Origin: Acidobacteriota bacterium
Lineage (GTDB): Bacteria > Acidobacteriota > UBA6911 > RPQK01 > JAJDTT01
Direction: 5' to 3'
Length of the DNA: 64,000 nucleotides
Assembly: GCA_965263035.1 (NCBI GenBank)
Contig: OZ253580.1
Span: 3,392,001-3,456,000 of the forward strand
The translations under genes and the position numbers were made by a program. This document shows positions 1 to 64,000 of this stretch, one piece after another. Position 1 is the first letter of the stretch. Each line of letters begins with the position of its first letter. The notes under the pieces were generated by a model that worked only from the letters and a program-made list of their open reading frames with translations, did not search any database and was not told the DNA's origin.

Positions 1-137
1 ACGCATCCGAGTTGCCTCACCAAGGAAATCCACCCGAAACAGGTAAACAGCCCGAGGCAGAAGTCGTCGCGGCTTTCGATCCACCCTGTGACCCAGTGGA
101 CGGCGTCGTCGCTACGTCACATAATTCGATTGGGAAC

Positions 138-162
138 GGGCAGCCACAAGGGCTGCCCCTAC
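138..162 (-). repeat. REP-like palindrome, GTAG class
   Basis: Minus strand reads GTAG-GGGCAGCC-CTTGT-GGCTGCCC; relatives at 45972, 46026 and 57915. Confidence 0.7.
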
Positions 163-208
163 TCCTCTCCAAGTGACGCAACTGGCGAGATTGCCATCTC
201 CATTCAAA

Positions 209-1822
209 ATGGGGAAACTCTTGCAGATGGTTCTCCGATTCGCCGCGTGTCTTTTCTGCGGCGCAGTGGCCTTCGCTCCGGCCTGCGGTGTCGCGCCGGC
301 GCCCCAACGGCATCAGGACATCGTTCTGCTCGCCATCGACGACCACCTGCTCCCCTTCCGGCGGAACCTCTGCTACTACCTGTCCCGGCCGCGGGTCCGA
401 AAGGAGCCGGTACTGGTGCCCAGTCGCGACGACGCCAATGCGGCCGACCAGTTGGCGGCCCATTTCTACGGTACCGTGATCGTGGACGAGGGCAGATTCC
501 GCATGTGGTACTACCCGGTCCGCTTCGGCGCCCGGACTTCCGAAATGGATATCGGTCCCGCCGGCTACGCCGAGAGCGAGGATGGCATTCATTGGATCAA
601 GCCGTCGCTGAGGCAGGTCTCCATCAAGGGAAATCTGGAAAACAACGCCATCGATTTGGCCGACGATCGAGTCATGGGGGTCACCGTCATCAAGGACGAG
701 GAGGAGACCGATCCCGAACGACGTTACAAGATGGTCTACAATCCCATCGCGGTGAGGGAACGCTGGGCCGAACCCAAGCTGAACGGGGCGGCCCGATCCA
801 CCCTGCGAACTGCCACCAGTCGCGACGGGTTGACCTGGACTGCGAGGCCCGACCTGCCGCTCGACGTTTTCGTCGAGCTCTCCTCCTTCTACAAGCACGA
901 CGGGCTCTTCGTGGCTCACGGCCAGGGAAAGCTGTTCGGGGAGGGTGGAGAGCTGCACGGGCGCCGGGGCTACGCCTGGGTGTCCACCGATTTCGAGCAC
1001 TGGCTGGCGGGCCAGGCCGAGACCTTCGGATTGCCGGAGCCCGGGACCCTGGGTCCAAGGGGAGCCGCCGGGGAGTACGATCAGGTCCACCTGGGCGTCG
1101 GGGGGGCCAGCTACGGCTCGGTGGTGGTGGGACTCTACGGAATCTGGCGCCAAGGCGGCACGGGAGTCGGCGGAACCACCTGCGATCTGGGCTTGGTGGT
1201 GAGCAACGACGGGATCCATTTTCGCGAGCCGGTGAAGAAACACGTCTACATCTCGCGGCACGATTCTCCGGTCACGCCGGTAGCCGGTAAGGACTATCCC
1301 ACGATCCTGTGCCAAGCCAACGGTATTCTGAACGTGGACGACGAGACCTGGATCTATCACGGGCGCTGGCGGAACGCGCCGGTGGGACCCGAATATTATG
1401 GAGAGGTGGCCCTTGCCACCTTGCCTCGTGATCGATGGGGCGCCGTGGGGCTGATTCGGGGAGTCTCCGAGGGCTGGGTCTGGTCGGCGCCCCTCCGCTG
1501 GCCGGAAGGGGGCGCCCAGGTCTACCTGAACGCCGATTTTGCGCCTCAGATGCGGGTCGAGGTGTCCGACGTCGATTTCAATCTGCTTCCCGACTTTTCC
1601 GATGCCAACGCCGGCACGGTTTCCTGTTCCGACGGCACGGGGCGGTTCCGGGAGCGGAACGGGGGGCTCGACTGTTCCGTCGTCTGGCCCGGGGCTCAGC
1701 TTTCAGACTTGGCGGGTCGGCAGGTTCGGCTTCGCGTCCAACTCACGTCGGCGGGAGGCGATCCCAGGCTCTACGCAGTGTATGTGCGCGAGAGCGGGCT
1801 GGTGGAGAAACCCTCCGGATGA
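209..1822 (+). CDS. Secreted or lipoprotein beta-propeller glycoside-hydrolase-like protein (GH32/43/117-like fold)
   Basis: ORF 173..1822, ATG 209 chosen; hydrophobic N-terminus with AFAPAC; motifs GTVIVDEGRFRMWY, YAESEDGIHW, TSRDGLTW, SNDGIHF; TGA overlaps the next ATG (ATGA). Confidence 0.65.
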   Translation: MGKLLQMVLRFAACLFCGAVAFAPACGVAPAPQRHQDIVLLAIDDHLLPFRRNLCYYLSRPRVRKEPVLVPSRDDANAADQLAAHFYGTVIVDEGRFRMWYYPVRFGARTSEMDIGPAGYAESEDGIHWIKPSLRQVSIKGNLENNAIDLADDRVMGVTVIKDEEETDPERRYKMVYNPIAVRERWAEPKLNGAARSTLRTATSRDGLTWTARPDLPLDVFVELSSFYKHDGLFVAHGQGKLFGEGGELHGRRGYAWVSTDFEHWLAGQAETFGLPEPGTLGPRGAAGEYDQVHLGVGGASYGSVVVGLYGIWRQGGTGVGGTTCDLGLVVSNDGIHFREPVKKHVYISRHDSPVTPVAGKDYPTILCQANGILNVDDETWIYHGRWRNAPVGPEYYGEVALATLPRDRWGAVGLIRGVSEGWVWSAPLRWPEGGAQVYLNADFAPQMRVEVSDVDFNLLPDFSDANAGTVSCSDGTGRFRERNGGLDCSVVWPGAQLSDLAGRQVRLRVQLTSAGGDPRLYAVYVRESGLVEKPSG

Positions 1823-4695
1823 GCACCCGGCCTCGGCCGGTTTCGACGGCTAAAGTTGTGCAATTATCCATGGCCATCGGGACGGTGGGAGTGCGGATCT
1901 CCAAATACGTGTTTCTTTTCTTGAGCGTCGCGCTGCCGCTGCTCGTCTTTGCCAGTCTCCAGTCCAGCGTCGCCTCATCTCCGAGTCGGCAGGTGCGGCG
2001 CATCCTCAAGGAGAACTGTCTGGGCTGTCATGGTCCGACTCAAATGGCGGGACTGGATCTGCGGGACAGGGAGACGATTCTCAAGGGAGGCACTCGAGGT
2101 CCGGCTCTGATCCCGGGTGACTCCGGGACCAGTCTGCTCTATCAGGCCGTTGCACACCTGGGGGATCTGCGGATGCCGCCGAATCAGGATCCCCTTTCAG
2201 CGGGAGACGTCGAGACGCTCAGACGTTGGATCGATGCCGGGGCGGACTGGGATCCCGATGCCGCCAGTGAGGAGGCCGGCGGCCCTTGGTGGTTTTTTCG
2301 CAAACCCGAACTCTCGCCGGCACCCGGCACGGAAGACCCAGCTTGGACTCATAACCCGATCGACGCCATCGTGCTGGCCAGGCTGGAGGAACACGGTCTG
2401 ACCCCGGCCCCGGAGGCTCCCAGGTTGACCCTGCTGCGGAGAGCGAAATTCGACCTTCATGGTCTGCCGCCGACAATAGATGAGATCGAGGAATTCCTTT
2501 CGGACACGGCCCCGGGAGCCTTCGCCCGGCTGGTCGATCGCCTGCTGGCCTCTCCCCGATACGGTGAGCGATGGGGGAGGCATTGGCTGGACGTCGCTCG
2601 CTATGCCGACTCGACCGGGCTGGATGAGGATCTGTACCTTCCGGAAGCCTGGCGCTACCGGGATTACGTGATCGACGCGTTCAACGCCGACGTGCCCTAC
2701 GACCGGTTCATCGTCGAGCAGGTAGCGGGCGATCTGCTCGCGCCTGCGACTGCCCATGAGGCCGGCGGCCGGGAGATCGTGGCCACCGGTTTTCTGGCCC
2801 TGGGACCCAAACCGGTGGCTCAACAGGACAAGCTGAGGATGGTCTACGACGTTCTGGACGAACAGATCGACACCCTCACCAAGGCCTTTTTGGGCCTGAC
2901 GGTTGCCTGCGCCCGCTGCCACGACCACAAGTTCGATCCCATAACCACCCGGGACTACTACTCATTGGTCTCCATATTCGCCAGCACCAAGAATTTCGTG
3001 GACGTGGAGCCCAAGGTTTCCGAGATCTACTTTGCGCCACTGGTCTCCCGGGACGAGTATCAACGGTACCGAAGGAGCCGGCGCGCCATCGAAGTCAAGC
3101 AGAAACTGCTCGAGGCGACGGAAGAAATCGCCGTGGCCGCCTTTGTGCGTGACCAACTGCTGCCCCGTTTCGCCGTTTACATGGTGGCGGCCCGGAGGCT
3201 CTTCCAGGGAGGGGAAGACCTGGAAAAGGTGGCCCGGGAGCAGGCCCTGAACCCAGGCATTCTCGGGAGATGGGTGGACTATCTCAACCCGCGCGGTGAT
3301 TTCAGGCCCTATCTGGAGGACTGGCGCCGGGTCGATGATGCGGCTGCGAGCAATCTCGCAACGGAGTACCGAGCCATTTACGAGGATGTCCAAACCCGCT
3401 GGACCCAAGAATTGAAGGCGTGGAAGGATGCGGTTGGCCGGGCCGCATTCAAGGGTGAAAAACTCCCGGTCAAGCCGTCACTCGAGGGACCCGAGTCGGT
3501 GTTCAGCGGGGAGGACGACATGGCCCGATTCTTCGCCGAAGTCACCTACCATGGCGACACTCCATTCGGGAAGCCTTCGATCCGGGGTCCCTTTGCTTTC
3601 CCGGATGAAGAGAGGGACTCGCTCTTGCCTCCGGCGGTGGTAGCCAGCCTGTCTGCCCTCAGGAAGGAGATCCAGGATCTGGAGCAGGCTTCTCCTCCGG
3701 CGCCGCCCATGGCCTGTGCCGTGGCGGAAGGCGAGAGAGTGGATCAGCGAGTGTTGCTCCGCGGCAATCCCAGGGGCCTCGGAGACCCGGTTCCGAAGCA
3801 GTTCCCCGTCGTGCTTGCGGGAGACCGGCAGCCGGTCATTGCCCGGGGCAGCGGCCGCAAGGAGTTGGCCGAGTGGTTGACCCGGCCGGACCATGCGCTC
3901 ACCAGCCGGGTCATGGTGAACCGGATCTGGCAGTGGCACTTTGGTGAGGGCCTGGTTCGCACCCCCAACAATTTCGGGACCACCGGGGAGCCGCCCACGC
4001 ACCCGGAACTGCTCGATACCCTGGCCGTCCGATTCGTCAGGACGGGCTGGTCGATCAAGTCAATGCACCGCCTCATCATGTTGTCGAACACCTACCGGAT
4101 GAGCAGCCGGCGCACTCCGCAAGCGCTCGAAAAGGACCCGGACAATCGGCTCCTCAGCCGCTTCGATCGACGCCGGCTCAGTGTGGAGGAGATGCGTGAT
4201 TCTTTTCTGGCCGTTTCCGGCGCCTTGGATTTGACGATGGGGGGCAAGATTGAAACCACGCTCAAGGGCGACGCATACCCTGACCTGGAGCCAGGCAGGA
4301 TTCGACGCCGGAGCGTCTATTTTCCCTTGATTCGAAACAAGCTGCCGAGTGTCTTGAGGCTTTTCGATTTCGTCGACCCCACCGTCAGCACGGCGCGGCG
4401 AACCGAGACCAACATTGCTCCCCAAGCCTTGTTCATGATGAACAGCGACTTCATTCACCATCAGTCCCGAACGCTTGCGGAATTCCTGCTGGCGTCGAAC
4501 TCGGACGACATGGCGCGGATGGAGCAGGCCTACGGGATCACTCTGGGTCGAAAGCCGGGTCCCGACGAGGCGGAAACCATGTTGGCCTATGTTCGTGACT
4601 ATCCGGGGTCCGGGGATTCCGATCACGAGACCAGTGCTTGGCAGAGTCTCTGCCGGCTGATCATGGGGTCGAACGAGTTTCACTACGTCGAGTAA
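1819..4695 (+). CDS. Planctomycete cytochrome c / PSD1 domain protein (DUF1549 + DUF1553)
   Basis: CLGCH and CARCH heme motifs, NPIDAIVLARL, YGERWGRHWLDVARYADS, RVMVNRIWQWHFGEG, PTHPELLD; start codon uncertain. Confidence 0.92.
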   Translation: MSTRPRPVSTAKVVQLSMAIGTVGVRISKYVFLFLSVALPLLVFASLQSSVASSPSRQVRRILKENCLGCHGPTQMAGLDLRDRETILKGGTRGPALIPGDSGTSLLYQAVAHLGDLRMPPNQDPLSAGDVETLRRWIDAGADWDPDAASEEAGGPWWFFRKPELSPAPGTEDPAWTHNPIDAIVLARLEEHGLTPAPEAPRLTLLRRAKFDLHGLPPTIDEIEEFLSDTAPGAFARLVDRLLASPRYGERWGRHWLDVARYADSTGLDEDLYLPEAWRYRDYVIDAFNADVPYDRFIVEQVAGDLLAPATAHEAGGREIVATGFLALGPKPVAQQDKLRMVYDVLDEQIDTLTKAFLGLTVACARCHDHKFDPITTRDYYSLVSIFASTKNFVDVEPKVSEIYFAPLVSRDEYQRYRRSRRAIEVKQKLLEATEEIAVAAFVRDQLLPRFAVYMVAARRLFQGGEDLEKVAREQALNPGILGRWVDYLNPRGDFRPYLEDWRRVDDAAASNLATEYRAIYEDVQTRWTQELKAWKDAVGRAAFKGEKLPVKPSLEGPESVFSGEDDMARFFAEVTYHGDTPFGKPSIRGPFAFPDEERDSLLPPAVVASLSALRKEIQDLEQASPPAPPMACAVAEGERVDQRVLLRGNPRGLGDPVPKQFPVVLAGDRQPVIARGSGRKELAEWLTRPDHALTSRVMVNRIWQWHFGEGLVRTPNNFGTTGEPPTHPELLDTLAVRFVRTGWSIKSMHRLIMLSNTYRMSSRRTPQALEKDPDNRLLSRFDRRRLSVEEMRDSFLAVSGALDLTMGGKIETTLKGDAYPDLEPGRIRRRSVYFPLIRNKLPSVLRLFDFVDPTVSTARRTETNIAPQALFMMNSDFIHHQSRTLAEFLLASNSDDMARMEQAYGITLGRKPGPDEAETMLAYVRDYPGSGDSDHETSAWQSLCRLIMGSNEFHYVE

Positions 4696-4748
4696 CGGAG
4701 TCTGACGACCGAGACCATCGATCGTCGGAGCGGGGAACCAAAGAAAGA

Positions 4749-6194
4749 ATGGGACCTGCGGCGTCAAGAGCGATTCCACGCCGGGCTTTGCTGCGCCGGG
4801 CGGCGTGCGGATTCGGGGCCCTGAGCCTTTCGGCATTGCTGGCACAAGAAACGAGGCTGTCGGCCACTTCGTCCTCCCACCATCCTCTGGCTCCGAAACC
4901 ACCCCACCTCACTCCTCGCGCCAAGCGGGTGATCTTCCTCTTCATGCACGGCGGACCGTCTCATTTAGATACCTTCGACCCCAAGCCGCGCTTGGAGAAA
5001 GACCACGGGAAGCCGATTCCCTTCAAGCTCTCACTGTCGTTCAACCCGTCCTACAAAGGCGGCCTGATGAAGTCCCCCTGGGGATTCAAGCGTTACGGGC
5101 AAAGCGGCATTCCCGTGAGCGACCTCTTCCCCAGGGTGGGCAAATTGGCGGATGAACTCTGCGTCATCCGTTCCATGGTGAGCGACGGCGTCGACCACGG
5201 CAGCGCCATTCTCCAGATGAACACGGGCACCCTCAACTTCAGCCGCCCGAGCATCGGCTCCTGGGTCCTCTACGGTCTGGGTAGCGAGAATCAGAACCTG
5301 CCGGGATTTATTACCATCAAACCTTCGCTCTATCACGGCGGATCCAAACATTGGGGTTCGGCCTTCCTTCCGGGGGCCTGTCAGGGCATCCCGCTGGGGC
5401 TCGACAAGATACCCTTGCGGGACCTCAGGGACGAGCCCATCGAGCACCTGTTGACCCGGGGAATGACTCGGGAGCAGCAGCGCTACGAATTCGAGATGCT
5501 GCAGAAGATGAACCGGCGACACGCCTTGGAAAGAGATTCCGATCCCAAGCTGGAATCCCGCATCCAGGCCTTCGAGCTGGCCTCACGAATGCAGTTGGAA
5601 GGCCAGGAGGTGTTCGACGTCGACAAGGAATCGGAGGCGACCCGGAAGCTGTATGGTCTCGGCGACAAGACCACCGAAGACTTTGCCTGGCAGTGTCTGT
5701 TGGCTCGGCGGTTGATCGAAAGGGGCGTCCGCTTCGTGCAGTGCTCCCACAGCGCCTACGAGCCCGGCTCGATCCTGTGGGACCAGCACAGCCAGCTCGC
5801 CCGGGTTCACGCCAAGAATGCGCGTGAAGTGGACAAGCCCATCGCCGGGCTGCTGACGGATCTGAAGGCCCGGGGGCTGTTGCAGGACACGCTGGTGTTG
5901 TGGGGCGGCGAGTTCGGCCGCACTCCCTTTGCCGAAGGGGACGGCCGGGACCACAATCCGTACGGATACACCATGTGGATGGCCGGAGGAGGGGTCAAAG
6001 CGGGAACCATCTACGGTGCCACCGACGAGTTTGGCTACCATGCCGTGGAGAACCGGATGCATCTGCACGACCTGCATGCCACCATCCTGCATCTGTTGGG
6101 TCTCGACCACACGAAGCTGACTTACCGGTATGGGGGCCGGGATTTCCGGCTGACCGACGTGCACGGAAGCGTGGCCCACGGAATCATGGCATGA
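4749..6194 (+). CDS. DUF1501 domain-containing protein
   Basis: Tat-like RRALLRRAACGFG, AKRVIFLFMHGGPSHLDTFDPKP, GEFGRTP, GRDHNP, DLHATILHLLG; usual partner downstream of DUF1553. Confidence 0.93.
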   Translation: MGPAASRAIPRRALLRRAACGFGALSLSALLAQETRLSATSSSHHPLAPKPPHLTPRAKRVIFLFMHGGPSHLDTFDPKPRLEKDHGKPIPFKLSLSFNPSYKGGLMKSPWGFKRYGQSGIPVSDLFPRVGKLADELCVIRSMVSDGVDHGSAILQMNTGTLNFSRPSIGSWVLYGLGSENQNLPGFITIKPSLYHGGSKHWGSAFLPGACQGIPLGLDKIPLRDLRDEPIEHLLTRGMTREQQRYEFEMLQKMNRRHALERDSDPKLESRIQAFELASRMQLEGQEVFDVDKESEATRKLYGLGDKTTEDFAWQCLLARRLIERGVRFVQCSHSAYEPGSILWDQHSQLARVHAKNAREVDKPIAGLLTDLKARGLLQDTLVLWGGEFGRTPFAEGDGRDHNPYGYTMWMAGGGVKAGTIYGATDEFGYHAVENRMHLHDLHATILHLLGLDHTKLTYRYGGRDFRLTDVHGSVAHGIMA

Positions 6195-6264
6195 AGTGAT
6201 TCCGATTCGAACTGTCCGTCTTTGTTGAGATGAAGTCAAAGCGATAGAACATGGGAGATTGAGC

Positions 6265-7707
6265 ATGTCGAATGTCCTCTATGCGGGCGCCGCCCGAAGA
6301 ATCATCAACCCGAAGCTCGGAACGAAGCGTCCCGGCCTCCGCTTGTTCGCCGACCCGCTCCAGGCCGTCGAATCGGATCTGTCGGCGACCGCCGTGGTGC
6401 TTTCCAATCAGGCCAGCAAGGTCGTCATCGTCGGCATCGACATCTGCGTCATCTATTTGCCCCTCGCCCTCGACATCCGGCGCCGCATCGGCGAGGCGGT
6501 GGGGACGCCGGCGTCCCATGTCCTGATCAATTTCAATCATACCCACAGCGGTCCGGCACTGCCCGATTTCCTGCCCGACTCGCCCGGGCAAATGAAAATT
6601 CAACGTGCCTATCTGGAGAGGCTCATCGACTGGCTGGTGGAAGCCGCCGTGGATGCCGACCGGTCGTTGCAACCGGCGCGGATCGGGGCGGGCTGGGGTG
6701 AAGCCGATATCGGCATCTACCGGCGGGAGACGGGTCCCGATGGGCGGGACGTGTTGGGGGAGGATCCCAGCGTCCCTATCGATTCGGCCGTCGGCGTCCT
6801 CCGAATCGACGATCTGGAGGGTCGGACCATCGCCACCTGTTTCAGTTACGGCTGCCACACTGTGACCATGGGACCCCGCTCGTCGGTGGTCTCCTCCGAC
6901 TTTCCCGGTCCGGCGCGCGATCTGGTCGAAGACAGTCTGGGCGGGCTGTCCGTCTTCCTGCAGGCCTGCGGCGGAAACGTCAATCCCGTCCACGGAATCG
7001 GCTACGAGGTGGATTGCCGGGACACCAAGAATCGGACCGGACTGATTCTGGGTGCGGAAGTGGTCAAGGTGGCCGCCAACATCCGCACCAACGTCCAGCG
7101 CGCGAAACAGAGGCGGCCCATGGGGGTGATTCCCAATATCCTGTTCTGGCCGTGGGAGCCGGTCGAGGGCGACACGTCGACCTGCCTGGGCGCCGTCGAA
7201 GAGATCATCCAGCTGGAATTCATGGATCTGCCGCCGCTGGCGGAAGCCGAGGCCATCCTTGATGAATGGAGGCGGAAGTTGGCCGACGCCCGGGCCAGCG
7301 ACGCCAGGACATGGGAGATCAGCGTGGCGATGCGCTTTACCGACTGGGCCGAAAAACTGGTCGAGGCCGTGCAAAAGGGGAATCCGCCGTTGGACGCGCT
7401 TATCCAGGCAATTCGCATCAACGACTTCGTTGTGGCCAGCGTCAGTGCTGAAGCCTTCTTTCAAACCGGACAGGAAGTGAAGGCCCGATCGCCCTTCGAG
7501 CATACCCAGTTCCTGGGCTTTTCAAACGGCAGCGTGGCCTACCTGCCCCGTGCCGACGACTATCCCGAGGGCGGCTGGAGTGTTCAGGAGCGCTACCATG
7601 TTCCCGATCTGTTGGCGCAGAGCTACTCGCTGCCGGTGGCTTTCCGCCCGGAAGCCGAGCAGTTCGTTGTGGAGAAGGTGTCCAACTTGATCCGGCAACT
7701 CTCCTGA
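6265..7707 (+). CDS. Neutral/alkaline ceramidase N-terminal-domain family amidohydrolase-like protein
   Basis: NHTHSGP, YGCHTV, SSDFPG and QACGGNVNP motifs. Confidence 0.75.
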   Translation: MSNVLYAGAARRIINPKLGTKRPGLRLFADPLQAVESDLSATAVVLSNQASKVVIVGIDICVIYLPLALDIRRRIGEAVGTPASHVLINFNHTHSGPALPDFLPDSPGQMKIQRAYLERLIDWLVEAAVDADRSLQPARIGAGWGEADIGIYRRETGPDGRDVLGEDPSVPIDSAVGVLRIDDLEGRTIATCFSYGCHTVTMGPRSSVVSSDFPGPARDLVEDSLGGLSVFLQACGGNVNPVHGIGYEVDCRDTKNRTGLILGAEVVKVAANIRTNVQRAKQRRPMGVIPNILFWPWEPVEGDTSTCLGAVEEIIQLEFMDLPPLAEAEAILDEWRRKLADARASDARTWEISVAMRFTDWAEKLVEAVQKGNPPLDALIQAIRINDFVVASVSAEAFFQTGQEVKARSPFEHTQFLGFSNGSVAYLPRADDYPEGGWSVQERYHVPDLLAQSYSLPVAFRPEAEQFVVEKVSNLIRQLS

Positions 7708-7791
7708 AAGGGATCGAAGGAGTATCTGGCGCTCACTTTCGAAGCGGTGCCGGTTGAGTGAGATGTTCGGTTCAACCGGAGGAAGGCAAGA

Positions 7792-8538
7792 ATGAACGGA
7801 AGACTGGCCGGCAAGGTCGTGTTGATCACAGGCGCCGCGGGCGGAATCGGGACGGCCATTGCCCGGGCCGTCACCGCTGAGACCGCTTCGGTGGTGCTCT
7901 GCGACATCAATCTCGAGGGCGCCCGCCGGCTGGCGAGCGAGTTGACGGGGGAAGGGAGGTCGGCGGCCGCCTATGCCCTCGACATCTCCCGGCCCCCGGA
8001 GATCGCCGCCGTGATCGAGGAAGTCGTGAAGCGGCACCAACGCATCGACGTGCTGGTCAACAACGCGGCCATCTGCCCTCGGATCCCATTGGAGGAGGTG
8101 ACCGAGGCGGACTTCGATCGGATCGTCGGAATCAACCTCAAGGGGACCTTCTTCGTGTCACAGGCGGTGTCTCCGGTAATGAGCCGGCAGGGTTCGGGGA
8201 GGATCGTGAACATCAGTTCCGTCGGCGCCCGGACCGGCGGCGTGGCTGCCTCCTCCGTCTATGCCGCCACCAAAGCGGGCATCATCGCCATCACCAAATC
8301 CTATGCCCGGACACTGGCCCCCGGAGTCACCGTGAATGCGATTGCACCCGGAGTCGTCGATACGGACATGATGCGGATTCCGTCGGAGCAGGTAGCGGCC
8401 ATCGTCGACCAGATTCCCCTGGGGAGGCTGGCCGACCCGGAAGAGATCGCCTCCGTCGTCGTCTTCCTGGCCTCGGAACAAGCGTCCTATTTCACCGGAG
8501 CCACCCTCGACGTCAACGGCGGCTGGTTCATGTACTAG
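7792..8538 (+). CDS. Short-chain dehydrogenase/reductase (FabG-like)
   Basis: TGAAGGIG, NNAA, YAATK; RBS GGAGG; the last base of the TAG stop is the first base of the IS630. Confidence 0.92.
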   Translation: MNGRLAGKVVLITGAAGGIGTAIARAVTAETASVVLCDINLEGARRLASELTGEGRSAAAYALDISRPPEIAAVIEEVVKRHQRIDVLVNNAAICPRIPLEEVTEADFDRIVGINLKGTFFVSQAVSPVMSRQGSGRIVNISSVGARTGGVAASSVYAATKAGIIAITKSYARTLAPGVTVNAIAPGVVDTDMMRIPSEQVAAIVDQIPLGRLADPEEIASVVVFLASEQASYFTGATLDVNGGWFMY

Positions 8539-9756
8539 TACCCCGTAACACTTAAAGTTGTGGATACAGGCTCTTCAGCTTGATCCGTGCATCCTCCGTC
8601 TTGAACTGCCAGTCGATCTCGGTTTGCCGTTGGTTCCGATCCGCAACCCAAGCCCCGATCTCACGTTGCATCCCGGCCAGGCTTGGAATCCGGCGGTCCA
8701 GGCATTGTCCGCACAGCGCGCTCAATTCGATTTCTGCAATGTTGAGCCAACTGCCGTGCTTAGGCGTGTAGTGGATTTCCAGTCGTTGTGCCAGTTGGCG
8801 AGCGTGTCGAGGCTCGTAGGTCGCGTACAGCGATTCGATTCCGTGCGGGTTCAGGTTGTCCAAGACCAGGACCACCCGCTCGGCCTCCGGGTATCGCCTC
8901 TCCAACATGCCCTCGATCCACCGGGCCCAATCCTGTCGCGTGCGCCGCTCGCCCGCCTCCACATGGCAGCGGCCGGTCAGTGGCTCCACCTCCAGGAAGA
9001 TCTGCGCGACCCCGTTGCGCACATACTCATGCTCGACTCGCTCCGGCTGGCCGGGCGCGACCGGCAAAGGCTCCCGCACTTCTCCGATCAACTGCTTGTT
9101 GGTCTCGTCCATGCAGACCACCGGACGACGGGGGTCGTACGGACGGGCATAGACTTCTAAAACGTCCTCCATGCAGGCTACGAATGCGGCGCTGCCCCGG
9201 GGCGGGATCCGCCAATACTTCTTCCGATGAGGCTGCAGTTGGTTTTTTTTAGCGTCCGCTGCACCGTCATCACCGACACCCGCTCGACCCAGCCCAGTTC
9301 CACTACTTTCTCCGCCAGCAGGCGCAGGGTCCAGCGCTTCCGTCCTGGCGGGGCCGGGGAGCAGGCCAAGGCGACCAAGCGAGCCTCGAACGCGCCGTCG
9401 AAGATCACTTTCCGCGGCGGCTGCACCCGCCGCTTGCGCTCCAAGGCGAACTCCAAACCCTGCTCCACAAACCGCCGTTTCAAGTGCTCGATCGTGCGGG
9501 CCGAGACGCCCAGCGCCTCGGCCACCCGGGCCACGGTCCATCCCGGCCCTTCCGGCCCGCGGTCGCACAACAACAGCGCCCGCGCGTACAGGAACCGCTT
9601 GCCGGTGGTCTTGGTCGCGGCCCGGGTCAAGGCCTTCAATTCTGAGCGCTCTTCCACAGTGAGCGTGACACGATAGCGTGGTGCCATGAGAACTCCTCGT
9701 TCCGAGTCCTCCAGCCTCCCACCATAGTATACGAACAATTACATGTTATTGGGTAC
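8538..9756 (-). mobile_element. IS630-family insertion sequence, copy 1 (1219 bp)
   Basis: Imperfect terminal IRs GTACCCCGTAACA / TGTTATTGGGTAC; TA duplicated at 8536-8537 and 9757-9758 in a CTAG target; near-identical copy at 30743-31961. Confidence 0.95.
8552..9687 (-). CDS. IS630 transposase (two ORFs joined by a -1 frameshift)
   Basis: ORF A (HTH, ATG 9687) and ORF B (CMDE, LVLDNL, HYTPKHGSWLNIAE); A8 run on the minus strand at 9243-9250. Confidence 0.92.
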
Positions 9757-9765
9757 TAGTAGGGG

Positions 9766-9869
9766 GGAGGGGCGGTTTCCAACCGCCCCCAGGAACGGCT
9801 GTTTCCAACTGCCGATCTCCAGAGTGACATTTTAGTAACGAAGAATGGGCGACTGGAAATCGCCCCTCC
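9766..9869. repeat. REP-like cluster, GGAG class (two direct copies, one inverted)
   Basis: GGAGGGGCGGTTTCCAACCGCCC at 9766, degenerate GGAACGGCTGTTTCCAACTGCCG near 9792, inverted GGGCGACTGGAAATCGCCCCTCC at 9847-9869. Confidence 0.75.
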
Positions 9870-10996
9870 TAGAACGCGTACTTCTCGACCACGGACTGGT
9901 CCACCGTCACCCCCAGGCCCGGGCTTTCCCGGACCTCGATATACCCGTCCTCCTGGACCCAGGGATCGCTCACCAGTTCATGCTGCATGGGGGAGGTGTG
10001 GGGCTTGAAGTCCATGGCCGCCCCGTGGGTCGAGTTGGCCAGGAGATGGACGCTCGCCGCCGTATTCAAGGCGCTGCTCCAAGTATGGGCGGAGAACTGA
10101 ATGTTCTGGGCCTCGATCAGCGGAACGACTTTGGCGCAGCCGGTGATCCCCAGACACCGTCCCGGGTCCATCTGCACCACATCCACGGCGCCGTGCTTCA
10201 AGAGGCGCCGGTAGCCCTCCGGATTCCATTCCTGTTCGCCGGTGCCGATGGGGGTCTGGGTCCCGGCGCGGAGGAGCCGGTGGGCCGCATAGTCCTGAGG
10301 CGGCAGGGGCTCTTCGATCCAGCGTAGCCGGTAGGCTTCGAAGTCCCGAACCCGGCGAATCGCCTCCTGGGCGCTCCATTTCACCCGGCCTCCCAGCACG
10401 TCGAACACGATGTCGCAGTCGGGGCCGACGATCTCGCGGACGTCTCGAACCAGCGCCAGGTCCTTGGCATGGTCCAGCCCGAACACGGCGTCCGGCTGGC
10501 TGCCCCAGCCACCCTTGACGATCCGATATCCCTGATCCTTGAAGGTCTGGAACTCATTCAGGGTCCAGTCCAGGTCCACCATGTCCAGGTGGATGGACGC
10601 CATCGCCACGACACGCGGCACGACCCGTCCTCCCATCAGGCGGCATACCGGCTGGTTCAGCAGGTGTCCCTTCAGGTCCCAAAGAGCCATGTCCACGGCG
10701 CTCACGGCGAATCCCGCGATGCCCTGGGGGCCGTACCACCAGATGTGATTCAGAAGTTTGTGCCACAGGCGTTCCACGTCGAGGGCGTTCTCCCCGGTGA
10801 GCATGGGAGCGTATCCGCGTTCGATGACGGTCTTGACGGCCGCGGCCGACTCGGGGAACTGGCTGATGCATTCGCCCCAGCCCACAGCTCCCCCCTCCGC
10901 TTCCACCCGTGCCAGGGTGATGTAACGGATGTTGTTGTGGTCGTGAGGCTCCGGATAGCGCAAGGGATATGCGTCGACACGGCGAATTTTCGTCAT
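9869..10996 (-). CDS. Mandelate racemase/muconate lactonizing enzyme (enolase superfamily) protein
   Basis: VGWGE, SAVDMALWDLKG, WIEEP, GTGE, QMD; ATG 10996. Confidence 0.9.
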   Translation of the reverse strand: MTKIRRVDAYPLRYPEPHDHNNIRYITLARVEAEGGAVGWGECISQFPESAAAVKTVIERGYAPMLTGENALDVERLWHKLLNHIWWYGPQGIAGFAVSAVDMALWDLKGHLLNQPVCRLMGGRVVPRVVAMASIHLDMVDLDWTLNEFQTFKDQGYRIVKGGWGSQPDAVFGLDHAKDLALVRDVREIVGPDCDIVFDVLGGRVKWSAQEAIRRVRDFEAYRLRWIEEPLPPQDYAAHRLLRAGTQTPIGTGEQEWNPEGYRRLLKHGAVDVVQMDPGRCLGITGCAKVVPLIEAQNIQFSAHTWSSALNTAASVHLLANSTHGAAMDFKPHTSPMQHELVSDPWVQEDGYIEVRESPGLGVTVDQSVVEKYAF

Positions 10997-11040
10997 GGTC
11001 TCGACCTTATCGGCGTGAGGGGACGGAGGATTGCGGAGGA

Positions 11041-14000
11041 TCAGCGCACATAGATGAACTCCGGCGCGTTGAACAGCGCGTGAGCTGCATCCTTCCAAAC
11101 TTGCGCCGATTGCATCATGGGAACCCGCCCTTCCTCGGTCGGCGCCTCCCGCTCGTGCAGTGCGGCGATGTCGTTGACGGCTTCAGACCAGCGAGTCAAT
11201 TCCTCGGCCTCGGGGTTCCGGTTGAAGGCTCGTTTGAACATGTAGGCCAGCCGGTCGCGAGGCGATTCGTGGGGTGTTGCCACCAGCTCACGGGCCCAGA
11301 ATTCAGCCTGTCCCGCGACGAAGGGGTCGTTCAGCAGTGCCAAGGCCTGAGCGGGAACGTTGGTGACGTCCCGGCGTCCGATGGGAATCTTGGGTTTCGG
11401 CTGGTTGAAAGTCGCTAGCAGTTTGGAAGGCTCCATGACGGTCATCTTGAGATAGATGGAGCGGCGCCCGTCGCCGTCGAGGGGTCCGGAGAAGAGGCGT
11501 TTGGTCGCATCCTCCATCTTGCGATAGGGGTTGAGGGGTTCGCCGAAGAGACTCCGGTCCAACCGCCCCGAGACGGCCAGCAGCGTATCGCGAATCGACT
11601 CGGCATCCAGGCGCCGGAGGGACATGTGATGCCAGAGGCGGTTGAAGGGATCCGTCTCCATGGCTCGTGCACTGGCCTGCCCGGATTGCCTGAAGGTCTC
11701 GCTCAAGACCAGGTTCCGAATCAACTGCTTCAAGGACCAGCCGTTTCGAACGAAGTCGTCCGCCAGGTAGTCCAGCAGTTGCGGGTGTGTGGGTTGATCT
11801 CCCAGGTGGCCGAAATCGTTGGGGGTGGAGACGATCCCGCTCCCGAACACCCATTGCCAGACTCGGTTGACGAACACGCGGGCCGTCAGAGGGTTCTCGG
11901 GGCTGGTCACCAGGTTGGCCAATTCCAGCCGGCCGCTGCCCTCCGGACGGCCATCGTGGCCCGCCCTCAGGACCCGAACGTGCCCCCGGGGAATCAGGTC
12001 TCCCAGGTCTTCGTACACTCCCCGGATATTGACGCGGTAGTCCCGACCCGGGTCCAAGTCGACCATGCCGTTGATGGTCTGGGGTTCCAGAAGCCGTTTC
12101 TCCACCGTGCGGTAGGAGGAGACCAGCTCTCGGACCGGCTCCCGGTCCTCCAGGCTGTTGGGCAACAGCTTCCGGTTGAGCATCCAATTGATCAAGAGGA
12201 CGTCATCCTCGTCCGCGCGATCGTTACCCCAGTCTTCGAGGGAAGCGGTCAGCCATCGCCCATACCGCGCCGCGGCTTCCGGCCGGCTGGATGGAGGATC
12301 GCCGGAGAAGAGAGGCTCGAATCGGGACAACTCGTCCGCCGGCGACTCGACGCAATCGAAGATCGCGCCGTAGTTCGTGACCTTGCCTTTATTGACGAGG
12401 TACGCCCGGGTGATGCCGAACCAGCTCTTCGGGTCGTGCGACCCGCAGTCGTCCTTCTTGATTTCTTCCTCTTTACATCCGCCCAGCCCATACCGCGGTG
12501 GAAAGTAGGGGTTGGAGGTCTTGGTCGTGAACTCGAGATAGTTCCGGGTTTCCGCTGCCTCGACGGCTGATTTCGGCCAGGCACTCTTGTCGGCCGCGTT
12601 CTGGGTGTGGCACACCCAATGCAACTCGTCGTCGTCCATGTATCCCCACTCACGCTCGGTCAGGAACCCGTTGTCCACCACGAGCCGGCGGGTGCTCAAG
12701 TCGCCGCCGTTCATTTCCAGGCTGACGACCCGGGGACTGGTTGGATCCAGGAAAGGGCTGCGGAGGGCGCCGTTGAGCCGCGGCGAGATCGCGTGGGTGA
12801 ACAGCCCCGCCGGAAGCAGCATGTCCACCGCGTCGGTTCCCTCCAGCGCCACCGTGAAGTCGCCGTTGGAGACGGTACCGTCGCGCAGTCCGACCCCATC
12901 CACCGACCAGCCTTCCGGAACCCCCTCCCGGAAATCGGCCATCAGGGGGAAATTCTGGGCATTGGTCTGCGAACGCTCCTGTTGGGCGGTTCCATATTCC
13001 TGGGCCAGATCTGACCAGCGGCCGTCGATGCTGCCGCCCTGTTTCGCCGATTCGTGCAACTGCAGCCAGGGATAGAGAATATCCTCCAGTGCAGGCTTGT
13101 CTTCCGCCTCCTCCTCTTCGGACTCTTTCTCGGCCGCTTCCCTTTCCTCGGCTTCTTCAGCCTTCTTTTCGCTTTCGGCCGGCTCCTCGACCGGTTCGAA
13201 CCGGAGCGCCTTCTCCCAGGCCTGCAGCCGCTCGGGCTTCAAGCCTTGAGCCAGTTGGTCCGCAGCTTCATCCCCGTCGATACGTGCCTGTGCGGCCTGG
13301 ATATAGGCCGGTATGTCTTCGGACGCCTCCAGCCACCAGTCCGCCAGCGGTTCCCGCATGCTCTGCTTGACGGCCGATAGTTCCTGGATGACTTGTTTGT
13401 TGCGATCGGGCAGATCCAGCGTGTTGGTCCCCCAGCGGGAGCTCATTAGCACGCCGGCCAGCGCGTAGTAGTCCTTCTGGGCGACGGCGTCCAGTTTGTG
13501 GTCGTGGCAGCGTGCGCAAGCGACGGTCATGGCCTGAAACGCCTTGGAGAAGGCGTCGATCTTGTCGTCCACCATCTCCTGGTGGATGCCGTTGAAGATC
13601 ACGCTGTCCCCGTGACGCTTCTCGCCCATCATGTAGAACATGGGGCCGATGAGCGACTCGTTGATCTGTTGCGAATTGTTGATTCTCGGAGTCTCCACCA
13701 GGTCGCCGGCGATCTGCTCGCGTACCAGACGATCGAAAGGCAGGTCGTCGTTGAAGGCGCGGATCAGGTAGTCTCGAAATCGCCAGGCGCCCTTGGCCGG
13801 GATGTCCCACTCGTAGCCGTAGGTATCGCTGTACCGAACGACGTCCATCCAGTGACGCGCCCAGCGCTCACCGAAATGGGGGGTGTCGAGCAGGCTGTCC
13901 ACCAGGCGAGCGTAGGCGCCCTCGTCCGAATCGCGGACGAAGGCCTCGACCTGCTCTGCGGTCGGCGGCAGGCCGGTCAGCACCAGGCTCAGGCGCCGGA

Positions 14001-14637
14001 CCAACGTGCTCCGGTCCGCCCGGGGAGCCGGCTCCAGCCCATTCTTCTCCAGTTGGGCGAGGATGAAGCGGTCCATGGGGAGATCCGACCAGCGCTCGTT
14101 CTCGACCTGAGGCAGCGGCGGACGGACGATCGGTTGAAGACTCCACCACTGGCTCCGTTCCTTGAAGACTTCTTCCCATGAATCGTCCGCCACATACGCC
14201 GTTTTGGCTGCGGGGGGCGCGTCGCGTGGGTCGGGTGCTCCCAGGAGGATCCATTGTTCGAAGTCATCGATGGTCTCGGCCGCCAGTTGAGCTCCACCCA
14301 GGGGCATCGGGGTTCCAGAACCGTCGTGCCGGATGGCTCGAATCAGGGGACTCTGGTCCGGATTGCCCGGGATCAGCGCCGGTCCCGACTGGCCGCCTTC
14401 CTGCCACCCGCCCCGATGGTCGAGACGCAGGCCGCCCATGGCCTGGGTCTCGCTGTGACAGCTGTGACAGCTCTCGACCAGGACGGGACGGATTCGCTTT
14501 TCGAAGAATTCCAGCTCGGCCGGGCTGACCCCCTTCTCGGCAGGCTCCGCCGCCCCTCCGAGCGCCCAGGTGCAGACCACCGTCCAGGCGGCGACTCGCA
14601 AGAAGTGTTTCGGTATCCCAACTGCGAAGCTATTCAT
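11041..14637 (-). CDS. Planctomycete cytochrome c / PSD1 domain protein (DUF1549 + DUF1553)
   Basis: FFEKRIRPVLVESCHSCH, FGERWARHWMDVVRY, CARCH, NPLTARVFVNRVWQWVFG; Glu-rich internal linker; start codon uncertain. Confidence 0.92.
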   Translation of the reverse strand: MNSFAVGIPKHFLRVAAWTVVCTWALGGAAEPAEKGVSPAELEFFEKRIRPVLVESCHSCHSETQAMGGLRLDHRGGWQEGGQSGPALIPGNPDQSPLIRAIRHDGSGTPMPLGGAQLAAETIDDFEQWILLGAPDPRDAPPAAKTAYVADDSWEEVFKERSQWWSLQPIVRPPLPQVENERWSDLPMDRFILAQLEKNGLEPAPRADRSTLVRRLSLVLTGLPPTAEQVEAFVRDSDEGAYARLVDSLLDTPHFGERWARHWMDVVRYSDTYGYEWDIPAKGAWRFRDYLIRAFNDDLPFDRLVREQIAGDLVETPRINNSQQINESLIGPMFYMMGEKRHGDSVIFNGIHQEMVDDKIDAFSKAFQAMTVACARCHDHKLDAVAQKDYYALAGVLMSSRWGTNTLDLPDRNKQVIQELSAVKQSMREPLADWWLEASEDIPAYIQAAQARIDGDEAADQLAQGLKPERLQAWEKALRFEPVEEPAESEKKAEEAEEREAAEKESEEEEAEDKPALEDILYPWLQLHESAKQGGSIDGRWSDLAQEYGTAQQERSQTNAQNFPLMADFREGVPEGWSVDGVGLRDGTVSNGDFTVALEGTDAVDMLLPAGLFTHAISPRLNGALRSPFLDPTSPRVVSLEMNGGDLSTRRLVVDNGFLTEREWGYMDDDELHWVCHTQNAADKSAWPKSAVEAAETRNYLEFTTKTSNPYFPPRYGLGGCKEEEIKKDDCGSHDPKSWFGITRAYLVNKGKVTNYGAIFDCVESPADELSRFEPLFSGDPPSSRPEAAARYGRWLTASLEDWGNDRADEDDVLLINWMLNRKLLPNSLEDREPVRELVSSYRTVEKRLLEPQTINGMVDLDPGRDYRVNIRGVYEDLGDLIPRGHVRVLRAGHDGRPEGSGRLELANLVTSPENPLTARVFVNRVWQWVFGSGIVSTPNDFGHLGDQPTHPQLLDYLADDFVRNGWSLKQLIRNLVLSETFRQSGQASARAMETDPFNRLWHHMSLRRLDAESIRDTLLAVSGRLDRSLFGEPLNPYRKMEDATKRLFSGPLDGDGRRSIYLKMTVMEPSKLLATFNQPKPKIPIGRRDVTNVPAQALALLNDPFVAGQAEFWARELVATPHESPRDRLAYMFKRAFNRNPEAEELTRWSEAVNDIAALHEREAPTEEGRVPMMQSAQVWKDAAHALFNAPEFIYVR

Positions 14638-14677
14638 CGTCGAGACAGCCCTCCAAGTCACGAGCAACCTTGTCGCT

Positions 14678-15676
14678 TCAAAATATCGCGATTGGATTCA
14701 TGGGAGAACCCGTCGCCCCCTCCACCGGAATCGGAGCCGTGCTCAGGAGAAACTCCCAGCGTTGGCGTTCCGCCGCCGCCTGGCTCACGGCCTCCAGGTC
14801 GCAACTGTCGAAGATATGAACTCCCATCGCGATCAGGACCAGCTGATGGATCGGATGGGTGATCCCTTCCACCAGGGAAGGATGGACGTCGCTGGCGGCT
14901 TCACTTCCCAGCATCGCCACGTCCCGCTCCTTCAGCCACTTGGCGCAGGAGGCGTGGAGGCCGGACGAGGCCTTCGTCACGTCCCAGGGACCGAGCGCCT
15001 CCCGCCGGGCCCAGCGGCCGGTCCGGATAAAGACGACGTCCCCACTCGAAACCCTGAATCCCGCCTTCTTCTCCCAAGCTTCCAGGTCTTCGGGAAAGAT
15101 GGGAGTCCCGGGTTCCAGGTAGGGCACTCCCTTCAGTTTCGGGATGTCGAACAGGACACCGCGCGTGAAGATGCCGTTCTTGAGCTTGTGAATGTCCAGT
15201 TGCCGGGCGCCTTCCCCGGTCACCTCCTCTTGGGAGTAACCGTTGTACATCTTGCCCTGGTAGAACATGTGGCACAGGGCATCCAGATGAGTGTGCGCGT
15301 AACCGTGGAAGGAAACCGAAAGTGTATCGACGGCGTACTGGGCGTCTTCGTCGAGCCCGGTCATGGTCATGACATGCTGATAGGGAGAGGAATTATCGAT
15401 GGATTTCTCCTTGGCAGCGTCCCGCGACAAGGACACGGTGAAGCCGTCCTTGACCAGAGCGGCCGCCTGCCTCCGCTTTTCAGGAGTAATCAGGTTGAGG
15501 GCGCCCAACTGATCGTCCGGGCCCCAGCGGCCCCAGTTGGAAAGCTCCTTCATCCAGCGGTCGACGTCTTCGTTGGTGCGGGGATATCTTGGTTGAGCCT
15601 GAGGCTCCGGGGACAGACAGTGGATTAGGAACGGAAGCAGAATACCGGCAAGAAGAATGACTCGGAACGTAGGCAC
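14678..15676 (-). CDS. Cyclase-family (kynurenine formamidase-like) metal hydrolase with signal peptide
   Basis: NWGRWGPDDQLGALN, HGYAHTHLDALCH, GDVVFIRTG, GSPMNPIAIF; GTG 15676 with GAGGGG RBS. Confidence 0.88.
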   Translation of the reverse strand: MPTFRVILLAGILLPFLIHCLSPEPQAQPRYPRTNEDVDRWMKELSNWGRWGPDDQLGALNLITPEKRRQAAALVKDGFTVSLSRDAAKEKSIDNSSPYQHVMTMTGLDEDAQYAVDTLSVSFHGYAHTHLDALCHMFYQGKMYNGYSQEEVTGEGARQLDIHKLKNGIFTRGVLFDIPKLKGVPYLEPGTPIFPEDLEAWEKKAGFRVSSGDVVFIRTGRWARREALGPWDVTKASSGLHASCAKWLKERDVAMLGSEAASDVHPSLVEGITHPIHQLVLIAMGVHIFDSCDLEAVSQAAAERQRWEFLLSTAPIPVEGATGSPMNPIAIF

Positions 15677-15835
15677 GGTGTTCCCCTCGGACTCGGAATC
15701 AGACGATGGACACATTATTACTCCCAGAACCGTCCGGTTCAAACCGGTCGACAGGAGGGGACATTCTTGTCCCCCACTCTCCCAAGAATCAAGGCGCTTG
15801 GTGGTTTACGCGACGTGTTCCAATTGCGTTGCGGG

Positions 15836-16888
15836 CTACGCCAGCGTATTGGTCCAACCGATCAGAAACATGGCCGCAGACAAAATCAGGATAGAGATCC
15901 CCATCACGGCCATGGACTTCCTCGAGGCGCCGGTCCACTCGCCACTCAACGACCCCCAGACGGTGGCGGCGATGATCGACATGGCCGAGGCCATGGGCCA
16001 GCCGATGACTTCTCGAAGGTCACCCAGCATGGAGCCTCCAATGCCGTACGTGACGACGCCGGAGACCCAAAGTATCCCCATGGCCGCACCCACGCCGTAG
16101 TGAAACGGCTGCCCCCGGAAAATGTGCCAGCTCCTCCCCTTGAAGATCAGGTAGACGCAGTAGCCCGCGTTCACCAGGAAACCTGCGGACAAGGCCACGA
16201 CCCAGATGACGTTCGAGGCCATCGAGGGCGAAGTCCCAAGCAGGACGGCCTGATCGGCCAGCTTGATCCCATAGGCGAAGCTCAGATTCAGCATGGGTGA
16301 GAGTATCCCCGACAGGGCGGCCACCAGCAGTCCCAGGAACAACGGCGCCGACCCCGTGGATTCTTTGGCCGGGGTCTCGGAAATCTCCTCCGGATTCCGG
16401 GCGCGTCCGGGGGATTCTTCTCTCAACTTTCCCGCCCAGGCGGAGAGCAGGACACCGACGACGACCAGCAGGACTCCGGCGCAGATCACCATGCCCTTGA
16501 CCGTCAGAAATTCGTCCCAGTGGAGCAGAACGAACGGCGCCATCGTGCCGACGGCCGCGGTCAGGCCCATGACGATGGCGTAGCTCAGCGCCAAGCCGAC
16601 CATCTTTAGTGCCAATCCGTAGAGGACGGACCCCACTCCCCACCCCATGCCGAACAGGAAGACCAGAAGCAGGTCGCGGACTTCGGCCGCCGCCAGGACG
16701 GCAAACAGAGACTCGATGGTGAGAAAACCGAGGAGCCAGGGAATCAAAATCATTGCAGTCACGGAAAAAAGAAGCCAGATATGCTCCCATTTCCAGCTGC
16801 GCGTGAACTTGAGTCCCAATCCAAAGGCGGAATTGGCCGTAGATCCCGTCAGGATCACCAGAATTCCGAGGCCGAAACCGGTTTCCAT
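15836..16888 (-). CDS. L-rhamnose/proton symporter (RhaT) family transporter
   Basis: About 10 TM segments; WKWEHIWL, FGMGWGVG, GLALSYAIVMGL, VIGW, WGSLSGEW. Confidence 0.8.
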   Translation of the reverse strand: METGFGLGILVILTGSTANSAFGLGLKFTRSWKWEHIWLLFSVTAMILIPWLLGFLTIESLFAVLAAAEVRDLLLVFLFGMGWGVGSVLYGLALKMVGLALSYAIVMGLTAAVGTMAPFVLLHWDEFLTVKGMVICAGVLLVVVGVLLSAWAGKLREESPGRARNPEEISETPAKESTGSAPLFLGLLVAALSGILSPMLNLSFAYGIKLADQAVLLGTSPSMASNVIWVVALSAGFLVNAGYCVYLIFKGRSWHIFRGQPFHYGVGAAMGILWVSGVVTYGIGGSMLGDLREVIGWPMASAMSIIAATVWGSLSGEWTGASRKSMAVMGISILILSAAMFLIGWTNTLA

Positions 16889-17078
16889 GGGCAAGTCTCC
16901 CTTCCGGAAACTACATATCCCAAATCACAATTTAAAGAGGCGAGAGGTTGCGAAATCCTAACACGCGCGCAGGGGGACGACGGCATGTCGATACCCTCAA
17001 GGGCCGACTACGATAGTGGACAATCCAGCCGCCGTTGCCGGATCATGGGTCGTCCCGTCGGGTTTGACTGGAGGTGAC

Positions 17079-18263
17079 ATGGAGACCATCAAATTGCCGA
17101 AGCTGGCCATCACCATGGAAGAAGGGATCGTCGTGCGTTGGCTCAAGCAGGAAGGCGAGCCCGTTGCCAAGGGTGAACCCGTGGTCGAGATCGAGACCGA
17201 GAAGGCCAATGCCGAGATCGAATCCACCTGTGCCGGCTACCTCAAGAGAATCACCGTCAAGGAAAGTGAAACCGTGCCGGTGGAAGCCGTGCTGGCATAT
17301 ATCGCCAGCGATGAAGCGGAATTGAAGGCTCCCTTCGAACCCGCCGCAGGGCGCGTGTCCCAGCCGAGGGCAGAAACTGAGCCGGTTTCCACGAAACCAT
17401 CTCTCAAGACCGCACCACGCACCGCCCAGCGCCCCGTGTCCAGACTGAAAGGCCCTGTGCGCGCCGCTCCGGCGGCCCGCCGGTTGGCCCGGGAACTGGG
17501 CCTGGATCTGGCATCCATCCCGGGGACCGGTCCCGGGGGACGCATCCTGCCGGCGGACGTTCGCCGGGCGCAGGCCGCTGCCACCGAGACCCGGGAAGAC
17601 CCGCTCCAAAAGCGAAAGCCGATCATCGCCACCCTGACCAAGTCCATCCAGTCGATTCCCCACATCTACATCTGCAGGGAACTGCCCGCGGATGGGTTGA
17701 TCGCCCTGAAGCAACGCGCCCGGGACGTTACCTACACGGAGATCCTGCTCAAGGCCCTGGCGCTGGCGGTCGAGGAATTTCCCGCGTTCAAGACTTCCCT
17801 GGTGGGTGACCGGCTTTACCAGCCGGAGACGACCAGGCTGGGGTTCGTCGTCGACGTGGACGACGCCCTGGTGATCCCGACCATCGAAGACCCGGCAAGC
17901 AAGTCGATCCAGGACCTGGCTGCCGAGGTTCGCGGTCTGACCCGCCGGGCCCGGCAGGGGGGACTCCAGCACGCCGACGTGAGCGGCGCAACCGTGAGCC
18001 TGAGCAATCTTGGAATGCACGAAGTCGACCTCTTCACCGCCGTCATCCCGTACGGCCAGGTCGCCGTGCTGACCACCGGCCGTATCCGATATCAGCCGAC
18101 CATCCAGGAGGGAACGCTCGTGGAAGTCCCCCGGCTGTGGGCGAACCTGACCGTAGACCATCGCTTGATCGACGGCGTCGCCGCTGCCAAATTCCTGAAA
18201 ACTCTGGCCAATCTGCTCCGTGATGGGAGCGGCGGCTTTCTTGCCGCCGACTGGGGAGGTTAG
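17079..18263 (+). CDS. Dihydrolipoamide acyltransferase (E2) of a 2-oxoacid dehydrogenase complex
   Basis: Lipoyl domain IETEKA, E3-binding AAPAARRLARELG/GTGPGGRI, catalytic SNLG and DHRLIDG; RBS GGAGGTG. Confidence 0.92.
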   Translation: METIKLPKLAITMEEGIVVRWLKQEGEPVAKGEPVVEIETEKANAEIESTCAGYLKRITVKESETVPVEAVLAYIASDEAELKAPFEPAAGRVSQPRAETEPVSTKPSLKTAPRTAQRPVSRLKGPVRAAPAARRLARELGLDLASIPGTGPGGRILPADVRRAQAAATETREDPLQKRKPIIATLTKSIQSIPHIYICRELPADGLIALKQRARDVTYTEILLKALALAVEEFPAFKTSLVGDRLYQPETTRLGFVVDVDDALVIPTIEDPASKSIQDLAAEVRGLTRRARQGGLQHADVSGATVSLSNLGMHEVDLFTAVIPYGQVAVLTTGRIRYQPTIQEGTLVEVPRLWANLTVDHRLIDGVAAAKFLKTLANLLRDGSGGFLAADWGG

Positions 18264-18286
18264 GGGGGACCGCAGTCCCCCCTCTT
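18262..18286 (+). terminator. GC hairpin after E2 (possible terminator or stabilising stem)
   Basis: AGGGGGGAC-CGCA-GTCCCCCCT followed by only a weak U tract. Confidence 0.45.
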
Positions 18287-18377
18287 GTCCCTCTGCCAAA
18301 ACGGGTATGTCCGGACCCCTCCCATATTCTTTACTGACGCTCGGGACGCAAGCTAGAATGACCCGACCTCTGGTCCC

Positions 18378-19583
18378 ATGAGACTTTATGAGTTCGAGTC
18401 GAAACAGCTTCTGGCCCGGAGCGGGATCAGGGTTCCCCGATCTCAACTGATCACTTCAACTTCTTCCACTCCCCCGTCCGAAGACCTCCTGCCCGGAATC
18501 GTCAAAGTCCAGACCCTGAGTGGAAAGCGGGCCCTCCGGGGCGGTGTCCAGCCGGTCGACGATGTCGACGCCGTCAGAGACTTTGCCCAGCGCTTCCTGA
18601 AACAGGGCTTCGGGGACGAACCGGTGGACCGCATTCTCCTGGAAGAACGGATCGACTTCACCGCGGAATACTTCCTGGGCATCACCTACGACAACCGCGC
18701 ACGGAAACCCCTCCTGCTCTTCTCCCGGCACGGCGGCGCCAATATCGAAGAGACGGCCCGGTCCAGTCCGGACCTGGTCAAGACTCAATTGCTGCCGACG
18801 GGCGGAGACGTTCGTACCTACCAGGCCATCGAATGGCTTTCCGCATGGGGTTTTTCCGGAAAGCTGCTGCTGCGTCTGGCGGTGCTGGTTCGAAAGATGG
18901 CTCTCTTGTTTCACCGCTACGACGCCCTGCTGCTGGAGTTCAACCCGCTGGCGAGCACGGACTGGCAGGATCTCGTGGTACTGGACTGTCACATGGACAT
19001 CGACGACGATGCGCTGAAGCGCCAGTCGCTGGACTTCGAGGGGCTGTCGAGCCGGATGGAAGGCGCGCGGCAGCCGACGGAATTCGAGCAGAAAGCCCGC
19101 GAGATCGACCAGCTCGACTATCGCGGCGTCGCCGGCAGGATGATCGAGTTCGACGGCAATCTGGGACTCCTTATCGGAGGCGGAGGCGCCAGTCTCACCG
19201 CCTTCGATGCGGTGCGGAACTCGGGAGGGTCTCCCGCCAACTACTGTGAAATCGGGGGAAATCCGACGGTCAGGAAGGTGCAGGAATTGACGAAGCTCCT
19301 GGTCAGCCGGCCGGGAGTGGAGAAACTGGCCGTGATCATGAACGTGGTCAGCAACACCCGGTCCGATTTGGTGGCCCGGGGTGTGATCAAGGGGATGGTC
19401 GAGGCGGGCAGAGACCCGGAGCAGACAATTGCCGTGTTTCGCCTTCCGGGTGCCGGCGAAGAAGAGTGCAAGAAGATACTCAAGCACTACGGCGTTCCCT
19501 TTTGCGGCCGGGAAGTGTCCATTGACGAGGCCGCCGCCCTGGCGGTCGAGCGGGCGGGAAACGAAACCGAACATCGGGCCTGA
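18378..19583 (+). CDS. ADP-forming acyl-CoA synthetase beta subunit (SucC / citryl-CoA synthetase / ATP-citrate lyase-like)
   Basis: MRLYEFESKQLL, ATP-grasp region, LEFNPL; ligase domain GGGGASL and PANYCEIGGNP. Confidence 0.85.
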   Translation: MRLYEFESKQLLARSGIRVPRSQLITSTSSTPPSEDLLPGIVKVQTLSGKRALRGGVQPVDDVDAVRDFAQRFLKQGFGDEPVDRILLEERIDFTAEYFLGITYDNRARKPLLLFSRHGGANIEETARSSPDLVKTQLLPTGGDVRTYQAIEWLSAWGFSGKLLLRLAVLVRKMALLFHRYDALLLEFNPLASTDWQDLVVLDCHMDIDDDALKRQSLDFEGLSSRMEGARQPTEFEQKAREIDQLDYRGVAGRMIEFDGNLGLLIGGGGASLTAFDAVRNSGGSPANYCEIGGNPTVRKVQELTKLLVSRPGVEKLAVIMNVVSNTRSDLVARGVIKGMVEAGRDPEQTIAVFRLPGAGEEECKKILKHYGVPFCGREVSIDEAAALAVERAGNETEHRA

Positions 19584-20494
19584 TGGGAATACTGATCGAT
19601 CACGGCACCACCATTCTGGTTCAGGGGATCACCGGGCGTGAAGCCAGTTTCTTCACGCGCGAATCTCTCGATTACGGGGCCCGGGTCGTGGCCGGAGTGA
19701 CGCCCGGAAAGGGAGGCCAGGAGGTCTACGGAATCCCCGTCTACGACTGTGTGAAGAACGCCCTTCGCAACCACCGTATCGACGCCAGCGTCGTCTCGGT
19801 CCCTCCCTTCGCGGTTCGGGACGCGGCCCTGGAAGCCGTCGAAAACGGGATCCGCCTGCTGGTCATCCTGACGGAGCGCGTCCCCCGGCGGGATGTCGCC
19901 ACCCTTTTGGACATTGCGCGGGAAAATGGCACCCGGGTCATCGGTCCCAACAGCCTGGGGATCATTTCTCCCGGCGAGTCCAAGCTGGGAGCCGTGGGCG
20001 GCAACGTGGAGAATACGTTGCGGACCTTCACCCAGGGACCCGTGGGAGTCATGTCGCGCAGCGGCGGGATGACGAGCGAGATCGCCAATCTCCTGGGCCA
20101 GGAAGGGCTGGGCCAGTCCACTTGCGTCAGCATCGGAGGCGATCCCGTGATCGGCTCCACCTTTCAGGACCTGTTCCCGTTGTTCGAAGACGATGACCAG
20201 ACCCGGGCGGTCGCCCTCTTCTGCGAACCCGGCGGGATCATGGAGGAGGAATTCGCCCGGTTCTACTCCACCCGCACGAATCCGAAACCGGTGGTAGCCT
20301 TCATCGCGGGAAGATTCGCCGACCAGATGCCGGGAACCCGATTCGGCCATGCTGCCGTGATCGTGGAAGGAGACCGCGGCAGCACCAGGAAGAAGAGAGA
20401 GCTCATGAAGAAAGCCGGGGTCCACGTGGCCGACAAGCTGTCGGATGTCCCGAGAATCATAAGGGGGCTGTTGAACCATGGGCATGTTCATTGA
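19583..20494 (+). CDS. ADP-forming acyl-CoA synthetase alpha subunit (SucD-like)
   Basis: VQGITG, GVTPGKGG, IGPNSLG, SRSGG, SIGGD, phospho-His FGHA; translationally coupled (TGATG). Confidence 0.9.
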   Translation: MGILIDHGTTILVQGITGREASFFTRESLDYGARVVAGVTPGKGGQEVYGIPVYDCVKNALRNHRIDASVVSVPPFAVRDAALEAVENGIRLLVILTERVPRRDVATLLDIARENGTRVIGPNSLGIISPGESKLGAVGGNVENTLRTFTQGPVGVMSRSGGMTSEIANLLGQEGLGQSTCVSIGGDPVIGSTFQDLFPLFEDDDQTRAVALFCEPGGIMEEEFARFYSTRTNPKPVVAFIAGRFADQMPGTRFGHAAVIVEGDRGSTRKKRELMKKAGVHVADKLSDVPRIIRGLLNHGHVH

Positions 20495-20711
20495 GGTCGC
20501 GGTTCGGGACCCGGGCTTTCTCAAGACCGAGGAATCCCGCAAGCTGACGGCAGCCTGCGCCGTGAACATTTTCGAGCCGGCGGCGCGAGGAGTCGCCGTC
20601 AATCGCGATCAGGAGGACGAATGTACGCTGTGCGGCCGCTGCCTGGAGATCGGAGGCGACCGGCTGGAGATCGTGAAGCTCTACGAGAAGGCTGGAAGAT
20701 CGACGGGATAG
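20478..20711 (+). CDS. Small 4Fe-4S ferredoxin-like protein
   Basis: 77 aa; CAVNIF plus CTLCGRC give four Cys, enough for one cluster. Confidence 0.75.
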   Translation: MGMFIEVAVRDPGFLKTEESRKLTAACAVNIFEPAARGVAVNRDQEDECTLCGRCLEIGGDRLEIVKLYEKAGRSTG

Positions 20712-20751
20712 AGGCTTTCCTCCTGTGCTGGAGCGGGGGAGAGGGAAGAAC

Positions 20752-21729
20752 ATGAGAGAGATCACCTACTCACAGGCCATCAACGAAGCGATTCGGGAGG
20801 AAATGCGCCGCGACTCCGACATCGTCCTGTTGGGTCAGGATATCGGTGTGTACGGCGGGACCTTCGGGGTCTACCGGGGACTCTGCGACGAGTTCGGCGA
20901 GGACCGGGTCCGGGACGGGCCGCTTTCGGAAGCCGCCACCGCGGGCTTTGGAATCGGTCTCGCCGTGGCCGGCATGCGGGCGATCGTGGAGATCGAGTTC
21001 ATGGACTTCTCGCCCCTGATCCTGGACGCGGTGGCCAATCAAGCCTCCAAGATGCGCTATTTCTTCGGGGGCAAGGTCAAGGTCCCCCTGGTGCTGCGGA
21101 TGCCCAGCGCCAGCAAGTTGGGACTGGGCGCCCAACATTCACAGAGCCTCGAGGCTTGGTTCATGCACACCCCGGGGCTGCTGATCGCGATGCCGGCGAC
21201 CCCCTACGACGCCAAAGGGCTGCTGAAGACCGCGCTGCGCCAGGACAATCCGGTCATCTTCATCGAACATGTCCGGCTCTACGCCACCAAGGGAGAGGTG
21301 CCCGAGGAGGAGTACAGCCTGCCCTTCGGCAGCGCCCGGATCGTCCGGGAGGGTTCGGACGTCACTGTCGTGGCCATCGCCATGATGGTTCAAGAGGCGA
21401 TCGAGGCCGCCAACGAGTTGGAGAAGGAGGGGATCAGCGTGGAGATCATCGATCCCCGCACCCTGGCGCCCCTGGATGGGGAGACCATCGTCGAATCGGT
21501 AAAGAAGACCGGTCGCCTGCTGGTGACCCATGAGGCCTACCGGACCGCGGGCGTCGGGGCCGAGATCGGACAGGTCGCCCAGGAGGGCGCCTTCGATTAC
21601 CTGGTGGCCCCCATCCGCCGCGTCGCCGGCAAGCACCAGCCGATCCCCAGCGGACCGTTGCAGGACGAGGTCTTTCCGGACCGCAACAAGTTGGCCGCGG
21701 CGATCAGGGATCTCATGGAGGAGGGATAG
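20752..21729 (+). CDS. 2-oxoacid (pyruvate/acetoin-type) dehydrogenase E1 beta subunit
   Basis: GQDIGVYGG, PLSE, EIEFMDF, AQHSQSLEAWF, DAKGLL, IDPRTLAPLD. Confidence 0.93.
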   Translation: MREITYSQAINEAIREEMRRDSDIVLLGQDIGVYGGTFGVYRGLCDEFGEDRVRDGPLSEAATAGFGIGLAVAGMRAIVEIEFMDFSPLILDAVANQASKMRYFFGGKVKVPLVLRMPSASKLGLGAQHSQSLEAWFMHTPGLLIAMPATPYDAKGLLKTALRQDNPVIFIEHVRLYATKGEVPEEEYSLPFGSARIVREGSDVTVVAIAMMVQEAIEAANELEKEGISVEIIDPRTLAPLDGETIVESVKKTGRLLVTHEAYRTAGVGAEIGQVAQEGAFDYLVAPIRRVAGKHQPIPSGPLQDEVFPDRNKLAAAIRDLMEEG

Positions 21730-21734
21730 GAGAC

Positions 21735-22718
21735 ATGACAGAGCAGGCCGAAAGCGCTACGGCAGTCAGCTCGGACCAGGCTCTGGGCTGGTACCGCCAG
21801 ATGGTCCACATCCGGAAGTTCGAGGAGAAGGTGGTGGAACTCTCCGGCAGGGGACTGGTCAGCGGTTCCACCCACCCCTGCATCGCTCAGGAGGCGGTCT
21901 CCGTGGGCTGTATTTCCGCCTTGACCGAGGAGGATCTGGTATTGGCCACCTACCGTGGCCACGGCGCCTTCCTCGCCCGGGGCGGGGACCCCAAGGCTGC
22001 TATGGCCGAGATCCTCTGCCGGGAGACCGGTTGCTGCAAGGGCAAAGGGGGGTCCATGCACCTGTGCGACCCCGACATCGGCTTCCTGGGAACCAACGCC
22101 ATCGTGGCGGCTCACATCCCCATCGCTTCGGGGGTCGCCTTGGCCAACCAACTGAAGAAGACGAATCGGGTCACCCTCTGCCTGTTCGGCGACGGGGCTT
22201 CCTGTGAAGGCGCCTTCTACGAGACCTTGAACATGGTCGCCCTCTGGAAGATTCCCGTGGTGCTGGTCTGCGAGAACAACGGATACGCGATTTCGGTTCC
22301 GGTCAAGAAATCGTTGAGCGTTTCCCAGATCGCGACCCGGGCACAAGGGTTCGACATGCCCGGTATCTCCATTGACGGGAACGACATTGCCGAGGTCTAC
22401 GAGACCACGAGGCAGGCGGTGGAACGGGCGCGTGAGGGCGGCGGGCCGACGCTGATCGAGTGCAGGACCGTCCGCTGGGAACGCCACAGCGCTCTCTCGG
22501 CCGGATTCTATGAGTCACGCGAGGAGAGAAAGCGCTGGCAGGTGGTGGATCCCATCCCGCGGTTCCGGACCGTCCTCACCGAGGAGATGTCCATCCCGGC
22601 ATCGGTGCTGGAAGGGATCGAGCAGAACGCGGCCGAGGCCGCCGATGAAGCCGCGGAGTTCGCCATCCAGAGCCCGTTTACGGGGACGTCGCAGCTGGAA
22701 CAGGACATTTTCGCCTGA
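21735..22718 (+). CDS. TPP-dependent dehydrogenase E1 alpha subunit
   Basis: TYRGHG, GKGGSMH, TPP motif GDGA...ENNGYAIS, GPTLIE. Confidence 0.93.
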   Translation: MTEQAESATAVSSDQALGWYRQMVHIRKFEEKVVELSGRGLVSGSTHPCIAQEAVSVGCISALTEEDLVLATYRGHGAFLARGGDPKAAMAEILCRETGCCKGKGGSMHLCDPDIGFLGTNAIVAAHIPIASGVALANQLKKTNRVTLCLFGDGASCEGAFYETLNMVALWKIPVVLVCENNGYAISVPVKKSLSVSQIATRAQGFDMPGISIDGNDIAEVYETTRQAVERAREGGGPTLIECRTVRWERHSALSAGFYESREERKRWQVVDPIPRFRTVLTEEMSIPASVLEGIEQNAAEAADEAAEFAIQSPFTGTSQLEQDIFA

Positions 22719-22733
22719 CCGCCGAATGGGAGG

Positions 22734-22779
22734 GGAGCGGCGGTTTCCAACCGCCGGGAGGGGCGATTTCCAGTCGCCC
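22734..22779 (+). repeat. Two tandem 23-bp REP-like palindromes, GGAG class
   Basis: GGAGCGGCGGTTTCCAACCGCCG followed directly by GGAGGGGCGATTTCCAGTCGCCC. Confidence 0.8.
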
Positions 22780-22854
22780 TCCCCGCGGAGGAAGAGGAGG
22801 CCAAGAAGGTCCCCCTCCCATTGGGTTGTTTCTTAGTCAAAAGGAGAACCTGAC

Positions 22855-23916
22855 ATGAGTGCCCCGGAATCCTCCGGTCCGAGAGTGATTCTCTGCGGTG
22901 TCGGAGGCGTCGGTCGCCGAGTGACCCGTCTGTTGAGCGTCCGGCCCGGCTATCGGGTCGTGGCGGCCTACACCAGGAACCGGGACTTGGCCGGTCAGGA
23001 CCTGGGTAGTTTGGCTGGTATCGAACCCAATGGAGTCATTGTCACAACCGACCGGGATGCCGCCCTGCGGCAGCCGGCCGACATCGTGATCGTCGCCACC
23101 ACCTCGTTTTTGAGAGCGGTGGCGCCGGAACTGCGGGCGGCGGTGGAACACAACCTCAACGCCATCACCACGGCCGAGCAAGCGGCCTTCCCCTGGCTGA
23201 CCGACGAGGCTCTGACCGATGAACTGGATCAGCTGGCCCAGGAGCGGGGCGTCTCGATCCTGGGCGTGGGACTGAACCCCGGGTTCATTTTCGACGCCTT
23301 GTTGCTGACGGCCACCGGGCCGGCCTGGGACGCGCGCAGGATTCGGATCAGGCGGGTCGTGGACGTCTCGCGGTTCAGTGCGACCATCCAGCGGCGGTTG
23401 GGCATCGGTTTCTCGAAAGAGAGGTTCGAGGCGGGGGTCCAAGCCGGAACCATCTTCGGCCACATCGGGTTTCCTCAATCCTTTCATCTGGCCGCAAAAT
23501 GTCTGGGCCGGACGTTGGACGATTACAGGAAGTCGTTCGAGCCGGTGATCGCCGAGCGCCCCTTTTCCAATGACTTTCTTGCGGTCCAGCCGGGTCAGAC
23601 CGTGGCCTTCATCCAGCGGGACGAGGGGATCATCGACGGAGAGCCTTGGATCGATTCCGAGTTCGTCGCCTTCATCGATCCGTCCGCGGGAGACTTCGTG
23701 GCACAGGACTCGATTTCGATCCAGGGATACAACCCACTGAATCTGACCATCAGGCCGGGCTGCCAGCCACAACTGGGATCGGCGGCCATGGTGGCCAATT
23801 CCATCCCCAAGGTAATTGCGGCGGAGCCCGGGTTTCGGACCGTGGCCGATCTCCCGCCCCTCTGCCCGCCGCCAACGGATAGCGGCCGGCTGGCGGAAGC
23901 CGCCCGGAAGTGGTGA
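22855..23916 (+). CDS. NAD(P)H-dependent amine dehydrogenase family protein (2,4-diaminopentanoate dehydrogenase/Ord-like, DapB-type N-terminus)
   Basis: GVGGVG Rossmann motif, TTAE, GVGLNPGFIFD, GHIGFPQS, NSIPKVIAAEPGFRTVADLP; RBS AAGGAG. Confidence 0.8.
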   Translation: MSAPESSGPRVILCGVGGVGRRVTRLLSVRPGYRVVAAYTRNRDLAGQDLGSLAGIEPNGVIVTTDRDAALRQPADIVIVATTSFLRAVAPELRAAVEHNLNAITTAEQAAFPWLTDEALTDELDQLAQERGVSILGVGLNPGFIFDALLLTATGPAWDARRIRIRRVVDVSRFSATIQRRLGIGFSKERFEAGVQAGTIFGHIGFPQSFHLAAKCLGRTLDDYRKSFEPVIAERPFSNDFLAVQPGQTVAFIQRDEGIIDGEPWIDSEFVAFIDPSAGDFVAQDSISIQGYNPLNLTIRPGCQPQLGSAAMVANSIPKVIAAEPGFRTVADLPPLCPPPTDSGRLAEAARKW

Positions 23917-23998
23917 TCCTGAGGGCTCGTCGGGTGCTTGGCTCGGGGCGGCGAGCTGTGAACTGAGAGCGCCCTGTCAAGCGAAGGTTCCATCGACC

Positions 23999-25141
23999 AT
24001 GGACAAGATACGAACGATCCAAGTCATCCCCCTCATCCGGCGATTGGACCGGGTCTTCAGCGGAAGCACCTACCAGATCGTTTCGCGGAACACGATCTAC
24101 GCTCGAATCGAGACCGAGGGGGGGATCGTGGGCGAGGCTTTCGGAGGGGACGAGGACATCCACCAGGAGAAGGTGGTCCAGGTTGCCAACGATAGTCTGG
24201 CGCCGGGTCTGATCGGCGCCGAGATCTGGCCGGTGGAACCGCTCTGGCGCAAGATGTTCTCCACCCCCGACCTCCCGCTGCACAACCGCGGCATCCACAC
24301 CCTGGACATGATCAACCACGCCATCCTGATGCAGGCCATAGCCATCATCGACATGGCGATCTGGGACGCCGTCGGAAAGTCCTTCGGTAAACCCTTGTGG
24401 CAATTGCTGGGCGGGTTCCGAAACCGAGTCCCCGTCGTTGGCATTGGCGGTTATTACAAACCTGGAGCTATGGAGGAGCTGGGCGAGGAGATTCAACTCT
24501 GCATGGATCTCGGCTTGGCCGGGATCAAGCTGAAGGTCGGGAAAGCCTCGGTCGACGAGGACATCCGCCGAGTGGAATACATTCGGAAGCACTTTGCCGA
24601 CACCTTCGTGCTCGCCTGTGACGCGAACCAGGCCTGGACCTACGAACAGGCTCTCCGGTTCGCTCAAGGTGTCGCGGACCTGAACCTGGAGTGGCTGGAG
24701 GAACCCGTCCGCTGGTACGACCAGTTGGAGGGGTTGAAGCGGTTGAGGAGTTCGACCGCCATTCCCCTCGTCGCCGGGCAAGGGGAGATCTCCAAATGGG
24801 GGTGCCGCGACCTCATCCTGGGCGGTTGCGTCGACACGCTCAACGTCGACGCCACCATCGCCGCCGGCATCACCGAGTGGATGAGGATCGCCTCCTTCGC
24901 CGAAACCATGGACGTCAAGATGGGCCACCATGAGGAGCCCCAGGTTGCGCTGCATATGTTGGGAGCCATCCCCAACTCCACCTATGTCGAGATCTTCCAT
25001 CAGCGGGAACGGGACCCCATGTGGTACGAATTGGTGGCTGATCTGCCCCGCATCTCCGGTGGCTTCATGTATCCCAACGACGCCCCCGGACTGGGCTGGC
25101 ACTACAATGTCGAAGTCATCGACCGATACGGCCAGCCGTGA
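23999..25141 (+). CDS. Mandelate racemase/muconate lactonizing enzyme family protein
   Basis: IDMAIWDAVGK, GIKLKVG, DANQAW, WLEEP, AGQGE. Confidence 0.9.
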   Translation: MDKIRTIQVIPLIRRLDRVFSGSTYQIVSRNTIYARIETEGGIVGEAFGGDEDIHQEKVVQVANDSLAPGLIGAEIWPVEPLWRKMFSTPDLPLHNRGIHTLDMINHAILMQAIAIIDMAIWDAVGKSFGKPLWQLLGGFRNRVPVVGIGGYYKPGAMEELGEEIQLCMDLGLAGIKLKVGKASVDEDIRRVEYIRKHFADTFVLACDANQAWTYEQALRFAQGVADLNLEWLEEPVRWYDQLEGLKRLRSSTAIPLVAGQGEISKWGCRDLILGGCVDTLNVDATIAAGITEWMRIASFAETMDVKMGHHEEPQVALHMLGAIPNSTYVEIFHQRERDPMWYELVADLPRISGGFMYPNDAPGLGWHYNVEVIDRYGQP

Positions 25142-25207
25142 CCGGCATTTGTCGCCGACCCGACCGGCCACCTGCTCGTTGGTTCGAAGAGCATCCCGAT
25201 CTCGTCT

Positions 25208-25969
25208 ATGACTGAGGAGCAATTCCACGGGATATTGGTCTGGACGATCTTCCTGACTGCCGTTGTGAGCTTCGCGAGCCTATTGGTTCTAGCTGCTCCC
25301 TACGGCCGGCATTACTCCGGAAAGGGCTGGGGACCGCACATTTCCAACCGGACCAGTTGGGTCCTCATGGAGCTTCCGTCGGTGGTTCTCTTCCTGTTCG
25401 TTTATTTCGCTGGAGCAGCCGCATTCCAGACTGTTCCGCTGGTCCTTCTCGGAGTCTGGCAGTGCCACTATCTCAACCGGACGTTCGTCTATCCTCTGCG
25501 CATTCGAACCGCCGGCAAGAAGATGGCTTTTCTGGTGATGGCTTGCGGCTTCACTTTCAACTCGATCAACGCATACGTCAACGCCCGTTTCATCTCCGAA
25601 TTCGGTGAGTACGGGTCGGAATGGCTGGCCGACCCGCGATTCCCGGCCGGTCTCGCCATCTTTCTGGCCGGTCTGGCCCTGAACGTCCACTCTGACAACA
25701 TCCTTTTGAACCTGCGAAAAACCGGGGAGTCCGGGTATGCGATTCCTCAGGGCGGCGCCTTCCGTTACGTCTCGTGCCCGAACTACCTCGGGGAAATAAT
25801 GGAATGGGCGGGCTGGGCGCTGGCGACATGGTCGCCGGCTGGACTGGCCTTCTTCGTATACACCGCGGCAAACCTGATCCCGAGAGCGCGCAGCCACCAT
25901 CAGTGGTACCGGGCGCGGTTTCCTGACTATCCCGCCAACCGAAAATCCCTGATTCCGGGCCTGATCTGA
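25208..25969 (+). CDS. 3-oxo-5-alpha-steroid 4-dehydrogenase (steroid 5-alpha-reductase, SRD5A-like)
   Basis: APYGRH, MELPS, HYLNR, HSDNILLNLRK, YAIPQGG, SCPNYLGEIMEWAGWA, NLIPRARSHHQWY. Confidence 0.9.
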   Translation: MTEEQFHGILVWTIFLTAVVSFASLLVLAAPYGRHYSGKGWGPHISNRTSWVLMELPSVVLFLFVYFAGAAAFQTVPLVLLGVWQCHYLNRTFVYPLRIRTAGKKMAFLVMACGFTFNSINAYVNARFISEFGEYGSEWLADPRFPAGLAIFLAGLALNVHSDNILLNLRKTGESGYAIPQGGAFRYVSCPNYLGEIMEWAGWALATWSPAGLAFFVYTAANLIPRARSHHQWYRARFPDYPANRKSLIPGLI

Positions 25970-25997
25970 CCGTCGCCAGCACAACTCGAAGAAATGA

Positions 25998-26050
25998 TTG
26001 ACAGTGGCCACCAGAACTCTGTATTGTAGAGTAACTCTGTATTACAGAGT
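25998..26050 (+). promoter_or_regulatory. Sigma70-like promoter overlapped by two 17-bp palindromic operators
   Basis: TTGACA 25998-26003, TATTGT 26022-26027; ACTCTGTATTGTAGAGT (26016-26032) and ACTCTGTATTACAGAGT (26034-26050). Confidence 0.75.
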
Positions 26051-26081
26051 AATATGGTGACCCTGTACTGAGGAGGAATCC

Positions 26082-26651
26082 ATGACCGACAACACGCAAC
26101 TCAAGGAAGACATCGCATATGTTCGCGCCGTCGCCGAACGATCGAGGACGAAGCCTGTACGTCCAATTTATCTTCTGTGGGCGATGATCGGACTATGTGG
26201 ATTCGTGCTGGTCGACTTCGTCGACGACAAGAAGTGGATTAGCATCTACTGGCTCTTCGCTGCACCGATCGGATTCGCGCTGTCGTTCTGGCTCGGTTTC
26301 CGGGCGGGTCGCAACCAGGGCGCCACCAGTCGAGAGACGGGAATTCGCCAAAGTCTTCACTGGCTGGCGTTCATGACTGCTGGCGTGCTTGGTTTGGCGC
26401 TGGTCCATGCAGGACAGTTGACGTGGCAAGGATTCGGATCCCTGTGGGTTCTGCTTCTGGCGTTGACCTATTTTCAACTCGGGCTGCATTTGGAGCGGCG
26501 ATTGTTGCCTATCGGAGTTCTGATGGGGGCCGGGTATCTGGTCACGGTCTGGGTGCCGAAATTCGGCTGGACCGCCACCGGAGTCGTGCTTGCCATCGCG
26601 CTCGTGACCGGAGCCTATCTCGGAGCACCGAAGAGTGAAACCGCCGGCTGA
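26082..26651 (+). CDS. Hypothetical integral membrane protein (about 6 TM)
   Basis: RBS GAGGAGG; hydrophobic helices; overlaps the downstream regulator gene. Confidence 0.8.
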   Translation: MTDNTQLKEDIAYVRAVAERSRTKPVRPIYLLWAMIGLCGFVLVDFVDDKKWISIYWLFAAPIGFALSFWLGFRAGRNQGATSRETGIRQSLHWLAFMTAGVLGLALVHAGQLTWQGFGSLWVLLLALTYFQLGLHLERRLLPIGVLMGAGYLVTVWVPKFGWTATGVVLAIALVTGAYLGAPKSETAG

Positions 26652-26964
26652 TCCCGATCTGCCCGCACTGGATGAGCTGGAAATGCTCAGCGGGCTCCTC
26701 GAGCATCGCGTGCGGCTGGCGATTTGCGTCCTGCTCTCCAAGTACGACGCCATGTCGTTCACTCGCCTCAAGCAGGTGCTCGGCGAGACGGACGGGAGTC
26801 TCGGCGCTCATCTCCGCAAGCTGGAGAGTTCCGGCTATCTGGACGTGGAGAAGGCCTACCGCAACCGGAGACCGGTCACCTGGTACCGGCTCAGCGCCGT
26901 CGGGCGGACCAACCTGAAACGGCACCTTGCCGTCCTGACCCAACTGATCGATCGAGCGGAATAG
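26635..26964 (+). CDS. Winged-helix transcriptional regulator (ArsR/MarR-like)
   Basis: HRVRLAICVLL, SFTRLKQVLGETDGSLGAHLRKLESSGY, PVTWYRLS. Confidence 0.88.
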   Translation: MKPPADPDLPALDELEMLSGLLEHRVRLAICVLLSKYDAMSFTRLKQVLGETDGSLGAHLRKLESSGYLDVEKAYRNRRPVTWYRLSAVGRTNLKRHLAVLTQLIDRAE

Positions 26965-27399
26965 CCGCGGCTGACACCCCATACCGGGCCAGGCGACTCC
27001 GTCGATTTCTGTGTGTTAGCTGCGACAGCACCGGGACAGCCCCGGAATGATCCTTCGAGAGGAGGAGAGCATCAATGGAATAGGAGGGAATCAATGAAAC
27101 CTGTTTCCACCATCCTGTCTGTCTTCATGATCTTGTCGTCCAGTCTCCATTCGGGCCCCGTCCCGGACGTGGCTCACTTGGTGTCGATTGAGGATCTGAG
27201 AGCCGAGATCTCGGACAGAAATGTCAAACGTGCAGGCAACATTCGTGAAATCCAATCTCTGCTCCGGCATCCGGAGGTCCAAAAACTTGGCCACCTTTTC
27301 GATGGGGATTATATACGAAAGTGCCGAAAAAGTTGCCCGTAGGGGTTGATAATGCCGGTACTTTCCTATAGAATATGTCTTGTAAGTCAGGAGGATGCA

Positions 27400-28350
27400 A
27401 TGAGTTACGAGACACGGAACAAGGCACCCGGAAAGGCGTTCCGAGAGGGACTTTCACTTCGCGGATTCTTCAAGAGATTTCCCGACGATAAAGCCGCTGA
27501 GGAATGGTTCATAAAGCAGCGGTGGCCGGAGGAAGTCTGTTGCGTCCATTGCGGCTCCACCAACGTCCAGACCGGAGCCAAGCATCCTTCCATGCCGTAT
27601 CGTTGCCGCGATTGCGGCAAGCGGTTCAGCGTCCGGGTCGGGACGGTTATGCAGTCCTCCAAACTCGGCTATCAGACTTGGTTGCTTGCGACCTACCTCC
27701 TTACTACCAGCCTCAAGAGCGTTTCCTCCATGAAGCTGCATCGTGACCTGGACGTAACACAGAAGACGGCTTGGCACCTTGCTCACCGGATACGGAAAGG
27801 TCTGAACCTGACTGGAATGGCCCTGTTCTCCGGCCCGGTCGAGGCTGACGAGGCGTATCTCGGCGGAAAGCGGAAGCATATGCCGAAGGCCAAACGCGCC
27901 AAACTGGAGGGACGTGGAGCCGTTGGAAAGACGGCCGTGGCTGCCGTCAAAGATCGCCCCTCCAACCAAGTGTCGGCCCGAGTCGTCCCTGACACCAAGT
28001 CTGAAACCCTCTCCCGTTTCGTCTTGGAGCACGTGGGAGAAGATGCCAAGATCTACACGGACGATTCAACCTCTTACGGCCGGCTTGTCCATCACGAGAC
28101 GGTCAGGCATTCTCTTCAGGAGTACGTCAAAGGCAACTGCCACACCAACGGAGCCGAATCATTCTGGTCCATGTTGAAGCGGAGTTACCACGGAACCTTT
28201 CACCACTTCTCGGAACAGCACACCGACCGATACGTTGGAGAGTTTGCCGCACGTCACAACCTAAGGCGCATGGACACGTTGGATCAAATGGCCCTGGTCG
28301 CTGACCGGATGGTGGGAAAGCGGCTGCGTTACAAGGATTTGGTGGGTTGA
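27400..28350 (+). CDS. IS1595-family transposase
   Basis: Zn ribbon CVHC...YRCRDC, QKTAW, VEADEAYLGG, IYTD, HTNGAESFWSMLKR; RBS AGGAGG. Confidence 0.95.
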   Translation: MSYETRNKAPGKAFREGLSLRGFFKRFPDDKAAEEWFIKQRWPEEVCCVHCGSTNVQTGAKHPSMPYRCRDCGKRFSVRVGTVMQSSKLGYQTWLLATYLLTTSLKSVSSMKLHRDLDVTQKTAWHLAHRIRKGLNLTGMALFSGPVEADEAYLGGKRKHMPKAKRAKLEGRGAVGKTAVAAVKDRPSNQVSARVVPDTKSETLSRFVLEHVGEDAKIYTDDSTSYGRLVHHETVRHSLQEYVKGNCHTNGAESFWSMLKRSYHGTFHHFSEQHTDRYVGEFAARHNLRRMDTLDQMALVADRMVGKRLRYKDLVG

Positions 28351-28852
28351 ACGAAAATCGACTGAGCTTTGGAGACAACCTTGAAGTCATGCGGGAGGAT
28401 GTCCCGGATGAATCCGTTGGGAACACACCCAATACATTGGCCTTCCCCATACCATCACACACGCTCAGGAGCTTGCCGGCATCGATAAATTCCGGTTTGA
28501 GAGGTGGGCTGCTGCTCTGGTGGACGGTATGGAGCCGAACCGAATCCAGAGACGGGATGGCGGAATTGACGGCGTGGGACGGCTCCCGATCCGCAAGGGC
28601 CGGTTCATTGACATCGTTTCTCAGGTCAAAGGCGGCTCTACCAATCCCGGACACGTCCAAGCCTTCAACGGCGCACGTCAACAGGCCGGAGCTGATCTCG
28701 GCATCTTCACCTGCTTTCGAGACAGAGTGACCAACGGCATGAGAAATGCCGCCGTCAACGCCGGACGCTTCATGGACCTGCCCAAGATTCAAATCTACAC
28801 GCCGGAAGACTACTTTGAGGGGAAGCAACCTAGGATGCCGAGGGCCGCATGA
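28347..28852 (+). pseudogene. Internally deleted DNA methyltransferase / Mrr-like endonuclease passenger
   Basis: N-terminal NRLSFGDNLEVMREDVPDESV stops before the DPPF motif; another frame continues GLPHT...DKFRFERWA...DGGIDG...SQVKGG...GIF. Confidence 0.7.
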
Positions 28853-29031
28853 AGAAACCCAGACACAATCCCCAACATCCCACCATCGAACTGGTCAAGG
28901 ATTCCTACCAACCGACCAAGGCCGAACTGGAACAGGATATGCGCGTGGAAGCAGACTTCGAGGAGCTGGCCCGTGCATTGGTCCAGCCCGTGAATATCAG
29001 ATGGATAGACCGGCCACGGAACCGGCGTTAA
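28849..29031 (+). CDS. Small hypothetical passenger protein of the IS1595 element
   Basis: 60-aa ORF with ATGA overlap on the previous stop, ending just inside the right IR. Confidence 0.55.
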   Translation: MKKPRHNPQHPTIELVKDSYQPTKAELEQDMRVEADFEELARALVQPVNIRWIDRPRNRR

Positions 29032-29270
29032 TGCTCAGGTTTCGGCACTTTCGTATATAATCCCCTTTTCGATCTGGAGAAAATCGAAATTGGAATCCCA
29101 AAACTGGACGACGCCACCTTGGCCAAGCTGGCCGATGAAAGCGCTCGGATGAACGAGCAATTTCAGGCTGGCCACCTGTGCGGTCCGAATTGGACGGCAA
29201 TAGTAGCCGTGGTGGCTACCATGGCCATGATAATTTTAGTGGTTCTAATAACTACGAAATAGGAAGGGTA

Positions 29271-29297
29271 GATTGAGCTGGTCTACGGAGCTCAATC
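29271..29297. terminator. Hairpin between convergent genes
   Basis: GATTGAGCT-N9-AGCTCAATC, 8 nt after TAG 29262. Confidence 0.45.
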
Positions 29298-29369
29298 GGG
29301 CCGTCCGGATTGGAGTGTCATCGCACGTGGAATGTGGTTTCCGTCATAAACAGAGATAGGCGACAGCCG

Positions 29370-29735
29370 TCACCTGCCACGAATCCAGGTCTGCGACCAG
29401 AACAGCATGACAGTGAAGAAGCCCACGGCGAGACCCAGCAACGCCGACCCCGAAATGTTCGTCTGAGCAAGCGGACGAATTGCCTCCAAACCAGACGTCG
29501 CGTCGTTCCACCAGATTGTCATGAGAGCCGCGATGGTGCTGGCGACAAGAATCTCAGACCATGTTTGAATCGTTGCGAGCTTCGACTGTCTCCGATTGTA
29601 CGCAGCGATTCTTGCCATCAGCAGGACGAATTCACGGCTGGGGACCCGGTCGCGTTGCGCTGCGACCTCGCTCTCGAAGGTCGCCCGAAGGAGAGCCTCC
29701 AATTCATCGTCACGCCGATTCCGCAGCTCAGTCAT
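29370..29735 (-). CDS. Putative membrane anti-sigma factor / hypothetical membrane protein
   Basis: Coupled to the ECF sigma gene (TAATG overlap); DELEALLR N-terminus and 2 TM helices. Confidence 0.65.
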   Translation of the reverse strand: MTELRNRRDDELEALLRATFESEVAAQRDRVPSREFVLLMARIAAYNRRQSKLATIQTWSEILVASTIAALMTIWWNDATSGLEAIRPLAQTNISGSALLGLAVGFFTVMLFWSQTWIRGR

Positions 29736-30256
29736 TAGCCCGCTCCATCCGCAGTTGGGTCAGTCCGGGTCAGGTAAACGGAAAGCTTCTTCCGGGCCCG
29801 AAACGCCAGCACTCGAACGCTTCTCCGCCTGAGGTTCATGATCCCTGCGACCTCCTTGTGGGAGAAGCCCTCTGCGTACAACAACCAAAGCATCTGCTGC
29901 TCGCGCTTTGATAGCGTGCGGAGCCCCTCGCGCAAGGCAAGAATTTCGGCAACGCTCGTAGTTGGCTCAGTTGCCACGACTTGATGTTCCGGTCCCTCCA
30001 GTCTGTTGCGCTTTTGCAAACTGCGGCCGTGATCCGCGATAACGTTTGAAGCGATACGGTACAGATACGCTCGCGTCTCAGGTGCGTCTGGAGTCGTCCC
30101 CATCCGGCTCTCCAAGAATTTGACATAGGTGATCTGGAAAAGGTCGTCGACCGAGTCCCGATCGCTGCAATGGCGGAGAATATAGGCGCGGATAGCCGCT
30201 GCGGTGGCGTCGTAGAACCGTCCGAACGCATCGTCGTTCGAGCCGGACTGCTCCAT
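29735..30256 (-). CDS. ECF-type RNA polymerase sigma factor
   Basis: Region 2 (AFGRFYD...DDLFQITYVK...AYLYRIASN) and region 4 (LSKREQQML...EGFSHKEVAGIM...VRVLAFRARKKL); start codon approximate. Confidence 0.9.
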   Translation of the reverse strand: MEQSGSNDDAFGRFYDATAAAIRAYILRHCSDRDSVDDLFQITYVKFLESRMGTTPDAPETRAYLYRIASNVIADHGRSLQKRNRLEGPEHQVVATEPTTSVAEILALREGLRTLSKREQQMLWLLYAEGFSHKEVAGIMNLRRRSVRVLAFRARKKLSVYLTRTDPTADGAG

Positions 30257-30742
30257 CACTCCCAGACTTGTGCCGCGGGACTCGCTAAGGGCTGTCCACG
30301 TCTGCGGAAACGCGCATGTTTCCACGTCCGTTTGCATTGGCGCCGCCGCTTTCTTCACCGTCACGCTCTTCGGCGCGCCACATGACGTAGGTGGACACCG
30401 CAAGGGCAACACCGACTGCCCCTATGATTACAGCAGGGATCAGGAAATCCTCGTCCCGCACAAGTGCCAGGACAGAGAATCCGATACCCATAAACGTCAG
30501 AATCGAAGCCGGGACGAACAGTCCCTTCCATTTCTTGGAGGGTTTTTCACTCTCCAACGCGAGCGCGCTGGCGAGTTTTGATCCCACGGGTCCTTGGATC
30601 GCCTGGGCGAAGGCTTCACCCGTCGAGAACTTCTCGATCATCCGGCGGATAATCTCCGCCCGTTGCTCCTGCGCCCTCCTTCGAGTCACATGGCTGAACC
30701 AAAGAATAAGTACCACCATGGCAAAGACGCCAAGTGGAACTA

Positions 30743-31961
30743 GTACCCAATAACATGTAATTGTTCGTATACTATGGTGGGAGGCTGGAGGACTCGGAAG
30801 GAGGAGTTCTCATGGCACCACGCTATCGTGTCACGCTCACTGTGGAAGAGCGCTCAGAATTGAAGGCCTTGACCCGGGCCGCGACCAAGACCACCGGCAA
30901 GCGGTTCCTGTACGCGCGGGCGCTGTTGTTGTGCGACCGCGGGCCGGAAGGGCCGGGATGGACCGTGGCCCGGGTGGCCGAGGCGCTGGGCGTCTCGGCC
31001 CGCACGATCGAGCACTTGAAACGGCGGTTTGTGGAGCAGGGTTTGGAGTTCGCCTTGGAGCGCAAGCGGCGGGTGCAGCCGCCGCGGAAAGTGATCTTCG
31101 ACGGCGCGTTCGAGGCTCGCTTGGTCGCCTTGGCCTGCTCCCCGGCCCCGCCAGGACGGAAGCGCTGGACCCTGCGCCTGCTGGCGGAGAAAGTAGTGGA
31201 ACTGGGCTGGGTCGAGCGGGTGTCGGTGATGACGGTGCAGCGGACGCTAAAAAAAACCAACTGCAGCCTCATCGGAAGAAGTATTGGCGGATCCCGCCCC
31301 GGGGCAGCGCCGCATTCGTAGCCTGCATGGAGGACGTTTTAGAAGTCTATGCCCGTCCGTACGACCCCCGTCGTCCGGTGGTCTGCATGGACGAGACCAA
31401 CAAGCAGTTGATCGGAGAAGTGCGGGAGCCTTTGCCGGTCGCGCCCGGCCAGCCGGAGCGAGTCGAGCATGAGTATGTGCGCAACGGGGTCGCGCAGATC
31501 TTCCTGGAGGTGGAGCCACTGACCGGCCGCTGCCATGTGGAGGCGACCGAGCGGCGCACGCGACAGGATTGGGCCCGGTGGATCGAGGGCATGTTGGAGA
31601 GGCGATACCCGGAGGCCGAGCGGGTGGTCCTGGTCTTGGACAACCTGAACCCGCACGGAATCGAATCGCTGTACGCGACCTACGAGCCTCGACACGCTCG
31701 CCAACTGGCACAACGACTGGAAATCCACTACACGCCGAAGCACGGCAGTTGGCTCAACATTGCAGAAATCGAATTGAGCGCGCTGTGCGGACAATGCCTG
31801 GACCGCCGGATTCCAAGCCTGGCCGGGATGCAACGTGAGATCGGGGCTTGGGTTGCGGATCGGAACCAACGGCAAACCGAGATCGACTGGCAGTTCAAGA
31901 CGGAGGATGCACGGATCAAGCTGAAGAGCCTGTATCCACAACTTTAAGTGTTATGGGGTAC
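30743..31961 (+). mobile_element. IS630-family insertion sequence, copy 2 (1219 bp)
   Basis: IRs GTACCCAATAACA / TGTTATGGGGTAC; TA duplicated at 30741-30742 and 31962-31963 in a CTAG target. Confidence 0.95.
30812..31947 (+). CDS. IS630 transposase (-1 frameshift)
   Basis: ORF A from ATG 30812, A8 run at 31249-31256, ORF B with DDE motifs ending at 31947. Confidence 0.92.
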
Positions 31962-32013
31962 TAGTATGTTTTGCAACGGAAACATATTCCTACCTCCTTT
32001 TCGGATCTGTTCC

Positions 32014-32043
32014 TATGACGCTCGAACGAGGGTAATCGTTAAC
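32014..32043 (-). promoter_or_regulatory. Candidate ECF-sigma promoter of the membrane protein / sigma / anti-sigma operon
   Basis: Minus strand TAAC-N17-CGTCATA, about 30 nt upstream of ATG 31985; fits the AAC/CGT ECF consensus. Confidence 0.5.
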
Positions 32044-32198
32044 TTTGTTCGTAGTCGCGGGCCCGCATTCGGCACGGCTTGAGCACGTTGCCCGCCTCGG
32101 TCAGCGAACCCGAGTTGATTCGCCTCAACGAACCAGAACAACTGCGTCCGAACCCGTAGTTGGGGATTCAGGTGAGGACGCGTTACGATCAGCGACCG

Positions 32199-32966
32199 AT
32201 GGGAAACGCTACGTCACGGTTCCGAAGGTGGGTACTTTCCGCGGTGGCTGGTGTCGTGATTCTCGTAGTGGTTCTCGTGGCGATTGTTCTCGCCGTTTTC
32301 CGTTTCGGCGCCTTGCCACTCGAAGACGGGACGATCTTGGGCGATGGCCGCGTCGAGGCCGTGGTGGAAGAATTGGGCCCGATAGCGATCGGGTCGTACT
32401 TGATCGCCCTGGAGAACGGAGGCTACGCCCTGGTGGACGTCGGAATGGATTCGGAAGCCCGCGCGATTCTATCCGTCCTGCGGCGCCGTGGTGCCGAGGC
32501 CCGGGAGGTGCAGTTCGTCTTTGTGACCCACGCTCACGGAGACCACATGGGCGGAATCCCGTCGTTCCCCAACGCCGAGGTCTATGCTCTCGAGGCCGAC
32601 GCCGACGTCGTTCGTCGCAAGTATTCGCGAGCCGTCCGGGGGCTTGCGGACGGCGATGTGATAACGGCCGTGGGCACGACAGTGGAGGTTTTCGCGTTAC
32701 CGGGCCACACGCCGGGCAGCGCCGCCTACTTGGTTTACGGCGTCCTCTTTCTGGGTGACAGCGCCGCCGCCGCGTACGATGGTTCGGTCCAGGCAAATTG
32801 GCTTTTCTCCGAGGATTCCGAGTCGAACGAGGATTCGCTTGCCGCTCTGGCCCGCCGCCTGAAGGACAGAGCGACCGAGGTGCAGCAGATCGCGTTCGGC
32901 CATCAAGGGCCGGTCGACGGTCTCGGGCCTCTTCTCAAGTGGGCATCCGATCGCGGGCTGCGGTAA
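32199..32966 (+). CDS. MBL-fold metallo-hydrolase with N-terminal membrane anchor
   Basis: THAHGDH, PGHTPGS, FLGD, FGH. Confidence 0.88.
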   Translation: MGNATSRFRRWVLSAVAGVVILVVVLVAIVLAVFRFGALPLEDGTILGDGRVEAVVEELGPIAIGSYLIALENGGYALVDVGMDSEARAILSVLRRRGAEAREVQFVFVTHAHGDHMGGIPSFPNAEVYALEADADVVRRKYSRAVRGLADGDVITAVGTTVEVFALPGHTPGSAAYLVYGVLFLGDSAAAAYDGSVQANWLFSEDSESNEDSLAALARRLKDRATEVQQIAFGHQGPVDGLGPLLKWASDRGLR

Positions 32967-33012
32967 GGACCGCGATCGTAGCGAGCTCCCGAATTTTACC
33001 CCGCCAGACGCC

Positions 33013-33468
33013 TCAGCCCGCTCGCTCGCCGTTCTTGAAGGTGACTACTTCCTGGTTGCCGTCCTTGTCGCGAAGGACCCAGCGCCCGTGGATCCTCCCC
33101 TCTACGAAGGGGCCTTCATGGACGTTACCGGCCTCATCGAATGCAACCCAGTGGCCGTGCTGTTTTCCCTGGTGGAAGCGTCCTGTAGATTCCAGAATCC
33201 TATGGCCGCGGCCGGAGGACTCGATTAGGGTGTCCGATCCCTGGGCCAAGCCGCCGGCACACTCCCCCATCCAAGTCTTGGTCTCATCCGGGATGACGTA
33301 CGAGTCCCAGCCGTAGCATCCCGGCTGGTTGGACAACTCCATCCAACAGGACGCACCGATGGGTCTTCCATGGCACCGGTCCTCCTTGGACGGAAGTCCC
33401 TGTTCCCCAATCAGTCGAGGGACGTTAAAAAAGACGAGAACGGCAAGAAGCGAGAGGACTCTTGGCAT
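33013..33468 (-). CDS. Secreted hypothetical protein with Cys-rich N-terminus and MORN-like C-terminal repeats
   Basis: Signal peptide; SCWMELSNQPGC, WMGECAGGLAQG; GRFHQGKQHGHW and GPFVEGRIHGRW repeats. Confidence 0.7.
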   Translation of the reverse strand: MPRVLSLLAVLVFFNVPRLIGEQGLPSKEDRCHGRPIGASCWMELSNQPGCYGWDSYVIPDETKTWMGECAGGLAQGSDTLIESSGRGHRILESTGRFHQGKQHGHWVAFDEAGNVHEGPFVEGRIHGRWVLRDKDGNQEVVTFKNGERAG

Positions 33469-33596
33469 GGTCTCTCTGCTGATTTCTCAGTTCGCTCGGG
33501 CGAGGTTTATTTAACTCCAATTGCAACAGGACCCCGAACCGGAAGGAGCTGTGCCAGTGTAAGTGATGGGGAGAGATTGTCCGGTCGTCAGGCCAT

Positions 33597-34934
33597 CTAC
33601 CCAGTTGTATTTTCGCCGGAAACGTCGGCACCCGGATGCTTCAGCTTCCGGATCGGCACCGTCAGCATGAGCAGTGCGGCCGCGAGCGGAAGGGTGCCGA
33701 TCAGCCAGAACACGAGGCTGTAGAGCTGGAGGTCGATGAAACGGCCGATCAGGGTCTGAACAACGACGGCGCCGATGGTGCCGGCGCATCCCGCCATGCC
33801 GAACAAGGTGCCCACCGAATGGGCCTCCGTCAGGTCGGTGGCCACGGTCTGGACGTTCACCGACCAGATCGCGAAAGCGCAGAAGACGACAGACATCAGG
33901 AAGATGATCAGATAGGGATTGGAAACGCTGTTGACCAGGATTCCCAGCGGCACCACCAAGGTGCCTCCCAACATGCATATCTTTCGGGTTTTTGGGATTC
34001 CCAGGTTGCGCCGGATGAGCAAGGTGGAAATCCAGCCGCCCAGCAGCAGACCCAGATCACTGGCCAGGAACGGGATCCAGAGCAGCCCGCCGATCATCTC
34101 CATGCTGAAGCCCCGCTCCCGCATCAGGTACTCCGGCATCCAGAAGAGGTAGAAGTACCAGGTGCCGTCGGCCAGGGAGCGGGCTGCCAGCAGCGTCCAG
34201 ACCCCGCGATAGCGCAGGAAATCCCGGACCCTCAGCCTTTGACCGGTGTCGTCTTGGATCGCATTGGCCGATTCCTGGAGGTATTCCTGCTCCTCTTCCG
34301 TCAACCGAGGATGCTCTTCCGGTTTTCGATAGATGAAGGTCCAGGGTAGCAACAGCAGAAATCCCAGCAGTCCCGTGATCAGGAACATGGCGCGCCAACC
34401 GACATTCAAGGTGAGCCAACTCACCACCGGCGGACCCAGAAGCGCACCGATGCCCAGACCCAGCAGCATGATGCTGATGGGCTTGCCGCGGTCGCGGGGG
34501 TGGAACCACTCCGATATGGCCTTGACGCCGGTGGGGAAGAATCCCGCTTCGCCCAGGCCCAGCAGAAAACGGAAGGCACAGAGGGAGTAGAGCCCCTGAG
34601 TCAGGGTGTGGAGGCACGCGGCGATGGACCACCAGGTGACGGTCGCGTAGTAGCTGACGCGTGTCCCGAGGAGGTCGGCCAGCTTGCCGCCGAAACCATA
34701 GGAAAAGGTGTACGCGACCAGAAAGACGTTCACCACGAGCGCGTAGTCGCTGGCGCTCAGTCCGAATTCATCCCGGATCATGGGAGCCACGATGGACAGG
34801 GTGATGCGGTCCAGGTAATTGACCACGCTGCCCACGAACAGCATCCCCACGATCCACCAGCGGACCGGAAGTCGCCGCCGAACGGGTGTCCCGGGAGGTC
34901 CGTGAGACGCGAGATTTCCGTCTGTCAGTTGCAT
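33597..34934 (-). CDS. MFS transporter, ACS family (ExuT hexuronate transporter-like)
   Basis: VNYLDRITLS, RFLLGLGEAGFFP, EWFHPRDRG, GWRAMF, FYLFWMPEYL. Confidence 0.9.
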   Translation of the reverse strand: MQLTDGNLASHGPPGTPVRRRLPVRWWIVGMLFVGSVVNYLDRITLSIVAPMIRDEFGLSASDYALVVNVFLVAYTFSYGFGGKLADLLGTRVSYYATVTWWSIAACLHTLTQGLYSLCAFRFLLGLGEAGFFPTGVKAISEWFHPRDRGKPISIMLLGLGIGALLGPPVVSWLTLNVGWRAMFLITGLLGFLLLLPWTFIYRKPEEHPRLTEEEQEYLQESANAIQDDTGQRLRVRDFLRYRGVWTLLAARSLADGTWYFYLFWMPEYLMRERGFSMEMIGGLLWIPFLASDLGLLLGGWISTLLIRRNLGIPKTRKICMLGGTLVVPLGILVNSVSNPYLIIFLMSVVFCAFAIWSVNVQTVATDLTEAHSVGTLFGMAGCAGTIGAVVVQTLIGRFIDLQLYSLVFWLIGTLPLAAALLMLTVPIRKLKHPGADVSGENTTG

Positions 34935-34943
34935 GAAGTGTCC

Positions 34944-36764
34944 TTAATTGGTTCTTCTCTTGCGCATTGCGGTCAGGGCTTCCCGCGCGGCTTCTGCCTC
35001 CCGGGCCATGCCCAATTGACGGTACGCGTCGACCAGAACGGCGAGGGCCTGCATCGCCGGCGGTGATGACTGCTCCAGCCGCACGACTTCCTTCAAGTGG
35101 GTCACGGCATCCTCCCGCCGGCCCGCGTCCAGATAGGCTCGGGCGGCGATCTGGTGCGCCCGTGACTCCGCCCCAACTCCCGTTCCCGCCAACAGCTTCG
35201 CCCGGCGCCAGACCGAATCCCGGTCGGAGAGTTGGACGTACGCATGCAGAAGAGCCCGGTTCGCATCCGGGGTGTCTGCCGGTACCTGGAGCAGATGGCT
35301 CTCGAGTTCCTTCGCAGACTCCTGAAATCGGCCCAATGCCAACCAAGTGAGTCCGAGCCAATAGCTCAACTGGGGGGTGTCGGGCGCCAGCTGCCTCGTC
35401 TTTCGCAACGAGGACAGCGCGCCTTCGAATTGGGAGGTGAGATAGAGGTCCATTCCCAGAAAATAGTGAGCCGCCGGCTGTCTGGGGTCCAGACGGATTG
35501 CGGTCCGAAGCCGGTCGATCGCCGCGTCCAATCGATTCAGATCATGGAGGAGCAGGCCCAGATTCATCTGTGCTTCCGCGAAACCGGGCGCCTCACGTAC
35601 GACTTCCAGGTAGGCGGCCTCCGCTTGGGTGTGATCCCCCTGCTTGTGGGCCTCGACCCCGCGGCGAAACGTCTGGAGGACGGGACTGTCCGGGTCCAGA
35701 CGCCGAACCTCATCGGTGCCGGCGTCTCGAATCAGCAGGCCTTCCGCGGGTCTTGCCGCGGCTTGGCGAAGTTCCTCCGCCCGGCCAAGTTCCTCTCGAG
35801 CCTTCTCGATCTCGCCGGTCTGACTGTACAAGAGCCCCAGGGTGTAGTGGGCCTGGCGGTAATCCGGGTCCAGACTGATGCTGCGCGTAAGTAAGCCTTC
35901 CGCCTGTTGCAACCGGCCGTCCTTCAGAGCCAGGCGCCCCAGGGCCGCAAGTGCTCTGGCATGGTTGGGACGCATCCTGACGATCTCGCGATAGATCTCT
36001 TCCGCCCTCCCCAGATCTCCTTCGGTCTCGCTGATCTTGGCCAGGTAGAATCTGGAGTTGGCGGAATTGGGAGCCAGGTCGAGACTTCGGCGAAGATGCT
36101 TCGCGGCCTCGTCGAAACGTCCCGCCTCGAACAAGTAGTACCCGAGGGAGAAATGGGTCTGACCGTTGGAGTCTTTCCCCACGGCTTCTTGCAGGATGTC
36201 CAGGGCGCCCTGGACGTCGCCTCTCGCATGGAGGCAAGCCGCCAGCAGCGTGGCGTGCGGCTGGTCCAGCCGGTCCGGGTCCTGAATCCGGCGGAGAGCC
36301 TGGATCGCTTCCTGGTAGAGACCTCTTCCGTACGCTTCTTTGGCCAGTTCATACAGGATGGGGTCCGTGGTCTCCGCTTTCAGGGCTCTGAAGAAATAGG
36401 AGTCCGACTCCTCCCGGTTGCCGAGCGACTGCTTGGCTCGCCAAAACCAGAAGAGTGCCTCACCGGACTCGGGAACTCGTTTTAGCGCGTTCTCCAGCGG
36501 AACAACCGCTTCGCCGGGCTGGCCGGTCTCGAGCAGGGTCCGCCCCAGGAGAATGAGCGCCCCAGCGTTCTGCGGCTCCTGCTTCAACAGGCCCTCCAGA
36601 ATCGATCGGGCCTGGAAGAGGTCGCCCCGTGCGAGCGCCGTCCGGGCCTCCCCCAGGCGGTCGCTCGGAGGCGATGGGGAAGGGAAGGCGCGTTGCCCAG
36701 GCCAGAACAGGAGTCCGGCCAGAATCAGAAGGGATGAGGCTCGACGAACCGAAAGGCTTGGCAT
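34944..36764 (-). CDS. Exported tetratricopeptide repeat protein
   Basis: Signal peptide; many TPR units (AHYTLGLLY, AQMNLGLLL, AHYFLGMDL). Confidence 0.9.
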   Translation of the reverse strand: MPSLSVRRASSLLILAGLLFWPGQRAFPSPSPPSDRLGEARTALARGDLFQARSILEGLLKQEPQNAGALILLGRTLLETGQPGEAVVPLENALKRVPESGEALFWFWRAKQSLGNREESDSYFFRALKAETTDPILYELAKEAYGRGLYQEAIQALRRIQDPDRLDQPHATLLAACLHARGDVQGALDILQEAVGKDSNGQTHFSLGYYLFEAGRFDEAAKHLRRSLDLAPNSANSRFYLAKISETEGDLGRAEEIYREIVRMRPNHARALAALGRLALKDGRLQQAEGLLTRSISLDPDYRQAHYTLGLLYSQTGEIEKAREELGRAEELRQAAARPAEGLLIRDAGTDEVRRLDPDSPVLQTFRRGVEAHKQGDHTQAEAAYLEVVREAPGFAEAQMNLGLLLHDLNRLDAAIDRLRTAIRLDPRQPAAHYFLGMDLYLTSQFEGALSSLRKTRQLAPDTPQLSYWLGLTWLALGRFQESAKELESHLLQVPADTPDANRALLHAYVQLSDRDSVWRRAKLLAGTGVGAESRAHQIAARAYLDAGRREDAVTHLKEVVRLEQSSPPAMQALAVLVDAYRQLGMAREAEAAREALTAMRKRRTN

Positions 36765-36921
36765 CCTTTACCGTGGCGATCCGAGCCAGTCTACTACGGG
36801 GACCCGGTCCGTCCCACCGGACGCCGGGAAATCCTGGTCCGGACCGCAGTCCAGTTTTGTCGGGTCCGGTTATTATTGCAACGGTCGCGGCCGGTCACAG
36901 ACCGGCGTGAACGGACGTCTC

Positions 36922-38622
36922 ATGTTTCTTCTCGGTATCTGGACACGCACGCTACTGCTCCTGTTCGCCAGCGGCGGAATTTCTCTTCTCGCTGAAGAGG
37001 GTCCCTCTCCCGGCTGGCCGGTATTCACCGATGTTTCGGAAGCTGCCGGGGTCCCGTTTGTCCACCGCTCATCCGCCACGCCGAAGAAGTTCCTGCTGGA
37101 GACCATGGGTTCGGGAGTCGCACTGCTGGATTACGACGGGGACGGGCTCCTGGACATCTACCTGCTGAACGGGGCCAAGCTGACCCCCGGCATGGTCCCG
37201 GGATCGATTCCGGAAAAATCCACGTCCGACTACTGGAACCGGCTCTATGGAAACAACGGCAACGGGAGCTTCCGCGATACCACCGAAGAGGCCGGGGTGG
37301 GCGGCCGCGGCTATGCCATGGGCGTGGCCGTCGGGGACTACGACAACGACGGCCGGCCCGATCTCTACGTCACCAACTTCCCCTCGAACCAGCTCCTTCA
37401 CAACCAGGGCGACGGGACTTTTCGGGACGTGAGCAAGGCGGCCGGCGTCAGCGGCGGCGGCTGGTCCAGCAGCGCCGGATTCTTCGACTACGACGGCGAT
37501 GGAGACTTGGACCTGTTCGTCTGCCGCTATATGCAGTGGGATTTCGACGACATCTTCTGCGGCCGTTCCGATCTCCGCGCCTATTGCGACCCCAAACACT
37601 TCCCCGCCATTTCCAACTTGCTCTATCGGAACGACGGGGACGGAACCTTTACCGACGTGACGCAGAGCAGCGGTGTCGGTGCCCACCCGAGCAAGGGCCT
37701 CGGGGTTGCCTTCAACGATTTCGACCGGGACGGCCGGCCGGACATCGTCGTGGCCAACGACGGGGTGCCGCAATCCCTGTTCCTGAATCAGGGAAACGGC
37801 GCCTTTCGGCAGGAGGCTTTGCTCAAGGGCCTGGCTTTCGATGAAGACGGCAATACCTTCGCCGGGATGGGCGTCGACTTCCAGGACTACGACCAGGATG
37901 GTTGGCCCGACGTGCTCATCACGACGCTTTCGCTGGAAACCTACGCCCTTTTTCGCAATCTCTCGGGCCGGGCCTTCGACTACGTTTCCAAGCGCTCGGG
38001 CGTGGCCGGAGCCACCCGGCTCTATTCGGGCTGGGGAACTTTCTTCTTCGACGCGGACAACGACGGCCGGAAGGACATCTTCGTAGCTCAAGGGCACGTC
38101 ATGGACACCATTGAGTCCACCAACTCGACCCTGAGCTATCTCCAGCCGCCCCTGCTGCTCCGGAACCGGGCCAATGTCTTCGAAGATGTCTCAGCCGAAA
38201 GCGGCCGCCCCTTTGGAAACTCCCATGCCGGCCGGGGATCCGCTTTCGGAGATCTGGACAACGACGGCGATCTGGATCTGATGATCGTCAACATGGACCG
38301 TAGAGTCCAGATTCTCCGGAACGAAACCGCCGGGGCCAATTGGATCAGTTTCCGCCTAAAGGGGAGACGGTCGAATTCCGAAGGGATCGGCGCCGAGATC
38401 CGGATCACACTGGACTCAGGGGATCGCCAATTTGCCCGGGTCTCCCGCGTCTCCAGCTATCTCTCCTCCAACGACGTGCGATGCCACTTCGGCCTGTCGG
38501 GCCATTCGTCCATCCAGGAAGTCAGGATCACCTGGCCCAGTGGAGTCGTGCAGATGCTCCGATCGATCGGCGCAAATCAATTCCTGGAGATCGAGGAACC
38601 AGTGAGTGAGGATCAAGAATGA
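36922..38622 (+). CDS. CRTAC1 family protein (FG-GAP repeats + ASPIC/UnbV domain)
   Basis: ETMGSGVALLDYDGDG, repeated DYDNDG motifs, C-terminal SNSEGIGA...HFGL...ITWPSG. Confidence 0.92.
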   Translation: MFLLGIWTRTLLLLFASGGISLLAEEGPSPGWPVFTDVSEAAGVPFVHRSSATPKKFLLETMGSGVALLDYDGDGLLDIYLLNGAKLTPGMVPGSIPEKSTSDYWNRLYGNNGNGSFRDTTEEAGVGGRGYAMGVAVGDYDNDGRPDLYVTNFPSNQLLHNQGDGTFRDVSKAAGVSGGGWSSSAGFFDYDGDGDLDLFVCRYMQWDFDDIFCGRSDLRAYCDPKHFPAISNLLYRNDGDGTFTDVTQSSGVGAHPSKGLGVAFNDFDRDGRPDIVVANDGVPQSLFLNQGNGAFRQEALLKGLAFDEDGNTFAGMGVDFQDYDQDGWPDVLITTLSLETYALFRNLSGRAFDYVSKRSGVAGATRLYSGWGTFFFDADNDGRKDIFVAQGHVMDTIESTNSTLSYLQPPLLLRNRANVFEDVSAESGRPFGNSHAGRGSAFGDLDNDGDLDLMIVNMDRRVQILRNETAGANWISFRLKGRRSNSEGIGAEIRITLDSGDRQFARVSRVSSYLSSNDVRCHFGLSGHSSIQEVRITWPSGVVQMLRSIGANQFLEIEEPVSEDQE

Positions 38623-38665
38623 CGTGCCGCGGGAAGTCGATACCCAATTCCGCGGGGAGAAGGAC

Positions 38666-39892
38666 ATGATCGACGGTCCGCAAGAGTCCCTGAGGCCGAC
38701 CCGGCTGCGAGAAAGGATCCGCTCGCTGGATCTGCTGCGCGGGTTCGCCCTGCTGGGCATTCTGATCATGAACATTCAGTTTTTCTCGATGGTCGGAGCC
38801 GCCTACTTCAACCCCATGGCATTTGGGGATCTGAGCGGCAGTAATGGCTGGGTCTACATTTTGAGTCATGCATTGGCCGATCAGAAGTTCATGACACTGT
38901 TCACGATGCTCTTTGGCGCCGGCATTGTGTTGATGACCTCACGGGCGGAATCCCGCGGGGCGAGCGCCGCGGTCATTCACTATCGGAGGACGTTCATTCT
39001 GTTGGTGTTCGGGCTCCTGCACGCTTATCTGCTGTGGGCTGGCGACGTGCTGGTCTCCTATGCACTCTGCGCGTTGGTGGTCTTCCCATTTCGCAAACTG
39101 TCTCCCAAAACGCTGTTGACATTGGGCCTGGGGAGTGTGCTGATCGGGTCCATCATTTTTCTGTTCATCGGTCTGTCGTTGGGGTATATCCCGCGCGACG
39201 ACATAGCCGAGATGATGAACAACTGGAAGCCGTCCGCGGAACTGGTGCAAGAGGAAGTGACGGTTTACCGGTCGGGGTGGTTGAAACAGATGGAGAAACG
39301 AGTCGACATGGCACTCGCCATCCAAACCAAAGCGTTTCTGATATGGGGACTCTGGCGAATCGGGGGACTGATGCTGGTTGGGATGGCACTTTTCAAGTGG
39401 GGTGTCCTGACGGCCGCCCGCTCGAGTCGTTTCTACTTCGGTCTGGCCGCCACGGGTCTGACCCTGGGGTGGGCCCTGGCGAGCTACGGACTGGTTCGCA
39501 ATTTTGCCAGGAACTGGTCGCTGGACTGCCAATTCATCGGCAGTCAGTACAACTATTGGGGAAGCATTCTGGTGAGCTTGGGCTACCTCAGCCTGGTGAT
39601 GTTGATTTGCAGATCACAGATAGGGGGACGTCTCTTGCGCGCCATTTCGGCGGTCGGACGCACGGCGTTGAGCAATTATCTGCTGCAGACTATCCTCTGT
39701 ACGACGCTGTTTTACGGACACGGCTTCGGACTCTTCGGGAGCGTGGAGAGAACGGGGCAGGCGGCCATCGTCTTGGCCGTCTGGATCGTTCAACTCATCG
39801 CCTCCTCGTGGTGGATCAAGCGGTTTCGTTACGGGCCTATGGAATGGGTGTGGCGCTCTCTGACCTATTGGCAACTCCAACCCATCCGATAG
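38666..39892 (+). CDS. DUF418 domain membrane protein (YeiB-like)
   Basis: RIRSLDLLRGFALLGILIMN, KFMTLFTMLFGAG, GRTALSNYLLQT, GPMEWVWRSLTY. Confidence 0.92.
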   Translation: MIDGPQESLRPTRLRERIRSLDLLRGFALLGILIMNIQFFSMVGAAYFNPMAFGDLSGSNGWVYILSHALADQKFMTLFTMLFGAGIVLMTSRAESRGASAAVIHYRRTFILLVFGLLHAYLLWAGDVLVSYALCALVVFPFRKLSPKTLLTLGLGSVLIGSIIFLFIGLSLGYIPRDDIAEMMNNWKPSAELVQEEVTVYRSGWLKQMEKRVDMALAIQTKAFLIWGLWRIGGLMLVGMALFKWGVLTAARSSRFYFGLAATGLTLGWALASYGLVRNFARNWSLDCQFIGSQYNYWGSILVSLGYLSLVMLICRSQIGGRLLRAISAVGRTALSNYLLQTILCTTLFYGHGFGLFGSVERTGQAAIVLAVWIVQLIASSWWIKRFRYGPMEWVWRSLTYWQLQPIR

Positions 39893-39922
39893 GGACCGAT
39901 CCGCAGATTGGCGGAATTCCGT

Positions 39923-41554
39923 TCACCGCTTCAGCAGTTCATCCAGCGACAGCTTTTCGAAGACGACGTCCGCCTGGCTTCCCTCATACACGATCCCCAC
40001 GTGCCGGTCGTCGACCCGTGCGATGCTGGGGTAGCCGCGCCCGCGGCCCACGTCCAGCAGAATCTGGTAGTCCTCGGGCCAGGTCATGCCGTCATCGAAG
40101 CTGACCTTGATGGTGTGGTGATGCCGGCCGTCGGTGGCGTTCGGATTGGCGAATAGCAGGATGTGTTTCGACTCACCATCTTCCTGGTAGTCGAAACGGA
40201 AGAGACTGGCGTTGCAGTTCGGTTCAATCAACGCCTTGCGGTCGGTTTCGTGCGGCGTCCAGGTTTGACCCAGATCGCGGGTCAAATAGACGGCCCGGTA
40301 GGGATCCGGCTTGTCATTGCGCATGTTCAGCATGATGGATCCGTCGCCGAGTTCCACCGCCAGGGTTTCATTGCCTCCACTGAAGGACGGATTGCTCACC
40401 GTCCAGGTGGCGCCATGGTCGCGGCTGTAGGTGATATTGCCAAAGGGGTATCCGGTCTCGTCACGCCCCTGAGTCGGCATGATGAGGGTGCCGTCCGAAA
40501 GAGTGATCCCCCGGTTCGGCGCCGGCGCGAAGAGCCACCATTCCGATTTCTTCAGTTTGCGGGTGAGGTTTTCCGGCTCGGTCCAAGTCAGGCCATCGTC
40601 CCGGGAGCGGACCATCAGGAACTGGGCGGTCGTGCCGATTTCGTATCCCGGCTCGGAGCCATCTTCGCGCCATTGGTGTTTGCCCGGTTTGCCCCACATC
40701 CAGACGGCGGTGACGAAGATCTCCCCGGTGTTCTCGTCCACGAGAATGCCGGGGTCGCTGACCCCGTTCTCCTCCTGGGGCAACCCGCCCCATTCCCCCA
40801 TGTCCATGATCGCCCGCTGTGGCTCCCAGGTCCGGCCGCCGTCCGTGCTGCGGGTCAGCCCGATGTCGATGTCTTCCTGCAAGTCTCTCGACTTGCGCCA
40901 CCGCATATCGTAGACGCACAGAAGGGTGCCCTTGGGCGTCGTGGCCAGTGCCGGGATGCGGTAGGTGTGGACCCCGTCGTCCATGTGTTTGCGCAGGGCC
41001 ACGCCGATCCGTTTGCGGACGCCGGGAGTCGTGTCCGTGGGGATCAGCACTCCCGGTGGAATCAGCACTCCTGCGGAGGTTTCGACGGACGTACAGACGG
41101 CATCGGTTCGGTGTCCCAAACCGGCATTTGGCCGCAACCGGACGGAAAGCCAAAAGACATTCTTCCCTGGCGACAATTCCTGATTTCCGGTGAAGACGAC
41201 TTCGTCAGCCGGGCGAGCAGGATCGCCGAATCTGTTCGTGGCCCCGAATTCCTCCTGGTCACCCGAGTAGAACAACTCGAGGGATTCAATGTCGTTCGGA
41301 TCGTCGGTGCCGGTGAGCGTAAAGTGAAATGATTCGGCGGTGTAGCCGGCGCCCTGCGTTTCGATTGATACGCGCAGCAACGGGTTGTGTTCATTTCGGA
41401 TCAGCACCGGATGCACCCGTTGGGAAGCGGTGATTTCCAGGCCGCCGAGGAACATTCCGCTGCATCCAACGAGAGTCAGCAGGAGCAGGATGGAAGCCGC
41501 ATGTCCCATCGCGATCAGACGAGTCGGTTTCGGAAATCCTCTTCCGGTTTTCAT
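39923..41554 (-). CDS. Exo-alpha-sialidase (GH33), probable lipoprotein
   Basis: YRIPAL motif and five Asp-boxes (STDGGRTW, SRDDGLTW, SRDHGATW, TRDLGQTW, SFDDGMTW); LVGC lipobox; RBS GGAGGAG. Confidence 0.9.
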   Translation of the reverse strand: MKTGRGFPKPTRLIAMGHAASILLLLTLVGCSGMFLGGLEITASQRVHPVLIRNEHNPLLRVSIETQGAGYTAESFHFTLTGTDDPNDIESLELFYSGDQEEFGATNRFGDPARPADEVVFTGNQELSPGKNVFWLSVRLRPNAGLGHRTDAVCTSVETSAGVLIPPGVLIPTDTTPGVRKRIGVALRKHMDDGVHTYRIPALATTPKGTLLCVYDMRWRKSRDLQEDIDIGLTRSTDGGRTWEPQRAIMDMGEWGGLPQEENGVSDPGILVDENTGEIFVTAVWMWGKPGKHQWREDGSEPGYEIGTTAQFLMVRSRDDGLTWTEPENLTRKLKKSEWWLFAPAPNRGITLSDGTLIMPTQGRDETGYPFGNITYSRDHGATWTVSNPSFSGGNETLAVELGDGSIMLNMRNDKPDPYRAVYLTRDLGQTWTPHETDRKALIEPNCNASLFRFDYQEDGESKHILLFANPNATDGRHHHTIKVSFDDGMTWPEDYQILLDVGRGRGYPSIARVDDRHVGIVYEGSQADVVFEKLSLDELLKR

Positions 41555-41677
41555 AGGTTCTCCTCCATTGGCCGGGTCGGGCCTGGGTCCGCAGGGAGAC
41601 GATTCTACTCCCATCGCGGCCGCTCCTCCCGAGTCCTGCCCCTGGCTTGGGAACGAGGCCCAACCCGGAAGGCTCGG

Positions 41678-42691
41678 TCAGAGGCGGATCCTGGCCAAGT
41701 AGATGCTGGTCTTGCCCTCATGGGAAGAGTAGTAGCTGATCCAGAGAAGTCCCTGATACCAGACCATCCCCGCGTAGCTCGTGTCGCCACCGCTGGGCAG
41801 CTTGAGCACAGGTTCGTAGCCCGTCAAGGTCAATCTGGCCAGGACGGTGAAGGGCTCCCCCTGGGTCCAGGCTCCGATCACCGGCGTTCCGGGCGGATAC
41901 CCCCGGGACGCGGCCCACAATGATCCGTCCGGTATCCGAATGAAATTGGGACCTCCCAGACGATGTTCCAGCTTGTGAAACGTCCATTCCCGGTAGGGTG
42001 GCGGGCTGCTTCCAACCCAACCCGGCCGGATCAGAGCCACCATCCGGTCGTCCGGCAGGAAACGGACGGTGGTTTCGCTGGGAGCCGTCTTTCGAGCCTC
42101 GGGCGTCAGGCCGGGCAGCTTGAATTCCGTGATCCAGTTCCACTCGATCCCGTCGGTCGTCCAGTAAAGGAACGCACGTCGAGGAGTAGGGGTCTCCCCC
42201 AATTTGGAAACGCCGTAGCCCCGCCCTTTGTGCCAGGTCACGCGCCACACCCAATGGTCCTCCGCCAATACACGGCGGGGCGATGACCAGTCGAATCCGT
42301 TCCCGGACAAGGCCACCCGGGGTGCCCGGGTCAGGTACCGGTCCCCGTCGTAAAGGCTGCCACCGGAGACCAGCCGGAGGCGTCCGTCCGCCATCACCGA
42401 CAATTTGGGATCCCTCAGATCCACACCCTCTTCAGTCAACAAAGCGGCCGATATCCATCCTTCGCCATCCTCGGAAACGAGCACGCGCAACTGGCCGCGC
42501 CGGCCTCCCGCATGCCGCTCTCCCTCCCGGAAGGTGCAGAACCATTTTCCCTGAAAGCGGACCAGATCGGTGAAGGCGTTATGAGGCGCCCGGTCCCAGA
42601 TCTTCCGGACCGATATGATCTCCGGCGAACTGGCGGTCGCTACCGCAGCGCCAACCCAGCAGAAAAGAAGCATGAGGAGAACAGGCGGCAT
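41678..42691 (-). CDS. Secreted sialidase-like/BNR beta-propeller protein
   Basis: Signal peptide; HNAFTDL, FREGERH, SEDGEGW, DLRDPKL, GGDTSYAG, YYSSHEG. Confidence 0.75.
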   Translation of the reverse strand: MPPVLLMLLFCWVGAAVATASSPEIISVRKIWDRAPHNAFTDLVRFQGKWFCTFREGERHAGGRRGQLRVLVSEDGEGWISAALLTEEGVDLRDPKLSVMADGRLRLVSGGSLYDGDRYLTRAPRVALSGNGFDWSSPRRVLAEDHWVWRVTWHKGRGYGVSKLGETPTPRRAFLYWTTDGIEWNWITEFKLPGLTPEARKTAPSETTVRFLPDDRMVALIRPGWVGSSPPPYREWTFHKLEHRLGGPNFIRIPDGSLWAASRGYPPGTPVIGAWTQGEPFTVLARLTLTGYEPVLKLPSGGDTSYAGMVWYQGLLWISYYSSHEGKTSIYLARIRL

Positions 42692-42908
42692 CTCTCGCTC
42701 CGTCTGACAGAAAGAATTTTCTCGGCTCGGAACGTTTCATACTAATCTAGCACTGCAAAATAGCGTCCGCCAGAGCGTCCGCTATGATGCTGCCAACAGC
42801 TTCGAAACAATCACGATTTGGAAGTCATTCACGGTGGATACGTAGTCGGTAGAGAATCACACTAGTATGGAGGGCGGTATGCTGGAGTGGTGGCCGTTGT
42901 TGCTAGCC

Positions 42909-45373
42909 CTGCCCTTTACCCACATATTGCACAGGGCAAATTAGCCTGGGTCTGGTTTCATTCATGTTTCTTCTCGTAAAGCGAAGCCCAGACACATGCC
43001 GTAGAGCGTGACGTAACCCTGCCACAGCAGTTGATGCCCAGGTGGGGGGTCGTGTTTACGAGCCAGATATCCCCCCAGGCGGGCCAGCACGAGCACGGCC
43101 GCCCCCAGGTCTTCCGGCGGTGGGTATCGTCGCGACGCGGCAAACGCCCCCAGGACCCGGATTTCCAGATCGGAAAACAACAATTGCGCCGGCAGGTCCG
43201 GGTCCTCTCGCCCCAGCAGCGTCATCAGCATGATCCGCCAGGCAATGACGGCGTGCATGGCGATGGCCCGTTTCAGACGTTCGGCGGTTTGGTGCTGGAG
43301 CTGTTGTACCCGGCATCCGGTCTTGAGCACCCGGAAATAATCCTCCACCCGCCAGCGCAGCGCATACCATCTCAGCAGTTGCTGCGCCGTCTCGACATCG
43401 GTCACCGGCAGGGTGGTGAGCAGGAACCATTCCAGGCGCTTCCCCTGCGCCGGCGGCGCGACCTCCCGCGCGTGCACCACCGACAGTCTCAGCGAAGGGA
43501 TGCCGGTTGGGTTCCCGCGCGGCGCCGGAATCGTCAGGGTCTCGTAGCGCAGTTCCATCCGAGCCACTCGCGCCGGCCGCCGCGGGCGGGCCGCCTGCTT
43601 GCTGGCCTTGATCCGCGCACTCTGACGCTTCACCTTCAGCAGCATCCGGGCCCGCACCGGCGCCGATCGCAGGCGCCCGAACAGCTTCCGCTTCTGCTCC
43701 TGGTCCGGATCCCCGCTTTTCCCGGCCGCCTTCGCCCGGGTCTTCCGCTTCAGCACCCGATCCTGCTTCGCACGCACCAGCAACTCCACCTCCGGAGACG
43801 CTCGTTGCTCGGCGAACAGTGCGAAAAAATCCGCCTCCCGGTCCACCACGCTGACCACCCGCACCCCGTCGAGGGACCGCGACACCTCGGCGCAGTCCCG
43901 AAGTCCCTCGATCCAGCGATACGTCTTCTTCTTTTTCCGCGTGGCCACCGGTCCCGGCTTCGGCGCGTCCAGCTTCGCCCGCAACACCCCCAGCGGCAGC
44001 CCCGTCTCACTCACCACCAGCGTCGCGTGCAGATGCAGTCCCCGCGCCGTCGCTCCCGTCTGGTTGCGCCCGATCACCCCCAGTCCCTCACACCGACCGT
44101 GCCGCGTGAAGTTCAGATCGCTCCCGTCCTGGATACACAGCACCGTCCGCTGCCCCTGCATCCGCTGTCGGGTCCGCTCCCGGTGCGGGGCCAGGATGTT
44201 GGACACCGTCACCGCCGAGGCTTCCGGCTGGTCGATCAGCCGGTAGTATCCCTTGACCGCCGCAGAATTCCCCCGCGCCACTCCCGTGAACGCCCGCCCC
44301 GGCTCCTGCGTCTGACGGTGCGCACTCTCCACCAGTCGCCGACTCAAGCGCCGGTCTCCCAGCGGCGCCTCACCCAACTCCTGCTGAGCCCAGCCCGCTC
44401 CCTCCAGTCCCTCGCCCTCCGACATCGGTTCCACTCCCCGCCTCGGCGCCGGTCCCACCCCCAACCGCCGCCGCCAATCCCGGCACAACTCATACCCATA
44501 GATCGCCTTGCTCGTCTCCGCACCACGGTGCGCCCGATCTTGCCGGCCTCGACCCTGCGTCTTCCCCAGAACCCTCCAGTTCGTGGCGCGCAAACTGGCC
44601 CCATCGTGGCGAGCCGTCTCCACGAAGGTCTCCACCAGCCAGGGACGGTAGCCGTAGCGCGCCTGGAACTCCGGACCCAGCCGCCGCAACACCTCCCCCA
44701 GCACCCGGGAGGCCAGATTACGACACCTCACTGACGGACGGATCAGAAACCGGCTCAGCCCCACCACCCGGTGCAGGTGCGCCCGGCGTTGTTCCTCATC
44801 CCATCCGATCCAGCGGTCCCGGTCCCGCAACCGCAACGCCGCCGCCCCGAACCCCAAGCCCCCCAGCCAGCCGTGGGCCGAGCCCACCAGATAGCGTAGT
44901 TGAGCACCCACCAACGGCCCCGCGCCCCGTGGATGCTCTCGCGCCATCAACTCGTTCCAGAGCGCTCGTTGCGGACCCGTCTCCACCAGAATCAACTCCA
45001 ACTCCCGCACGCCATCCACCGTCTCGGGCACCCCGACCGGCTCCGGCACCGCACGGCCCAGTCCTCGGGGCCCGCAATGTTTCACCCGCCGTCGCGGCGT
45101 CGGCAGACGAATCCGTCCGCGCGCCTCCAACTCCCGGAGCGCCTTCAGGCAGCCGCTCCGTTGCGCCCGCCCTCGGGCATCGTGAAATCCAAACTCCGAG
45201 CAGACCCGGTCCGCCAGCGCCGTCCGGTGGGCGAACTTCTCCCGCCTCATCACGGCGTGCAAACGATCCAACTCTCGGCCCAAGGTGCGCTTGATCTGGT
45301 TCTGAACTACCATGTCGTAAAGACTACGACAGGCATTCTTGTTTGTCCAGCCCTATTTGTGGGTATAGGGCAG
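42909..45373 (-). mobile_element. IS4-family (IS50/Tn5-like) element with a DUF4338-fused transposase (2465 bp)
   Basis: IRs CTGCCCTTTACCCACA / TGTGGGTATAGGGCAG (15 of 16 match); 8-bp TSD TGCTAGCC at 42901-42908 and 45374-45381. Confidence 0.93.
42962..45313 (-). CDS. DUF4338 (Druantia DruA-type) domain + IS4/Tn5-type DDE transposase fusion
   Basis: N-terminal GAQLRYLV, RDRWIGW, RFLIRP, NLASRVL, LVETFVE, ATNW; from about aa 305 WAQQELG...LGDRRL, IQDG, DREAD, YALRWRVEDYFRVLKTGC, LGGYLARKHDPPPG. Confidence 0.9.
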   Translation of the reverse strand: MVVQNQIKRTLGRELDRLHAVMRREKFAHRTALADRVCSEFGFHDARGRAQRSGCLKALRELEARGRIRLPTPRRRVKHCGPRGLGRAVPEPVGVPETVDGVRELELILVETGPQRALWNELMAREHPRGAGPLVGAQLRYLVGSAHGWLGGLGFGAAALRLRDRDRWIGWDEEQRRAHLHRVVGLSRFLIRPSVRCRNLASRVLGEVLRRLGPEFQARYGYRPWLVETFVETARHDGASLRATNWRVLGKTQGRGRQDRAHRGAETSKAIYGYELCRDWRRRLGVGPAPRRGVEPMSEGEGLEGAGWAQQELGEAPLGDRRLSRRLVESAHRQTQEPGRAFTGVARGNSAAVKGYYRLIDQPEASAVTVSNILAPHRERTRQRMQGQRTVLCIQDGSDLNFTRHGRCEGLGVIGRNQTGATARGLHLHATLVVSETGLPLGVLRAKLDAPKPGPVATRKKKKTYRWIEGLRDCAEVSRSLDGVRVVSVVDREADFFALFAEQRASPEVELLVRAKQDRVLKRKTRAKAAGKSGDPDQEQKRKLFGRLRSAPVRARMLLKVKRQSARIKASKQAARPRRPARVARMELRYETLTIPAPRGNPTGIPSLRLSVVHAREVAPPAQGKRLEWFLLTTLPVTDVETAQQLLRWYALRWRVEDYFRVLKTGCRVQQLQHQTAERLKRAIAMHAVIAWRIMLMTLLGREDPDLPAQLLFSDLEIRVLGAFAASRRYPPPEDLGAAVLVLARLGGYLARKHDPPPGHQLLWQGYVTLYGMCLGFALREET

Positions 45374-45971
45374 TGCTAGCCTGGCCCGCCGTTTTTTTGT
45401 CGGTGACCTTGGCTGTAGTTGGGATCGTGTCCAGAAAACCTGGTTTGATTGTCGTGGCGGCTGTCTTGGCGGCTCCGTTCAGCCTCTATCTCAGCGCTGG
45501 TTGGAATAATGGTATTTGGGTCTCAGTTGTCTTTGCGGCCTTTCCGCTTACATTTGTTGCCGCTGCTTACGCCGTCAAGCGACGTCGGCCATGGATTGCC
45601 TGGTGTCTGTTGGTTCCCTTCGTAGGTGTGGCCCTAAGACTGGCTATCCACGTGATCAGTCAGTGAAATCAATCTCACCTCTCTAACGGCGTCACGACAA
45701 GTAAGAGGTCCGAAGAGAAGGGGACAGTTGTCATTATCACGCCGCTCGATCCTGTTGGGCAAAAGGCTGATCCCAATCCTGCCCTGCCTGGACCGGACAG
45801 GTCACGTGCGAGTAAGAAGTCGGACACTTCACGTACTAACGACACTGGTACACTCGGACAGGAGTTCCCCCAAAAAATCAGGTCAAAACTCCGCAAGTGG
45901 TTGAAAGCACGAGAGTCAGAAGATTCGACAAGTGGAATCGGTCGAATTTTCCATGGATGGGAGAAGCCCTC

Positions 45972-46053
45972 GTGGGGCGACCCATGTGGTCGCCCTCCCC
46001 GGGCCGATCAGTAAGAGGCGACAGCGGGCACCCACAAGAAGGGGTGCCCCTAC
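45972..46053. repeat. Inverted pair of GTAG-class REP-like palindromes (REPIN/BIME-like)
   Basis: GTGG-GGCGACC-CATGT-GGTCGCCC (45972-45995) and GGGCACCC-ACAAGAAG-GGGTGCCC-CTAC (46026-46053). Confidence 0.7.
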
Positions 46054-46131
46054 GTCGCGATCCTCGTTCAACCCTGCTTCCCCTGTTCTACTGAACTCCC
46101 AGAAAAATGGGGAAAGTCCTGACTGGGACTG

Positions 46132-46161
46132 TTGACATTGTCGGACGACATCCCTTAGACT
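46132..46161 (+). promoter_or_regulatory. Sigma70-like promoter upstream of the TonB-dependent receptor
   Basis: TTGACA (46132-46137)-N18-TAGACT (46156-46161). Confidence 0.55.
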
Positions 46162-46330
46162 GCCAAAATCCCAGGGTTGGTCGAACTCTAAATACTCGGC
46201 GTGGTATATGTTTGCTCCCTTCTATTCGACCAATCTCGACGAGTCCGCCACAACAGTAGGGACACGGCGCAGTCGCGCCGGGTGGTTTCCCTCAGCTTCC
46301 TTACTTCCCACCGATTCGGAGGAAAAGATA

Positions 46331-49300
46331 ATGCGACGTAGTTCAATGGCTGTACTGGTCTTGGTCGTCTTGGTCGTCTTGGTTCTGGGGTCTGCCGGTG
46401 TTCTCCGGGCCCAGGGCGAAGGATCTGGGACCATCACCGGAACGGTGCGCGACAATAGCGGTGCCGTGGTTCCTGGTGCTGACCTGGCCGTTGCCAATGA
46501 GGCGACGGGCCTCAGACGAACCGGCATCTCCGGCGAACAGGGGGCTTTCACTTTCGCCGCCTTGCCGGTCGGCTTGTACAACCTCAGTGTGGAGATGCCC
46601 GGCTTCAAGAAAGCGGTCGTGGAAGGGATCCAACTCGAGGTGTACTCCGTGGTGGATCACACCCTGACTCTTCAGGTGGGTGAAGTCAGCGATACGGTGT
46701 TGGTCACGGCCGAGGCTACGGTGGTGGACCGAAGAACCGCCGAGCTGGGGACCGTGATCGGGAAAGAGTTGGTCGAGGAACTGCCGCTGAACGGCCGGGG
46801 TTTCTTGCAGCTCGCCGGGATTCAGGCTGGCGTGCAGGACGGTAATGCTGCTCCCGGCGTAGCGCAATGGGCTTACGGTCCTCGCCAGACCTCGGCGTCC
46901 ATTTCCGGAACGCGGGTGAGTTCCACGTCGTTCGTATTCGACGGGATTCCTTTCAAGGAGCATTTTTACGGTGCCCCGGGGGCCCTCGTTCAAGTCGATG
47001 CCATCGCGGAATTCAAGGTGCAGAAGGGCTTTTTCACGGGCCGCGGCGCAACCCCGGGCGTGATCAGCGTCGTCACTAAACAGGGAACGAACGCGGTCCA
47101 TGGGAGCGCCTGGTTTTTTCACCGCAACGACAACCTGGACGCCAGAAGCTTCTTTGATCGAGAGATCGGAGAGTTTCGGCAACACCAGTGGGGCTTCGAG
47201 GTCGGGGGCCCGGTACTGAAGGACAAGCTGTTCTGGTACACCTCTTTGGAGGGGTTGGATTCAAGCCGGTTCAACACGCAGTTCCTCACCGTACCGTCGA
47301 CCAGACATCTCCAGGGGGATTTTTCCTCGTTGTCGACTCCCATCATGGATCCGATGACGGGCGAGCCCTTTCCCAACAACCGGATTCCGTCCGATCGCAT
47401 TCACCCCTGGGCCCGGTTGTACATGGAGGATGGCCTGATTCCAGCGCCCAATCTTCCAGTAACCGCCAACAACTTCACCGGTGCCGCACCGACCAATCAG
47501 ACTGACAGGAAATGGATCTGGCGTGGAGACTGGCAGATCACAGAAAACGATAAAGTCTTTGCCCGGGTGATCCACTCCGACTCGCAACTGTACGCCAATA
47601 GAATCAACAAAGGGGCGAATGTCGAGTATCCGCTGGATGGAAGAAACGCCGTCGTCAACTGGACCCACATTTTTGCCAATAATCTGATTCTGGACGCGCG
47701 GGCAGGACTGAACCGCGCTGTGATGTCATTGGCGCAGAACCTGGAACGGGACACGGACCCGATCTGGTCCGAGAGGTACGGCATCAGGAACATCAACACG
47801 ACCAGGACCTGTAACTATGCGCCAAGTGCACGCATGGTCGGCTACTCGTCCTTTGGGGGCGCCGGCAACTGCATCGTCCCCGTCAACAACGACCTCTACT
47901 ACATGGCCGATATGAGCTATTCCCAGGGTCGGCACGAAATGACCTGGGGTATGACCCTTGTCGACCGGTTCACACAGCAGCTGGCGGCCTCCTGGACCCA
48001 GGGTTCATTCAGCTTTACGGGCATCATTTCCGGAAACGATGTGGCCGACTTCCTTTTGGGACATCCCGAGAATTCCACGGGCGCCGCGGCGGCCGGGGCG
48101 AATCGGGTGTCCTGGTGGTGGGACGCCTATTTCGAGGATCGCATCCGCGTGACGCCCAACTTCAGCCTGACCCTGGCCCTGCGTTACCAGGTGCATCCCT
48201 GGCTCGCTTTGGAGGTTGGACCGGAAGGCGGCAACTATCTGGATATCATGGACTTCACGCGTCCGCGCGGAGGCGTGATTTTCGGAGGGCCGGGAAGTCT
48301 GATCGACACCGACTTCAACGATTTCGCGCCACGGATCGGGTTCGCGTGGACGCCCACTGCCAACCAGAATTTCGTGCTCCGGGGCAGCTACGGTGTCTTC
48401 TATGACGAAACCCCGGGCAACGACTTGGCGTGGGACAGCTCCGGTCCGCAAAATGCATTCATTAACAATGCGATCAGCCGGGATCCGAGGAACCCCGTAG
48501 ACATCGGCACGCTGTTTAAGGATCCTCCCGTATTCGATCCGGACAACTTCAACGAAATTCTGGATATGAGCGATCCCATCGGATATGTCTCACTGATTAC
48601 GGATGAGAGACGGAGTCCGTATCTGCAGAACTGGACCTTGAGCATTCAGAACATGCTTCCGGGGCAGGTTCTGCTGGAGACGGCTTATGTCGGATCGACC
48701 GGCAGGAAACTGTCCCAGCGGCAGGAGCTCAATCGTCCGCTTCCCCAACTCGGCGCGCCCCCCTTCGAGCAGGAGCGGCGCCCCTGGCCCAATATCGGTT
48801 TCAATATCCAGGACGCCGGTGCGGGGATGTCCGATTACCATGCACTTCAAGTCACCGTCAGAAAATCCAGCTCCAAACTCAGCTTCCTCATGGGCTATAC
48901 CTGGGGGAAGACGACCGACTGGGATTCCTTTGGATCCGTGACGACGTACCGGCTTACGGACACCAACAACGCCCGAAGCGATTGGGATATGGGACACCGT
49001 TTGTCCTTCAGCTGGAACTACCTGCTTCCGAAGATGGAAAGCCAATCCGGCATTATTCGGAATATCCTGGGTGGTTGGCAGTTTGGTGGGATTACCACGA
49101 TAAACAGTGGACTGCCGATTACGGTTGGCATGTCCAGCGACAACTCCAACACGGGATCCACCTATAACGCACGTCAGCCGAACCGGTTGCGCAACGGCAC
49201 CAAGGGAACCCCCACGATCGAACAATGGTTCAATACGGCCGCTTTTGCAGAAAATCCTCTGAATACGTACGGAAACAGCGGCCGAAATATCATCGATCGA

Positions 49301-49522
49301 GATGGGATCATCAACCAGGATCTGGCCCTGATCAAGAACTGGAGTCTTCCCATGTTGCCGACCGAGGAAGGACAGTTGCAGCTCAGATTCGAGTTCTTCA
49401 ACACCTTCAACCACCCGAACTTCGGCGGCCCAAGCTCCAATATTCAGAGTGCCGCCTTCGGAAGGGTCAGTGGCGCGTTGTCCGGCCGGGTCATACAAGT
49501 CGCTCTGAAGGTATATTTCTAA
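46331..49522 (+). CDS. TonB-dependent receptor, Oar-like, with carboxypeptidase-regulatory N-terminal domain
   Basis: GTITGTVRDNSGAVVPGA, LPLNGRGFLQL, DFAPRIGFAW, QLRFEFFNTFNHPNF, C-terminal aromatic residue (KVYF). Confidence 0.93.
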   Translation: MRRSSMAVLVLVVLVVLVLGSAGVLRAQGEGSGTITGTVRDNSGAVVPGADLAVANEATGLRRTGISGEQGAFTFAALPVGLYNLSVEMPGFKKAVVEGIQLEVYSVVDHTLTLQVGEVSDTVLVTAEATVVDRRTAELGTVIGKELVEELPLNGRGFLQLAGIQAGVQDGNAAPGVAQWAYGPRQTSASISGTRVSSTSFVFDGIPFKEHFYGAPGALVQVDAIAEFKVQKGFFTGRGATPGVISVVTKQGTNAVHGSAWFFHRNDNLDARSFFDREIGEFRQHQWGFEVGGPVLKDKLFWYTSLEGLDSSRFNTQFLTVPSTRHLQGDFSSLSTPIMDPMTGEPFPNNRIPSDRIHPWARLYMEDGLIPAPNLPVTANNFTGAAPTNQTDRKWIWRGDWQITENDKVFARVIHSDSQLYANRINKGANVEYPLDGRNAVVNWTHIFANNLILDARAGLNRAVMSLAQNLERDTDPIWSERYGIRNINTTRTCNYAPSARMVGYSSFGGAGNCIVPVNNDLYYMADMSYSQGRHEMTWGMTLVDRFTQQLAASWTQGSFSFTGIISGNDVADFLLGHPENSTGAAAAGANRVSWWWDAYFEDRIRVTPNFSLTLALRYQVHPWLALEVGPEGGNYLDIMDFTRPRGGVIFGGPGSLIDTDFNDFAPRIGFAWTPTANQNFVLRGSYGVFYDETPGNDLAWDSSGPQNAFINNAISRDPRNPVDIGTLFKDPPVFDPDNFNEILDMSDPIGYVSLITDERRSPYLQNWTLSIQNMLPGQVLLETAYVGSTGRKLSQRQELNRPLPQLGAPPFEQERRPWPNIGFNIQDAGAGMSDYHALQVTVRKSSSKLSFLMGYTWGKTTDWDSFGSVTTYRLTDTNNARSDWDMGHRLSFSWNYLLPKMESQSGIIRNILGGWQFGGITTINSGLPITVGMSSDNSNTGSTYNARQPNRLRNGTKGTPTIEQWFNTAAFAENPLNTYGNSGRNIIDRDGIINQDLALIKNWSLPMLPTEEGQLQLRFEFFNTFNHPNFGGPSSNIQSAAFGRVSGALSGRVIQVALKVYF

Positions 49523-49542
49523 CCCAGCCGGCTATTGCGTAG

Positions 49543-49649
49543 GGAGGGGCGATTTCCAATCGCCCACTGGGAGGGGCGATTTCCAGTCGCCCCGTCCCTC
49601 CTCGCCCCATCGTTAATCCGGAGTGCGGCGGCTGGAAAGCCGCCGCTCC
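49543..49649. repeat. REP-like cluster, GGAG class (two direct copies, one inverted)
   Basis: GGAGGGGCGATTTCCAATCGCCC 49543-49565, GGAGGGGCGATTTCCAGTCGCCC 49570-49592, inverted copy 49626-49649. Confidence 0.8.
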
Positions 49650-49659
49650 TCTTCGGCGG

Positions 49660-50559
49660 CTAGGAAGACGCCGTACCCCAATCCGCCAGATCGACTCCTG
49701 ATCGCCGCATGTAATCGCGGATGTATTCGAGGGTGTCCTCCTGCCCGTGGCCCGCGTCTCGAAACCGGGTGAGAATATCTTCCACGAGCAGACCGACCTC
49801 CAGCGGCACGCCGGTTTCCCTGCCCAATTCGACACCCAGGCGCATGTCCTTGACGGCCCCGTCAGTGACGAAGTGCAGCGGTTCGCCGCCGAGGGACAGC
49901 TTCATGCTCCTTTCCAGGAAGGTGCTGTGGCCCATGCTCGGCTTGATGACGTCGAGCAGAGTCCGCGGATCGAGGCCCGCCTTGACACCCATGGCCATCC
50001 CCTCGCAGGCGCCGATGAAGTTGATGTACATCATCAGGTTGTTCACCAGCTTGGTCACATTGCCGGAACCCGCCGGCCCCATGTGGACCACGGTCTTTCC
50101 GAAGCACTGGAGGAGGGTGCGATACCTTTCGAACGTCGCCTCTTCTCCGCCGACGAATACGGTCAGCGTGGCATCTTGCGCAGCCCAAATGCCCCCGCTG
50201 ATGGGTGCGTCCAGGACCTGAATGCCCCTGGATGCGCCGGTTTCCCCGATCCGGCGCATGAGCGCCGGCGCGTTGGTGCTGGTATCGATGCAGGCGCCTC
50301 CCGCGGCCAGACCGGCAAAGACGCCGTTCTCGCCCAGGACGACGGATTCCACTTGCAACGGACCGGGCAGCGACAGCAGCACCACGTCGGACCGGGCTGC
50401 CGTCTCCTCAGGGCTCGTTGCCCAAGTCGCGCCTGAATCCTCGAGGTTTCGGCCCTGCTCGCGACGGATGTCGTGGATGGTCAGTTCGTGTCCGGCCTTC
50501 TGCAGGTTGGCTGCCATGGGATTCCCCATGGCTCCCAGGCCGATGAATCCGACTCTCAT
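49660..50559 (-). CDS. NAD(P)-dependent beta-hydroxyacid dehydrogenase (3-hydroxyisobutyrate DH / tartronate semialdehyde reductase family)
   Basis: GFIGLGAMG, DTSTN, DAPISGG, KLVNN, KD. Confidence 0.92.
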   Translation of the reverse strand: MRVGFIGLGAMGNPMAANLQKAGHELTIHDIRREQGRNLEDSGATWATSPEETAARSDVVLLSLPGPLQVESVVLGENGVFAGLAAGGACIDTSTNAPALMRRIGETGASRGIQVLDAPISGGIWAAQDATLTVFVGGEEATFERYRTLLQCFGKTVVHMGPAGSGNVTKLVNNLMMYINFIGACEGMAMGVKAGLDPRTLLDVIKPSMGHSTFLERSMKLSLGGEPLHFVTDGAVKDMRLGVELGRETGVPLEVGLLVEDILTRFRDAGHGQEDTLEYIRDYMRRSGVDLADWGTASS

Positions 50560-50629
50560 TTCGGCACCTCTCTACCGGTCCTGATTTTGTGAGGAACACG
50601 GTCGGCGTGAAGGACGGACCGGTGTGGAT

Positions 50630-51418
50630 TTATGGCGTGCTGCGCCGATCGCCGCCGTCCATGTAGATGGAGCTGCCGAACATGTAGGAGCACACGTCCG
50701 ACGCCAGAAAAGCGACGACGTCCGCAATCTCCTCCGGCTCGGCGATTCGGCCGGCAGGAAGTCCATTCCCGAGCTCCGTGAGGACTTCCTCCACGTCGCG
50801 GCCCTCTTTATCGGCCTTCGCCTGAAACAGATCACGCGCCCTCTGCGTGTTGGTGAAGCCGGGGCAGATGGTATTGACCAGGATACCGTCCCCTGAGACC
50901 GCGTCCGAGAGTGCACGGGTCATGTTGAGAATGGTGATGTTGGCCAGGCTGACCGGGATGTTGCCCTGGGCTGGACTCGCACCTGCGCTTCCGGCGATGT
51001 TGACGATACGCCCCCAGCCGTTCTGTCTCATCTGCGGGATCACGAGTTGGGACATGCGAAGATAGCCGTAGCTCTTCAGACCCAGCGCATCGTCGATCAC
51101 TTCGGTTGGAAGATGCAGGATATCGTGTGCTCGTGCCGCACCCGCGCAATTCACCAAAATATCGACACCCCCGAAATGTTCTACCGATTCTTCCACGACG
51201 CGGCGGCACGCCTCCAAGGTCGTCAGGTCGGCCGAAACGGCATATCCCTCGCCCCCCGCCTCGTTGATCTCCCCGACGGTCTGATCCAGCAGATTCCGGT
51301 CACGAGCCGTGACGCAGATCCGGGAACCCTCGCGGGCAAGCGCCAGGGCACAGCATCGTCCGATCCCCCGATTGCCGCCGGTGACGATAGCGCGTTTTCC
51401 TTTTAATCCGAGGTCCAT
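50630..51418 (-). CDS. SDR family oxidoreductase with atypical active site
   Basis: MDLGLKGK, TGGNRGIG, NCAG, WGRIVNI; VSLAN where YxxxK is expected. Confidence 0.88.
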   Translation of the reverse strand: MDLGLKGKRAIVTGGNRGIGRCCALALAREGSRICVTARDRNLLDQTVGEINEAGGEGYAVSADLTTLEACRRVVEESVEHFGGVDILVNCAGAARAHDILHLPTEVIDDALGLKSYGYLRMSQLVIPQMRQNGWGRIVNIAGSAGASPAQGNIPVSLANITILNMTRALSDAVSGDGILVNTICPGFTNTQRARDLFQAKADKEGRDVEEVLTELGNGLPAGRIAEPEEIADVVAFLASDVCSYMFGSSIYMDGGDRRSTP

Positions 51419-51462
51419 TGATGTTCCTTTTTTCGGGGTGTGTCGTATTGATAAACAGCGGA

Positions 51463-54027
51463 TCAGTGTCGGACCACTTCGAGCAGCGTGATCTCCCAGG
51501 GCTCGAGGGTCAAACGAAGTTCGTCCCCGTCAAGATTTCGATACGTGCCTTCAGTGTCCCTCGGCCAGTGACGCCTGACCTTCCAGCGTCCGCTCTCTTT
51601 GAAGGAACACTCGGCATCCAGTTCGAGGAAGGCTTCCGACGGGCGCGGGGAGCCATTATTGATGGCGATGAAGCCACGGTTCCCCGAGAATCCGAGATAG
51701 CCATAGAGCTCGTCCTGCCAGGGGTTGCCCAGAATGAAACGCCGATTGCGGAAGCACTCGGGGTAAGTCTTCAGTAGCCCGACGAAGTGAGCGAGATCCT
51801 CCCTCTCCTGCGTGGTGAGCCATTTCGGATGGGTCCAGATCTGTGCCATCAGGCTTCCGCGGCAGATGTCCATGACAAAGCCTTCCTGCCAGCGCTCCTT
51901 GCCGATCTTGCTGTTCCAACTGGTCGGGGAGAGCCAGACGCCCAGGGAGTCCTTGAGCAGGGAGGGAATGTCTCCTTCTTCCGAGGTGTACCACTCGGCC
52001 TGATCCAGGATTCTCGTCACCGAGTCGCGCTGGTGCCGGGTGGGCCAGTGGCTGGGCTGGCCGGCTTCGATCAGCAGCCCGGGATCCCAGATGTTGTCCA
52101 TCCAGAGCAGCCACCAGGGAGAGCTGTAGCAGCCTTGTCCCATGATCAGGATGTCCGGATTCTCTTTGTCGACGGCTGTCCAGGTGTCGATGGCGGCATC
52201 GAATATCGATCGGGTGGAGTACTTTCCCGTTTCGTGCCCGTGTCCGGTGTTGCGGCACACCAGGCACATGCCGTCCTGGATCAACACCGAAACGAAGCCT
52301 GAGCGCGCATAGTCCACCATGCTCTTCTTGATCGAGTCCCCGTACGGTCTGGAGCCCCGGCAAAGGCCTGTGGGGCGGCTGCCGGAGGGGCCGCCCGCTC
52401 GAACCTGATCGATGGAACAGACCGCGAAGTCCGGATTCCTGGAGCACTCCCAGGCGTGCTGAGCCTCGAAGCCGATCATGATGGGCACCCCGACCTGGCG
52501 CGACCGTTCGAACAGGCGGACCGGGCCATTGGGCCAACCGCTCCTTCGGAACGGTTCCAGATCCCGAACCTTGTAATCCACGATCAGATGAGAAGCCTCC
52601 TTCCCGCTGCGGTAGAAGGTGCTGTAGTCACGCTTCGTATCCCAGAAGAACCCGATCGAGACTCCATCCAGGTCCAGCTTCTGCTCCCTCTTCATCTCCT
52701 CGATCCCATCCAGGATCCCGAGCATGTGCTGCTCATCGTGCCAATCGCCATGCTCATCCCGCTCCCAGGAACCGTAGCTCATCAACAGGGCGTAAGGTTT
52801 GTCATGGCCTCGCCGGATGCGTCGGGACCGTTCCTGAATATGGTTCCGAAACGCAGCCGAGCTCCCGCCTCGCTCGGCCACCCCGATCACCACTTCGCTC
52901 AGGGCGAGTTCCTGTCCACTGTCCAGTTCGGCGGCCGGAAACTCGCGAAGCCGGACCCGTCCCTCGCCCCCTTGGACCAGACCGGCCGGGTGGGCGATTC
53001 CGAAGAAGAGCTGCTCATTGACGTGGACGGGAAAGCCTTCTCCGCCCTCGCTTGCGGTGCCGCCGGTGTGGTAGTTGCCCAGGTCGACATCGAGCACCCG
53101 GATCGGATCCGTCGCCCGGTTTGCGATGCTGACAAACTTGCGCAAAATGGGACTGCCTTCCCGCCACGTGTAACGCACCTCGCCCTGAATGGAATCCCCC
53201 TGGCTCTGCACATCGAGAATCAGCGAGTTGCTTTCTCCGTCGCGCTCCAGACGGTGCGACGTCACCCCAAAGCTGACCTTGCGCATCGGCTCTCCGATGG
53301 TCACGTACTGGTCGAAGTTGGACTGGTAACCGATCGGCTGGGGGAGCTGCTGGCGATTGCGGGAATCCAGGTTCTTGAGTCGGCGCAGCCGCTCACCTCC
53401 GGCATTCATCCCTTTCATTTGGAGCACGAGCAGGTTATCGCCGCCAAACTTCAGGAGGCCGTAGGCCTTGTCGCCGGTGTCGAGGCGAAATATGCGGGGC
53501 TCGCGCCAGAACCCGGATTCCACACGCGTCCCGATCTCCATTCCATTGAGGAAGACGCGTATCCAATCGGCGTCATTGAGCCCGTGGCCGCCCAGAACGA
53601 TGTGGACCGTCCGGCCGCCGGCATCCGGGAGGCGGAACCGGGTCCTGCCCCAGACATGTTTCGAGGGATCCGCCAGAACAACGGGAGAAGTCTCCCAGTC
53701 CGCGTCATCCACCTCGAGGGAGAAATACCGTTTCTCATAGCCCGGATCCCGTTCCGGGGGAGTCGAACCGAACCCGGCAAACTTCGACGTCACGGTCCGT
53801 TTCCACGGACCGAGTTCGATGCGGGCGTCCGAAGCATCGAGGTAGACGGCCAACTCCTCCCCGTGGCCCAGGGAGCAATATTCTCCGGTGAGTTTGTTCG
53901 CCATGCCGATGGCCTTGAACGTTTGGAGATCCAAATCCCATCGGAATTTCTCATTCTCTACGGAAACACCTGTCTTGCTGGTGCACGCAGGGATCGTCAG
54001 GGCCGCCAGCAGAAGCACGACTCGCAT
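51463..54027 (-). CDS. Lipoprotein glycoside-hydrolase-like protein (GH36/alpha-galactosidase-like barrel with inserted sugar-binding domain)
   Basis: Lipobox-like TIPAC; inserted beta-rich domain (VFLNGMEIG, GGDNLLV); SYGSW, WPNGP, YSSPWWL. Confidence 0.55.
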   Translation of the reverse strand: MRVVLLLAALTIPACTSKTGVSVENEKFRWDLDLQTFKAIGMANKLTGEYCSLGHGEELAVYLDASDARIELGPWKRTVTSKFAGFGSTPPERDPGYEKRYFSLEVDDADWETSPVVLADPSKHVWGRTRFRLPDAGGRTVHIVLGGHGLNDADWIRVFLNGMEIGTRVESGFWREPRIFRLDTGDKAYGLLKFGGDNLLVLQMKGMNAGGERLRRLKNLDSRNRQQLPQPIGYQSNFDQYVTIGEPMRKVSFGVTSHRLERDGESNSLILDVQSQGDSIQGEVRYTWREGSPILRKFVSIANRATDPIRVLDVDLGNYHTGGTASEGGEGFPVHVNEQLFFGIAHPAGLVQGGEGRVRLREFPAAELDSGQELALSEVVIGVAERGGSSAAFRNHIQERSRRIRRGHDKPYALLMSYGSWERDEHGDWHDEQHMLGILDGIEEMKREQKLDLDGVSIGFFWDTKRDYSTFYRSGKEASHLIVDYKVRDLEPFRRSGWPNGPVRLFERSRQVGVPIMIGFEAQHAWECSRNPDFAVCSIDQVRAGGPSGSRPTGLCRGSRPYGDSIKKSMVDYARSGFVSVLIQDGMCLVCRNTGHGHETGKYSTRSIFDAAIDTWTAVDKENPDILIMGQGCYSSPWWLLWMDNIWDPGLLIEAGQPSHWPTRHQRDSVTRILDQAEWYTSEEGDIPSLLKDSLGVWLSPTSWNSKIGKERWQEGFVMDICRGSLMAQIWTHPKWLTTQEREDLAHFVGLLKTYPECFRNRRFILGNPWQDELYGYLGFSGNRGFIAINNGSPRPSEAFLELDAECSFKESGRWKVRRHWPRDTEGTYRNLDGDELRLTLEPWEITLLEVVRH

Positions 54028-54224
54028 GGTCCCGGAAGTATTTATAGTCGCATCCTCCTCTAAGAATGTGTATCCGAGCAGTTGGGACGAGACATTAATA
54101 AAATCATCTCTTCGTATATACGTATTTCTATCTCAAGACGGCGGCTACATCAAGCAAAGGTCGTAATATTCCGGAAGGGGCGTGGGATGAGTGCGTATAT
54201 AGCAATGCGTGCTAAGATGTTCTT

Positions 54225-56141
54225 ATGCTCCAGGTTCCAACAATGATGGCTTTGGCCGGCATCCTGCTACTGGCGCAGGCTGCCGGCGGTCGCACCGGAA
54301 CTCAAGTCGAGCCGGAGCAGGTCCTTCGGCGGGCGCTGGAACTCCAGCAGGCCGACGATGTGGACGGCGCCATCGAGCAGTACCGGGCCTTGCTGGCCCA
54401 ATACCCGGACCATGCGGAGGCTCGCGTCAAACTGGGCAATGCCTACTCTTCGATCGGCCGCTATCCGGATGCCGCCGTCCAATACCAGCAGGCTCTACAC
54501 AAGGATGGTCTCAGGGATCCGACCGGTCTCGACTACTCCTTGGCTTGGGTCTATTTTCGGATGGCCGAATACGAAAAGGCCAAGCCGATCCTGGACCGGG
54601 TCGTCGCCGCCGGCTCCAAGGGCAGGGAAGCCGTTCAACTGCTGGCGTCCTGTTATTTCAATTTGGGCGAGTGGAGGAAGGTGATCGGCCTTTTGTCTCC
54701 GCTTGAAGCGGGACTGTCCGAGTCGCCCGCCCTGACCTATCTGTTGGGCGTCGCGCTGGAAGAAGACGGTCAGAACGAAAGGGGAACGCCACTCGTAGAG
54801 ACCGCCCTGAAAGGTACCGATTGGCCGACGGCACGGTTCCGGTCCGAGATGCGCTCGGATTGGCTCAATCGTTTGGCTCGTCGAGGAAGGGACCTGATGG
54901 AGAGCGGGGACTACCCTGGGGCCGCCAGGCACTTGGAAAGAGCCCTCTCGCTCGACCCGAGGGTCCCGTCGTTGAACGTCACTTACGGGAAGTTGCTCCG
55001 GCTCATGAACCGGCACGACGTTGCGGATCGAGCCTTCCTGAAAGAGCTCGAAGTCAATCCCGACGATTACGATGCCAATCTGTTTCACGGCATCTATCTC
55101 TTCGAGAACGAACAGAAATATGAGGAGGCGCTGGCCTGCTTCGAACGGGCGTTGCGCACGCGTCCGGGCGACGCCGATGCACGGTTTCAAATGGGACTCG
55201 TCTACAACTCCTCCAACCGGATTGAAGAGGCCATTCAAACCGTGGAGGGCGTGGTGGCGGAGAACCCCAATTTCCTGGAAGGCCATGTCACTCTCGCCGG
55301 TCTGTACTTTCGGTTGGGAAAAGAAGAGGAAGCCGAACGCCACCGGGTCGCCGCCGAGCGGCTTCGAACCAGCAGGGATGGGCAGCACCTGATCAAGCTG
55401 GGACAACTCTCGCAGGCCTCCGAGCTGTTCGAGCGCCAGAAGAAGGCGGACCCGTCGGACCCCGAGCCTTACTTCCATGAGGGTCTGGCTCTTTGGCAAG
55501 AGCAGAACTGGCAGGACGCCGCCGCCGAGTTCAAGGAGGCCGTTCGATTGGGTAACGGCAATCTCAAGTACACCATCTACTATTCGAATGCGCTGGCCCA
55601 GTCGGGTCAGCATGAATTGGCGCGGACCATCGTGGAGTCCCTGCATCGGGATCGTTGGCGTCAACTGGACTCCCGTCAGGCCTGGATTCTGGGAGACACC
55701 TGGTTTCAGATCGGAGACCATGATCAGGTTCTGCAGGTCCTGGATTTCCTGTCTGGCCAGGACCCGAAGAATGCGCAGGTCGATCTGATGCGAGGCCAGA
55801 TCCTTCTCCGTAAAGGGAGCTACGAACGGGCAAGGGCGTCCGCTGAAGGGAGCATCAGGAAACAGCCGGACAACAGCCTCGCCCACGCTCTGTTGGGAAC
55901 AGCCCGGTATCTACTTGGGGACCTGCCTGGGGCCAAAGAAGCCTTTCTCAAAGCCGTGGAACAGGATCCCGGCAACCCGGATCATCTGCGCAAGCTGGGT
56001 GCGCTCTACCTGGAGTTGGGAGAGTACGAACCGGCAATCACGGCTCTTGAGCGGGCCAAGCCGGCCGCTGCCGAAATTCCCAGTATCCACCGTCTTCTCG
56101 AAAGGGCGTACCAGGCAAGGGAGACCGGGTCCAAGAAGTAA
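54225..56141 (+). CDS. Exported tetratricopeptide repeat protein
   Basis: Signal peptide and multiple TPR units. Confidence 0.9.
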   Translation: MLQVPTMMALAGILLLAQAAGGRTGTQVEPEQVLRRALELQQADDVDGAIEQYRALLAQYPDHAEARVKLGNAYSSIGRYPDAAVQYQQALHKDGLRDPTGLDYSLAWVYFRMAEYEKAKPILDRVVAAGSKGREAVQLLASCYFNLGEWRKVIGLLSPLEAGLSESPALTYLLGVALEEDGQNERGTPLVETALKGTDWPTARFRSEMRSDWLNRLARRGRDLMESGDYPGAARHLERALSLDPRVPSLNVTYGKLLRLMNRHDVADRAFLKELEVNPDDYDANLFHGIYLFENEQKYEEALACFERALRTRPGDADARFQMGLVYNSSNRIEEAIQTVEGVVAENPNFLEGHVTLAGLYFRLGKEEEAERHRVAAERLRTSRDGQHLIKLGQLSQASELFERQKKADPSDPEPYFHEGLALWQEQNWQDAAAEFKEAVRLGNGNLKYTIYYSNALAQSGQHELARTIVESLHRDRWRQLDSRQAWILGDTWFQIGDHDQVLQVLDFLSGQDPKNAQVDLMRGQILLRKGSYERARASAEGSIRKQPDNSLAHALLGTARYLLGDLPGAKEAFLKAVEQDPGNPDHLRKLGALYLELGEYEPAITALERAKPAAAEIPSIHRLLERAYQARETGSKK

Positions 56142-56164
56142 CACCGCTGCCATAGCGGGAAACG

Positions 56165-57865
56165 CTAATCTCGTTCCTCGACCCTGAGAATCCGGTCGGG
56201 TGCGACCTCTTTAAGTATCTGCAGCTTGCCCGAAGGCCAGCGGATCTCCAGCGATTCGATGTCCTCTTCCTTCCCCAGGCCGAAGTGAACCCGTCTGTCC
56301 GGTGAGGACATGAGGCCCACCGTTGAGGAAACATGGTTCAGGAGGGTCCTGCCCGAGGCAGTCCGCAGCAAGACAGTGGCTCCGATCGCATCCCGATTGC
56401 TGGCCCGGCCGCGAAGGTCGACCATCAGCCAGTGGTTCCCGTTGTCTCCCGAATTTTGCAGAATCCTCGGATTTTCGTTGAGTGAAGTGACGACAATATC
56501 CAGGAATCCGTCATCATTCAGATCTCCGAAAGAGGAACCGCGCTGGTATGCAATACGCAGAAAATCCTGTCCCAGATTCGTCGAGACGTCGGTAAAGGTC
56601 GTCCCGTCCAGGTTTCGCAGCATGGTGTCGTGCTGGGCGGTATCGGGGCTCAGGTATTCCAGGCCCCCGTTGGCTGAGTAGATGTCTTTCCAGCCATCGT
56701 TGTCAAAATCGATAAATCCGCTGCCCCAGCCCGTGAACTTCCGGCTCAGCTTGGCCACCTGGGTCCGGTAGCTGACATATTCGAAGTAGCGGCCGCCCCG
56801 GTTCTGGAAGAGCCCGTGGAGTTGGTTCTTGAGGTCGTTGTAGAAGATGTCGACCTGCCCGTCGTTGTTGAAGTCCTTGGCGTCGGCGCCCATCCCCGAG
56901 CCGGCCACCGCGGAACCCTTGTAGGCGACGCCGAGGAAAAAAGAGGCTTCCCGAAAGCTGCCGTTCCCCTGATTCAGGTAGAGAAAGTTCTGCACCGTGT
57001 CGTTGGCGACGAACACATCCGGACGGCCGTCCTGATTGAAATCGGCAATTCCCAGTCCCATGCCTTTGCCCAGCGCATTGGTGAGGCCCGCCTTCTGAGA
57101 GACGTCGGTGAATCTGCCGCCGCCCAGATTCCGGTAGAGCGTGTTGGAAACACTGACGACGGTCTTCGGACTGCAGTAGAACGGAGTACCGTCGGGAAAC
57201 AGACAGGGCTTGTCGGTCTGGGCATTCCAGTAGGTGTACTGGGAGACGAACAGGTCCAGCAGGGAATCCTGGTCGAAATCGAGCCAGGCGGCGTCGACGC
57301 TCAACAGATCGGCCGGTTTGTCGTCGAGGCCCGATCCGGCCGTCACGTCGGTGAAAGTGCCGTCGCCGTTGTTTCGATACAGGGCGTTGGGTCCGGCGTT
57401 TCCGATGAACAGGTCGCGGTCGCCGTCATTGTCGTAATCGCCGACAGTCACGCCGAAACAGTAGCCCAGACCGACTCCGGTCAATCCGGCTTTCCGCGTG
57501 ACGTCCTCGAAACTGCCGTTTCCCAAGTTGCGCAAGAGGCAGTTGTGAAACGAACGGTCCGTCTTCTCGACTTCCGGCAGCTTGGCGCCGTTGGTCAGGA
57601 AGATGTCCTGCCTGCCGTCGCGATCGTAATCGAAGATGGCCACGCCGCCGCACATGGGCTGGGGAAAATATTTGCGGCCAGCGAAGCTGTTATTGGATTG
57701 GTAGCGGATATTCGATCTTGGTGCGATGTCGGTGAATTGAACGGACCCCGCGTCCTCGCCGCGCGTGGCGTTTTCGGATTGGGCAGGGAGGACTCCCGTG
57801 ACTGGAAGAGCCAACACCGGCAGGAGCACGGAACTCCAAACCAGCGTCCATCCCATGGGATGCAT
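56165..57865 (-). CDS. CRTAC1 family protein (FG-GAP + ASPIC/UnbV)
   Basis: PMCGGVAIFDYDRDG, DYDNDG repeats, SNRDAIGA, VHFGLG, IRWPSG. Confidence 0.92.
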   Translation of the reverse strand: MHPMGWTLVWSSVLLPVLALPVTGVLPAQSENATRGEDAGSVQFTDIAPRSNIRYQSNNSFAGRKYFPQPMCGGVAIFDYDRDGRQDIFLTNGAKLPEVEKTDRSFHNCLLRNLGNGSFEDVTRKAGLTGVGLGYCFGVTVGDYDNDGDRDLFIGNAGPNALYRNNGDGTFTDVTAGSGLDDKPADLLSVDAAWLDFDQDSLLDLFVSQYTYWNAQTDKPCLFPDGTPFYCSPKTVVSVSNTLYRNLGGGRFTDVSQKAGLTNALGKGMGLGIADFNQDGRPDVFVANDTVQNFLYLNQGNGSFREASFFLGVAYKGSAVAGSGMGADAKDFNNDGQVDIFYNDLKNQLHGLFQNRGGRYFEYVSYRTQVAKLSRKFTGWGSGFIDFDNDGWKDIYSANGGLEYLSPDTAQHDTMLRNLDGTTFTDVSTNLGQDFLRIAYQRGSSFGDLNDDGFLDIVVTSLNENPRILQNSGDNGNHWLMVDLRGRASNRDAIGATVLLRTASGRTLLNHVSSTVGLMSSPDRRVHFGLGKEEDIESLEIRWPSGKLQILKEVAPDRILRVEERD

Positions 57866-57914
57866 GCGGATATGTTACGACAAAGAATGAGGCGTCGTAG
57901 TCCGTAGCAAAGGA

Positions 57915-57940
57915 GGGCGACCAACAAGGGTCGCCCTTAC
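57915..57940 (-). repeat. REP-like palindrome, GTAG-class variant
   Basis: GGGCGACC-AACAAG-GGTCGCCC-TTAC on the plus strand. Confidence 0.6.
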
Positions 57941-57956
57941 CCGAATTGCTTTCTCC

Positions 57957-59549
57957 TCACGGCTCTTGTTGCCAGATCTGGACCAGCTCCCACTCCACTC
58001 CTTCCCGGGCCAGGCCGAAGTTTCCCAGGATGATGTCGGTGCGGCCGTCGCCGTCGATGTCACCCAACTCGAGAGTCACGTAGTCGCAAGGAATTGCGGC
58101 CAGGGAGCGGGGTTGGAAGGATCCGGGCCGGGTCTGTTCGTACCAGACCACACCCGAAAGATTGTATTGACGGCGTCGTTCCTCGGTCAGATTGGGGAGG
58201 TAGGAAGCTGCAACCAGGTCGATATCTCCATCCCCGTCGAGGTCCCCTGCTTCAGCCCGGAGGGCGCCGTAGTAGACGTCCACCCGATGATGGGCAAAGG
58301 AAAGCTCGCCCCTGTTCTCCAGCCAGGACAGCCCGTGATAGGGCCTCATCTGTGCGCTGTCGTCCAGGGTGTCTCCGTGGGTGAAGATGACGTCCAAGTC
58401 CCCGTCCTGATCCAGATCGATGACCTCGATTCCGCTTGAACCCCAGTGCGGATGAGGAGCCTTGAACAAGTCCTTCTTTTCGAAGACACCGGATCCCCGA
58501 TTGAGGAAAGCAACGACCGCTTCATGTTCCTGGGACAGCAGGGCGATGAAGTCGGGCCGGCCGTCTCGGTCGAGGTCCACGACGGGAATGTGGATCGTCC
58601 CGGCCCGGTCATCCAATTTCACGGATCTGAAATCGTCCGCTCCGAGTCTCGAGGCCTTCTCCGGATGGGATCCGTTCTCCAGATAGTGGATGCCACCCAC
58701 TGTCCTCCAGCCGAACTCGGCTACGATGACATCCAGGTCCCGGTCGCCGTCAAAATCTGCCGCCTGGACGTCAGCGACCCTTCCGACCCCGGTGAGCAAC
58801 CGGTGAACCTCGAACTCGCGCCTCCCGGTCCGCCGGAGCCAGGAAACGGATCCCGTTCGTTGGTCAGTGGGCTTGGGCCATCCGAGTTCGGCAACCAGCA
58901 AGTCGATCCTGCCGTCCCGGTCCAAGTCGACAACCTCGGCATGGCATGGATTGTTGAGTTGGACTATGGGCTGAAGGTCCATCCGGCCGTCGTCGGGATC
59001 CGTCCAGCTCACCCATCCGGAGATCATGTCGCTGACCACCAGTTCGGGGCCCTTCAGGTCTGAAAACAGCTCCAGAAGGCGGACATTGGCTGCCCCGGGC
59101 TGGAGACCGCGAACCTTCTTGCCCGGCAGCAGCCGGCGGTTGAACCGAAGCTCCGGACCCCCGCGCTTCGCCGTCCAGGGCGGCGTCTCCAATTCGGCAG
59201 GTGCCTTCGACCGGAAGTAGGAAGCCACCTGCAAGGCGTCGATATCCCAGATCGGTTTGTTGTGAGATTGGAGGAGAGAGAGATTGGCCAGTCTGAACTT
59301 TCTCTGAATCAGACCGGGCCATTCCTGCTTGGGAAGGATCCCCGGAGGGGTCCATTCGTGGCACTGGGTACAGGCCTTCCGGATCTTTGTTTCCAGGGCC
59401 TCCTCATTCGTCAACTGGAGGCTGGAGTGTGAGGAAAGTGAGGGGAGTCCGGGTGAGCGCCCGCCGGCGACGGATCGGCCGGGCAAAGACAAGAAGACAA
59501 TCAGACACAGAACCGAGAGACAGCCGACGGACCGACCTCGTATCTTCAT
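57957..59549 (-). CDS. FG-GAP/VCBS repeat protein with an N-terminal CxxCH (c-type heme) motif
   Basis: Signal peptide; ACTQCHEW; repeats DLDRDG, DFDGDRD, DLDQDGD, DLDGDGD, DIDGDG. Confidence 0.85.
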   Translation of the reverse strand: MKIRGRSVGCLSVLCLIVFLSLPGRSVAGGRSPGLPSLSSHSSLQLTNEEALETKIRKACTQCHEWTPPGILPKQEWPGLIQRKFRLANLSLLQSHNKPIWDIDALQVASYFRSKAPAELETPPWTAKRGGPELRFNRRLLPGKKVRGLQPGAANVRLLELFSDLKGPELVVSDMISGWVSWTDPDDGRMDLQPIVQLNNPCHAEVVDLDRDGRIDLLVAELGWPKPTDQRTGSVSWLRRTGRREFEVHRLLTGVGRVADVQAADFDGDRDLDVIVAEFGWRTVGGIHYLENGSHPEKASRLGADDFRSVKLDDRAGTIHIPVVDLDRDGRPDFIALLSQEHEAVVAFLNRGSGVFEKKDLFKAPHPHWGSSGIEVIDLDQDGDLDVIFTHGDTLDDSAQMRPYHGLSWLENRGELSFAHHRVDVYYGALRAEAGDLDGDGDIDLVAASYLPNLTEERRRQYNLSGVVWYEQTRPGSFQPRSLAAIPCDYVTLELGDIDGDGRTDIILGNFGLAREGVEWELVQIWQQEP

Positions 59550-59560
59550 GTTCGAAATGG

Positions 59561-59726
59561 TAGCAGCCCGTGGTGAAAGTCCCACGAGCACCGAGACCGT
59601 TCCTGCGCCCGCCGGACCAGGCGCAACGGAGGGAGCATGCCGGGAGTATGCGACCGAGTCGCAACGCGGTCCGCGCACGATGCAGGGACGGTCGAATGCC
59701 GTGACGACTTTTGCCACGGGCTGCTA
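59561..59726. mobile_element. MITE-like non-autonomous element (166 bp)
   Basis: 21-bp terminal IRs TAGCAGCCCGTGGTGAAAGTC / GACTTTTGCCACGGGCTGCTA (19 of 21 match); no credible coding content. Confidence 0.7.
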
Positions 59727-59805
59727 ACACCAGCCTGACTTCCACCGGGGCGTAGTCCTCGCCATCGAACTTCGGGGCAGTGGCCGTTTTTCTTCCTGAC
59801 CCGAA

Positions 59806-61995
59806 TCACCCGATGGTCAACACCCCTGCGCCATAGGCCGGCAAGCGGACGCTGAGCGATACGGTGTCGCCGCGGCGGCCCAGTGACACCGGCTTGGGCT
59901 CCTCGCCTTCCACGAAGAGCGACCCAGTGGTTCCGGCCGGTCTGCCGAGGGCCTCGGGAGAGAGCGAGACCTTCACCGTGCTGGGCCGGGGCCGGCCATT
60001 GGCCAGCGTCGCCGCAACGCCGCCGGGCGAGGTGTAAACGTAGCCCTTGCCTCCGTCGACTTGCAGGCCTCGGTCATCGCGAAACTGGCCATGGCTCACA
60101 AAAGGCGCAGTGGCCTTGCGCAATCGCGCCAGCCGGGCGACCTGCGCGGCAAGGTCCGGATCGTCGGAGAGCAGCCCCGTCATGTCTTGAGTGGCGATGG
60201 CCATGTAGCTGCCCAGGCCAAACGCATCGGCGATGACGTCACGCTGGTTCTCGTCAATGCACCAGCAGGGGACCATCGAGGGGAGGACGTACCGAAAGAC
60301 CTGCAGCAGGTCCTCCTCAGGCTTGCGCCAGCCCCAGATCCACCACAGGTCGATATGCTGAGTATTGTAGAGATCCGGGAGCTCCGCGAGGGTGTAGCTG
60401 CCGGGGTGGCGTTCCCGGGTCGTGCGAGTGACCTCCGCATACCATTCGTAGGTGCGGGCCCAGGCTTCCCACGGCGAGGCATGGCCGTGGTCGCGTGAAA
60501 GGCAGTAGTTCCACTCCGACGCCTGGTCGATGGAAATCATGTCGAAGCCGAGATCGAGGGTACGCTCGAGGACCCGGCGCGCGAAGGGAAGGAACCCATC
60601 CGCGCCGCAGCAGACGGCATGCGACCCCATTTCGTAGCCGGGATCGTTGTACCAGCCGCCGTCCAAGGTTCCGCACGGAAAACCGAATATGGGGATGCCG
60701 TACAGACTCTGCTGCACCAGCGGCTTCAGCTCCTCCCAGGAGCTGTTGTACTCCACCGCCAGGCGGTAGTTCGTATAGGAGGTGAGGGAACAGCCGAGAC
60801 GCCGCAGTTCCGCCACGGCACGCCGCAGCGCGGCTTCCCGGTTGGCCGACATCTCCCAGAAACTGCCGCGGTCCGGCCGGTAGTACACCGACGCGGTGTG
60901 ATCCCAGATCATGAGGTCGCGCACGCCGTACTTCATCGAATCTTTGGCGATGGCGGGAAGCTCGGCGAAATCGTGGTAGCGCTCGCCCGAGGGTCCGTGG
61001 GTATGAATATGGAACAACCCGATCTTTTCCCGCAGCGCGGGGGGCGTGTCGCAGGGTTTCCACCATCTCGAAAGCCAGTCCCGAAGGCGGTCAGCCGTAT
61101 CATGCCAGTCGCCCTGGTGGACCCCCACGCCAAACTCGCTGCTGGTCCAGGTCTCCCCCGGCTCGACGAACACGCCGGTGGCCCAGGTCCAGGTCAGGGA
61201 GATCTCCCGGGTGACGTAAAGAGCGTTCTCGAATACGAGGATGTGCGGCGAGGGGCGTTGCTCGTACTTGATGAAGGAGAGTCCACCGCCGTCGTTGCTC
61301 AGATCCATCATCGGCAACTGATGGATCGGAACTTCGCCCAGGCGCAGGTGATGGTGCCCGAACGAATGCGTGCTGGTCCCCATCTCGGCGAGTTTGGCGT
61401 AGATGTCGGGGTACAATTTCTTGCTGGTGGTGATCAGATCGCGGGACTGACCAGGCTTGGCCAGGCGTCCGCCAATCCAGGGGAACCACATTTCGTGGAC
61501 GCGATAGGAACTCTCGTTGCGGATCTCCGCCGTGAAGAGGGCCTCCGGACTGCCCTCGGGCAGGCGCACCCGCACGGTCAGGAACACGCCGGCCTTCCGG
61601 CCGCGAAACTGTAGCTCCGGAAAAACGATTTCGAGCTGATCCCCGTGTCGGTTCAGGGACGGCTGTCCCGCCTTGTGCGACATCAACGGCACCGAGTTGT
61701 GTTCGGGAGTCGGCACGACCAGCTTCGCCAGCCGGTGTCCGCGAGGGTCGTTCAGGTATTGCCGGCCCGTCTTGCGGTCGGTGATCTGGAGCAGGCTCCC
61801 GGTCCCCTCGTCGAACTCGAAACTCACCAGCCCGTTCTCGAGCTGGGTGACGGGCGAATTCACCTGCACTCCGGCGCGGCGCTCCGGCACCCTCAGCCCC
61901 GGCTCAGCTACCGCGGCGGTACGGCCCTCCACGAACCCGTAGGCTCCGGTCCCACCTGCGATCTTCATCAAGTCTCTTCGGTTGATCCTAGCCAT
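59806..61995 (-). CDS. Tat-exported glycoside-hydrolase-like protein (DUF6259-like)
   Basis: NRRDLMK twin-arginine signal; HQGDWHDTAD; barrel motifs (ISIDQ...CLSRDHGH); RBS AAGGGGG. Confidence 0.65.
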   Translation of the reverse strand: MARINRRDLMKIAGGTGAYGFVEGRTAAVAEPGLRVPERRAGVQVNSPVTQLENGLVSFEFDEGTGSLLQITDRKTGRQYLNDPRGHRLAKLVVPTPEHNSVPLMSHKAGQPSLNRHGDQLEIVFPELQFRGRKAGVFLTVRVRLPEGSPEALFTAEIRNESSYRVHEMWFPWIGGRLAKPGQSRDLITTSKKLYPDIYAKLAEMGTSTHSFGHHHLRLGEVPIHQLPMMDLSNDGGGLSFIKYEQRPSPHILVFENALYVTREISLTWTWATGVFVEPGETWTSSEFGVGVHQGDWHDTADRLRDWLSRWWKPCDTPPALREKIGLFHIHTHGPSGERYHDFAELPAIAKDSMKYGVRDLMIWDHTASVYYRPDRGSFWEMSANREAALRRAVAELRRLGCSLTSYTNYRLAVEYNSSWEELKPLVQQSLYGIPIFGFPCGTLDGGWYNDPGYEMGSHAVCCGADGFLPFARRVLERTLDLGFDMISIDQASEWNYCLSRDHGHASPWEAWARTYEWYAEVTRTTRERHPGSYTLAELPDLYNTQHIDLWWIWGWRKPEEDLLQVFRYVLPSMVPCWCIDENQRDVIADAFGLGSYMAIATQDMTGLLSDDPDLAAQVARLARLRKATAPFVSHGQFRDDRGLQVDGGKGYVYTSPGGVAATLANGRPRPSTVKVSLSPEALGRPAGTTGSLFVEGEEPKPVSLGRRGDTVSLSVRLPAYGAGVLTIG

Positions 61996-62217
61996 GTGGC
62001 ACCCCCTTTATGACATGGATTATCCTCGGTTATTTTGACGAATGAAAGGGTAGTTTCTAAATTCAACTTAGGCCACAAGGGGAGCGTTTCGGTTATGCTG
62101 TTCTGGTCGAATCCGGAACACGTGAGAATATAATCAACGCATTTCCGATCTCGTGGGGCTCTGCCCCGATATACGTCTATTAAATGTGTATACAAAAATA
62201 TATATAGTTGTAAAGTA

Positions 62218-62246
62218 TTGACGTTATGTCGGTGGCGTATCATAAT
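62218..62246 (+). promoter_or_regulatory. Sigma70-like promoter, probably giving a leaderless mRNA
   Basis: TTGACG-N17-CATAAT; ATG 62254 lies 7 nt after the -10 with no SD; AT-rich upstream region. Confidence 0.6.
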
Positions 62247-62253
62247 CCCAACT

Positions 62254-64000
62254 ATGCTCAGGAAACGCCGGGGCGCTCGCAACCGGCAGCAGAAGAGAAA
62301 GCGAGTTCCACCGAAGTCTGAGAGAAGGCCACCGGGCGGCCGCAAGACCAGCCCTCAGGTCGCTTCGGAGAAACGGTCGCCGGAGCGAAGGTCCAAGAGT
62401 TTCCACCTGGGACTGGCGGTCCTCGGAGCCGTTCTGGCAGTCGGGGCCCTCTATTTTTTCAAAGATCGAAGTGAGCCCTTCCCCGGCGGGATCTGGTCAC
62501 GGGAGTACACGATCCCTCCCAGGAATCTTCCGCTGGGCGACGTCGAGAAAGCCTTGAGGAAAGTTCCGGAAGGGGCTGACGAATGGGATTCCGAAGAGGT
62601 GGACGTCGAAATCGAGAACAGGCTCGAGGAGTTCGCCAGTGCGCTCAAGGGTGAATCGGGTGCCGATTCTTTTCCGCCCGGGCTGCTCAGCTCCGACTTC
62701 ATGGGGACACCGCTGGAGCCGGCGGCCACCCGGAAGGTCAAGGCTGAAGAGGGATTGGAGATCTTCCGAGGCGATCCGGACAGCGAGGAGCGAGTCACCG
62801 CCGCGACGTTTCCCTCAGAGATCGGAAAGCTACTGCAGGCGGCGGAAAAGATCGAAGATGTGAAATTCAAGGTGACGAGGATCGAATCGCCCCGGCTCCC
62901 GGGATCGACCGTCGTCAGCGACGTCATCTACACCATTCTGGGTCAAGGCAAGGATGGCGAATCCTTGCAGTGGAAGGGGGACTGGCGGCTCAACTGGCAA
63001 AAGGACCACGTGGGCCGTTGGAAACTCTCGCGGCTGAAAGTGCTGTCCACGTCGCGGGGACGGAGTGTTCGAGACGCCTTCACGGAGGTCACGCAGCGGG
63101 CGCTGGGGAAGAACAGCTCCTACCGGCAACAACTGCTGCTGGGAGTCGAGTATTGGCAGGGAATCCTCGACTATGTCGCCGGAATGGATATCTATGGTCA
63201 CAACGGCGTCTCGATTGCCGATATCGACGACGACGGCGATGAGGATTTCCATGTCTCTCAGCCGGCAGGCCTACCCAATCTGCTGTTTCGCAACCAGGGA
63301 GACGGCACCTTTCTGGACGTCACCGAAAAGGCGGGAGTCGACGTCCTGGACAATACGGCCTCCAGTTATTTTGCCGACGTGGACAACGACGGCGATCCGG
63401 ACCTGATCCTCGTTGGAACCCGGTCTCTGCTGTTTCACAACGACGGTTCGGGCCGGTTCAGTCTGGTCTCCGATTCCGGGTTCGAGGCGATAGATGACAC
63501 CCAAGGCGGCAAAGTATCGGCCGCCGTGGCCGACTACGACCTGGACGGACATCTGGACGTTTATATCTGCTCATACGCCTTCTGGCGGGGGCAGGAAGAA
63601 TTGGGCAATTATCCCTTTCCATACCATGACGCCAACAATGGCGCTCCCAACATCCTCTTGCGGAACCAGGGGAACGGGTCGTTCCGAGACGTCACCCGGC
63701 GATCCGGAATGAACCGGAACAATCTGCGTTACAGCTTTGCCGCGGCTTGGGGGGATTACGACGGCGACCGGTATCCGGACCTGTACGTCGCCAACGACTT
63801 CGGCCGTAACAACCTCTATCGGAACAACGGTGACGGCACCTTTACGGATGTGGCTCGAGAGGCGGGAGTGGAGGATATCGGAGCGGGGATGAGCGCGGCT
63901 TGGGAGGATTATGACAACGACGGCCGCCTGGACCTCTACGTCGGGAACATGTGGTCGTCGGCGGGTCAGCGGATCACCTCACTACAGCAGTTTCAGACCC
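62254..64000 (+). CDS. Membrane-anchored FG-GAP repeat (CRTAC1-like) protein, truncated by the window end
   Basis: Not in the ORF track (no stop in window); MLRKRRGARN..., TM LGLAVLGAVLAVGALYFF, then ADIDDDGDED, DVDNDGD, DYDLDG, DYDGD, DYDNDG repeats. Confidence 0.88.
   Translation, partial: MLRKRRGARNRQQKRKRVPPKSERRPPGGRKTSPQVASEKRSPERRSKSFHLGLAVLGAVLAVGALYFFKDRSEPFPGGIWSREYTIPPRNLPLGDVEKALRKVPEGADEWDSEEVDVEIENRLEEFASALKGESGADSFPPGLLSSDFMGTPLEPAATRKVKAEEGLEIFRGDPDSEERVTAATFPSEIGKLLQAAEKIEDVKFKVTRIESPRLPGSTVVSDVIYTILGQGKDGESLQWKGDWRLNWQKDHVGRWKLSRLKVLSTSRGRSVRDAFTEVTQRALGKNSSYRQQLLLGVEYWQGILDYVAGMDIYGHNGVSIADIDDDGDEDFHVSQPAGLPNLLFRNQGDGTFLDVTEKAGVDVLDNTASSYFADVDNDGDPDLILVGTRSLLFHNDGSGRFSLVSDSGFEAIDDTQGGKVSAAVADYDLDGHLDVYICSYAFWRGQEELGNYPFPYHDANNGAPNILLRNQGNGSFRDVTRRSGMNRNNLRYSFAAAWGDYDGDRYPDLYVANDFGRNNLYRNNGDGTFTDVAREAGVEDIGAGMSAAWEDYDNDGRLDLYVGNMWSSAGQRITSLQQFQT

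Follow-up and report, generated by a model that had tools for sequence, protein, structure and literature searches.

An IS50/Tn5-subgroup insertion sequence whose transposase is fused to a DruA/DUF4338 module distantly related to phage Mu Mom

Here we describe a 2465-bp insertion sequence at positions 42909-45373 of the window (the whole stretch of 64,000 nucleotides that was analysed), whose one ORF encodes a 783-aa protein in which a DruA/DUF4338 module of GNAT fold is joined to a Tn5-type transposase. Our confidence is very high, at the least, that the element belongs to the IS50/Tn5 subgroup of the IS4 family and that it is intact and has recently been mobile. As the best overall explanation of its features, we consider it probable that the Mom-like module is a working part of this IS50/Tn5-subgroup element. 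The element, its domains and its flanks are laid out as follows.

42867..42908, + strand: 5' part (14 codons) of the small membrane-protein gene split by the element (own sequence reading)
42901..42908, no strand: left copy of the target-site duplication, TGCTAGCC, identical to 45374-45381
42909..42928, + strand: terminal inverted repeat at the end 3' of the transposase stop codon; starts CTGCCC, 17/20 complementary to the opposite end
42962..45313, - strand: single ORF, 783 aa, Mom-like GNAT module and Tn5-type transposase; intact in 12/12 full copies
43013..43249, - strand: Tn5 C-terminal dimerisation domain (Dimer_Tnp_Tn5, PF02281), aa 689-767; Pfam, 32.6 bits
43250..44218, - strand: DDE catalytic core, aa 366-688; residue-by-residue alignment to 1mus_A and conservation among relatives
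44225..44392, - strand: Tn5-type N-terminal end-binding domain (Tnp_DNA_bind, PF14706), aa 308-363; Pfam, 31.9 bits
44459..45013, - strand: DruA/DUF4338 domain, aa 101-285, with Mom-type GNAT fold; H127, R188, R192, N199, S202, E228 and E232 conserved
45089..45313, - strand: helical N-terminal sub-domain, aa 1-75, comprising four helices plus one short hairpin; Cys38 invariant; models, pLDDT 92
45354..45373, - strand: terminal inverted repeat at the end 60 nt 5' of the transposase start codon
45374..45381, no strand: right copy of the target-site duplication, TGCTAGCC, read from the sequence
45382..45666, + strand: rest of the split membrane-protein gene (homologue comparison)

The original prediction, made from the letters of the window, described a complete insertion sequence filled by one 783-aa ORF and flanked by a perfect 8-bp target-site duplication, and both the ORF, which runs from 45313 to 42962, and the duplication are as it described them. 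Its account of the inverted repeats as near-perfect was overstated; they are imperfect, with complementarity at 17 of the outermost 20 positions. A repeat search returned 39-nt inverted arms at 79%, which take in the duplication. A sigma-70 promoter scan of 42800-45500 returned 0 sites.

The Tn5-like part was expected to begin at about aa 305, and the positions of the Pfam domains, with Tnp_DNA_bind from aa 308, place its start there; residues 305-778 align to residues 9-464 of Tn5 transposase (E 4.6e-30). A Pfam search of the 783-aa protein also placed DDE_Tnp_1 at aa 503-690, and the NCBIfam model transpos_IS4_3 scored 303.4 bits against a cut-off of 160. In the alignment to 1mus_A, D396, D491 and E657 lie opposite the Tn5 residues D97, D188 and E326, and the YREK residues Y650, R653, E657 and K664 lie opposite Y319, R322, E326 and K333. 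These DDE and YREK residues are invariant or nearly so among 26 relatives.

The element shares with IS50/Tn5 (1MUS, 1MUH, 1MM8, 4DM0) the same three Pfam domains and a single ORF, but it is 2465 bp long and has a 300-residue N-terminal module that is absent from Tn5. Tn5 has a weak target preference and makes a 9-bp duplication, whereas the present element has a strict, CTAG-centred 8-bp target. In comparison with IS50, no GATC (Dam) sites were noted in the element ends as read. By the Tn5 paradigm, two transposase molecules would bind the ~19-bp ends and then synapse, and the element would be excised through hairpins and pasted in at a bent CTAG site, cut with a stagger of 8 bp. For the IS50 subgroup, Table 1 of PMC2266710 gives direct repeats of 8-9 bp, a range that includes the 8-bp duplication found here, and a typical size of 1350-1550 bp. 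On our reading of the end consensus in that table (CW------Y---CA-A--W-), both ends, which begin 5'-CTG as those of IS50/Tn5 do, match all 7 specified positions. The 12 genomic copies are all 2462-2465 bp and so lie outside the typical size, the element being ~900 bp over the usual length because its sole gene fuses the 300-residue module ahead of a complete Tn5-type transposase; the size criterion is a descriptive one and does not bear on mechanism.

Twelve full copies, at 98% identity, occur in the genome; 10 of them are flanked by a perfect 8-bp duplication, and no unfused copy was found. The element is present in 3 of the 9 genomes of the genus, and in four same-genus genomes (G001, G004, G005 and G006) the target site is empty, the duplication sequence occurring there once with one base different. 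The number and similarity of the copies and these empty sites uphold the earlier claim of a recently active transposase, and the copy count that had been proposed as a check found the fusion kept in 12/12 genomic copies. At the present locus the remainder of the split membrane-protein gene now forms an ORF at 45343..45666, whose TTG start lies within the element end; an uninterrupted homologue of the protein (..EWWPLLLGWPAVFLSV..) is found in the same four genomes with the empty site. In run X15, one contig joins 42900 directly to 45374, without the element and one copy of the duplication.

RNA-library contigs of runs X15 and X19 cover the element, and the summed contig depth in X15 was 78-426 over the element compared to 0-25 over the flanks; since depth cannot show expression and DNA was possibly present, contig depth in these two runs is not evidence of transcription. 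Many small internal contig joints, with sides of <30 letters, were treated as cross-matches from other copies or organisms. A repeat that lies beside several copies was considered as the end of another large insertion sequence, a candidate that was dropped when the pairing of ends failed; by column consensus the repeat is a miniature element of ~165 bp.

The element inserts almost only at NNCTAGNN. CTAG was found in 24/24 flanks of the 12 copies, and of 41 relatives with delimited ends, drawn from several phyla, 39 also sit at NNCTAGNN. The genome holds 2,024 CTAG where 21,457 would be expected from base composition, a ten-fold under-representation. The DruA domain is also joined to an IS66-type transposase (80 loci), and 43 of these loci, in which the match reached the DruA part, were scanned with an end-finding script; the flanks were too short in 5, no call was made in 27 and 11 were called. 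Clean GTAA-type ends with an 8-bp duplication were found in only four IS66 loci (L098, L113, L127 and L148), and CTAG was seen at 0/4 of these well-delimited elements and at 0/11 of the script calls. Since these IS66-type elements with the domain do not insert at CTAG, a role of the module as a general CTAG reader is rejected, and the target preference cannot be put down to the module.

Fusions of this kind are common among environmental bacteria. Homologues of ~770-790 aa number >4,000 and come from many phyla. The frequent loss of the domain among homologues had been named as an observation that would count against the prediction; PF14236 is kept in 117 of the 120 best homologues, the remaining three of which are shorter (456-606 aa). 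Within the phylum, Tn5-type relatives matched at E<=1e-30 in 7 of 151 genomes (including the present genome, G000, and the unpublished G014) and at most one of them looked unfused, which is too few for a workable comparison with unfused relatives. A further partner of the DUF4338 domain, DndF, is named in PMC10853773. A literature search returned no paper on a DUF4338-transposase fusion and none on a CTAG-targeting Tn5 relative, while ISfinder or the member lists of the IS50 subgroup might name such elements.

The front part of the protein consists of the helical sub-domain and the DruA/DUF4338 domain. The assignment to DUF4338 in the original prediction held up against Pfam, where DruA (PF14236) matches aa 103-261 with 109.6 bits against a cut-off of 27, covering profile positions 48-226 of 297. 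The motifs it quoted are also in place (RFLI at 188-191, NLASRVL at 199-205, LVETFVE at 226-232 and HDGASLRATNW at 236-246). Chance is very far from accounting for these matches. An AlphaFold2 model of the N-terminal domain has a mean pLDDT of 90.4 and a GNAT fold, in line with PMC10853773, in which DUF4338 is named a GNAT. A Foldseek search of the PDB gave 53 matches at E<=0.001 and, among the matches listed, all are GNAT-type acyltransferases. Modelled alone, aa 1-97 reached a pLDDT of 92.2 and the best PDB fold matches were Z-alpha winged helices at E 1.4, which is not significant; with that E value the winged helix is a weak suggestion, and aa 1-75 are possibly winged-helix-like in the model.

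Conservation within the protein is highest in the GNAT part, where pairwise identity averages 0.52 against 0.44 in the transposase part; pN/pS among the 12 copies is 0.19 and 0.27, respectively, from few variants. By itself, this N-terminal conservation would fit a catalytic module as well as one with a structural or binding role. In GNAT enzymes the pyrophosphate of acetyl-CoA is held by a loop with the motif Q/R-x-x-G-x-G/A between strand 4 and helix 3. On our own reading, the corresponding loop of the module is RPSVRCRNLAS, which has no glycine, and the acetyl-CoA motif is absent, as it is in Mom.

Mom of phage Mu is the nearest characterised relative of the GNAT domain, and the link is a distant one. 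In PMC13219725, Mom is described as a GNAT enzyme that takes glycine from Gly-tRNA(Gly) and transfers it to adenine in double-stranded DNA, modifying N6. The comparison of the front part with Mom and GNATs that had been proposed as a check put Mom (8bv8) first among solved structures in Foldseek (E 5e-5, 20% identity, TM 0.59 on Mom's length), by a narrow lead over the next match (E 7.6e-5), and a Mom stands at rank 4 in a structure search of BFVD. An hhalign comparison of the family with the Mom family alignment gave E 2e-4 and a probability of 45.6%, with the N-terminal half badly registered. When PF14236 was left out, the three named clusters that lay nearest in a protein atlas were found to carry Mom, which is a lead only. 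At the level of profiles, Pfam Mom (PF25680) has no match to the 783-aa protein at E<=1, whereas it matches 12 of 27 relatives at this threshold (best 0.0014) and one relative, P0216, passes the Pfam cut-off (30.1 bits compared to 27.1); a search of PDB sequences with a profile of 27 family members returned no Mom at E<=10 and chance matches only.

The residues compare as follows. In the hhalign alignment, S202 lies opposite the catalytic serine of Mom (S124 as numbered in PMC13219725, S114 in the 231-aa numbering) (Ser in 24 of 26 fused proteins, Thr in the other two), while E232 lies opposite Mom D149 at a position that is Asp or Glu in 26/26. H127, R188, R192 and E228 are each invariant in the same 26 proteins. 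For the essential R111 of Mom, hhalign points to R192 and our own reading of an L-x-R followed by three hydrophobic residues points to R188, both Arg in 26/26. The stretch ...GASLRATNW is set opposite ...GVVYQASNF of Mom, placing Leu241 opposite the tyrosine Y159; a leucine in place of this tyrosine had been predicted, and among the fused proteins the position is Leu in 11, Tyr in 9 and Phe in 6. Mom R151 falls opposite Ala234 and its equivalent is not conserved, the adjoining position 235 being Arg in 5/26. By eye alone, Mom H58 would correspond to His127 (26/26) and Mom Y59 to Pro128 (Pro in 23/26). Gaps in the hhalign alignment show that the HTH-like insertion of Mom (~residues 175-209) is absent and that a short G-R-G-R-Q-D loop stands in its place; the insertion is essential, its deletion abolishing Mom activity.

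In sum, module and Mom (PF25680; 8BV8) share the GNAT fold, the lack of the canonical acetyl-CoA glycine loop (own reading), an R-N-x-x-S where helix 3 begins, an acidic residue following strand 5 and the pattern G-x-x-[Y/L/F]-x-A-x-N-[W/F], and Mu is also a transposing element. They differ in that identity is ~20% and the match lies below the Pfam Mom threshold, that a conserved short G-R-G-R-x-D loop replaces the HTH-like insertion and the equivalents of Y59, R151 and Y159 are not retained, and that the module is joined to a transposase, with an additional helical domain in front of it. The predicted likeness to Mom and GNATs thus stands for the fold, for Mom as the top solved structure and for several key residues; it fails for the Pfam Mom family and for the HTH-like insertion. 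The roles that the prediction put forward, in which the element would mark its own DNA, escape restriction or spread defence, are speculative.

With DruA of type I Druantia the module shares the Pfam family PF14236/DUF4338 and a R-D-x-W-I-G-W-D stretch that also occurs in the genome's own DruA, but only the core of the profile is matched by the module, which is carried within a transposon and has no Druantia neighbours. That real DruA (677 aa, G000:C1:4621008-4623041) adjoins an ATPase and an SNF2 helicase and scores 661.7 bits on the PADLOC DruA model, compared to 14.3 bits (E 0.0041, over 48 residues) for the 783-aa protein, and the two proteins have only a 28-residue local match. No Druantia genes were found beside the element, whose neighbours are its own ends and the split membrane-protein gene. 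Judged by sequence, the 783-aa protein is not a DruA orthologue.

Because it combines the best conservation in the protein with a Mom-like set of polar residues, we take the module for a working part of the element and, most likely, an enzyme. We propose, tentatively and at somewhat short of an even chance, that it would work in cis on nucleic acid: a flipped base in the DNA of the element or close by would be modified or gripped, which would give the transposon its own chemical control of when or where to move. Dam methylation at the ends and promoter of IS10 and IS50 couples transposition to replication, and by functional analogy a modifier borne by the transposon could do the same job independently of the host; in the case of Dam, a host enzyme places N6-methyladenine at GATC, whereas here the enzyme is predicted to be part of the transposase itself. 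A wider form of this proposal, which we think rather doubtful, is that a large class of DDE transposons across phyla, both Tn5-type and IS66-type, has built in a Mom-type enzyme. From an activated donor, acyl or aminoacyl, this enzyme would attach a bulky group to a DNA base in the element or nearby, as a self-written epigenetic signal by which the transposon would time, limit or direct its movement.

It is unlikely, in our estimate, that the module is instead a GNAT of the ordinary sort, acylating either a protein (the transposase, or a nucleoid or repair factor of the host) or a small molecule, tuning the activity or stability of the transposase and leaving DNA untouched. This would accord with the 53 PDB matches, since the ones listed are N-acyltransferases of proteins or small molecules and score close to Mom, and with the missing HTH-like insertion and R151 and Y159 equivalents; it sits less well with a strand 4-helix 3 loop that departs from the acetyl-CoA motif and resembles PRNSES of Mom (own reading), with Mom families being the nearest beyond DruA by three methods, and with the other known partners of the domain (IS66-type transposase, DruA defence proteins and, in PMC10853773, DndF), which all act on DNA. 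To the same low degree we would credit a non-catalytic module, one that binds or scaffolds DNA, tRNA or a second transposase and aids synapsis, target capture or the recruitment of host factors. The equivalents of two Mom tyrosines and one arginine have been replaced in this clade, an extra N-terminal helical domain with weak winged-helix resemblance precedes the module, and strong conservation equally fits a structural role; yet between 24 and 26 of 26 proteins, at ~44-52% overall identity, retain the residues opposite the Mom Ser and Asp and the invariant His and Arg, which binding alone would be less likely to preserve, and the general role in reading CTAG fails on the IS66-type elements.

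Cargo related to defence, spreading a DruA-like function or serving as a decoy against Druantia-type defence, is very improbable: the Pfam domain is named after Druantia DruA and the same genome has a real 677-aa DruA, but the module is fused in frame in all 12 copies and in 117 of 120 best homologues rather than carried as a separate passenger gene, and the gulf in PADLOC score, the 28-residue match, the partial coverage of the profile and the lack of further Druantia genes alongside all speak against it. That the fusion is an artefact of assembly or frameshift, or a decaying pseudogene, has a negligible probability. Nothing was found in favour of it, and it is refuted by an uninterrupted 783-aa frame in 12/12 copies and by the >4,000 homologues of like length from many phyla; contigs from independent public runs also cover the fusion.

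Should the domain merely be a structural add-on, the element would be an oversized IS50 relative only. Its strict NNCTAGNN target, for a Tn5 relative, could serve site-biased transposon tools. We know of no transposase that carries its own DNA-modifying enzyme, and here an enzyme-like domain shows the highest conservation within a transposase that has thousands of occurrences across bacterial phyla, the same domain recurring with an unrelated transposase family and in a phage-defence protein. If the module does modify DNA, it would add a new layer of transposon self-control, and tRNA-dependent DNA hypermodification would no longer be confined to phages. For DruA, which of all type I Druantia parts is understood least, it would also offer a concrete and testable function, and if transposons do mark themselves in this way, DruA may be the self-marking or DNA-probing component of that system.

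The element is a Tn5-type cut-and-paste element that inserts at an 8-bp, CTAG-centred target and carries, fused to its transposase, a selectively maintained front module with a predicted Mom-like GNAT domain. Its ends were located by reading the sequence.

Features of the element in the window
42909-45373: insertion element, 2465 bp
45313..42962, minus strand: single ORF, 783 aa by translation
42901-42908 and 45374-45381: copies of the target-site duplication, both TGCTAGCC

The element starts with CTGCCCTTTACCCACATATT and its far end is the complement of CTGCCCTATACCCACAAATA. Both the 783-aa ORF and the perfect 8-bp duplication on the two flanks agree with the original prediction, which had also called the inverted repeats near-perfect; they are imperfect, with 17 of the first 20 bases complementary (a repeat search gave 39-nt arms at 79%, the target duplication being counted within the arms). 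In Table 1 of PMC2266710, the IS50 subgroup has the end consensus CW------Y---CA-A--W- and a direct repeat of 8-9 bp; the element matches 7/7 specified positions of the former and its 8-bp repeat lies inside the latter range.

Pfam domains of the 783-aa protein
aa 103-261: DruA/DUF4338, 109.6 bits
aa 308-363: Tnp_DNA_bind
aa 503-690: DDE_Tnp_1
aa 689-767: Dimer_Tnp_Tn5

The front domain is thus DUF4338, as had been proposed, and the Tn5-like part begins where it had been placed: against solved structures, aa 305-778 aligned to residues 9-464 of Tn5 transposase (E 4.6e-30), while NCBIfam names the protein "IS4 family transposase" (transpos_IS4_3, 303.4 bits). In a structure-sequence alignment D396, D491 and E657 lie opposite Tn5 D97, D188 and E326, and Y650, R653, E657 and K664 opposite the Tn5 YREK residues. 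The transposase half is thus complete and looks active. By analogy with Tn5, the transposase would bind the ends, synapse as a dimer, excise the element through hairpins and insert it with a stagger.

The carrier genome, G000 (one contig, C1, of 6.198 Mb and 62% GC, with the window at C1:3392001-3456000), contains 12 full copies that are 98% identical, a further copy interrupted by a 1782-bp IS3-type element, and a 583-bp fragment. The count of genomic copies bears out the fusion: all 12 full copies keep it in an uninterrupted 783-aa frame, with 11-20 residue differences from the window copy. Perfect 8-bp duplications flank 10 of the 12. The element is real and was mobile recently. In the interrupted copy (G000:C1:334758-339007) the break is at element position 920 and the inserted element encodes an IS3-type (rve) transposase. 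The only two copies with unequal flanks, L012 (G000:C1:200619-203080) and L011 (5047138-5049599), lie in opposite orientation; exchanging their flanks restores one perfect duplication (8/8) and one that matches at 7/8, as expected if recombination between the two copies had inverted a large part of the chromosome. Five of the 12 (L004, L007, L010, L005 and L003) lie on the same strand within 100 kb (G000:C1:1353251-1453918), a cluster that may stem from short-range hopping or from plasticity of the region.

The gene interrupted by the window copy encodes a small membrane protein and is broken after codon 14. In four genomes of the same genus (G001, G004, G005 and G006) the site is uninterrupted, ...GTGGCCGTTGT-TGCTAGGC-TGGCCCGCC..., and the gene is intact. 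The split gene remains an open frame (window 45343-45666, plus strand) whose start is now a TTG within the end of the element; 13 element-encoded residues thus stand in place of the native 14. Contigs from two public sequencing runs (X1, X5) span both junctions. One 459-nt contig from a further run (X15), to be taken with caution as reads were matched at 90% likeness, joins 42900 to 45374 with 2 differences over 394 aligned bases; because it omits exactly the element and one duplication copy, it represents an empty-site form, from either a strain without the insertion or excision. The element is present in three of nine genomes of the genus (12 copies in G000, four in G007 and three, at 84% identity, in G005), and its nearest public relative is in a record titled Acidobacteriota bacterium. 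On either side (window 39923-42691 and 46208-49522) lie ordinary metabolic and transport genes; by-eye reading of translations gave two BNR/sialidase-like ORFs upstream and a 1104-aa TonB-dependent-receptor-like ORF downstream.

The target NNCTAGNN is present on every flank of the 12 copies (24 of 24), in a genome where CTAG is observed 2,024 times against 21,457 predicted from base composition; inside the element the count is zero. From 557 related loci in species-representative genomes, 80 were fetched, and a script looked in each for element ends together with a perfect duplication. It gave a call for 42; in the other 38, flanks were short or repeats imperfect. Among the 42, L018 was a longer palindrome rather than a duplication and was dropped, leaving 41. 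The target is NNCTAGNN in 39 of these 41, a count that includes by-eye re-registering of two shifted calls (L022, L085) and of the calls given as "10-bp"; only L014 (GCCAAGCC) and L087 (GGCGGGAC) differ. The titles of the records behind these 39 name Vicinamibacterales, Gammaproteobacteria, Methylococcales, Spirochaetia, Bryobacterales and Acidobacteriota, the majority being Vicinamibacterales that are kin to one another. Recurring across these groups, the CTAG target and its 8-bp stagger are therefore a trait of the whole Tn5-like clade.

The N-terminal 300 aa alone matched 6,259 cluster representatives at E<=0.001. Ten were scanned: seven have a Tn5 end-binding domain, two are DruA only, and the tenth (P0234, 883 aa) belongs to the IS66 transposase family and has its DruA domain at the C-terminus. 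Among 80 fetched relatives of P0234, the script was given the 43 whose match extended into the DruA part; flanks were too short in 5/43, 27/43 gave no call, and none of the 11 calls lay at CTAG. Four elements had clean GTAA-type ends and 8-bp duplications (TTGTGGGG, TTTGTTTT, AAAAAAGC and TTTGTGTG). Since these IS66-type elements bear the module domain without CTAG, the choice of CTAG belongs to the Tn5-like clade, and the module is ruled out as a general CTAG reader. A miniature non-coding element of ~165 bp, with ends unlike those of the Tn5-like element, occurs ~102 times in G000 with CTAG on both sides (for example at C1 8545, 15000 and 1443041; zero times within the window), and at least 4 of the 12 insertion sites are a CTAG bordering this repeat (L005, L010 and both reconstructed L011/L012 sites).

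The original prediction had considered that homologous elements might often lack the domain. PF14236 is present in 117 of the 120 best full-length homologues, the other three being shorter (456-606 aa, 87-99% identical to the window protein), and no relative among the 120 has evidently shed it. Across the 4,484 homologues scored among 8,000 candidates, names include "IS4 family transposase" (Achromobacter, Anaerolineae, Salinisphaera) and "putative transposase" (Thioalkalivibrio). The GNAT part is the best-conserved region of 26 full-length fused proteins (mean pairwise identity 0.52; transposase 0.44, aa 1-75 0.37), and among the 12 copies its pN/pS is 0.19, that of the transposase being 0.27, from few variants. 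A literature search, with ISfinder and the PMC2266710 supplements outside its scope, found no paper describing DUF4338 fused to a transposase. What is added here is the CTAG target shared across the family, the IS66 test with its negative outcome, the empty sites, and a residue-by-residue comparison with the 2026 Mom paper.

A confident model of aa 1-300 (27 sequences; pLDDT 90.4, pTM 0.81) predicts four helices and a short hairpin at the N-terminus (aa 1-64), followed after an extended linker by an alpha/beta domain (aa 101-285). The Mom/GNAT resemblance originally proposed held at the level of fold: the top Foldseek match in the PDB was 8bv8, Mom S124A (E 5e-5, 209 columns, 20% identity, TM 0.59 on Mom's length), followed by many GNAT acyltransferases starting at E 7.6e-5, and a BFVD search placed phage GNAT-like proteins on top, with Salmonella-phage Mom at rank 4. 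DUF4338 is classed as a GNAT in PMC10853773. The resemblance did not extend to the Pfam Mom model, which had no match in the window protein and matched 12 of 27 relatives at E<=1, one of them above the cut-off; nor did a plain profile search of PDB sequences find Mom. With hhalign, the family alignment matched phage Mu Mom alone at E 0.0073 and a 25-sequence Mom alignment at E 2e-4 (probability 45.6%, 137 columns), and the first three clusters of a protein-language-model search minus PF14236 were Mom-bearing (scores 0.90, 0.87 and 0.87, as leads only). Overall, this evidence supports a Mom-like GNAT identity for the alpha/beta domain and makes Mom its nearest characterised relative, though a distant one.

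Module residues opposite Mom, paired from hhalign alignments unless stated and counted over 26 full-length fused proteins; the annotated Mom (231 aa) is numbered 10 below PMC13219725, agreeing with PMC7261163
R198-N199-L-A-S202: Mom R-N-S-E-S (catalytic Ser124); position 202 Ser in 24, Thr in 2 of 26
E232: Mom D149; Asp or Glu in 26/26
G238...L241-R-A-T-N245-W246: Mom G...Y159-Q-A-S-N-F; position 241 Leu in 11, Tyr in 9, Phe in 6
R192 (hhalign) or R188 (local pattern, by reading): Mom R111; both 26/26
Ala234: Mom R151; not kept
H127 (by eye): Mom H58; 26/26
P128 (by eye): Mom Y59; Pro in 23/26

With G...L-R-A-T-N-W opposite Mom's G...Y-Q-A-S-N-F, the predicted motif match is correct, including L241 for Y159. 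GNATs bind the acetyl-CoA pyrophosphate by a loop with a glycine-bearing motif; by reading, this loop in the module has no glycine, like that of Mom. Mom's HTH-like insertion, deletion of which abolishes Mom (PMC13219725, section 13), is missing from the module, which has a conserved G-R-G-R-x-D loop instead. The DUF4338 family alignment falls into two co-varying forms, that of the window protein (H-P, Cys preceding N-L-A-S, Leu/Phe/Tyr at the Mom-Tyr position) and a second (H-Y, with Val/Ser replacing the Cys and a Tyr at the Mom-Tyr position), which may reflect two different chemistries or cofactors.

The GNAT acyltransferases among the structural matches bring to mind an enzyme acylating proteins or small molecules, a reading we consider unlikely; the other partners of the module domain (IS66 transposases, DruA, DndF) are all DNA-related. 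A non-catalytic binding module, set beside an unkept Mom R151 and a largely kept catalytic serine, seems to us similarly doubtful. That the module is defence cargo is very improbable: it scores 14.3 bits on the PADLOC DruA model against 661.7 for the real, 677-aa DruA of G000, with which it shares a 28-residue stretch only, and so is not DruA proper; nor are the element's surroundings a defence island. The genuine DruA stands elsewhere.

G000:C1:4619451-4629288 (L179 5452-15288): defence-like gene row at the DruA locus

This row, which looks like a defence locus, comprises a GHKL-type ATPase (MzaB-like), the full-length DruA, two family-less ORFs (538 and 533 aa) and a SNF2/DpdE-like helicase of 1006 aa. 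The ORFs scanned included no DruE/DUF1998 protein, and an IS4-like DDE_Tnp_1_4 transposase adjoins the row. For the transposon module the reading we favour, tentatively, is that it would act in cis on nucleic acid, either modifying a base as an enzyme or, at the least, reading a flipped base. Such action would supply the element with its own control signal.
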